Shown: positions 1-64,000 of the stretch, piece after piece
Layout of the letters: each line of letters begins with the position of its first letter
How positions within the stretch are numbered: the stretch's first letter is position 1
Assembly: GCF_036507355.1 (NCBI RefSeq)
Contig: NZ_AP027877.1
Length of the DNA stretch: 64,000 nucleotides
Direction: 5' to 3' (one strand)
DNA from: Escherichia coli
Lineage (GTDB): Bacteria; Pseudomonadota; Gammaproteobacteria; Enterobacterales; Enterobacteriaceae
The notes under the pieces: model-generated
The model's database searches: none
Seen by the model: only the letters and a program-made list of their open reading frames with translations
What the model was told of the DNA's origin: nothing
Program-made: the position numbers and the translations under genes

Positions 1-217
1 GCAGCTCCGTATCGTCGTCAGGAATGCTGGCATCGGGCTTTACCTCGTACAGCGCCCCCTCTACCTGATCAATCAACCGCTGTTGGTCATTTTGCGCCAT
101 ATTGCGAAGCATTGCAGTGACGATAATCTCCAAAGCTTCTACCTGCGCACACAGTTCTTTCGACTCTTCTTCTTTTTGGGCAAGCTTAAATAACAACTCA
201 GCAATGAGATTTTTCAT
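1..217 (-). CDS. iraP: Anti-adaptor protein IraP, 5' part only (C-terminus lies beyond the window start)
   Basis: Reverse-strand translation from the ATG at 217..215 reads [42 protein letters not shown]..., matching IraP as recalled; divergent from ddlA. Confidence 0.8.
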
Positions 218-679
218 GTCTGTATTTCCTTATCCAAAGTATGGAGAAGTTAACATTATATTTCACAACTTCATAGTGTCTGGAAGTATTATTTTTATGA
301 CAAAGGAAATACTTTGCGCAAATATTTTTTGTTTGATTACCAGCGAAACGTTTCTCTTATTTAAATAATTACCCACACAAAATATAGGCTTTTAATTATC
401 AACCTTTATTATAAATAAAAGTTATGAAATATATTCTCTTCGTTAACTTATAATTAAGAGAAAAAAACTCACCGCATGGCCATTTAAGCCAGGAATAAAT
501 TAGCTTCCCGTTCATCATTTTTGTGATCTTGCGCACATCTTTGAGATAACGCACTTTCTTCACCAGTACGTTGCACGCTTTGTCAGCAGAAGATTGCAAC
601 AATCTTTCAGAAGGCCGCGAATCCCCCGTTTTGTCGTGGTAATGTATGCACTTTGTGTTAGACGGGATAGGTTTATAAG

Positions 680-1774
680 ATGGAAAAACTGCGGGTAGGA
701 ATCGTTTTTGGTGGTAAATCAGCGGAACATGAAGTGTCTCTGCAATCGGCAAAAAACATTGTCGATGCCATTGATAAAAGTCGCTTCGACGTTGTGCTGC
801 TGGGCATTGATAAACAAGGGCAATGGCACGTCAGCGATGCCAGCAATTATCTGCTAAATGCAGACGATCCTGCCCATATTGCGTTGCGCCCTTCGGCGAC
901 CAGCCTCGCCCAGGTGCCAGGTAAACATGAGCATCAGCTTATCGACGCGCAAAACGGTCAGCCGTTGCCGACGGTGGATGTCATTTTCCCGATTGTCCAC
1001 GGTACGCTGGGCGAAGATGGTTCCTTGCAGGGAATGCTGCGGGTCGCCAATTTACCGTTTGTAGGTTCTGATGTTCTGGCTTCAGCAGCCTGTATGGATA
1101 AAGATGTCACCAAACGTCTGCTACGCGATGCCGGGCTGAACATTGCGCCATTTATTACCCTGACGCGCGCTAATCGTCACAACATCAGTTTTGCCGAAGT
1201 GGAGTCTAAACTGGGGTTACCACTGTTTGTAAAACCGGCTAATCAGGGCTCTTCTGTTGGTGTCAGCAAAGTAACCAGTGAAGAACAGTACGCAATTGCC
1301 GTCGATCTGGCGTTCGAGTTCGATCATAAAGTGATCGTTGAGCAAGGGATCAAAGGTCGTGAGATCGAATGCGCAGTTCTGGGCAACGACAATCCGCAAG
1401 CCAGCACCTGTGGCGAGATCGTACTCACCAGCGATTTCTATGCCTACGACACCAAGTACATTGACGAAGATGGCGCGAAAGTGGTAGTTCCGGCAGCCAT
1501 TGCGCCAGAAATCAACGATAAGATCCGGGCGATTGCCGTTCAGGCTTATCAGACGTTGGGATGCGCAGGCATGGCGCGTGTAGACGTGTTTTTAACCCCA
1601 GAGAACGAAGTGGTGATCAACGAGATCAACACCCTGCCTGGCTTCACCAACATCAGTATGTATCCGAAGCTGTGGCAAGCCAGCGGTTTGGGTTACACCG
1701 ATCTGATCACACGTTTGATTGAACTGGCGCTGGAGCGTCACGCTGCGGATAACGCATTGAAAACCACAATGTAA
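680..1774 (+). CDS. ddlA: D-alanine--D-alanine ligase A
   Basis: 364-aa [23 protein letters not shown]... with ATP-grasp ligase features; length and sequence as recalled for DdlA. Confidence 0.95.
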
Positions 1775-1780
1775 TATTTT

Positions 1781-1820
1781 AACGCCCGATAATATTCTTA
1801 TTGGGCGTTTTCAGTTTCTT
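1781..1820 (+). terminator. Probable intrinsic terminator after ddlA
   Basis: Imperfect hairpin aacgcccgataa / ttattgggcgtt (1781-1809, loop tattc) followed by a T-rich run tttcagtttctt; overlaps the yaiZ stop on the other strand. Confidence 0.45.
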
Positions 1821-2010
1821 CATCGCGACGACGAATAATCAACCCCGCCAGCCAGAAACTAATCACCCACGTCACCAGACCGACGGCATAGGTCTGCCAA
1901 CCTTTTGCTTCAAATCCCAGTAACCCCACCACGCCATTAAGAATGAATATAAGGCCAATGGCGAACGCATAGTAGTGCCAGTCACGGCGGATTTTTACAG
2001 GCAGATTCAT
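1798..2010 (-). CDS. yaiZ: Small inner-membrane protein YaiZ (DUF2754-like)
   Basis: 70-aa hydrophobic product MNLPVKIRRDWHYYAFAIGLIFILNG... starting at an internal Met of the 114-aa track ORF. Confidence 0.75.
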   Translation of the reverse strand: MNLPVKIRRDWHYYAFAIGLIFILNGVVGLLGFEAKGWQTYAVGLVTWVISFWLAGLIIRRRDEETENAQ

Positions 2011-2269
2011 GGCTGCTCCGTTAACGAAAAACAACATCCTTGCATATTCTGCAACAACCGTCTGTGGTGTAGACAACATTTTCGCAATTGTTAATAAATT
2101 TAACTTAAAGTTGCTATTTTGTGACTCGCAACGAAGATTCACGCTTCGGGAATATTCCCAACATCAATTTACCATGATTCTGATATTGACAATCTAAATG
2201 ACCTGTCAGACTTGCCATAAGCCGCTGGTATCACACCAGAAGAGAAGCAGATGACTTCCGGAGGTTTTT

Positions 2270-2578
2270 ATGGCTGATTTCACCCTGTCAAAATCGCTGT
2301 TTAGCGGAAAATATCGCAATGCCTCTTCAACGCCTGGCAACATTGCCTATGCGTTGTTTGTGCTGTTTTGCTTTTGGGCTGGGGCGCAATTGCTGAACCT
2401 GTTAGTGCATGCGCCCGGCGTCTATGAGCGTTTAATGCAGGTCCAGGAAACAGGTCGCCCACGGGTGGAAATTGGTTTAGGTGTCGGCACCATTTTCGGG
2501 CTGATCCCGTTTTTAGTAGGCTGCCTCATTTTTGCAGTGGTGGCGCTATGGCTGCACTGGCGACATCGCCGCCAGTAA
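2270..2578 (+). CDS. yaiY: Small inner-membrane protein YaiY (DUF2755-like)
   Basis: 102-aa [23 protein letters not shown]... with two hydrophobic segments; divergent from yaiZ. Confidence 0.8.
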
Positions 2579-2636
2579 GATTTACGTTGCCAGATACGGC
2601 CTAAAACGCCTTATCTGGCATGACATTCCTGTTTAA

Positions 2637-3731
2637 TCACTGTTTCATACAACGCGCCCGCCGTTCGTCTACGCGCTTCGCAAACCAGGCCGTAGTCAGG
2701 TTGCGGGTGATTTTCGGGCTTTCCAGTTGAATGCCAGGCAACATTTCGCGGGGGAGTGATTTACCCGTTTTCGCTTCGGCAAGTTGATAAACTTTCTTGT
2801 ACAGCGCCGTCTCCTCAAAAGAGAAGCTGTCACCTTTCTCTAGCTGACGACGAATTTCGCTGTCGCTCATCCCCAGTTTTGCCGCCAGTTTGCGCGTTGC
2901 CAGTTCGGTTTTCCCGGGTTCTTTACTGTCGTAACGAATTAAATCACCGTCCAGTGCCAGCTTCACGCCGCTGGCCTTACTGACCGCGTTCTGAAACGCG
3001 GCATTACGGCTGGCATACCAGCCAGCGTTAAAATCAGCAAAACGGTATATCGGTGCGCTATAACTGGCGGGATAATTCAGTAAATGGTAAGTACCAAACC
3101 ACAACCCGCCGCGGCGACTAAAGACTTCCTGACGGACTGTACCGTCCATTTTCCACGGATACCCTTTGGTATGCTGTTCGGCAAAAGCAATGCTGACCTG
3201 CATCGGCCCACCGGTGCGCACCGGATTAAGCGAACCAAACAGCGTCTGCCCCATTGGCACCATGCTGATCAGATCGTCAAAAATCGCGCTCAATTGCTTT
3301 TCTGTACGCACCGAATCTAACCGTTCGCTATAACTTTTGCCGTTTGGCGATTTGATTTTTAGCGCGGTATGAACCAGAAAAGCAGGAATGTGCATCCGTT
3401 CAGCACGACGGTCAATCTCTTGCCAGGCGATCTTGCTTAAGCCCGGAACGGCCGGATCTGCCTGATAATTTGACTCCTGCTGCGCCATCGCCAGCACCGA
3501 GCAGACGTTTTCCAGCGTCGGTGCCAGCCCCTGACTTTCAAAGGTGATGGCGAGATCTTTCGCCCAAGCATCGCGGTCTTTCACGCTCGCAGGCATCTTC
3601 TGCCGCACGACGCTCGCCACATCTATCTCTTTTTCGCCCTTTTTCAACGGTTGCGGAGCCCGACTACTACACCCCGCTAAAACCAGAACCGCCAACAATG
3701 ACAGCGAAGATAGAGGATTGACGCGCGACAT
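2637..3731 (-). CDS. yaiW: Outer-membrane lipoprotein YaiW
   Basis: 364-aa ORF with lipoprotein signal MSRVNPLSSLSLLAVLVLAGCSS (lipobox LAGC); immediately downstream of sbmA. Confidence 0.85.
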   Translation of the reverse strand: MSRVNPLSSLSLLAVLVLAGCSSRAPQPLKKGEKEIDVASVVRQKMPASVKDRDAWAKDLAITFESQGLAPTLENVCSVLAMAQQESNYQADPAVPGLSKIAWQEIDRRAERMHIPAFLVHTALKIKSPNGKSYSERLDSVRTEKQLSAIFDDLISMVPMGQTLFGSLNPVRTGGPMQVSIAFAEQHTKGYPWKMDGTVRQEVFSRRGGLWFGTYHLLNYPASYSAPIYRFADFNAGWYASRNAAFQNAVSKASGVKLALDGDLIRYDSKEPGKTELATRKLAAKLGMSDSEIRRQLEKGDSFSFEETALYKKVYQLAEAKTGKSLPREMLPGIQLESPKITRNLTTAWFAKRVDERRARCMKQ

Positions 3732-3743
3732 TACTTCTCCTTT

Positions 3744-4964
3744 TTAGCTCAAGGTATGGGTTACTTCCTGAATTTTGTCACCATCCAGCTCATGTTCAAA
3801 GCTGCGCAGACGTTTGTAGATAGACATCAACTCAACCAGTGTGGTCCATGAGTTAATCAGGTACTGGAAAGCACCGCGAACCTGACCAAAAACGTTGGTA
3901 ATCTGCGTCATCAGGCCGAGCGTAATCGTACCGGCAACAATTGACGGAAACAGCAAGAACAAACCGAAAACGTTATCGACCTGCAAATAGAGAATGCGAG
4001 CGATGTTGAAATACATATAGTGAAAATAGAGGCGGAAATAGTTTTTCCGTACGGCGCTAAACAGCTCGCGTACCGTTGGCGGCGTCGCGCGCGTGGCATC
4101 GTCTTCACCATAAACCAGCTCTTTACGGTAGGCAGCCTCTACACGCTGGTTTTTAAACTCCAGCCCCGGCAGTTTGATCCCTACCACTGCCAGCAATCCG
4201 GTCCCCATCAGCGACCAGACGATAGCGGCAATCACCAGACCATACGGAATGTGCCCGATAATCGGCAGCTCCGGCACATGCGCGGAGAGCGTTACCAGCA
4301 CCGGCAGGAAGGCGATCAACGTCATGATGGCGTTGATAAAACTGACCCCCATATTCTCCAGCGTTGAAGCAAAACGCATGGTGTCTTCCTGCACACGCTG
4401 TGCGGCGCCTTCGATATGACGCAGTTGTTGCCAGTTCGCCATGTAATATTCGTTCATCGCCGTACGCCAGCGGAACACGTAGTGACTGACAAAGAAGTTA
4501 TTCAGCACACTGATCACTACCGCGATCAGCGCAATCCCCAGAAAGACGCCCACTTCGCGGTAAAATTGTTCGATAGTGACTTTATGCGGCGAACTTAGCG
4601 CGGTTTGAATCAGATCATAGAACGGTGCATACCAGGCGTTGACGGCAACCCCGACTTCCACCAAAAACCAGGTGACGAAGATGATCAGTGCAGTACCGAG
4701 TATTGACCAGTATTGCCAACGGTGCGGGCTGTAGATAAACCAGAACAATGCAAAAAGTCCTACGCAAACAATGTAGTAAGCGTAAAAAATCAGGAAATCC
4801 AACGACCAGAAACGCGCGGCGCTAATCGGGATCTGCCCGGAAGCGCCGGTGATACGCGCCACCCAGTCACCCCCACCGGCTTGCCAGAAGATAACGGCAA
4901 TCAATGCCCAAACAAAGGCCGAGAGAAAAAACGTTCCCGGCTTTGGGAAAAAAGACTTAAACAT
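3744..4964 (-). CDS. sbmA: Peptide antibiotic/microcin transporter SbmA
   Basis: 406 aa from [31 protein letters not shown]...; polytopic membrane protein; track ORF has a 2-codon upstream extension. Confidence 0.95.
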
Positions 4965-5315
4965 ATGCACTCCTGCTAACTTCTTATCGTTTTAACAACT
5001 GCTGTGTATTAACCGCATGACCGCTACAAAGCGTCAGCCAAATGAAACCGCCCATTGTGACCCATAGCAAGGCGCTTAGTTCGCCAGCCTGGCCATAAGA
5101 ATTGTTTCGACGGATTTCACAAACCAAAGATTGTTTACATAAGCGGATTAACACGCGCAGGATCACAAATGCAGGCATTGGTGAGCAGGAAAAAGATCGT
5201 GTTTACGCGCCGTTACGTTTTTAACACTATTATTGCACTAATGCGCCCTTTGCAATCCATCAATGAGTAGTATAAATACGCTCAGTTACCTTCATTCAAT
5301 TTATGGACACCACCG

Positions 5316-6473
5316 TTGAAACGTAGTCTGCTTTTTTCTGCCGTGCTGTGTGCGGCGTCATTGACCTCCGTCCATGCGGCGCAGCCGATCACTGAACCGG
5401 AGTTTGCCTCTGATATTGTCGATCGTTATGCCGATCATATTTTTTACGGCAGCGGTGCCACGGGGATGGCGCTGGTTGTTATCGACGGTAACCAGCGCGT
5501 CTTTCGCAGTTATGGCGAAACGCGACCTGGTAATAACGTTCGCCCGCAGCTGGATTCGGTCGTGCGTATTGCTTCCCTCACCAAGCTAATGACCAGTGAG
5601 ATGCTGGTGAAATTGCTCGACCAGGGGACCGTGAAGTTAAACGATCCGCTAAGTAAATATGCTCCGCCAGGCGCACGCGTGCCAACCTACAATGGGACGC
5701 CCATTACGCTGGTCAATCTGGCAACCCATACCAGCGCCCTGCCCCGTGAACAGCCCGGTGGCGCGGCACATCGTCCGGTGTTTGTCTGGCCAACGCGCGA
5801 GCAACGCTGGAAATACCTTTCTACGGCGAAGCTGAAAGCCGCGCCAGGCAGTCAGGCGGCGTACTCTAACCTTGCGTTCGACCTGCTGGCAGATGCACTG
5901 GCGAATGCGTCCGGCAAGCCTTATACCCAGTTGTTTGAAGAGCAGATTACCCGTCCATTGGGGATGAAAGACACCACCTACACCCCCTCACCGGATCAGT
6001 GCCGCCGTTTAATGGTTGCTGAGCGCGGTGCCAGTCCGTGCAATAACACGCTGGCGGCAATTGGCAGCGGCGGCGTCTATTCCACGCCTGGCGATATGAT
6101 GCGCTGGATGCAGCAGTATTTGTCATCTGATTTTTATCAGCGCAGTAACCAGGCAGATCGCATGCAGACGTTGATTTATCAGCGCGCGCAGTTTACGAAA
6201 GTGATTGGCATGGATGTCCCCGGCAAAGCGGATGCGCTTGGTTTAGGCTGGGTATATATGGCCCCGAAAGAGGGTCGTCCGGGGATTATTCAGAAGACAG
6301 GTGGTGGTGGCGGTTTCATTACCTATATGGCGATGATCCCGCAGAAGAATATTGGCGCGTTTGTGGTGGTCACTCGTTCGCCGTTGACGCGCTTTAAAAA
6401 TATGAGCGATGGCATCAATGATCTGGTGACCGAGCTAAGCGGGAATAAACCGTTGGTTATCCCCGCGTCCTGA
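5316..6473 (+). CDS. ampH: Penicillin-binding protein AmpH (class C beta-lactamase-like DD-peptidase)
   Basis: 385-aa ORF with TTG start, signal peptide MKRSLLFSAVLCAASLTSVHA and serine-hydrolase motif ASLTK. Confidence 0.9.
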   Translation: MKRSLLFSAVLCAASLTSVHAAQPITEPEFASDIVDRYADHIFYGSGATGMALVVIDGNQRVFRSYGETRPGNNVRPQLDSVVRIASLTKLMTSEMLVKLLDQGTVKLNDPLSKYAPPGARVPTYNGTPITLVNLATHTSALPREQPGGAAHRPVFVWPTREQRWKYLSTAKLKAAPGSQAAYSNLAFDLLADALANASGKPYTQLFEEQITRPLGMKDTTYTPSPDQCRRLMVAERGASPCNNTLAAIGSGGVYSTPGDMMRWMQQYLSSDFYQRSNQADRMQTLIYQRAQFTKVIGMDVPGKADALGLGWVYMAPKEGRPGIIQKTGGGGGFITYMAMIPQKNIGAFVVVTRSPLTRFKNMSDGINDLVTELSGNKPLVIPAS

Positions 6474-6663
6474 TTAATACTCTGAAGGCAAACGGTTGAT
6501 AGCGACCAGTTTGCCTTTATTCATTTCGATATAGCCGCCTTTACGCAAAGCAGCGAGAACTTCTGCGACGACAGAACGCGATATGCGTGTACGTTGATGG
6601 ATATAATTCATCACACCAATACGTGATCGCAATTCTTCATTCCAGTCAATCATTGATAATAAC

Positions 6664-6722
<59 letters not shown>

Positions 6723-6856
6723 AATTCTATTTTGCCAGGCTAACCAGTAAAAAGCGTCTCGCCAGAGTTGATTTTGTTCAATAAGCGTAATGGTTTGTTT
6801 GGCTGGTAGATGATATCCCGTACAATTTCCTTCTGATATTAATTTGTATGGTATAT

Positions 6857-6865
6857 CGTTTTTCA
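6857..6865. repeat. IS1 target-site duplication, left copy (CGTTTTTCA)
   Basis: 9 bp immediately left of the IS1 inverted repeat, identical to 7634..7642. Confidence 0.85.
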
Positions 6866-6920
6866 GGTGATGCTGCCAACTTACTGATTTAGTGTATGAT
6901 GGTGTTTTTGAGGTGCTCCA

Positions 6921-7196
6921 GTGGCTTCTGTTTCTATCAGCTGTCCCTCCTGTTCAGCTACTGACGGGGTGGTGCGTAACGGCAAAAGCACCGCCGGACA
7001 TCAGCGCTATCTCTGCTCTCACTGCCGTAAAACATGGCAACTGCAGTTCACTTACACCGCTTCTCAACCCGGTACGCACCAGAAAATCATTGATATGGCC
7101 ATGAATGGCGTTGGATGCCGGGCAACAGCCCGCATTATGGGCGTTGGCCTCAACACGATTTTACGTCACTTAAAAAACTCAGGCCGCAGTCGGTAA
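6921..7196 (+). CDS. insA: IS1 protein InsA
   Basis: 91-aa [43 protein letters not shown]... (zinc-finger/HTH InsA). Confidence 0.9.
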
Positions 7197-7618
7197 CCTC
7201 GCGCATACAGCCGGGCAGTGACGTCATCGTCTGCGCGGAAATGGACGAACAGTGGGGCTATGTCGGGGCTAAATCGCGCCAGCGCTGGCTGTTTTACGCG
7301 TATGACAGGCTCCGGAAGACGGTTGTTGCGCACGTATTCGGTGAACGCACGATGGCGACGCTGGGGCGTCTTATGAGCCTGCTGTCACCCTTTGACGTGG
7401 TGATATGGATGACGGATGGCTGGCCGCTGTATGAATCCCGCCTGAAGGGAAAGCTGCACGTAATCAGCAAGCGATATACGCAGCGAATTGAGCGGCATAA
7501 CCTGAATCTGAGGCAGCACCTGGCACGGCTGGGACGGAAGTCGCTGTCGTTCTCAAAATCGGTGGAGCTGCATGACAAAGTCATCGGGCATTATCTGAAC
7601 ATAAAACACTATCAATAA
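7115..7618 (+). CDS. insB: IS1 InsB reading frame (transposase made as InsAB' by -1 frameshift)
   Basis: 167-aa -1-frame ORF overlapping the insA 3' end; slippery A6C motif TTAAAAAACTC at about 7171-7180. Confidence 0.85.
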
Positions 7619-7633
7619 GTTGGAGTCATTACC

Positions 7634-7642
7634 CGTTTTTCA
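7634..7642. repeat. IS1 target-site duplication, right copy (CGTTTTTCA)
   Basis: 9 bp immediately right of the IS1 end, identical to 6857..6865. Confidence 0.85.
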
Positions 7643-7821
7643 TTAAACCATCAGCCAGCCCCATAATATAAGGAGCCTGGGTAATACCGATAAGTACGTT
7701 TTCTTCTCTACGCAGAGAGATAACGCCCTCTAAAATAACGAAAGTATCTTCGCTATTGACATCACTGGAAAATATAACTTGCTTTTCATTATTAAACTCG
7801 AAGCGCGTACCGTATCTGGAC

Positions 7822-7939
<118 letters not shown>

Positions 7940-7961
7940 TATTTCTTCGGAGTGAAGAATA

Positions 7962-8132
<171 letters not shown>

Positions 8133-8150
8133 TGAATCGCCACGGATAAT

Positions 8151-8963
8151 CTAGACACTTCCGAGCCGTTGATAATACTGGTTTTCATATTCTGTCGGTG
8201 ACATCTGATCGCTGGAACCATGCCGACGCTTACTGTTATAAAACATTTCGATGTAATCAAAAATATCGCTGCGGGCTTCTTCCCGCGTTCCGTAGATCTT
8301 TTTCTTTATCCGTTCGCGTTTCAACAACTGGAAAAAGCTTTCTGCAACCGCATTATCATGGCAGTTACCGCGACGGCTCATGCTGCCATCCAGGCCGTGT
8401 GATTTCAGGAACGACTGCCACTCATGGCTTGTGTACTGACTGCCCTGATCCGAATGAACCAGCACCTGTTTTTGGGGATTACGGCGCCATACAGCCATCA
8501 GCAGTGCGTTCAGGACAATGTCCTTTGTCATCCGGGATTGCATGGACCAGCCGATAATTTTGCGTGAGAACAGATCAACAACCACGGCAAGATACAGCCA
8601 GCCTTCGTGGGTCCTGATGTAGGTTATGTCCGTTACCCAACGCTTATCCGGAGCATCCGGATTGAACTGTCGCTGGAGCCTGTTGGGCGACACGATACTG
8701 GCCTCGCCTTTACGTGCCCGCGGGCTCCGGTATCCGACCTGAGCCTTTATCCCGACACGTTTCATCAGTCGCCAGACTCTGTTCACTCCGCACTGTTGCC
8801 CGCTGTCCCGCAGATCCAGATGGATTTTGCGATAACCATAGACGCATCCCGATTCCAGCCAGAACTGTTTAATCTGCCCTGTCAGCCTCAGGTCTGCCTG
8901 ATGGCGTTGTGAATGCGGCTGCTGAAGCCAGGCGTAAAAACCACTGGGATGAACATCCAGCAC
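8151..8963 (-). CDS. IS3-family transposase OrfB (DDE integrase domain)
   Basis: 270-aa ORF with DDE-type motifs (...WVTDITYIRTHEGWLYLAVVVDLFSRKIIGW..., ...LVHSDQGSQYTS..., ...AVAESFFQLLKRE...). Confidence 0.9.
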   Translation of the reverse strand: MLDVHPSGFYAWLQQPHSQRHQADLRLTGQIKQFWLESGCVYGYRKIHLDLRDSGQQCGVNRVWRLMKRVGIKAQVGYRSPRARKGEASIVSPNRLQRQFNPDAPDKRWVTDITYIRTHEGWLYLAVVVDLFSRKIIGWSMQSRMTKDIVLNALLMAVWRRNPQKQVLVHSDQGSQYTSHEWQSFLKSHGLDGSMSRRGNCHDNAVAESFFQLLKRERIKKKIYGTREEARSDIFDYIEMFYNSKRRHGSSDQMSPTEYENQYYQRLGSV

Positions 8964-9019
8964 CCGACAGAGCAGGCGAACAGGCCAGCAACAGGTGTTG
9001 TCACGGATAAAGGCGTACC

Positions 9020-9304
9020 TCAGTCGGACAGCTTTGCGAAGTACGCCGCGGCTTTTTTTAATATGTCCCGTTCGTCGGTAACCCGCTTCAGCTCTTTCTG
9101 GAGACGGCGGATCTCGGCCTGAGCATCTGACTGTTCTTTATTAGCGGAAGAATCCGGACCGTACTTCTTTATCCAGGCGTAAAGGCTGTGGGTGGTGATA
9201 TCGAGACGTGTTGCAACGCTGGCAACAGAATAACCGCGATCAACAACCTGTTTGACTGCTTCAATTTTAAACTCTTCGGGATAACGCTTACCGCTCATGG
9301 GCAC
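9020..9304 (-). CDS. IS3-family OrfA (HTH/leucine-zipper protein)
   Basis: 94-aa ORF MPMSGKRYPEEFKIEAVKQVVDRGYSVASVATRLDITTHSLYAWIKKYG... Confidence 0.9.
   Translation of the reverse strand: MPMSGKRYPEEFKIEAVKQVVDRGYSVASVATRLDITTHSLYAWIKKYGPDSSANKEQSDAQAEIRRLQKELKRVTDERDILKKAAAYFAKLSD
9040..9062 (-). other. Probable programmed -1 ribosomal frameshift site of the IS3-family element
   Basis: An A7 run on the coding strand (T7 at 9053-9059 on +) sits in the 0 frame as ttA AAA AAA Gcc near the OrfA 3' end, as in IS3-family OrfAB frameshift windows. Confidence 0.6.
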
Positions 9305-9361
9305 CTCTCTTTAAGCCATCTTAAATGACTCTGAGGTGTCTGTTAAACCCGTGGCGATTCA

Positions 9362-9699
9362 CCATGAATCAGGGAGTTGCTGATGTTCAACTGGTTTGTT
9401 GTTCCATCAGTAAAGTCATGATTCAGGTAATATGTAGAGATAGCCCCGTTAACAGTGTCACCATTAAAGGTGGTATCGAAATCACCGTTTGTGTTGTTAT
9501 AGTAGACAAAGCCACTATAATTCACATAGTTACCATCTACAGTACCCGGTGCATCCATATTGCTCCAGTCAAGAGCAGTAGTTGGATTGTCGTAATAAGT
9601 CCAGGTGTCATAAGTAGTTGCATTAGCCTGAGAGGTGATAGCCAGAGTGCAAGCCAATGCTAATTGTGATACTACAAGTTTCTTTTTCCAGGAGTGCAT
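9362..9699 (-). pseudogene. 5' remnant of an autotransporter-like gene (yaiT-like), signal peptide and start of passenger
   Basis: ORF begins MHSWKKKLVVSQLALACTLAITSQANA (Sec signal) followed by a Tyr/Asn/Thr/Asp-rich segment; the frame runs into the IS terminal repeat and stops. Confidence 0.55.
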
Positions 9700-10223
9700 T
9701 TGTCATCCCTCCTCAGGGACGTAATAAGTTGATCCATCAATTATCAATGCATAGAAAACATCTTATGTTTCGCGTTTACGATTATGCGGCGTTATAGAGG
9801 AATGGTTCAATTATTCTTTCCCCTAAGTCCGATTGCGGACATATATAAAAATATCTATACGCACAAAGAATAAGTTGACAAAAACACTGCATTTCAACAC
9901 GTTAATGAAATCATTAATTTTGAATTATAGATCCTGAAAATACCAAAACAACAAATCAGACAAATAATTTATCAATAAACAATGAACTTTAAGTAATTCA
10001 ATTTTTGACAGTTCAACCAAATTAGCAAAAATAATAACCAGCACCTATAAATAAAAATTAAAAATATTTTCAGTGAATATGAAATTATTGCTATTTCTAT
10101 TACAAAGATGTCCTGGCCTCTCTTCCATTCTCTTCTTGTCAACATCGCGACAACTTTCGTAAAACATCCCCACCCTGCTTCAGGTATACTATGCCCCTCG
10201 ATTCCACAAACATCAGGCAGACC

Positions 10224-11198
10224 ATGACAGACTTAATCCAACGCCCTCGTCGCCTGCGCAAATCTCCTGCGCTGCGCGCTATGTTTGAAGAGACAACACT
10301 TAGCCTTAACGACCTGGTGTTGCCGATCTTTGTTGAAGAAGAAATTGACGACTACAAAGCCGTTGAAGCCATGCCAGGCGTGATGCGCATTCCAGAGAAA
10401 CATCTGGCACGCGAAATTGAACGCATCGCCAACGCCGGTATTCGTTCCGTGATGACTTTTGGCATCTCTCACCATACCGATGAAACCGGCAGCGATGCCT
10501 GGCGGGAAGATGGACTGGTGGCGCGTATGTCGCGCATCTGCAAGCAGACAGTGCCAGAAATGATTGTCATGTCAGACACCTGTTTCTGTGAATACACTTC
10601 TCACGGTCACTGCGGTGTGCTGTGCGAGCATGGCGTCGACAACGACGCGACTCTGGAAAATTTAGGCAAGCAAGCCGTGGTTGCAGCTGCTGCAGGTGCA
10701 GACTTCATCGCCCCTTCCGCCGCGATGGATGGCCAGGTACAGGCGATTCGCCAGGCGCTGGACGCTGCTGGCTTTAAAGATACGGCGATTATGTCGTATT
10801 CGACCAAGTTCGCCTCCTCCTTTTATGGTCCGTTCCGTGAAGCTGCCGGAAGCGCATTAAAAGGCGACCGCAAAAGCTATCAGATGAACCCAATGAACCG
10901 TCGTGAGGCGATTCGTGAGTCACTGCTGGATGAAGCCCAGGGCGCAGACTGCCTGATGGTTAAACCTGCTGGAGCGTACCTCGACATCGTGCGTGAGCTG
11001 CGTGAACGTACTGAATTGCCGATTGGCGCGTATCAGGTGAGCGGTGAGTACGCGATGATTAAGTTCGCCGCGCTGGCGGGTGCTATAGATGAAGAGAAAG
11101 TGGTGCTCGAAAGCTTAGGTTCGATTAAGCGTGCGGGTGCGGATCTGATTTTCAGCTACTTTGCGCTGGATTTGGCTGAGAAGAAGATTCTGCGTTAA
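10224..11198 (+). CDS. hemB: Porphobilinogen synthase (delta-aminolevulinic acid dehydratase)
   Basis: 324 aa from [40 protein letters not shown]...; track ORF starts 11 codons upstream. Confidence 0.95.
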
Positions 11199-11244
11199 TT
11201 TTGTTTCCTCTCAGAAAGGGGGAGTTAACCTGTTGAAAGTACGG

Positions 11245-11298
11245 TGAACGCCCCCTCACCCTAACCCTCTCCCCAAGGGGGCGAGGGGACCGTCCACT
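11245..11298. repeat. GC-rich imperfect palindromic element between convergent hemB and tauD (Box C-like)
   Basis: gccccctcaccctaaccctctccccaagggggcgaggggaccgtcc; arms cccctcaccc / ggggcgagggg are near-complementary. Confidence 0.3.
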
Positions 11299-11304
11299 CT
11301 CGTA

Positions 11305-12156
11305 TTACCCCGCCCGATAAAACGGTTTATCCCCAAGAATCGTCGCCCGATGCATTATCCGTCGCTGTGGCAGGTAATCGGCATTGGCATAGTGCTGGGT
11401 CACGCGGTTATCCCAAATCGCAATATCATTTGGTTGCCAGCGCCAGCGCACCTGAAACTCCGGTTTGGTGATATGGGCAAACAAAAAACTTAACAAGGCT
11501 TCGCTCTCTTTCTCGCTCACATCAACAATTCGCGTAGTAAAGCCTTCATTCACAAACAGCGCCTGTTTACCGCTCACCGGATGCGTTCGCACCACCGGAT
11601 GTAGCAACGGCGGATTTTTCGCGACCGCCTCGCGCCAGCGTTGATGTTCCTCCTCGGTTTTGCGGTATTTGTATTCCGGGAACGATTTACGGAAATCATG
11701 CTCCGCACGCAGCCCGCTCAGCAGCTGGCGGAAGGGAACAGAGAGCGCCTCATAGGCCGCAATACCGCTGGTCCAGAGCGTATCACCGCCGGTCGAAGGT
11801 AACTCTTTAGCTGCCAGAATCGCCCCTGCGGGTGGCGTTTCAATAAATGTCACATCGGTATGCCAGTTGTCGTTATCTGGCGGATTATCGTTATGGGTAT
11901 CCAGCACGATGATCTCGTCAACCCCTTCGGCATGAGGGTAAACAGGGTGAATATGCAGTTCGCCAAAACGCTGGGCCAGCGCGCGTTGCTGCAGCGGCGT
12001 AATAGCTTGATCGCGCAGAAACACCACCTGATGGCGCAGCACCGCATGGTAAAGCTGTTCAAACTGATTATCGCTTAACGGGCGCGTCAGGTCGGCACCC
12101 GAAATTTGTGCGCCAATATACGGCCCCAGCGGGGTAATACTCAGACGTTCACTCAT
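11305..12156 (-). CDS. tauD: Taurine dioxygenase (alpha-ketoglutarate dependent)
   Basis: 283-aa [53 protein letters not shown]... Confidence 0.95.
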
Positions 12157-12980
12157 TGTACTTCTCCATGCCAGGGCGACAGGCGGCGCTGTAACGCGCG
12201 CAGACCCAGTTCTAAAAGAAAGGCGATAATCGCAATCACCGCGATCCCCGCCAGCACCACGTCAGTCGCGAGAAATTCACCCGCTGACTGAACCATAAAT
12301 CCTAAACCGCGTGTCGCGGCAATCAGCTCCGCCGCCACCAGCGTAGACCAGCCCACACCCAGACCAATACGTAATCCGGTGAGGATTTCCGGCAGAGCGC
12401 CGGGCAAAATGACAAACCACAGCACCTGCGCACGGCTGGCACCCAGCGACTGGGCGGCACGAATGCGAACCTGCTGCGCGCTTTTCACCCCTGCCAGCGC
12501 CGACATCGCCACCGGCGCAAAAATCGCTAAATAGATCAGTAAGACCTTCGAGGTTTCGCCAATACCAAACCAGATCACCATCAGCGGCAAATAAGCCAGC
12601 GGCGGCACCGGACGATAAAGTTCGATTACCGGATCCAGAATGCCGCGCACCGTCGGGCTTAGCCCCATGGTGATCCCGACCGGAATGCCGATCAACACCG
12701 CCGCGAGTAGCGCCAGCACAATGCGCGTCAGGCTGGCTGCCAGATGCTGCCACAGCGTGGCGTCCATAAATCCCTGCGGTCCGGCAATGGTGAGCAGTTT
12801 TGCCAGTACTTGTTGCGGCGGCGGCAAAAACAGCGGGCTAATCAGTTGCAGCGCCGCCACCGTCCACCATACAGTGAGTAAAACCGCTAACGTGCCAATG
12901 CTTAAGGTCACCTGACGCGAGAGCGGCCAGCGCCATTTCAGCCGCCGCGAATGCAGTTTTTCATTAATGAGCACACTCAT
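12153..12980 (-). CDS. tauC: Taurine ABC transporter permease
   Basis: 275-aa polytopic ORF; start overlaps the tauB stop and stop overlaps the tauD start. Confidence 0.95.
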
Positions 12981-13744
12981 GAGAACGCCTCCCGTTGCTC
13001 AAATACGCGGCTTAAAACATATTCGCGCATGGCGATGAATTGTGGATCGGACTTGATGCTGCGGCTCGACTCTCCCGCAACAAAGCGGCGAGCAAAGTTG
13101 AGCGGCAGCCGCTCCAGCACACGTCCAGGGCCGGATGAAAGCAGAACCAATTCAGTCGCCATAAACACCGCTTCTTCTATATCGTGGGTAATCAACAGCA
13201 CCTGCTTGCCCGTCTCCTGCCAGAGTTTCAGCAGCAGGGTTTGCATCTGGTCGCGGGTGAAGGCGTCCAGCGCACCAAACGGTTCGTCGAGTAATAACAG
13301 CTGGGGATTCGCCGCCAGCGCGCGGGCAATGCCCACCCGCTGACGTTGACCGCCGGAAAGCTGCCAGATGTAGCGTTTTTCTGCGCCTTCCAGCCCCACT
13401 TTTTTCAGCATCTGGTGCGCGATTTCCAGTCGCTGCATTTTCTCTATACCTGCCAATTGCAGGCCGAACGCCACGTTGTCCTGTACATTGCGCCACGGTA
13501 GTAGCCCTTCATTCTGAAAAACTACGCCACGCTCTGCTCCCGGTCCCTCAATACGCTTACCCGCCAGTTGAATGCTGCCATGCTGATAAGGTACAAAACC
13601 GGCAATCAGATTCAGCAGGGTGGTTTTACCGCAGCCGGACGGCCCCAGCACCACCAGTAGCTCGCCGCTTTCCAGCGTCAGGTTGATATCTTCCAGTGCC
13701 GGTTTGCCGCCATAATCGGCGTAAAGATGAGAGATTTGCAGCAT
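12977..13744 (-). CDS. tauB: Taurine ABC transporter ATP-binding protein
   Basis: 255-aa ORF with Walker [10 protein letters not shown], signature LSGGQRQR and Walker B LLLDEP. Confidence 0.95.
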
Positions 13745-13756
13745 CTGCGCCTCCTT

Positions 13757-14719
13757 TTATTGCACGAAGCGCGAGGTAACGTACTGGCTGTAATCATTCG
13801 CTACAGCCGGGACCTTGCCCTGCTCTTTCAAAAACTGCGCGGTGTCGATGATCGCTTTGTTCACCGGTCCGGTCAGTTCTGCCGTTTGTTGCTGCGGCGT
13901 CAGATAGGTATTCCCCTTCACCAGCCCCGGAACGTCACCTTCAGGCACGCCGCTTAAACGCGCCAGTTTGCTGATGTTTTCCGGCTGTTTCAGCCACACG
14001 TCTGGGTTAGCAATGTACGGTTGCTGAGCATCGATGGCGCTTTTAGCGAACGCTTTCACGACCTCAGGATGTTTCTCGGCAAAATCTTTGCGCACCACCC
14101 AGACGTCCAGCGTTGGCGCGCCCCACTGTCCGACCTGTTCAGAATCGGTCAACACCTTGCCGTCTTTTTCCAGGGCGTTAACCGCCGGTGCCCAGACATA
14201 AGCACCATCAATATCTCCCCGCTGCCAGGCAGCGATAATCGCGGGCGGCTGCAGGTTCACAATCTCCACTTGCCCGGGTTTAATGCCCCAGTGTTTCAGC
14301 GCCGCCAGCAGGCTGTAGTGGGTGGTGGAGATAAATGGTACGGCGATGCGTTTGCCAATCAGATCTTCCGGTTTGCTGATAGTTTTCTTTACCACCAGCG
14401 CTTCGGAGTTACCCAGTTTTGACGCCAGCAAGAAGACTTCAATCGGCACCTGTTGGCTGGCTGCAACCGCTAACGGGCTGGAACCGAGGTTGCCGATTTG
14501 CACGTCGCCTGAAGCCAGCGCCCGCACGATGCTGGCTCCGCTGTCAAACTTACGCCAGTCCACGGTTGCTCCGCTTTCTTTAGCAAAGGTGTTGTCGGCC
14601 TGAGCCACTTTCGCCGGTTCGGCTGAGGTTTGATACGCCACGGTGACGTTCACCGCCTGCGCCTGAAAAGCGATGAATGCCAGTGCGGCAAGAAGAGTAT
14701 TACGCGATGAAATTGCCAT
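13757..14719 (-). CDS. tauA: Taurine ABC transporter periplasmic binding protein
   Basis: 320-aa ORF with signal peptide MAISSRNTLLAALAFIAFQAQA. Confidence 0.95.
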   Translation of the reverse strand: MAISSRNTLLAALAFIAFQAQAVNVTVAYQTSAEPAKVAQADNTFAKESGATVDWRKFDSGASIVRALASGDVQIGNLGSSPLAVAASQQVPIEVFLLASKLGNSEALVVKKTISKPEDLIGKRIAVPFISTTHYSLLAALKHWGIKPGQVEIVNLQPPAIIAAWQRGDIDGAYVWAPAVNALEKDGKVLTDSEQVGQWGAPTLDVWVVRKDFAEKHPEVVKAFAKSAIDAQQPYIANPDVWLKQPENISKLARLSGVPEGDVPGLVKGNTYLTPQQQTAELTGPVNKAIIDTAQFLKEQGKVPAVANDYSQYVTSRFVQ

Positions 14720-15021
14720 GATTGTCTGCTCCCCTGTCTTGTTATGGGAGCAGTATTTCGTTGCGGGTCAGTTTGATAAAGGAATTAAAAGGTCTTGTTA
14801 AGAACAAAGCGTTTTTAGAAAAAAATCGGCAATGGTTAGCGAGTTTGCGCATTTTGCGGTTTTGGCGAACGTATCCCGCCGGTTCACAAGCCAGATAATA
14901 TGTGCGCGCTCCGGCAAATTATTGCCATTTTGTTACATCCATTCCATATCTGTCGCTGGTTGATTGCCAGCGCCGCGCCGTGATGCATGATAGGAGAATT
15001 AGATAATAAGAGAAGAAAAGT

Positions 15022-15651
15022 ATGATTCGGGTAGTGCTGGTGGATGACCATGTGGTGGTGCGCTCTGGCTTCGCACAATTACTCTCTCTGGAAGACGATC
15101 TGGAGGTCATTGGTCAGTACAGTAGTGCCGCGCAGGCATGGTCGGCATTAATCCGTGATGACGTCAATGTTGCCGTCATTGATATTGCCATGCCGGACGA
15201 AAACGGCCTCAGTTTGCTTAAGCGCCTGCGTGCACAAAAACCGCAATTTCGCGCCATTATTCTTAGCATTTATGACGCGCCAACCTTTGTGCAAAGCGCG
15301 CTGGATGCCGGTGCCAGCGGGTATTTAACCAAACGCTGTGGGCCGGAAGAGTTAGTGCAGGCGGTGCGCTCGGTCGGGCTGGGCGGGCATTATCTCTGTG
15401 CCGATGCGATTCGGGCTTTACGCGGCGGCGGGCAATCCGCCCAGGCGCTGGAAATTCTCACCCCGCGAGAACGTGAAGTGTTTGATTTACTTGTCAAAGG
15501 AGACAGCGTTAAAGAGATCGCCTTTAAACTCGAACTCAGTCATAAAACGGTACATGTGCATCGCGCCAATGTGCTGGGAAAACTGAACTGCCATAGCACC
15601 ATTGAACTGGTACATTTTGCGCTCGACCACCATCTGCTGGCGGGGCATTAA
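15022..15651 (+). CDS. NarL/FixJ-family response regulator, UhpA paralogue
   Basis: 209-aa ORF MIRVVLVDDHVVVRSGFAQLL... (receiver domain) with a C-terminal LuxR-type HTH (...VKEIAFKLELSHKTVHVHRANVLGKL...); similar to UhpA as recalled but distinct. Confidence 0.85.
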   Translation: MIRVVLVDDHVVVRSGFAQLLSLEDDLEVIGQYSSAAQAWSALIRDDVNVAVIDIAMPDENGLSLLKRLRAQKPQFRAIILSIYDAPTFVQSALDAGASGYLTKRCGPEELVQAVRSVGLGGHYLCADAIRALRGGGQSAQALEILTPREREVFDLLVKGDSVKEIAFKLELSHKTVHVHRANVLGKLNCHSTIELVHFALDHHLLAGH

Positions 15652-17192
15652 TGTCGCGCAATCTTCGTCATTGGGTGATTTCGCTGTTTATTGTGCTGGC
15701 CTGGGGAACCGGCTGGCTGATGCTGTGGACGCTCAGCTTTTATCTGACCAATAACGGTCAACAGGCGGTGTTGTTTCTCCCGCAGGGAGTTTATCTCGCC
15801 CTTGTTATTTTGCTCTCTCGCCGCTACTGGCCTGCGTTGGTGCTCCCCCCTTTGCTGATGATGTTCTGGCTCCATAGTGAACAGCTATTGAACGGTTATC
15901 TCATGCTGGCAACGCCGATTATTAGCCTGTTTCCTGTCCTCCTTGCGCAAAACTTCTGGCACCGTTTTCCACTTTACTGGCAGCGTCTGACGTTGCTGTT
16001 AGCCACTGTCACGGCAGCTTCATTGTTGAATACCGCCCTGCTCTCCCCTTTTATGTCAGGCCCAATAATGCTGCCGGGTTTGACCTCATTTACCGGCGGC
16101 GTATTACTGACGCCGTTTGTCTATCTTATCTTTGAGTTTCTGCGCCAGCAGCATCGCTACCAGCTCCTGGGACTCGATACGCATAATCCCCCCTTGCGTA
16201 CCTCTTTAATCATCTGGTGTAGCCTGTTTTTTATTATTGGTATCGGCACTCAGATGGTGCTGTCACCTGAAATTGAACGTCTGCTGTTGATCGTGGTCTT
16301 TTTGCCCAATGTGGTGATGGCGTGGAAATTTGGCTGGCAAGGTGGCGTACTCTCCGGGCTTTTGGGCAGCATGATGATCACCATCGCCCGCCAGATTGGC
16401 GTGGGCTTTAGTAACCTGGTGGAGCTGGAGATTTTCCTCGCGACCCAGGCCTTGCTGGGAATTGGCCTGGGCATTGCCATCAGTCGCCAGCAACATCTGG
16501 CGCTAAACCTGCACCATTACCGACAACGGCTGGAGGCCGAGCTGGCAGCGCGGCGGGCATTGGCGGAAAAGCTGATCCACACCGAGGAGGACACGCGAAA
16601 AAACCTGGCGCGAGAGCTGCACGACGAAATCGGTCAGAACATCACCGCCATTCAGATCCAGTCGCAACTGGTGAAGCGGGCGCGTGATCCGGCGCAAATT
16701 CAATCCGCAGCCAGCCAAATCAATGAGCTCGCCCGCCGCATTCATCTCTCCACCCGCCAATTGCTGCGCCAGTTGCGGCCTCCCGCGCTTGATGAACTGA
16801 CATTTCGCGAAGCGTTGTTGCATCTGATTAATGAATTTGCCTTTAGTGAACGCGGCATTCATTGCCAGTTTGCCTATCAACTGAACTCCACACCAGAAAA
16901 CGAAACGGTGCGCTTTACCTTGTATCGGTTATTACAGGAGTTGCTCAATAACGTCTGTAAACACGCCGAAGCCAGCGAAGTGACGATTATCCTGCGCCAG
17001 CAGGGAGAGGTATTGCATCTGGAAGTCAGCGACAACGGTGTGGGGATCGCCAGCGGGAAAATGGCCGGATTTGGCATTCAGGGGATGCGTGAGCGCGTCA
17101 GCGCCCTGGGCGGCGACTTAACGCTCGAAAAACAGCACGGCACGCGGGTAATTGTTAACTTGCCCACATTTTTGCAACAAATCGCCGGATAA
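15651..17192 (+). CDS. Sensor histidine kinase, UhpB paralogue (polytopic N-terminal domain, HisKA_3, HATPase)
   Basis: 513-aa ORF; about 8 hydrophobic segments in the N-terminal half, H-box ELHDEIGQ, G-box DNGVGI; start overlaps the regulator stop (TAATG). Confidence 0.85.
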   Translation: MSRNLRHWVISLFIVLAWGTGWLMLWTLSFYLTNNGQQAVLFLPQGVYLALVILLSRRYWPALVLPPLLMMFWLHSEQLLNGYLMLATPIISLFPVLLAQNFWHRFPLYWQRLTLLLATVTAASLLNTALLSPFMSGPIMLPGLTSFTGGVLLTPFVYLIFEFLRQQHRYQLLGLDTHNPPLRTSLIIWCSLFFIIGIGTQMVLSPEIERLLLIVVFLPNVVMAWKFGWQGGVLSGLLGSMMITIARQIGVGFSNLVELEIFLATQALLGIGLGIAISRQQHLALNLHHYRQRLEAELAARRALAEKLIHTEEDTRKNLARELHDEIGQNITAIQIQSQLVKRARDPAQIQSAASQINELARRIHLSTRQLLRQLRPPALDELTFREALLHLINEFAFSERGIHCQFAYQLNSTPENETVRFTLYRLLQELLNNVCKHAEASEVTIILRQQGEVLHLEVSDNGVGIASGKMAGFGIQGMRERVSALGGDLTLEKQHGTRVIVNLPTFLQQIAG

Positions 17193-17264
17193 CCAGGAAA
17201 AAGTCTTAGGTATCCCGGATTTTCTCTCATCCCCTTTCACTTTCATTTTCATATAGTCAGCAAC

Positions 17265-18581
17265 ATGGAGACAACCATGCACGCGCGTTCAGCGAGAGAA
17301 ATTAATCAATGCTACCGGACATTACGTCCGCGATTGCTGATGTGCATGATTATTGGCTACGCCGCATTTTATCTGACGCGAAAAAGCGTGAATTACGTCC
17401 TTCCGGCGCTACAAACCGACCTCGGACTGGATAAAGGCGACATTGGCCTGCTGGGTTCGCTGTTTTATCTCAGCTACGGATTGTCGAAATTTACCGCCGG
17501 ACTGTGGCATGACAGCCACGGACAACGCGGTTTTATGGGCGTCGGCTTGTTCGCCACCGGGTTATTGAACGTGGTGTTTGCCTTTGGCGAATCACTTACG
17601 CTTCTGCTTGTGGTCTGGACACTGAACGGTTTTTTTCAGGGCTGGGGATGGCCACCGTGTGCCCGCTTGCTGACCCACTGGTACTCACGCAATGAGCGCG
17701 GTTTCTGGTGGGGCTGCTGGAATATGTCGATCAACATTGGCGGAGCGATTATTCCGCTGATTAGCGCCTTTGCCGCCCACTGGTGGGGCTGGCAGGCCGC
17801 GATGCTGACACCGGGGATAATCAGCATGGCATTAGGGATCTGGTTAACGCTACAACTCAAAGGCACGCCCCAGGAAGAGGGATTACCGACAGTTGGTCAC
17901 TGGCGTCACGATCCGCTGGAGTTACGTCAGGAACAACAAAGTCCGCCGATGGGGCTGTGGCAAATGTTGCGCACCACCATGCTGCAAAATCCGCTGATCT
18001 GGCTACTGGGCGTCTCTTATGTACTGGTTTATGTGATCCGGATTGCGCTTAACGACTGGGGCAATATCTGGCTGACGGAAAGCCACGGTGTCAACCTGCT
18101 CAGCGCCAACGCCACGGTAATGCTGTTTGAAGTGGGCGGCTTACTCGGCGCGTTATTTGCCGGATGGGGATCGGATTTGCTGTTTAGCGGGCAACGAGCG
18201 CCAATGATTTTGCTGTTCACGTTGGGGTTGATGGTGTCAGTCGCCGCACTGTGGCTGGCACCGGTTCATCACTACGCTCTGCTGGCAGTGTGCTTTTTTA
18301 CCGTGGGCTTTTTCGTCTTTGGCCCACAAATGCTGATTGGACTTGCGGCGGTGGAGTGTGGGCACAAAGCTGCGGCGGGTTCAATCACCGGATTTCTCGG
18401 CCTGTTCGCTTACCTTGGCGCGGCGCTGGCAGGCTGGCCGCTGTCGCTGGTCATCGAACGCTACGGCTGGCCGGGAATGTTCAGTTTACTCTCGGTCGCC
18501 GCAGTACTTATGGGTTTACTGCTGATGCCGTTACTGATGGCGGGCATCACCACCACTCACGCTCGAAGGATAAAACAATGA
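17265..18581 (+). CDS. MFS protein, UhpC/UhpT-like (sugar-phosphate sensor or transporter)
   Basis: 438-aa 12-TM-like ORF adjacent to the UhpA/UhpB-like pair. Confidence 0.8.
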   Translation: METTMHARSAREINQCYRTLRPRLLMCMIIGYAAFYLTRKSVNYVLPALQTDLGLDKGDIGLLGSLFYLSYGLSKFTAGLWHDSHGQRGFMGVGLFATGLLNVVFAFGESLTLLLVVWTLNGFFQGWGWPPCARLLTHWYSRNERGFWWGCWNMSINIGGAIIPLISAFAAHWWGWQAAMLTPGIISMALGIWLTLQLKGTPQEEGLPTVGHWRHDPLELRQEQQSPPMGLWQMLRTTMLQNPLIWLLGVSYVLVYVIRIALNDWGNIWLTESHGVNLLSANATVMLFEVGGLLGALFAGWGSDLLFSGQRAPMILLFTLGLMVSVAALWLAPVHHYALLAVCFFTVGFFVFGPQMLIGLAAVECGHKAAAGSITGFLGLFAYLGAALAGWPLSLVIERYGWPGMFSLLSVAAVLMGLLLMPLLMAGITTTHARRIKQ

Positions 18582-19609
18582 AAATGACCTTTACCTCTAC
18601 TCTGATTGCTTCTGCCGTTGCGCTGGCGACTTTAACGGGTGCCGCGCAGGCAAAAGGCCGGCTGGTGGTCTATTGCAGCGCCACCAATGAAATGTGTGAG
18701 GCCGAAACCAAAGCGTTTGGCGAGAAATATGATGTAAAAACCTCGTTTATCCGCAACGGTTCCGGAAGCACCCTGGCAAAAGTCGATGCTGAAAAGAAAA
18801 ACCCCCAGGCTGACGTCTGGTACGGCGGCACTTTAGACCCGCAATCGCAGGCTGGCGAGATGGGCCTGCTACAGGCGTATAAATCCCCTAACCTTGAGCA
18901 GATCATGGAGAAATTCCGCGATCCGGCAAAAGTGAAAGGGAATCTGTCCTCTGCCGTTTATGTGGGGATCCTCGGTTTTGGCGTAAACACCGATCGTCTG
19001 AAAGAGAAAAACCTGCCGGTGCCGAAGTGCTGGAAAGATCTCACCAAACCGGAATATAAAGGCGAAATTCAAATTGCCGATCCGCAAAGTTCCGGTACTG
19101 CCTACACCGCCCTGGCTACTTTTGCGCAGCTGTGGGGGGAAGATCAGGCCTTTGATTATCTAAAACAACTGAACGCCAACGTCTCTCAGTACACCAAATC
19201 AGGCATAGCCCCGGCACGTAACGCCGCCCGTGGCGAAACGGCGATTGGTATTGGCTTCCTGCATGACTACTCGCTGGAAAAAGAACAGGGCGCGCCGCTG
19301 GAGTTGATTTCCCCGTGTGAAGGTACAGGCTACGAAATTGGCGGCGTCAGCATTCTGAAAGGCGCGCGCAACCTCGACAACGCCAAACTGTTTGTGGACT
19401 GGGTATTATCAAAAGAAGCGCAGGAACTGGCATGGAAGAAAGGGAAGTCTTATCAGATCCTGACCAATACCACCGCCGAAACGTCGCCAAACTCACTGAA
19501 GCTCGACGACCTGAAATTAATCAACTACGACATGGACAAATACGGTTCCACGGATGTTCGTAAGGCATTGATTAATAAATGGGTTAGCGAAGTAAAAATG
19601 GGTAAATAA
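18578..19609 (+). CDS. afuA: ABC transporter periplasmic binding protein, AfuA/FbpA-like
   Basis: 343 aa from MKMTFTSTLIASAVALATLTGAAQA (signal peptide); the track ORF 18251..19609 is an upstream alternate-start extension. Confidence 0.85.
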   Translation: MKMTFTSTLIASAVALATLTGAAQAKGRLVVYCSATNEMCEAETKAFGEKYDVKTSFIRNGSGSTLAKVDAEKKNPQADVWYGGTLDPQSQAGEMGLLQAYKSPNLEQIMEKFRDPAKVKGNLSSAVYVGILGFGVNTDRLKEKNLPVPKCWKDLTKPEYKGEIQIADPQSSGTAYTALATFAQLWGEDQAFDYLKQLNANVSQYTKSGIAPARNAARGETAIGIGFLHDYSLEKEQGAPLELISPCEGTGYEIGGVSILKGARNLDNAKLFVDWVLSKEAQELAWKKGKSYQILTNTTAETSPNSLKLDDLKLINYDMDKYGSTDVRKALINKWVSEVKMGK

Positions 19610-19677
19610 ACCCGCATTAGGCGCATTTGCCGGGTGCAGCGCAGACGCCTGCCCCGGCCAACCATACCGGAACTGCT

Positions 19678-21756
19678 ATGTCACAGACACTTGCACTCCA
19701 TCCCGTGAAAAAGCGGGATGCGATTTTCCTTTGGGTTTTGCTGGGCTGGCTGGCATTTATACTGTTGCCGAGCTGGAGCCTCGATTATGGCCTGCTGGAG
19801 TCCACGAGTGATGAGATCCTCGAGGCTTATGGCTGGTCGCATTTTAATATCAGCTGGCTGTGGTATTTGTTACCGAGTCTGTTGCTGGTTCGCCCGTTTC
19901 GTGAGGCCACACGCGAACAGCGTAGTCGTCATTATTTTGATGCCGGCTGGGCATTGCTCTGTATGGCGTTTATCGTCATCAGCGCCACCGTGGTTGGACG
20001 CGGTTTAGGCTACGCCGCCATCGTGCTGTTTGTCGAACTAGGCGCGATTATGACGCTGGCCTTAACCCGCCTCGAATGGCTGGGTGGCGACCGCTTCGTG
20101 ATCGGCTCACTGATTGCGATTGTGGCGCTGATTGGCATTTTTATCGTCTGGCCGAGCATCGCCATTTTTATCCCGATGTTCACCAACGACGCGGGAGAGT
20201 TCGCCCCGCTGGCGTTTATGACCGTGCTCTCGCAGGCACATATTGTTCAGGTGATCGTCAACTCTATCGTCTTGTCGATAGCGGTGGGGATAGGCTGTAC
20301 TTTCTTCGGCCTGGTGCTGGCGATTTATACCACGCGCATCGCTAAACGCAGCGCCATTATTGGTCGCATCTTTTCCATTTTGCCCATCGTTACGCCACCG
20401 TTTGTGGTCGGCTTAGGCGTGACGCTCATGATGGGGCGCTCCGGCTATGTTACGGAATTTATGGTGGAGTGGTTTGGGCTGACCAACACCAACTGGCTGT
20501 ACGGTTTTACCGGGATCTGGCTGGCACAGGTTCTGGCATTCACGCCAATGGCATTTATGATCCTCGACGGGGCCATTAAAACCATTCATCCCTCGCTGGA
20601 AGAGGCCTCCTACACCCTGCGCGCCAGCCGCTGGCAAACCTTTAACGGCGTGTTTGTGCCGTTGTTGAAGCCCGCACTCGCCAATGCCTTTTTAATCGTC
20701 GTGGTACAGTCACTGGCTGATTTCAGTAACCCGCTGGTACTTGGCGGTAACTTCGACGTACTGGCGACGCAAATTTACTTCTATATTACCGGCTCGCAGC
20801 TGGATTATCAGGCCGCCAGCACCCTTGGCGCTTTCCTGCTGCTGTTCTCGCTGCTGGTGTTCTGCATCCAGTATATGTGGATTGGTAAACGCTCTTACGT
20901 CACGGTTTCCGGCAAATCCTACCGTGGCGACGTCCAGCCGCTACCGGTCACCCTGGTGTGGAGCGTGGTCGCCATACTTGCGATATGGATTGCCTTTAAC
21001 GCCCTGCTCTACGGCAGCATTTTCTACGGCAGCTTCACGGTGAACTGGGGCGTGGACTACACCCTGACGCTGGATAACTTTATCAAGCTATTTGGTCAGG
21101 GAATGAGCGACGGCGCCTGGCCTTCACTGCTGGATACCCTGCTCTACGCCGGGATTGCCGCTCCCATTACCGCTATCTTTGGCCTGCTCATCGCCTGGGT
21201 GGTGGTGCGTCAACAATTCAAAGGCAAAAAGACCATCGAGTTCACCACCATGCTGTGCTTTGCCGTACCGGGTACGGTGGCGGGCGTTTCGTATATTCTT
21301 GCCTTTAACAGCGCTCCGGTTTATCTCACCGGAACGGCGGCAATTGTGATTATCTCGATGGTGATGCGTAACGTTCCGGTGGGTATTCGCGCCGGGATTG
21401 CGGGTCTGGGGCAGATCGACAAATCGCTGGATGAAGCCTCACTCAGCCTGCGCGCGGGTTCACTGCGAACCATTACGCACATTTTACTGCCGCTGCTGCG
21501 CCCGGCCATTCTCTCGGCCCTGATCTACAGCTTTGTGCGGGCCATCACGACGGTCAGCGCCATCGTCTTTCTCGTCACGCCGGACACCCGCGTGGCAACC
21601 GCCTACATTCTTAACCGCGTTGAAGACGGCGAATATGGCGTAGCCATCGCCTATGGTTCGATTCTGATCGTGGTGATGCTGGCGATTATTTTCCTCTTTG
21701 ACTGGCTGATCGGAGAAGCTCGTATCTCCCGTTCTAAAGCCAAAAACCAGGCGTAA
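19678..21756 (+). CDS. afuB: ABC transporter permease, AfuB/FbpB-like (duplicated transmembrane domain)
   Basis: About 692 aa from [24 protein letters not shown]...; large polytopic permease. Confidence 0.85.
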
Positions 21757-22814
21757 TGGAGCGCACTATGAGTCAGAAAAATTTTGTTGAACTGCGCAAC
21801 GTCACTAAACGATTCGGCAGTAATACGGTTATCGACAATATCAATCTCACCATTCCACAAGGGCAAATGGTGACGCTGCTCGGTCCTTCCGGCTGTGGCA
21901 AAACCACCATTTTGCGTCTGGTTGCCGGGCTGGAAAAACCGAGCGAAGGGCAAATTTTTATTGATGGCGAAGATGTCACGCATCGTTCCATTCAACAGCG
22001 CGATATCTGCATGGTGTTTCAGTCATACGCTCTGTTCCCGCATATGTCGCTGGGTGAAAACGTTGGCTACGGGCTGAAGATGCTTGGCGTGTCGCGTAGC
22101 GAAGTGAAACAGCGGGTGAAGGAGGCGCTGGCAATGGTGGATCTGGAAGGCTTCGAGGACCGCTATGTCGATCAGATTTCCGGTGGTCAGCAACAGCGTG
22201 TGGCACTGGCCCGCGCGTTGATCCTCAAGCCAAAGGTGCTGCTGTTTGATGAGCCGTTAAGTAACCTCGATGCCAACCTGCGCCGCAGTATGCGCGATAA
22301 GATCCGCGAGCTGCAAAAGCAGTTTAATATCACGTCGCTCTACGTCACTCACGATCAAAGTGAAGCTTTCGCGGTGTCCGACACTGTGCTGGTGATGAAT
22401 AAAGGTCACATCATGCAGATTGGCTCACCGCAGGATCTCTATCGTCAGCCAGCCTCCCGATTTATGGCAAGTTTTATGGGCGACGCCAACCTGTTCCCGG
22501 CGAACTTTAGCGAAGAGTATGTCGATATCTACGGTTATCGCCTGCCGCGCGCGGCGCATTTCCCGGCGCAAGGTAGCGGCACCGTCGGCGTTCGCCCGGA
22601 AGCCATCACCTTAAGCAATCACGGCGAAGAGAGTCAGCGTTGTGTTATTCGCCATGTCGCCTACATGGGGCCGCAGTACGAAGTGACCGTAGAGTGGCAT
22701 GGACAGGAGATTTTATTACAAGTAAACGCCACCCGTTTACAGCCCGATATTGGTGAGCACTATTACCTCGAAATCCATCCTTACGGGATGTTTGTTTTAG
22801 CGGATGCGGCATAA
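21756..22814 (+). CDS. afuC: ABC transporter ATP-binding protein, AfuC/FbpC-like
   Basis: 352-aa ORF with Walker [10 protein letters not shown], signature [14 protein letters not shown] and Walker B LLFDEP; the true start may be MSQKNF at 21768. Confidence 0.9.
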
Positions 22815-22896
22815 AAATAGCACATAAACGGTCCCCATCTGTCTTGAGGGACCGTTCACCTGGTTAGGCTTCGGACAACAATTATTCTCCAGTGTT

Positions 22897-22949
22897 ATAT
22901 ACTATAGGGGGGTATGCATTGACATATAGCATACCCCCCTATAGTATAT
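22897..22949 (+). promoter_or_regulatory. frmRAB promoter/operator: perfect 21-bp inverted repeat with G6/C6 tracts
   Basis: atatactataggggggtatgc (22897-22917) and its exact reverse complement (22929-22949) flank an 11-bp spacer attgacatata containing TTGACA; TATAGT/TAGTAT -10-like hexamers in the right arm; 25 bp upstream of the frmR ATG. Confidence 0.7.
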
Positions 22950-22973
22950 TGCGTGCAGATGATGAGGTGCGAA

Positions 22974-23249
22974 ATGCCCAGTACTCCGGAAGAGAAGAAA
23001 AAGGTCCTTACTCGAGTTCGTCGTATTCGGGGGCAGATTGATGCTCTGGAACGGTCGCTGGAGGGTGATGCCGAATGCCGTGCCGTACTCCAACAGATCG
23101 CTGCCGTTCGGGGCGCGGCTAATGGGCTGATGGCAGAAGTGCTTGAAAGCCATATCCGGGAAACGTTTGACCGAAATGACTGCTACAGCCGCGAAGTCAG
23201 CCAATCCGTTGACGACACTATTGAACTGGTTCGTGCCTATCTTAAATAG
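22974..23249 (+). CDS. frmR: Formaldehyde-responsive repressor FrmR (CsoR/RcnR family)
   Basis: 91 aa from [48 protein letters not shown]... Confidence 0.9.
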
Positions 23250-23253
23250 CTGA

Positions 23254-24393
<1,140 letters not shown>

Positions 24394-24485
24394 TTGCCCG
24401 CAGGTATACCCCGTCCACTTCAGACGGGGTTCTTAATACTCTCCCCGGGCAGCCGTCCGGGGGATTAACCGTGAGATAATGACTG

Positions 24486-25319
24486 ATGGAACTCATTGAA
24501 AAACATGCCAGCTTTGGCGGCTGGCAAAATGTGTATCGGCATTATTCCCAATCATTGAAATGTGAAATGAATGTCGGCGTCTATCTCCCGCCAAAGGCCG
24601 CAGGTGAAAAATTACCGGTGCTGTACTGGCTTTCGGGCCTGACCTGCAATGAGCAGAATTTCATTACTAAATCGGGGATGCAGCGTTACGCGGCTGAGCA
24701 CAACATTATTGTTGTTGCGCCGGACACCAGTCCGCGAGGCAGTCATGTCGCAAATGCCGACCGTTACGATCTCGGGCAAGGTGCCGGGTTTTACCTGAAC
24801 GCAACGCAAGCGCCGTGGAATGAACATTACAAAATGTATGACTATATCCGCAACGAGCTGCCGGATTTAGTGATGCATCATTTTCCGGCAACGGCCAAAA
24901 AGTCTATCTCTGGTCATTCTATGGGCGGGCTGGGCGCGCTGGTGCTGGCGTTACGTAACCCAGATGAATATGTCAGCGTCTCGGCGTTTTCGCCCATTGT
25001 CTCCCCATCGCAAGTGCCGTGGGGACAGCAAGCCTTTGCTGCATATCTTGGTGAAAATAAAGATGCCTGGTTGGATTACGACCCGGTGAGTCTTATTTCA
25101 CAAGGTCAACGCGTTGCGGAAATCATGGTTGATCAGGGGTTGAGTGATGATTTTTACGCAGAACAGCTGCGGACTCCAAATCTTGAAAAGATCTGCCAGG
25201 AGATGAATATCAAGACGTTAATCCGTTATCACGAGGGTTACGACCACAGCTATTATTTTGTCTCCAGTTTTATTGGCGAGCATATTGCCTACCACGCCAA
25301 TAAACTGAATATGCGTTGA
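24486..25319 (+). CDS. frmB: S-formylglutathione hydrolase (esterase D family)
   Basis: 277-aa ORF with serine-hydrolase motif GHSMGG. Confidence 0.95.
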   Translation: MELIEKHASFGGWQNVYRHYSQSLKCEMNVGVYLPPKAAGEKLPVLYWLSGLTCNEQNFITKSGMQRYAAEHNIIVVAPDTSPRGSHVANADRYDLGQGAGFYLNATQAPWNEHYKMYDYIRNELPDLVMHHFPATAKKSISGHSMGGLGALVLALRNPDEYVSVSAFSPIVSPSQVPWGQQAFAAYLGENKDAWLDYDPVSLISQGQRVAEIMVDQGLSDDFYAEQLRTPNLEKICQEMNIKTLIRYHEGYDHSYYFVSSFIGEHIAYHANKLNMR

Positions 25320-25324
25320 TAATA

Positions 25325-25440
25325 GTGCACGACTGCCGGATGCGGCGTGAACGCCTTATCCGCCTACATTTCGCCCGCAGGCCGTAGGCATGATAAGACG
25401 CGCATAGCGTCGCATCAGGCATCTGCGCACGACTTATCTA
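25325..25440. repeat. REP/BIME palindromic units
   Basis: gccggatgcggcgtgaacgccttatccgcctac ... gcatgataagacgcgcatagcgtcgcatcaggcat; characteristic REP consensus blocks. Confidence 0.8.
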
Positions 25441-25443
25441 TGT

Positions 25444-25983
25444 TTACCACATCAAATCATCAGGCACTTTGAAGTCGGCATACGGATCGTCTTCATCCTG
25501 CTCTTCGGCACTGAGCGCGCTGTGCAACACAATACTGCTGGCATCACGCTGAGCAATTTTATCGGCAACGCTGGCGGGAATAATGGCGTATTCACCTTCG
25601 CTATTGTTATCGACCAACAAGCGGGCAATCGCCAGACGACCATTAATCAACTGCGCTTGTGTGAGCTTATCGACAAAAATCTTCTTAATCAGATTGCCGT
25701 CAGTGAAGTTAAAACCAATATCGCCATTGGCAATGGTGATTCGGTTCATTTCAATGAGCTGCTTCACCTGGGCTTTATATTCTTTCGCCAACGCCGCTTG
25801 TTTTTGCTGTTCGCTAAGCTGTTTATCACGCTCAAGCTGTGCCTTTTTATTTTCTTCTACCGCAGCCCGAGCTTCACGCGCCTGAACGCGCGATTTTTTC
25901 GCCGTTCTCTCGACCTTCGCCGCTTTTTTGCTGGTGACTAATCCTGCTTTGAGCAACTGCTCTTGTAAGGTAAGTTTTGCCAT
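25444..25983 (-). CDS. yaiL: Uncharacterised DUF2058-like protein YaiL
   Basis: About 179 aa from MAKLTLQEQLLKAGLVTSKKAAKVERTAKKSRVQAREARAAVEE...; the track ORF extends upstream to 26100. Confidence 0.85.
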   Translation of the reverse strand: MAKLTLQEQLLKAGLVTSKKAAKVERTAKKSRVQAREARAAVEENKKAQLERDKQLSEQQKQAALAKEYKAQVKQLIEMNRITIANGDIGFNFTDGNLIKKIFVDKLTQAQLINGRLAIARLLVDNNSEGEYAIIPASVADKIAQRDASSIVLHSALSAEEQDEDDPYADFKVPDDLMW

Positions 25984-26084
25984 CTTTGTTTCCAAACCCG
26001 CTGAATAATTTTTAGCGAGTATACCTGCAAACGCCGTGGGTGTATTGGGGGCAAGTCCCTTTCGCCCCTGCTTAATAAGGCGCG

Positions 26085-27296
26085 TCAGGCATCGGCACAC
26101 GGCTGCATTCTTGATCTCCGACTCATCAAAATAAACACCGCCAACCCAGCAACAAGAATACCCGGTGCAGAAGCGGCCATTACGCCGACCGTGCCAGTGC
26201 CTAATGCCAGCATTTTCCCGGCCAGTAACGGACCGCTCATAGCCCCCAGACGCCCTACCGCCACGGCTGTTCCCACACCTGTTGCGCGGATCTGCGAACT
26301 GTAAAACAACGGTGCCAGGGCATACAAAACGCTTTGCCCACCTGTCGCAAACAACCCCGCGACAAATCCCGCCAGCAACATACCGTTAAATGACGACACC
26401 GTTCCAAGCGCCAGCAGCGAAGCTAACATGCCGCTATAAATCAGTAGCGACATGGTTACTGGACGCAGCTTATCCATCAATGCGCCCAACATTAACGTCC
26501 CGCTTGCCGCCCCCATTTGCAGTGCAAACATCACCCCTGCCGCCTGCGATGGCTGGAATCCTTGCTCCACCAAAAGCAGCGGTAGCCAGTTGATCAACAT
26601 GTAGACCACCAGCAGAGTGAAGAAATAACACAACCACACCAGCAGCGTCGCGGTTGCCGTTTCTGGCGCAAATAACGCACGCAGTGGTGGCGCAGCCTGT
26701 TTTTCGCCAGCGAAAACCGCCGACTCCGGCAGCCAGCGCATTAATAGCGGCACCAGAATCAACGGCACCACACCACCTACCCAAAACACCGTTTGCCATG
26801 CTAAGTTTGCCCCCGCGAAACCCAGTGTCGCCGCCAGCGCCGCGCCAATGGGAACACCGCAATACATCAGGCTCACTGCCGTCCCACGAAAACGTGGACC
26901 CGCGGCTTCAGACGTCAGGGCGATAAGATTCGGCAACGCCGCCCCCAGCCCGACACCGGTCATCAGCCGCGCAAAGACCAGTGAGGGGAAATCCCAGGCA
27001 ATCGCCGTTGCCAGCGAGAACAAACCAAACAGCGCAACTGAGCCAATCAAAATGCGCTTGCGACCATAACGGTCCGCCAGCATTCCGCCAACCAACGCGC
27101 CGGGTAGTAAACCGAGTATTCCGGCGCTGAATATCCAGCCCATTTGCATTTTATCGAGTGCGAAAGCCTGGGCGATGCCACCCGCCGCAATGCCAGCCGC
27201 CTGAAGATCCAGCCCTTCCATCAGAGCGACCAAAAAACAAAGCCCGATGGTCAGCATCAGGCGGGATGAAGATGATGAAGGGGTACGAGTCGACAT
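26085..27296 (-). CDS. mhpT: 3-hydroxyphenylpropionate transporter (MFS)
   Basis: 403 aa from MSTRTPSSSSSRLMLTIGLCFLVALMEGLDLQAAG...; the track ORF extends 23 codons upstream. Confidence 0.9.
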   Translation of the reverse strand: MSTRTPSSSSSRLMLTIGLCFLVALMEGLDLQAAGIAAGGIAQAFALDKMQMGWIFSAGILGLLPGALVGGMLADRYGRKRILIGSVALFGLFSLATAIAWDFPSLVFARLMTGVGLGAALPNLIALTSEAAGPRFRGTAVSLMYCGVPIGAALAATLGFAGANLAWQTVFWVGGVVPLILVPLLMRWLPESAVFAGEKQAAPPLRALFAPETATATLLVWLCYFFTLLVVYMLINWLPLLLVEQGFQPSQAAGVMFALQMGAASGTLMLGALMDKLRPVTMSLLIYSGMLASLLALGTVSSFNGMLLAGFVAGLFATGGQSVLYALAPLFYSSQIRATGVGTAVAVGRLGAMSGPLLAGKMLALGTGTVGVMAASAPGILVAGLAVFILMSRRSRMQPCADA

Positions 27297-27365
27297 AAGA
27301 TGAACCTCGTTGCGAGTGCAGGTGAATCGCGACTGATACATTGCCAGCCGCGTAATCAGAACCAT

Positions 27366-27545
<180 letters not shown>

Positions 27546-27572
27546 CAAAATGCACGTTCTCGGCAGTCAATA

Positions 27573-28582
27573 TTATTTGTTGTTGCGCAGATCCAGCGCC
27601 ACGTCGACGATCATATCCTCCTGGCCACCAACCATCCGGCGTTTGCCCAGCTCAACGAGAATATCCACCGCGCTTAAGCCATAACGCGCCGCCGCCGTTT
27701 CACAGTGACGCAGGAAGCTGGAGTAAACACCAGCGTATCCCAGCGCCAGCGTTTCGCGATCGACTCGTACCGGTCGATCCTGCAACGGACGCACCAGGTC
27801 GTCAGCGGCATCCATTAACGCATAGAGATCGGCCCCATGCTGCCAACCCAGTTTATCCACGGCGGCAATAAATACTTCCAGCGGCGCGTTACCTGCGCCC
27901 GCGCCCATTCCCGCGAGGCTGGCGTCGATTCGGTCGCAGCCCTCTTCCACCGCCGCGATAGAGTTCGCCACGCCAAGACTCAGGTTATGGTGAGCGTGCA
28001 TGCCGGTTTGCGTTTCTGGTTTCAGCACTGCTTTCAGGGCGCGGAAACGGTCACGGATATCGCTCATGTTCATCGCACCGCCAGAATCCACCACATAAAT
28101 GCAGGTCGCACCGTAGCCTTCCATCAGCTTTGCCTGCTTGGCGAGATTCTCCGGCGTGGTCATATGGCTCATCATCAGAAAACCAACGGTGTCCATTCCG
28201 AGCTCGCGGGCATACTGAATATGCTGGGCGGAAACATCAGCTTCGGTACAGTGCGTAGCCACACGAACCACCCGCGCGCCAGCCTGCCAGGCATTTTTCA
28301 GATCGTGAATAGTGCCGATTCCTGGCAGCAACAACGTCGCGATTTTGGCGTGCTTCACCACATCCGCCGCTGCTTCAATCCATTCAAGGTCGCTATGTGC
28401 GCCGAAATCATAGTTAAAGCTGGAACCCTGCAAACCGTCGCCGTGGGCCACTTCAATCGAATCCACGCGGGCATCGTCCAGTGCTTTGGCAATCTGGCGA
28501 ACGTTTTCCAGCGAATACTGATGACGAATGGCGTGCATACCGTCACGCAACGTGACGTCCGAAATATAAAGTTTTTTACCGT

Positions 28583-28586
<4 letters not shown>
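27573..28586 (-). CDS. mhpE: 4-hydroxy-2-oxovalerate aldolase
   Basis: 337-aa [40 protein letters not shown]... Confidence 0.95.
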
Positions 28587-30348
<1,762 letters not shown>

Positions 30349-31215
30349 TTAAGCACGTGCGAGGAAATTCAGCACCAGTTGATTGAAAGCGTCGGCATGT
30401 TCCCACTGCGCCCAGTGACCACAGTCGCGGAAGATATGCAGTTCAGAACCGGCAATGCCGGACAGCAGACGCAGACCCGCATCCATCGGCACAAAGCGGT
30501 CGTTGCGCCCCCAGACAATCAGGGTTTGCGCTTTGATTTCCGCCAGACGTGGGCCAAAATCCGGGAACTGTTTCGGATTAGCTTCCAGGCTCTTAACGAA
30601 ATTTTCCAGGTGATCGCGGCGCGACAGCATATTATTCAGGCGCGCTTCAAACAGGGCGTCGGTCAAATCGCTGGTATCAAAAACGAAGATATCCATCATC
30701 AGCTTCAGGTTTTCGATAGTCGGCTGACGATAAAGCTGATTCAGTCGCTTAATACCTTCGGTTGGCATCGGCGTAAACAAACTCATGCCGCCCGTACCGC
30801 CGCCCATCAGCACCAGTTTGCCGACGCGCTCCGGCCAGTTAAGGGTGAACGCCACAGAACTATGGCCACCCATCGAGTTGCCCAGCAGGTGGATTTTGGC
30901 GATATCCAGTTGATCCACCACGCTTTTCAGGATTCGTGCATTAAGATCCGATCGCGAACCACTATTAACGATCGAATCGCTCTTGCCCCAACCCGGACAA
31001 TCCAGCAGGATCACCCGATAGCCCGCCTCTACCAGCGGATCGATATTGCGGCTGAAGTTCGCCCAGCCAGTAGCACCCGGGCCGGAACCATGCAGCAGGA
31101 CAACGGTTTCGTCGCCTTGTCCGCAGTCATTAAAATGGATGCGCAGCGTTTTACCCGCTTCTTCTACATTCAGAAAACGGCTGGTGGCGGCTTCGGTTTG
31201 TGGCTGATAACTCAT
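30349..31215 (-). CDS. mhpC: 2-hydroxy-6-ketonona-2,4-dienedioate hydrolase (alpha/beta hydrolase)
   Basis: 288 aa from [34 protein letters not shown]...; motif GNSMGG; the track ORF starts 21 codons upstream. Confidence 0.9.
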
Positions 31216-31232
31216 CATCTTCTCCTGCATAT

Positions 31233-32177
31233 TCAGTTCTCTGTTCTGGCGCTTAACGAGCCAAATCCGGCAATCCACTCCGGGATTGGGCGGTAATAAC
31301 GCCCTTCGCTACGCCAGTTGCCAAATGCAGAAATAGCGGCAAAAGCGGCGACCCAGGTTTTGATTTCATGTGTCGACTTTCCGGCAATGGCGGAAAGCTC
31401 TTCGTTACTGACGGCATCCAGTTCCTGTATGCGTCCCTGCTCCAGCAAAGTCATGAACTGGTTATCCCAAATCGGGTTGAGCGGATGCAGAGTTCTCTGA
31501 TCCTCAACAAACTTCTCAGCGGCGCTAATCACCCGTTGCTGACGCAATTCGCGCTCACTGGCGGGTAAATCTTTCCCGCTCCCCAACAGGCGGTCGCGCA
31601 TATGGGCATCGGCTTTCGCCAGTTCGGGCACCGGCGGCTGATGGGAAAGCCCACCGGAACCCAGGAACAGCACGCGTTTATTGAGAGTGCTGGTGAAACG
31701 TCCAATGGCTTCACCCAACATGCGGGTACGCTGGAAACCGGGCAGCGGCGTGGCGACACCGTTGATGAACACAGGCAGAACTGGCACCTTATCCAGCCCA
31801 CCGAGCAGGAACTCCAGCGGCTGGGCGAACCCGTGGTCCACCTGCATACAGTAAGAAACGGCAAGATCGATCCCGCTCTTCATGACGGCATGCGCACAGG
31901 CCTCCGCCAGCTCCACAGGCACTGGCAGCTCTCCTGCCGCACTGCCGAAATCACCAATTGCCGTCGCTCCAACGCCTAAACAGAACGGTGGCATCACGTC
32001 ATAGAAAAAGCCGTTGTAGTGATCTGGCGCAAACAGCACCACCAGTTCAGGGGAGAAAGCCGCAATACGCTCGCGGGCGCTGGCAATCACGCCATTGACC
32101 TCATCGAGTACCTCTTGTGCCGGGTCGACATACCCCACCAGCGGCGAGTGGGAAAGACAATGAAGATAAGCGTGCAT
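31233..32177 (-). CDS. mhpB: 3-carboxyethylcatechol 2,3-dioxygenase (extradiol)
   Basis: 314-aa [35 protein letters not shown]... Confidence 0.95.
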
Positions 32178-32178
32178 A

Positions 32179-33843
32179 TCAGGCTACCTTTTCGACAGAA
32201 ACGTCGGCATCAGGGCGGGTCAGCGTCATCACCGACGCCAGTTTATTCAGGGTCTTGCCCAGGGTTTGCGGAATGGCGGTGGCGGCAACAAAGCGATCCG
32301 GGCGCATCACCACCAGCGAAGCATTGTGTTGCGCGAACCAGCTACGCAGGCGACCTTGCGTATCCCCCACGCGTAGTACGCCGTCGTGGTTATCCTGTGC
32401 GGTATGAATTTGCACTTCCGGCACCACCTGAATGAAGCGTGTGCCCAACGCGCGCCACTGCTGGATTTGCTCGTCGCTCATCCCCCACAGTGGATTGCAT
32501 CCCCAGCCAATTACCGCGAAGTTCGCGCCGATCGCGTTATCGAGCAGCGTCGCGTCGCCGTTTTCCAGCGTGACTTTCGGCTGAATAAACATCTTGCCGA
32601 CCGGAGAGTGCTTCGCTTCGCCCTCACGTACCAGCGCACCGCCGTAATATTGCGGCATCGGCTTGAAGCGCATTTCGAGGAAGTAGCGTTTTACTGGCGG
32701 CAGATAATTCAGCAGCCAGGAAACGCCGTCACGTAACGTACCCTGCCAGCGTTTCGGCGGAGCCAGCACGTTGCCCGCCGTCACGGACAGGTCAATCATC
32801 GCTTTGGCGTGATCGCGACGTTCTTGTTGATAGGTATCGAGCAGCGCATCGCGGGCTTTCCCCTGGATAACCAACGCCAGTTTCCATGCGAGGTTAAAGG
32901 CGTCGCGCATGCCACTGTTATAGCCCTGCCCCTGCCATACCGGCATGATGTGCGCGGCATCGCCCGCCAGCAGTACGCGATCAATACGGAAACGTTGCGC
33001 CAGTCGCGCGTTGTGGGTGTAGACACGCTGGCGAATCAATTCAACATTGTCCGGATTAGGCAGCACTTTGCTTAACAGCTTGCGCATATTTTGCGGCTCA
33101 CGCAGCTGTTCTTCGGTTTCTCCTGGCATCACCATAAATTCAAAGCGACGTACCGCATGAGGTAGCGCGGCAGAAACATACGGGCGCACCGGATCGCAAC
33201 ACAAATAGATATGCGGCGTACTTAACGGATCGTTGGCGATATCTACCACAATCCACTGATTTGGCGCAGTTTTACCTTCAAACGGCACATTCAGGGTGCG
33301 ACGGACAAAACTTGCCCCACCATCACAGGCCACCAGCCACTGGGCTTTGACTATTTCCCGCTGCCCTTCTGCCGTTTTCAGGTGCAAGGTCACTTCGTCA
33401 TCTTGCTGACTGAAGGCCTCCAGCTCGCGGGAAAACAAGCAGCGCACATTCGGAAAACGCGACACCCCTTCCAGCATCACCGCATCGACCTGCGGCTGAA
33501 TAAAGGCGTTACGGCGCGGCCAGCCAAATTCATCGGTCATTGGCTGAATATCAGCAAAACAGCGGCCCTTCGGGGTGAGAAAACGCATCGCGTGCCACGG
33601 CGTTGTATGCGGCAGAACATTATCGACCAGGCCGACCGACTGCATGGTGCGCAGCGCCTCGTCATCAATACCAATCGCACGCGGGTAGTCGATCAACTTA
33701 TCGAGTTTCTCCACCACCAGCACGTCAATGCCCATCTGGCCGAGATAGTTCGCCATCATCAGCCCGACCGGACCGGCACCAGCGATCGCCACCTGAACGC
33801 TATGGTTAACAGCAGGCTGGATGTCAGGGTGTTGTATTGCCAT
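32179..33843 (-). CDS. mhpA: 3-(3-hydroxyphenyl)propionate hydroxylase (FAD monooxygenase)
   Basis: 554-aa ORF with FAD-binding fingerprint [29 protein letters not shown]. Confidence 0.95.
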
Positions 33844-34033
33844 TTCAGTACCTCACGACTCGGACAAAATGCCGTTGCGCGCACAGTACAGCGCAACTTA
33901 TTTTGTTAAAAACATGTAAATGATTTTTTATTGTGCGCTCAGTATAGGAAGGGTGTTTTCGGCTACAATCAAAACATGCCCGAATGTGCACTAGGTGCAC
34001 AACGTTGTTTTAACTATAGAAATGTCAATTAAT
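33844..34033. promoter_or_regulatory. Divergent mhpR / mhpABCDFE control region
   Basis: 190-bp AT-rich intergenic region between divergently oriented mhpA and mhpR; individual sites not resolved by eye. Confidence 0.5.
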
Positions 34034-34867
34034 ATGCAGAACAATGAGCAGACGGAATACAAAACCGTGCGCGGCTTAACCCGCGGTCTAATGTTATTAA
34101 ATATGTTAAATAAACTTGACGGCGGTGCCAGCGTCGGGCTGCTGGCGGAACTCAGCGGCCTGCATCGCACCACTGTGCGGCGACTGCTGGAGACGCTGCA
34201 GGAAGAGGGATATGTCCGGCGTAGTCCCTCCGATGATAGTTTTCGTCTGACCATCAAAGTGCGGCAATTAAGCGAAGGATTTCGTGACGAACAGTGGATT
34301 TCTGCACTGGCGGCCCCACTGCTGGGCGATCTGTTACGCGAAGTGGTATGGCCGACAGATGTGTCCACGCTGGATGTTGATGCAATGGTGGTACGCGAAA
34401 CCACCCACCGTTTCAGCCGCTTATCCTTTCACCGGGCAATGGTCGGGCGACGTTTGCCGCTTCTGAAAACCGCCTCGGGCCTTACCTGGCTGGCCTTTTG
34501 CCCGGAACAAGAACGCAAGGAATTAATCGAGATGTTAGCCTCCCGCCCCGGTGATGACTATCAACTGGCACGAGAACCGTTAAAGCTGGAAGCCATTCTG
34601 GCGCGCGCGCGCAAAGAGGGTTACGGACAGAACTACCGCGGCTGGGATCAGGAGGAGAAGATCGCCTCTATCGCCGTACCGCTGCGCAGTGAACAACGGG
34701 TGATTGGCTGTCTGAATCTGGTGTATATGGCGAGCGCAATGACCATCGAACAGGCCGCGGAAAAGCATCTTCCGGCACTACAACGGGTAGCAAAACAGAT
34801 CGAAGAAGGGGTTGAATCGCAGGCTATTCTGGTGGCCGGACGGCGAAGCGGCGTGCATTTACGCTAG
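34034..34867 (+). CDS. mhpR: IclR-family activator of the mhp operon
   Basis: 277 aa from MQNNEQTEYKTVRGLTRGLMLLNMLNKLDGGASVGLLAELSGLHRTTVRRLLETL... (IclR HTH plus effector domain). Confidence 0.9.
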   Translation: MQNNEQTEYKTVRGLTRGLMLLNMLNKLDGGASVGLLAELSGLHRTTVRRLLETLQEEGYVRRSPSDDSFRLTIKVRQLSEGFRDEQWISALAAPLLGDLLREVVWPTDVSTLDVDAMVVRETTHRFSRLSFHRAMVGRRLPLLKTASGLTWLAFCPEQERKELIEMLASRPGDDYQLAREPLKLEAILARARKEGYGQNYRGWDQEEKIASIAVPLRSEQRVIGCLNLVYMASAMTIEQAAEKHLPALQRVAKQIEEGVESQAILVAGRRSGVHLR

Positions 34868-34981
34868 TTACGCCAATGTGTAATTTGGCCCATTCTCATC
34901 GTTATTCGCCCATTTGCCCACATGCACAGCACGGGCTGCACGCTACGCTAATGACATCAATACTGTGATGTGGAGCAAATC

Positions 34982-35758
34982 ATGAAAATTACGCAAATTC
35001 GTAATGCCACCCAAATTATCCAATACGCTGGCAAAACATTTCTTATCGACCCGTTACTCGCGCCTAAAGGAAGTTATCCGGGTTTTGCCGGAACGGCACG
35101 CGCAGAAATCCGCAATCCAACGGTAGAATTACCGTGCGATTTAACAACGTTACTCAACGTTGACGCCCTAATCGTGACCCATTTGCATGAAGATCATTGG
35201 GACGAAACAGCCTCCCGCGTCGTCCCTAAAGATAAACTGATTTATGTGCAAAATGAGCAAGATGCGGAATCACTGAATAAACAAGGATTTACGCATCTTA
35301 CCGTACTTACCGACGAGACTAAATTTGGCGATATTACTCTGCATAAAACGACAGGGCAGCACGGCTCCGATCGCACCTATGCCGACCCGGCGATGGCGAA
35401 GCGTTTAGGCGCAGCCTGCGGCGTTGTTTTCCAGCACCCGACAGAGAAAACGCTCTATCTGGCTGGCGATACCCTCTGGCGTGACGACGTCGAGGCTACA
35501 ATGCTAACTTTCCAACCAGAAGTGGTTGTGTTGAATGCCGGATTTGCGCATGTTCTGGGGCATGGCGCGATAATTATGGGAGCAGAAGATATTCTCAAAA
35601 CACATTTTACCCTGCCAGAAGCGCAAATTGTCGCGACACATATGGAGGCCGTAAACCACTGTTTGCTGACGCGTGATGCGCTCAAGGAATACGCCAGAGA
35701 TAATCAAATTATCGAATTTGTGAACGTACCAGAAGATGGTGAAACGTTGACATTCTAA
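34982..35758 (+). CDS. Metallo-beta-lactamase-fold hydrolase (HxHxDH motif), function unknown
   Basis: About 258 aa from MKITQIRNATQIIQYAGKTFLIDPLL... with metal-binding motif THLHEDHWD; not part of the K-12 mhpR-lacI interval as I recall it. Confidence 0.75.
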   Translation: MKITQIRNATQIIQYAGKTFLIDPLLAPKGSYPGFAGTARAEIRNPTVELPCDLTTLLNVDALIVTHLHEDHWDETASRVVPKDKLIYVQNEQDAESLNKQGFTHLTVLTDETKFGDITLHKTTGQHGSDRTYADPAMAKRLGAACGVVFQHPTEKTLYLAGDTLWRDDVEATMLTFQPEVVVLNAGFAHVLGHGAIIMGAEDILKTHFTLPEAQIVATHMEAVNHCLLTRDALKEYARDNQIIEFVNVPEDGETLTF

Positions 35759-35777
35759 TTCGGAGATAAAGAGTGTT

Positions 35778-36731
35778 ATGCGCCCGCTAACTGTTGCCAT
35801 TATCGCCGTTGCCGGTTTTAGTCCTTTTCACCTTTCCGTACCGTTTATCGTATTTAGCGAAAAAATGGCGGAGAAAAAACACTTTCACGTAATTATCTGC
35901 GCTGAAAAGCCGGGAAACGTGGACTCTGCCGATGGGTTTTCCGTAACCGCCACCCATGACTATACCGCAGTCATCCAGGCGGATATTGTGATAATTCCTT
36001 ACTGGGGAACAATTACACAAAAACCGCCACAAAAACTGCTGGAAGCCTTAACGACCGCACGGGATAACGGCGCACAGATTGTCGGGCTTTGCCTGGGCAC
36101 GTTTGTGCTCGGCTATGCAGGTTTACTGAAAAATAAGCGTGCCGCCACGCACTGGGAGTTCGAGCGTGAATTTCAGGCACGTTTTCCACAAACACATCTG
36201 GATATTAACGCGTTGTACGTAGACGATGACGGCATTATTACCTCTGCCGGTACTGCCGCGGCGCTGGATTGCTGTTTGTATATTGTTCGGCAACATTTTG
36301 GCAGCGACTATGCTAACCATATTGCCCGACGGATGGTCGTACCGCCATATCGCACCGGCGGTCAGGCGCAGTTTATTGAGCAACCAGTGCCGAAAAATAC
36401 CCATGATGAACGCATTAATCTCCTGCTGGATTACCTGCGGCAAAACATTGCGCAACAGCATGATCTCGACTCGCTGGCGCAGCGAGTAATGATGAGTCGC
36501 CGCACATTAACTCGCCATTTTATGAAAGCGACCGGTTCGAGTATCGCCGAATGGCTCATTACTGAACGCTTACGCCGTAGCCAGGAACTGTTGGGATCCA
36601 GTCAGTTGCCCGTTGAGCGGATAGCGGCTGAGGTGGGTTTTCTCTCACCTGTGACCTGGCGTCAGCATTTTAAATCTCACTTCGGCGTCAGCCCCGCCGA
36701 ATGGCGCAAAACCTTTCGCGGTATGGCATGA
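35778..36731 (+). CDS. AraC-family regulator with N-terminal DJ-1/PfpI-like domain (GlxA-type)
   Basis: 317-aa ORF; N-terminal class-I glutamine-amidotransferase-like fold with GLCLG elbow; C-terminal AraC HTH (...RRTLTRHFMKATGSSIAEWLITERLRRSQELL...GFLSPVTWRQHFKSHFGVSPAEWRK); its last about 30 nt are the lacI promoter. Confidence 0.8.
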   Translation: MRPLTVAIIAVAGFSPFHLSVPFIVFSEKMAEKKHFHVIICAEKPGNVDSADGFSVTATHDYTAVIQADIVIIPYWGTITQKPPQKLLEALTTARDNGAQIVGLCLGTFVLGYAGLLKNKRAATHWEFEREFQARFPQTHLDINALYVDDDGIITSAGTAAALDCCLYIVRQHFGSDYANHIARRMVVPPYRTGGQAQFIEQPVPKNTHDERINLLLDYLRQNIAQQHDLDSLAQRVMMSRRTLTRHFMKATGSSIAEWLITERLRRSQELLGSSQLPVERIAAEVGFLSPVTWRQHFKSHFGVSPAEWRKTFRGMA

Positions 36732-36745
36732 TAGCGCCCGGAAGA
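36700..36745 (+). promoter_or_regulatory. lacI promoter
   Basis: cgaatGGCGCAAaacctttcgcggtatggCATGATagcgcc matches the canonical lacI promoter (-35 GCGCAA, -10 CATGAT) as recalled. Confidence 0.8.
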
Positions 36746-36767
36746 GAGTCAATTCAGGGTGGTGAAT

Positions 36768-37850
36768 GTGAAACCAGTAACGCTATACGATGTCGCAGAG
36801 TATGCCGGTGTCTCTTATCAGACCGTTTCCCGCGTGGTGAATCAGGCCAGCCACGTTTCTGCGAAAACGCGGGAAAAAGTGGAAGCGGCGATGGCGGAGC
36901 TGAATTACATTCCCAACCGCGTGGCACAACAACTGGCGGGGAAACAGTCGTTGCTGATTGGCGTTGCCACCTCCAGTCTGGCCCTGCACGCGCCGTCGCA
37001 AATTGTCGCGGCGATTAAATCTCGCGCCGATCAACTGGGTGCCAGCGTGGTGGTGTCGATGGTAGAACGAAGCGGCGTCGAAGCCTGTAAAGCGGCGGTG
37101 CACAATCTTCTCGCGCAACGCGTTAGTGGGCTGATCATTAACTATCCGCTGGATGACCAGGATGCCATTGCTGTGGAAGCTGCCTGCGCTAATGTTCCGG
37201 CGTTATTTCTTGATGTCTCTGACCAGACTCCCATCAACAGTATTATTTTCTCCCATGAAGACGGTACGCGACTGGGCGTGGAGCATCTGGTCGCATTGGG
37301 TCACCAGCAAATCGCGCTGTTAGCGGGCCCATTAAGTTCTGTCTCGGCGCGTCTGCGTCTGGCGGGCTGGCATAAATATCTCACTCGCAATCAAATTCAG
37401 CCGATAGCGGAACGGGAGGGCGACTGGAGTGCCATGTCCGGTTTTCAACAAACCATGCAAATGCTAAATGAGGGCATCGTTCCCACTGCGATGCTGGTTG
37501 CCAACGATCAGATGGCGCTGGGCGCAATGCGCGCCATTACCGAATCCGGGTTGCGCGTTGGTGCGGATATCTCGGTAGTGGGATACGACGATACCGAAGA
37601 CAGCTCGTGTTATATCCCGCCGTTAACCACCATCAAACAGGATTTTCGCCTGCTGGGGCAAACCAGCGTGGACCGCTTGCTGCAACTCTCTCAGGGCCAG
37701 GCGGTGAAGGGCAATCAGCTTTTGCCCGTCTCTCTGGTGAAAAGAAAAACCACCCTGGCGCCCAAGACGCAAACCGCCTCTCCCCGCGCGTTGGCCGATT
37801 CATTAATGCAGCTGGCACGGCAAGTTTCCCGACTGGAAAGCGGGCAGTGA
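36768..37850 (+). CDS. lacI: Lactose operon repressor
   Basis: 360 aa from the GTG start VKPVTLYDVAEYAGVSYQTVSRVVNQASHVSAKTREKVEAAMAELNYIPN...; the track ORF starts 3 codons upstream at an alternative GTG. Confidence 0.97.
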   Translation: MKPVTLYDVAEYAGVSYQTVSRVVNQASHVSAKTREKVEAAMAELNYIPNRVAQQLAGKQSLLIGVATSSLALHAPSQIVAAIKSRADQLGASVVVSMVERSGVEACKAAVHNLLAQRVSGLIINYPLDDQDAIAVEAACANVPALFLDVSDQTPINSIIFSHEDGTRLGVEHLVALGHQQIALLAGPLSSVSARLRLAGWHKYLTRNQIQPIAEREGDWSAMSGFQQTMQMLNEGIVPTAMLVANDQMALGAMRAITESGLRVGADISVVGYDDTEDSSCYIPPLTTIKQDFRLLGQTSVDRLLQLSQGQAVKGNQLLPVSLVKRKTTLAPKTQTASPRALADSLMQLARQVSRLESGQ

Positions 37851-37863
37851 GCGCAACGCAATT
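37843..37863 (+). promoter_or_regulatory. lac operator O3
   Basis: ggcagtgagcgcaacgcaatt overlapping the lacI 3' end. Confidence 0.8.
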
Positions 37864-37885
37864 AATGTGAGTCAGCTCACTCATT
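37864..37885 (+). promoter_or_regulatory. CRP (CAP) binding site of the lac promoter
   Basis: aatgTGTGAgtcagcTCACTcatt, TGTGA-N6-TCACT core. Confidence 0.85.
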
Positions 37886-37898
37886 AGGCACCCCAGGC

Positions 37899-37934
37899 TT
37901 TACACTTTATGCGTCCGACTCGTATGTTGTGTGA
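37899..37934 (+). promoter_or_regulatory. lac promoter P1 (-35 TTTACA, -10 TATGTT, 18-bp spacer)
   Basis: tttacactttatgcgtccgactcgTATGTTgtgtga; transcript start at the A of aattgtgagcgg (37935). Confidence 0.9.
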
Positions 37935-41047
<3,113 letters not shown>

Positions 41048-41053
41048 TAATAA

Positions 41054-42352
<1,299 letters not shown>

Positions 42353-42355
42353 GCA

Positions 42356-42400
42356 ATCAATGTCGGATGCGGCGCGAGCGCCTTATCCGACCAACATATC
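42356..42400. repeat. REP element between lacY and lacA
   Basis: tgtcggatgcggcgcgagcgccttatccgacc. Confidence 0.75.
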
Positions 42401-42417
42401 AGGACGGAATGATCGCA

Positions 42418-43027
42418 ATGAACATGTCGATGACAGAAAGAATAAAAGCAGGCAAGCTATTTACCGATATGTGCGAAGGCTTACCGGAAAAAAGACTTCG
42501 TGGGAAAACGTTAATGTATGAGTTTAATCACTCGCATCCATCAGAAGTTGAAAAAAGAGAAAGCCTGATTAAAGAAATGTTTGCCACGGTAGGGGAAAAC
42601 GCCTGGGTAGCCCCCCCGTCTATTTCTCTTACGGTTCCAACATCCATATAGGCCGCAATTTTTATGCAAATTTCAATTTAACCATTGTAGACGACTACAC
42701 GGTAACGATCGGTGATAACGTATTGATTGCACCCAATGTTACTCTTTCCGTTACGGGACACCCTGTACACCATGAATTGAGAAAAACGGTGAGATGTACT
42801 CTTTTCCGATAACGATTGGCAATAATGTCTGGATTGGAAGTCATGTGGTCATTAATCCAGGCGTCACCATCGGGGATAATTCTGTTATTGGCGCGGGTAG
42901 TGTCGTCATAAAAGACATTCCACCAAACGTCGTGGCTGCTGGCGTTCCTTGCCGGGTTATTCGCGAAATAAACGACCGGGATAAGCAATATTATTTCAGA
43001 GATTACAAAGTTGAATCGTCAGTTTAA
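42418..43027 (+). pseudogene. lacA: Galactoside O-acetyltransferase gene with two -1 frameshifts
   Basis: The LacA-like sequence sits in three frames: MNMSMTERIKAGKLF...ENAWV (frame 1, stop at 42649-42651), [55 protein letters not shown] (frame 3), [24 protein letters not shown]...KVESSV (frame 2); the shifts coincide with a C7 run (42611-42617) and an A5 run (42782-42786). Confidence 0.8.
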
Positions 43028-43029
43028 AT

Positions 43030-43105
43030 TATAAAAATTGCCTGATACGCTTCGCTTATCAGGCCTACAAATTCAGTGATCTACGTAGGCCGCATCCGGC
43101 GTGAA
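43030..43105. repeat. REP element(s) between lacA and cynX
   Basis: gcctgatacgcttcgcttatcaggcctac ... gtaggccgcatccggcgtgaac. Confidence 0.75.
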
Positions 43106-43129
43106 CAAAGCGCAGAAACAAGCGTCGCA

Positions 43130-44284
43130 TCATGCCTCTTTGACCCACAGCTGCGGAAAACGTGCTGGTGCAAAACGCAGGGTTATAATCATCAGCCCAA
43201 CGACGCACAGCGCATGAAACGCCCAGTCCATCAGGTAATTGCCGCTGATACTACGCAGCACGCCAGAAAACCACGGGGCAAGCCCGGCGATGATAAAACC
43301 GATCCCCTGCATAAACGCCACCAGCTTGCCAGCAATAGCCGGTTGCACAGAGTGATCGAGAGCCAGCAGCAAACAGAGCGGAAATGCGCCGCCCAGACCT
43401 AAACCACACACCATCGCCCACAATACCGGCAATTGCAGCGGCAGCCAGATAAAGCCGCAGAAACCCACCAGTTGTAACGCCAGTGCCAACAGCAAAAGTT
43501 TGCGCCGATCCTGATGGCGAGCCATAGCAGGCATCAGCAAAGCTCCTGCGGCTTGCCCAAGCGTCATCAATGCCAGCAAGGAACCGCTGTACTGCGCGCT
43601 GGCACCAATCTCAATATAGAAAGCGGGTAACCAGGCAATCAGGCTGGCGTAACCACCGTTAATCAGACCGAAGTAAACACCCAGCGTCCACGCGCGAGGA
43701 GTGAAAACCACGCGAACCGGAGTGGTTGTTGTCTTGTGGGAAGAGGCGACCTCGCGGGTGCTTTGCCACCACCAGGCAAAGAGCGCAACAACGGCAGGCA
43801 GCGCCCACCAGGCGAGTGTTTGATACCAGGTTTCGCTATGTTGAACTAACCAGGGTGTCAGGGCGGCACCAAGCCCACCGCCGCCCATCAGAGCCGCGGA
43901 CCACAGCCCCATCACCAGTGGCGTGCGCTGCTGAAACCGCCGTTTAATCACCGAAGGCATCACCGCCTGAATGATGCCGATCCCCACCCCACCGAGCAGT
44001 GCGCTGCTAAGCAGCAGCGCACTTTGGGGGTAAAGCTCACGCATCAATGCACCGACGGCAATCAGTAACAAACTGATGGCGACGCTGCGACGTTCGCTGA
44101 CATGCTGATGAAGCCAGCTTCCGGCCAGCGCCAGCCCGCCCATGGTAACCACCGGCAGAGCGGTCAACAGGGCAGCCACGCTAAAGCTCATTCCGCTTGC
44201 CTGGCGCAATTGCGGTAGCAGTGGCCCGACGGAGGTGAGCAGTGGTCGCATATTAAGACCAATCAGCACCAGAACCAGCAGCAT
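43130..44284 (-). CDS. cynX: Cyanate transporter (MFS)
   Basis: About 384 aa from MLLVLVLIGLNMRPLLTSVGPLLPQLRQASG...; the track ORF extends to 44311. Confidence 0.9.
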   Translation of the reverse strand: MLLVLVLIGLNMRPLLTSVGPLLPQLRQASGMSFSVAALLTALPVVTMGGLALAGSWLHQHVSERRSVAISLLLIAVGALMRELYPQSALLLSSALLGGVGIGIIQAVMPSVIKRRFQQRTPLVMGLWSAALMGGGGLGAALTPWLVQHSETWYQTLAWWALPAVVALFAWWWQSTREVASSHKTTTTPVRVVFTPRAWTLGVYFGLINGGYASLIAWLPAFYIEIGASAQYSGSLLALMTLGQAAGALLMPAMARHQDRRKLLLLALALQLVGFCGFIWLPLQLPVLWAMVCGLGLGGAFPLCLLLALDHSVQPAIAGKLVAFMQGIGFIIAGLAPWFSGVLRSISGNYLMDWAFHALCVVGLMIITLRFAPARFPQLWVKEA

Positions 44285-44316
44285 CGTGAACGTCTTTTGA
44301 TGGTTACGCATGGCTG

Positions 44317-44805
<489 letters not shown>

Positions 44806-44817
44806 TTAAAAATAAGG

Positions 44818-45477
44818 TTACGCTGCGGTCGGTTGGCGTAGCGGTATGGCACAAACGCGAGGATTAGCGGCCAGTGGCACAAACTGGCGGGTTGCGCCGT
44901 CAAACGCTGCGATGCTGCCGCTTTCAATATCGTAGACCCAGCCGTGCAGGGCGATCCGCCCCTCTTCGAGCGCCAGGCGCACCGATGGATGAGTTTGCAA
45001 ATTAGCCAACTGAGCAATGACGTTTTCACGTACCATCGCCGCAGCTTTTGACGGTAAATCGGAATGCGGGCGCGCCTCATTAACGACGCGGGCTGAATCG
45101 GCATAACGCAGCCAGTGGGAGACGGCAGGCATATGGTCCATGCACTGACAGCTGGCAATGGCGGCCATCGCGCCACAGTTGGAATGACCGCAAATCACAA
45201 TGTCAGATACCCGAAGCGCAGCGACGGCATACTCCACCGAAGCAGAAACGCCACCGGGTTCCGGCCCGTAGGAAGGGACGATATTGCCCGCGTTGCGAAT
45301 AACGAACAGATCGCCAGGCTCACGTTGCGTCACCAGCTCAGGGACCAGACGGCTGTCGGAGCAGGAGATAAAAAGTGTGCGCGGGCTTTGCTGTGTCGCC
45401 AACTGTTTAAATAAGGCTTCCCGCTTCGGAAATGCCTCGCGCTGGAATTTAAGGAATCCATCAATAATCTCTTTCAC
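44818..45477 (-). CDS. cynT: Carbonic anhydrase (beta class)
   Basis: 219-aa ORF with beta-carbonic-anhydrase motifs (CSDSR, HSNCGA). Confidence 0.95.
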
Positions 45478-45586
45478 CGTTAACCTCTATCTGTCTCTGG
45501 AATGAGAGGCAGACTACTCGCCGATTGTCATAAGGTAAAAGTCTCATTTATGATGAGTTCTATTGGATTTACTTATAGGTCGGCGA
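45478..45586. promoter_or_regulatory. Divergent cynR / cynTSX control region
   Basis: Intergenic region between divergent cynT and the LysR-type cynR; individual sites not resolved. Confidence 0.5.
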
Positions 45587-46486
45587 ATGCTCTCTCGACA
45601 TATCAATTATTTTCTTGCCGTGGCTGAACATGGCAGCTTCACCCGTGCCGCCAGTGCGTTGCACGTCTCTCAGCCTGCGCTTTCCCAGCAGATTCGCCAG
45701 TTAGAGGAGAGTTTAGGCGTGCCGCTGTTTGACCGTAGCGGGCGAACGATTCGTCTCACTGATGCAGGAGAAGTCTGGCGACAGTACGCCAGCCGGGCGT
45801 TACAGGAACTGGGGGCGGGTAAACGGGCGATTCATGATGTTGCCGATCTGACGCGAGGATCGCTGCGTATCGCCGTCACCCCCACCTTTACGAGCTACTT
45901 TATCGGCCCCTTAATGGCGGATTTCTATGCGCGCTATCCCGGCATCACGCTCCAGCTACAGGAAATGTCGCAGGAGAAAATCGAAGATCTGCTTTGCCGC
46001 GACGAGTTGGACGTTGGGATTGCCTTCGCGCCTGTGCATTCGCCGGAGCTGGAGGCAATTCCTTTACTGACAGAAAGTTTAGCGTTAGTCGTGGCGCAAC
46101 ATCATCCGCTGGCTGCCTGTGAACAGGTGGCGTTGAGTCGCTTGCATGATGAAAAACTGGTCCTGCTCAGCGCGGAATTTGCCACCAGAGAGCAAATTGA
46201 CCACTACTGCGAGAAAGCGGGGCTGCATCCACAGGTGGTCATTGAGGCGAACTCAATTAGCGCGGTTCTGGAGCTGATTCGCCGCACTTCCCTTTCCACA
46301 TTGTTACCAGCAGCGATTGCCACACAACATGACGGGCTTAAAGCTATTTCTCTTGCCCCGCCACTACTGGAGAGAACGGCGGTTTTGTTGCGGCGGAAAA
46401 ATAGCTGGCAGACAGCCGCCGCGAAGGCATTTTTGCAAATGGCGTTGGATAAATGTGCGGTTGTTGGCGGAAATGAATCGCGGTAA
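45587..46486 (+). CDS. cynR: LysR-type activator of the cyn operon
   Basis: 299 aa from [44 protein letters not shown]...; the track ORF starts 8 codons upstream. Confidence 0.92.
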
Positions 46487-46494
46487 CCACTGAC

Positions 46495-46590
46495 ACAATT
46501 GCCTGATGCGCTACGCTTATCAGGCCTACGAGTTCAGTGCTCTACGTAGGCCGGATAAGGCGTTCACGCCGCATCCGGCATAAACTACGC
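46495..46590. repeat. REP/BIME elements after cynR
   Basis: gcctgatgcgctacgcttatcaggcctac ... gtaggccggataaggcgttcacgccgcatccggca. Confidence 0.8.
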
Positions 46591-46618
46591 TCGCTTTGTC
46601 AACACACAGCCCAGCCGA

Positions 46619-47902
46619 TCACCGTTTGTAATCGATGGCTTCTGGCTGCTCCAGATATACGGTGGTTTGTGCCGGTTGTGTGCTGGCAATCACCTTGCCG
46701 CCACGTACCGAATAACGTACCGGAACCTGACGGCGCAGCGCATCAAATCCATTTTCAGCAGGCAGGATAATCAGGTTGGCGCTGTTTCCGGCGGCAATGC
46801 CGTAATCCTGCAAATTCAACGTCCTGGCGCTGTGGTGGGTGATTAAATTCAGGCCATCGTTAATCTGCCCATAGCCCATCAGCTGGCAAACATGCAGCCC
46901 CATATGCAGCACTTGCAGCATATTCGCCGTTCCCAGCGGATACCACGGATCGAAGACATCATCGTGACCAAAGCAGACGTTAATGCCGGACTCCAGCATC
47001 TCTTTAACGCGCGTGATGCCGCGACGTTTTGGATACGTATCGAAACGCCCTTGCAGATGAATATTGACCAACGGGTTGGCGACAAAGTTAATACCGGACA
47101 TTTTCAGCAAGCGGAACAGGCGTGAGGTATACGCCCCGTTATAGGAGTGCATTGCCGTGGTGTGGCTGGCGGTAACTCGCGCGCCCATGCCTTCACGGTG
47201 CGCCAGGGCAGCAACGGTTTCGACAAAGCGCGACTGTTCGTCATCGATCTCATCACAGTGAACGTCGATCAGACGGTCATATTTTTGCGCCAGGGCGAAG
47301 GTTTTATGCAGCGACTCCACGCCGTATTCACGGGTAAATTCAAAATGCGGAATCGCCCCCACTACGTCTGCCCCTAAGCGTAACGCCTCTTCCAGCAACG
47401 CTTCACCGTTGGGATACGACAAAATCCCTTCCTGAGGGAAGGCGACGATTTGCAGATCAATCCACGGCGCGACTTCCTGCTTCACTTCCAGCATTGCTTT
47501 CAGCGCAGTTAGCGTTGCATCCGAAACATCGACATGGGTACGCACATGCTGAATGCCGTTGGCAATCTGCCATTTCAGCGTTTGCCATGCGCGTTGTTTC
47601 ACATCGTCATGGGTTAATAACGCTTTGCGCTCGGCCCAGCGTTCAATGCCTTCAAACAGCGTGCCGGACTGATTCCAGTTCGGTTGTCCGGCGGTTTGCG
47701 TGGTGTCCAGGTGAATATGTGGCTCCACAAACGGCGGTATAACTAAACCTTGTTCGGCATCCAGGCTGTTTTCAGTTATGGGCATCACCCCGGATTGCAC
47801 ATCAATGGCGCTGATTTTTCCGTCCTGCAGATGAATCTGCCACAGCCCCTCTTTGCCAGGTAACCGGGCGTTAATAATTGTTTGTAAAGCGTTATTCGAC
47901 AC
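46619..47902 (-). CDS. codA: Cytosine deaminase
   Basis: About 427 aa from a GTG start [34 protein letters not shown]...; amidohydrolase motif ([10 protein letters not shown]). Confidence 0.95.
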
Positions 47903-49151
47903 TGTTAGCCTCCACATGCGTCATTGCTGCTGTCGTTTTACGATTCAAAATCGGGTTAAGGATGAGATAGCTCAGCGCGCCACCTAATACCGCGTTGACC
48001 GGAACAATTCCCGGTAACCAGTGGCCTGCAGCAATCCCCAAGGCGACCGCCAGAATCGCCACCCAATTGACACTCATCATACGCGTGGTCGCAAAGTGCT
48101 CATAGCGGCGACGGTTCATCAGATAGTCGGCAATGATCACGCCACCCACCGGAGGAATAGCTGCCGAAAGGAAGGTCAACCAGCCGACAAAATTGTTATA
48201 CAGCCATAATGCGCAGACCGTACCGATAATACCGTTGATTACCGAAAGGGTTTTGCTCGACATACCGGTAATGTTGGCGAAACCTAAACCCGACGCATAG
48301 AGTGCGTTATCGTTGGTGGTCCAGATATTCAGCCCCAGCACCACAATCGCAGGCAACAGCAGGCCCTGAGCAATCATCACATCAGAGATATCCGCCATCC
48401 CCAGTGCCGCAGCGCCCGCTGCACCGAAAATAAACATCAACGAGTTGCCGAGAAAAAAGGCCACCATCGCCACCAGCACCGCCAGTTTGGCATTGCGACC
48501 AAACCGGACAAAGTCGGCGGTGAGCGTACCCGCACTGATAAATGACCCCACAACCAGCGCCAGCGCGACATTGAAATCTAATGGTTGTGCGGGAACGACC
48601 GCTTTTAAGGCGTCCAGGCCGCCCATGCCGTTAACGGCCAGCCACACGGAATAACCGCCAAGACAGGCGATAGCCGGAACCGCAATCACCGAAAGAACCG
48701 TCAGCGCCGAAATGCCAAAGAAGACGGTGACGGTCATCAGTAAACCGGAAACGGCAATCAGCAAATTAATATCCAGCCCGGTTGCCTTACCCACCGGAAT
48801 GGCAAACATCGCCACGCCAACGCCAAACCAGCCAACCTGGGTGCCGCCCAGCAGCAGTGAAGGCAGCCATGAGCCTTTAACACCAAACGAGAAGCGAGCA
48901 AGAAGATGAGTGGTCAGGCCGGTTTTTGCGCCAATGTAACCGAGAAATGAAGTGTAAATACCGAGGAGAAGATTACCGATGAGAACTGCGAGGAAGAAAT
49001 CATGATAGCTAAGACCGGTTCCGAGAGTGCCGCCGGTCCACATACTGGCGGAAAAGAAGGTTAATCCCAGCATGACGAACGTCAATGCCAATACCCCTTT
49101 CCGCGCCGACTGCGGGACTGGCCCCTGGCTAAAGTTGTTATCTTGCGACAC
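47892..49151 (-). CDS. codB: Cytosine permease (NCS1 family)
   Basis: 419-aa polytopic [44 protein letters not shown]... Confidence 0.95.
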
Positions 49152-49299
49152 GAAATTCCCCCTTTTTGCTGTTTGAAACCCAAAAAATCCGCCGCATTCT
49201 ATTCATCTGAAGATAAAAAGCAATCGTTTTCGTGGGGAAATATATTTTTTATATGAATGAGTGCAAAAAGGTGGGGGAAAATTATCGGTGTAAAAACAG

Positions 49300-49565
49300 T
49301 GGGCAGGCATGATAAGACGCGTCAGCGTCGCATCAGGCATCTGAGCATGGTGTCGGATGCGGCGCGAGCGCCTTATCCGACCTACGGTTCAGGCCTGTAG
49401 GCATGATAAGACGCGTCAGCGTCGCATCTGGTATCAGCGCAGGGTGTCGGATGCGACGCGAGCGCCTTATCCGACCTACGGTTCAGGCCTGTAGGCATGA
49501 TAAGACGCGCCAGCGTCGCATCAGGCATCTGCGCACAACTGTCGGATGCGCCACGCGACGCATCC
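49300..49565. repeat. Tandem BIME array (about three REP-pair units, roughly 94-bp period)
   Basis: catgataagacgcg(t/c)cagcgtcgcatc...gtcggatgcg...gcgccttatccgacctacggttcaggcctgtagg repeated head-to-tail between codB and prpE. Confidence 0.85.
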
Positions 49566-49574
49566 GACAATACC

Positions 49575-51461
49575 TTACTCTTCCATCGCCTGGCGGATCT
49601 GATCCAACGACGCCGGATCATCAATGGTCGTCAGATCCCCCGGATCGCGTCCTTCGCAAATCGCCTGGATCGTGCGGCGCAGCATTTTTCCGGATCGCGT
49701 TTTTGGCAATTGCGAGACAAACCAGACGTGCGCCGGGCGGCCAAAGTTGCCAATCTGGCTGTCCACCAGCGCCATAATCGCCTTCTCTTGCGAATGCGCC
49801 ACATCACGATCTTCCAGACTGTCGCTCTCTTTCGGAATGACAAACGCCACCGCCACCTGCCCTTTCAGCGCATCTTTCACCCCAACCACCGCCACTTCGG
49901 CAACGCCCGGATGACTGGAGATACTCTCTTCAATCTCGCGCGTCCCCAGCCGATGCCCGGCAACGTTAATCACATCGTCAGTGCGCCCGAGAATAAAGTG
50001 ATAACCGTCAGCATCGCGGATGCCCCAGTCAAAGGTGGCGTACACCGGGCGGGAAAACAGCGACCAGTACGTCTTCACAAAGCGGTCGTCATCGCCCCAG
50101 ATGGTCTGAATACACCCCGGCGGCAGCGGCCCTTCCACCACCAGCATCCCTTTCTCGTTAACGCCACACGGTTCGCCGGTGACTTCATTAAGCAACTGCA
50201 CGTTATAGCCATACATCGGCACGCCGGGGCTTCCCAGACGCGTCGGCCTGTCGTCCAGACCGCGAGCAATTGCCATAATCGGCCAGCCGGATTCGGTCTG
50301 CCAGTAGTTGTCGATGACCGGCACATCCAGCGTATTGCTCACCCAACTGGCGGTCGGCTCGTCCAGCGGCTCCCCCGCCAGATAGAGAACTTCCAGCGAC
50401 GAAAGATCGTGTTTGCGAATTTCAGCGGTAGGGAATTTTTTCAGCACGCGAATGGCGGTCGGCGCTGAGAACATCCGGCTCACCTGATATTTCTCGACGA
50501 TTTTCCACCACACGCCGCAGTCCGGCCAGGTCGGTAATCCTTCGTAAACGATAGTCGCCATCCCCGCCAGCAGCGGCGCGTAGACGATATACGAATGCCC
50601 CACCACCCAGCCGATATCCGAAGCACAAAAGAACACGCCGCCCGCTTTGCCGCCAAAAATGGTGTCCATCGAGGTCGCCAGCGCCACCGCATATCCGCCA
50701 ACGTCACGCTGCACGCCTTTAGGTTTGCCGGTCGTGCCGGAGGTGTAGAGAATGCAGGAGGTTTCGTTGGATTCCAGCCACGCCACCGGTACCCGCGCGC
50801 CGATGTGTTGATGGCGCAACGACGCGAAATCGACATCCCGCCCGCTGACGCGCGCCATTTTCGCCAGCCCGCGATCCACCAGCAAAACATGGCGTGGCTG
50901 GTGCTGCGCCTGACTTATCGCATCGTCGAGCAATTTTTTATAGGGAATGATTTTGCCACCGCGCGCTCCGGCATCAGCCGAGACAATCAGCACCGGTTTA
51001 GCATCATCAATTCGCGCCGCCACGCTATGAGAGGCAAATCCACCAAACACCACCGAGTGAATAGCGCCAATGCGCGCGCAGGCCAGCAGGGTAATATGCG
51101 CCTCGGCAATCATCGGCATATACACCAGCACCCGATCGCCACGCTGCACGCCCAGCGAGCGCAGCATTGACGCCACCGCGTTTACTTCGTCATGAAGCTG
51201 GCGAAAGGTAAAGGTGCGCTCTTCTTCTGTTTCCGAAGAGACGGCAATCAGCGCCAGCGCCTCTGGCTGTTTCTCCAGCCAGCGATCGATAGCGTTGTGA
51301 CACAAGTTGGTTCGGCCTTCACAAAACCAACGGGCAAACGGCGGATTGCTGTGATCGAGCGTTTGCGTAAAGGGCGTCTGCCAGTCAATACGCCGGGCCT
51401 GCTCGGCCCAGAACTGCTCCGGTTCGTTAATCGAACGCTGATAAAATTCGCTAAAAGACAT
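49575..51461 (-). CDS. prpE: Propionate--CoA ligase
   Basis: 628-aa acyl-CoA synthetase ORF MSFSEFYQRSINEPEQFWAEQARRIDWQTPF... Confidence 0.95.
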   Translation of the reverse strand: MSFSEFYQRSINEPEQFWAEQARRIDWQTPFTQTLDHSNPPFARWFCEGRTNLCHNAIDRWLEKQPEALALIAVSSETEEERTFTFRQLHDEVNAVASMLRSLGVQRGDRVLVYMPMIAEAHITLLACARIGAIHSVVFGGFASHSVAARIDDAKPVLIVSADAGARGGKIIPYKKLLDDAISQAQHQPRHVLLVDRGLAKMARVSGRDVDFASLRHQHIGARVPVAWLESNETSCILYTSGTTGKPKGVQRDVGGYAVALATSMDTIFGGKAGGVFFCASDIGWVVGHSYIVYAPLLAGMATIVYEGLPTWPDCGVWWKIVEKYQVSRMFSAPTAIRVLKKFPTAEIRKHDLSSLEVLYLAGEPLDEPTASWVSNTLDVPVIDNYWQTESGWPIMAIARGLDDRPTRLGSPGVPMYGYNVQLLNEVTGEPCGVNEKGMLVVEGPLPPGCIQTIWGDDDRFVKTYWSLFSRPVYATFDWGIRDADGYHFILGRTDDVINVAGHRLGTREIEESISSHPGVAEVAVVGVKDALKGQVAVAFVIPKESDSLEDRDVAHSQEKAIMALVDSQIGNFGRPAHVWFVSQLPKTRSGKMLRRTIQAICEGRDPGDLTTIDDPASLDQIRQAMEE

Positions 51462-51500
51462 AATGCTCTCCTGTTGAACTTACGCCTTACCGCCGTTTAC

Positions 51501-64000: not shown

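Follow-up and report, generated by a model that had tools for sequence, protein, structure and literature searches.

A strain-variable array of BIME-2 type between prpE and codB of Escherichia coli as a candidate terminator and stabiliser of prp mRNA

Introduction

Between prpE, which encodes propionyl-CoA synthetase, and codB, which encodes cytosine permease, the Escherichia coli DNA analysed here carries a long array of inverted REP sequences, and the question that this locus raises is what such an array does, if it does anything, for the genes on either side of it. One well-described class of REP arrangement, BIME-2, is built from Z2 and Y REPs that are joined by short linkers and repeated several times in tandem (Ton-Hoang et al. 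2012, PMC3333891), and variation of BIME-2 copy number between strains has already been published in general terms (PMC3333891). In a searchable literature library we found no paper that names prpE, codB and REPs together. We examine here the composition of the array, its placement relative to its neighbours, the folding of its transcript and its variation between strains, and weigh the roles that have been or could be proposed for it.

Results

By the window we mean the whole stretch of DNA that was analysed, 64,000 nucleotides in length. Tandem Repeats Finder reports a repeat at 49305-49550 with a period of 94, 2.6 copies, 90% matches, no indels and a score of 413, against a score of 43 for the runner-up in the window. 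A repeat search divided the same region into two 94-nt units (49305-49398 and 49399-49492) that are 94% identical, followed by a partial third copy of 43 nt at 49493-49535, and together with REP typing it showed that every unit contains two REPs in mutually inverted orientation. A whole-window repeat scan returned REP/BIME-related families only, among which the prpE-codB array is the longest. The full structure extends from 49303 to 49571: the third Y position, nearest to prpE, is taken by a modified, perfect hairpin (49538-49571), here called P, of which the period-94 alignment catches part. Because the proximal third Y has this modified form, a count of about three units is correct if it is written [P/Y - Z2] x 3. 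The original prediction, namely about three tandem BIME units with a period of 94, each a pair of inverted REPs, that form the largest repeat of the window, is thereby confirmed, its extent being corrected to run to 49571. We also agree that this is not a CRISPR array, since the repeats alternate in orientation and the intervening 11-16-nt linkers are conserved both between units and between strains.

REPs were typed with blastn-short against the Y, Z1 and Z2 consensus sequences given in Durrant et al. 2024 (PMC11208160). Three Z2 REPs were found at 95-100% identity to the queries and two Y REPs at 97-100% identity to the array Y; these Y REPs are about 86-89% identical to the canonical Y, one stem pair being compensated, and REP typing found no Z1 REP in the array. 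Matches of the 35-37-nt REPs to the consensus sequences reach E=1e-13 to 1e-15, which excludes a chance origin of the array. Read on the prpE-sense (minus) strand, the order is P, Z2>, <Y, Z2>, <Y, Z2>, so that the whole array (49303-49571, minus strand) comprises three units, each made of a Y-type hairpin, a head-to-head linker of 11-16 nt and a Z2, and joined to the next by an 11-nt tail-to-tail linker, AGGCCTGAACC. Hairpin P (49538-49571, minus strand), a Y-derived and "perfected" inverted repeat with 100% complementarity, comes first. Z2 no. 1 (49491-49527, minus strand; 97% to the Z2 consensus/array query, E=2.5e-14) reads head-to-tail on the minus strand, ends in ...CCTAC and passes through the 11-nt linker into Y no. 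1 (49445-49479, plus strand; blastn-short 97%, E=3.6e-13; hairpin of -16.1 kcal/mol), which runs head-to-tail on the plus strand and presents GTAGG first on the prpE-sense strand. A 16-nt head-to-head linker separates Y no. 1 from Z2 no. 2 (49397-49428, minus strand), whose head is diverged, with TACCAGATGCG in place of TGCCTGATGCG, and whose hairpin is weaker (-11.2 kcal/mol). After a second copy of the 11-nt tail-to-tail linker follow Y no. 2 (49351-49385, plus strand; 100% to the array Y query, E=1.5e-15; hairpin of -18.8 kcal/mol), a head-to-head linker of 11 nt and, at the distal end of the array, Z2 no. 3 (49303-49339, minus strand), with the tail CCTGC in place of CCTAC. The tetranucleotide GTAG/CTAC at the foot of the stem is present in four of the five full REPs and reads CTGC in the last Z2, while P carries GTAA where REPs carry GTAG.

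On this sequence evidence the array is assigned to BIME-2, as a series of alternating Y and Z2 REP hairpins. Y and Z2 alternate over three tandem units with linkers of 11-16 nt, and the number of units varies between strains. The component REPs are imperfect palindromes of 30-40 nt that match the Y or Z2 consensus; they are extragenic, lying between the prpE stop and the codB start, and repeated genome-wide, with seven further REP loci in the window and a median of about 19 matching places per E. coli genome. BIME-1, or RIP (Z1, L linker, Y), resembles the array in being extragenic and composed of two inverted REPs, but differs in being single-copy, in having Z1 rather than Z2 and in its long L linker with an IHF site. 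We rejected BIME-1 as a classification because the array is tandem and has no Z1, no long L linker and no IHF consensus: WATCAANNNNTTR has no match in 49152-49574. The suggestion that the array binds IHF is not supported by these features. Elsewhere in the window the IHF consensus has 8 matches, against 2.4 expected, and an exact one, TATCAACTTGTTA, lies at 55216-55228 in the divergent prpR-prpB control region. The window also holds two 67-nt pairs of Z1, a 16-nt linker and Y (43036-43102 and 46497-46563), with 88% identity between them. The cyn genes neighbour one of the pairs and the second lies downstream of codA; their short tail-to-tail linker is not the long L of classical BIME-1.

Assignment to BIME-2 brings with it a possible role independent of transcription, in which the array would be a site of gyrase binding and cleavage, absorb positive supercoils in front of prp transcription and separate prp and cod topologically. 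Gyrase cleavage sites are over-represented in BIME-2 elements, mainly at Y REPs, and cleavage there persists or rises with rifampicin (PMC6379681); the present array has two intact Y REPs and one Y-derived hairpin. The same study places cleavage sites in only a subset of BIME-2 elements, and prpE and codB are absent from two of its supplementary files, a weak counter-argument since the relevant table may lie elsewhere (PMC6379681). We consider a gyrase site unlikely to be what this array chiefly represents.

Three matches to the Rfam family naRNA4 (RF02564) cover the array in register and on the prpE-sense strand, one for each unit. That at 49306-49382 (minus strand), spanning Z2 no. 3 and Y no. 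2, scores 68.9 bits against a gathering score of 59.5, and the two others, at 52.7 and 51.4 bits, fall below the gathering score with E about 1e-8. At Rfam gathering thresholds naRNA4 is the only family detected in the window; matches of the array to mir-5856 and isrG are sub-threshold and were set aside as noise. These scores could be taken to mean that the array yields naRNA4-like nucleoid-associated RNAs which act with HU in bridging cruciforms and compacting the chromosome, a model proposed for the REP325 array (PMC4550694): one unit exceeds the gathering threshold, and the other two are detected at E<1e-7. The Rfam model, though, was built from the 77-nt Y-linker-Z2 unit of REP325, and a match to it indicates only a Y-linker-Z2 pair. 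For REP325 itself no measurable role in nucleoid compaction was found (bioRxiv 10.64898/2026.03.23.713779), and we hold production of such RNAs at prpE-codB to be very unlikely. The strongest naRNA4 match in the window is at another locus, 27393-27470 (plus strand; 88 bits), within a Y-Z2-Y BIME-2 at 27390-27525. Over 61 nt, the Y head, linker and Z2 of that element match the complement of the proximal prpE array at 92% identity.

The orientation of the flanking genes bears directly on what the array could terminate. Open reading frames and annotated matches place it between prpE (49575-51461, minus strand; 628 aa, C-terminus ...IRQAMEE and stop) and codB (47892-49151, minus strand; 419 aa, GTG start at 49151), as had been predicted. 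The two operons had been called convergent. This is incorrect, since they point the same way, prpE and codB lying together on the minus strand here and on the plus strand in K-12. With both genes on one strand, the array is downstream of prpE and upstream of a codBA promoter-like site, within a tandem gene pair, and it takes up all of the 3′ untranslated region of prpBCDE. The promoter-like site (49239-49267, minus strand), TTTGCA and TATATT separated by 17 nt, lies about 38 nt beyond the array end; it is a match from a consensus scan, which is not in itself evidence of function. A terminator that serves convergent operons in both directions and has IHF bound to it has general precedent, in that REPs are common between convergent genes and correlate there with higher expression of both (bioRxiv 10.64898/2026.03.23.713779) and BIME-1 elements bind IHF (PMC3333891). 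At this locus it is refuted by gene orientation; the REPs, of Y and Z2 type with neither an L linker nor an IHF consensus, speak against it as well, and we give it next to no credence.

Intrinsic (Rho-independent) termination was considered separately and rejected. No terminator-like site was detected on the minus strand in 48900-49900, there being no GC-rich hairpin followed by a U tract on the prpE-sense strand; the sole T run, TGTTTTTAC at 49290-49298, lies about 9 nt past the last Z2 stem. Open reading frames that overlap the array, for example 49382-49624 (minus strand, 80 aa) and 49403-49777 (plus strand, 124 aa), were dismissed as by-products of the repeats or as antisense to prpE.

Hairpin P begins 3 nt past the prpE stop codon, TAA (49577-49575). 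It has a perfect 11-bp core stem (49540-49550 paired with 49559-49569), forms 15 pairs when folded as RNA and reaches a minimum free energy (MFE) of -25.2 kcal/mol, with z = -7.0. P retains the Y head arm, CGCATCCGACA, to which its opposite arm is complementary at every position, and this identifies P as a Y REP turned into a perfect palindrome; template switching within the quasi-palindrome is one way in which we infer that the conversion could have come about. Where the window has P, the B2 strain clone D i14 has an intact Y REP, and there the GTAG of the REP contains the prpE TAG stop, the junction reading GAG-TAG-GTCGGATAAGG... (L007 470-490). In alleles of this B2 type a REP abuts the prpE coding sequence and in effect supplies its end. 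The Y1 transposase TnpA-REP recognises GTAG plus a stem mismatch (PMC3333891), and since P has lost both it is probably a poor substrate for that enzyme.

So close an approach of a stable hairpin to the stop codon could have consequences for translation: terminating ribosomes would stall at it, with mRNA cleavage, rescue by tmRNA and a reduced yield of PrpE. According to PMC12306157, which cites Liang et al. 2015, REPs within 15 nt of a stop codon stall ribosomes; P starts 3 nt after TAA, and the B2 allele has its TAG inside the GTAG of an intact Y. The effect is reported for a few genes only, and P is not a canonical REP; stalling is in our judgement an improbable explanation of the array.

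Folded as a whole, the prpE-sense RNA (49290-49580, minus strand) has a predicted free energy of -149 kcal/mol, compared with -106.5 +/- 5.4 kcal/mol for shuffled sequences (z = -7.8). Single REP hairpins account for -11 to -19 kcal/mol, whereas Z2/Y pairs folded as long hairpins give -39 to -46 kcal/mol, and the MFE structure accordingly joins each Z2 with the next Y instead of forming single REP hairpins. Because the MFE fold favours Z2/Y pairing over single hairpins, the structure adopted in vivo is uncertain.

The comparison of copy number among strains that the original prediction had proposed shows it to vary, with 1, 2, 3, 5, 6 or 8 units in the E. coli genomes sampled. Using the two flanks alone as query, we sized alleles in 60 rows sampled systematically from 5,232 matching records and found one unit in 17, two units (the K-12 type) in 24, three in 4, five in 1, six in 1 and eight in 8, the remaining 5 being interrupted or matched at one flank. 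A second 60-row sample, obtained with the 8-unit allele as query and sized from the spans of the matches listed, gave a similar picture. These two spread samples, drawn from a RefSeq collection with many O157:H7 genomes, are biased and do not amount to a full census of unit counts, which short-read assemblies could also affect by collapsing arrays. Loss of the element was not seen among the informative sampled genomes, each of which keeps at least one unit.

Base-by-base comparison of nine alleles showed that they differ by whole units in register and that a small stock of linker and loop variants recurs among the units in mosaic combinations. Across the 18 units that these nine alleles provide, the differences cluster in the head-to-head linker, where 8 of 13 columns vary, and in the Z2 loop; the Y 5′ arm does not vary, and the stems hardly do. 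Several O157:H7 genomes share the 8-unit allele at 100% identity. In O157:H7 M1300706002 (L010) the array corresponds exactly to units 1, 2 and 8 of the eight found in O157:H7 SS TX 313-1 (L002). This difference of five 94-bp units within O157:H7 is due either to a recent deletion that kept the register or to collapse of the array during assembly.

In some strains the last Z2 is interrupted by IS621, and flanks split in this way were seen in 4 of the 60 sampled genomes. IS621 belongs to the IS110 family and encodes a bridge-RNA recombinase, and its natural target is the one at ATCAGGCCT^AC (PMC11208160); in E. coli SCEC020022 (L003 3300-4620) the insertion lies in the tail of the last Z2, precisely at ATCAGGCCT^AC. 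The exact IS621 target is absent from the array of the window, which has two ATCATGCCTAC sites only.

Toleration of 1 to 8 units and of the IS621 insertion fits weak or no selection on array size, and it is here that the array may be read as selfish or neutral repeat DNA with no function specific to this locus, a cluster that the REP-associated transposase (TnpA-REP/RAYT) or slippage would spread and resize and that would be tolerated for lying outside genes. It has been published that TnpA-REP cleaves and recombines BIMEs (PMC3333891), and the mosaic units, the three-unit O157:H7 allele and the insertion in the last Z2 are all what such a history could leave behind. Set against this are the conservation of the stems while linkers and loops vary, the retention of the element in every informative genome sampled, and the measurable effect on neighbouring genes of REP325, the closest characterised array. 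We regard neutrality as possible but not likely, and a neutral origin would in any case be compatible with a present effect, since origin and effect can differ.

The allele of the window is itself distinctive. As a three-unit allele it differs from that of every complete genome sampled, and its middle unit has a head-to-head linker variant absent from the eight other alleles compared. The best match to the locus among the complete genomes sampled is 98.4% over 1 kb, and over the 20 kb around it (window 40000-60000) none of 5,426 complete E. coli genomes exceeds 98.3% identity. The gene order, lacZYA, cyn, codBA, prp, is nevertheless the standard one. The source lineage seems not to be represented among those 5,426 genomes.

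Other REPs in the window share features with the array. The compensated Y stem, GTCGGA...TCCGAC, occurs at 42361-42392, 49351-49479 and 54197-54232, that is, 8 nt after the lacY stop, in the prpE-codB array and in the prpB-prpC spacer, while the canonical GCCGGA...TCCGGC is found at 25.3, 27.4 and 46.5 kb; a compensated REP sub-variant may have spread locally. The element in the prpB-prpC spacer is a pair of Y-like and Z2-like REPs (54197-54279) inside the prp operon, between prpB (stop at 54311) and prpC. This internal BIME could give segments of the prp operon differential stability.

Discussion

Identification of the array leads to the question of its function, and the reading that we hold to be probable is that it acts as a dual terminator and stabiliser in the 3′ untranslated region of prp mRNA, attenuating read-through into codBA. 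As proposed, the array would be transcribed as the tail of the prp mRNA, where its stacked hairpins would block 3′-to-5′ exonucleases and so stabilise the upstream prp transcript. The same hairpins would attenuate read-through into codBA, partly through Rho, and the combination would insulate the prp and cod operons from each other. This role is preferred because the architecture is like that of REP325, because the genes form a tandem pair and because no intrinsic terminator follows prpE. Gyrase binding, ribosome stalling and neutral selfish DNA are alternatives to it that are not mutually exclusive with it.

Much of this argument is by analogy with REP325, which lies between yjdM and yjdN in K-12, is the source of naRNA1-6 and has the form [GTAGG-Y, linker, Z2-CCTAC] x 6, with a period of 100, downstream of yjdM. 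Deletion of REP325 raises expression of the downstream yjdN about 8-10 fold and lowers that of the upstream yjdM, and the array gives rise to a ladder of hairpin-ended transcripts; REP325 is described as attenuating the downstream gene in a partly Rho-dependent manner and as stabilising the upstream transcript (bioRxiv 10.64898/2026.03.23.713779). The prpE array has the same Y-linker-Z2 order and the same orientation relative to the upstream gene; both arrays lie in tandem gene pairs and start shortly after the upstream stop codon, and the Rfam model derived from REP325 matches three of three prpE units. There are also differences. REP325 has six units, the longer period and a 23-nt tail-to-tail spacer, compared with a period of 94 and an 11-nt spacer in the prpE array; its Y is canonical (GCCGGA...TCCGGC) where that of the prpE array is compensated (GTCGGA...TCCGAC); and its first element, unlike that of the prpE array, is not a perfect hairpin. 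A further difference concerns the downstream gene: no separate promoter for yjdN is described in the REP325 preprint, whereas codBA has a promoter-like site of its own, and given this putative promoter the insulation of codBA by the array may be of little importance. The same preprint finds REP effects to be context-dependent, with terminal REPs not generally lengthening mRNA half-lives (bioRxiv 10.64898/2026.03.23.713779).

Other known systems resemble the array in part. REP stabilisers of the malE-malF and gdhA type likewise place GC-rich REP hairpins downstream of a coding region, and such hairpins are 3′-exonuclease barriers according to the literature summarised in PMC12306157; they have one to three REPs, fewer than the prpE array. 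The unit of the array, an inverted REP doublet, is that of REPIN/RAYT systems, from which the locus differs in that no RAYT gene was identified there. The nearest relative is the prpE-codB BIME of K-12 MG1655, which shares with the window its flanks, proximal hairpin, Y and Z2 types and linkers. It has two units in a 329-bp intergenic region, compared with three units in 423 bp here, and its last unit matches that of the window except for one base in the Y stem (GCGTC in K-12, GCGCC in the window) and two in the Z2 tail.

If the array is a terminator and stabiliser of prp mRNA, its variation between strains takes on a possible regulatory meaning. Unit number would change by gain or loss of whole units, through unequal recombination, slippage or TnpA(REP), and could tune the strength of the effect. 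In the most developed form of this idea the array would be a heritable, stepwise "dial", with the number of units setting both the survival of the prp transcript and the leak into codBA, and with the perfected P, as no substrate for the REP transposase, anchoring the array and stalling ribosomes. We offer this only as a speculation, and consider it decidedly unlikely in its full form.

BIME-2 arrays, their variable copy number, their affinity for gyrase and their effects in 3′ untranslated regions have all been described before, and the locus is present in K-12; neither the kind of element to which the prpE-codB array belongs nor its location is new. It is mildly unusual in its allelic series of 1 to 8 units, in the stop codon that lies within a REP and in its perfected proximal hairpin. 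Alleles with 1, 2, 3, 5, 6 and 8 units, together with those interrupted by IS621, constitute a natural series in which the number of REPs can be set against termination and stabilisation.
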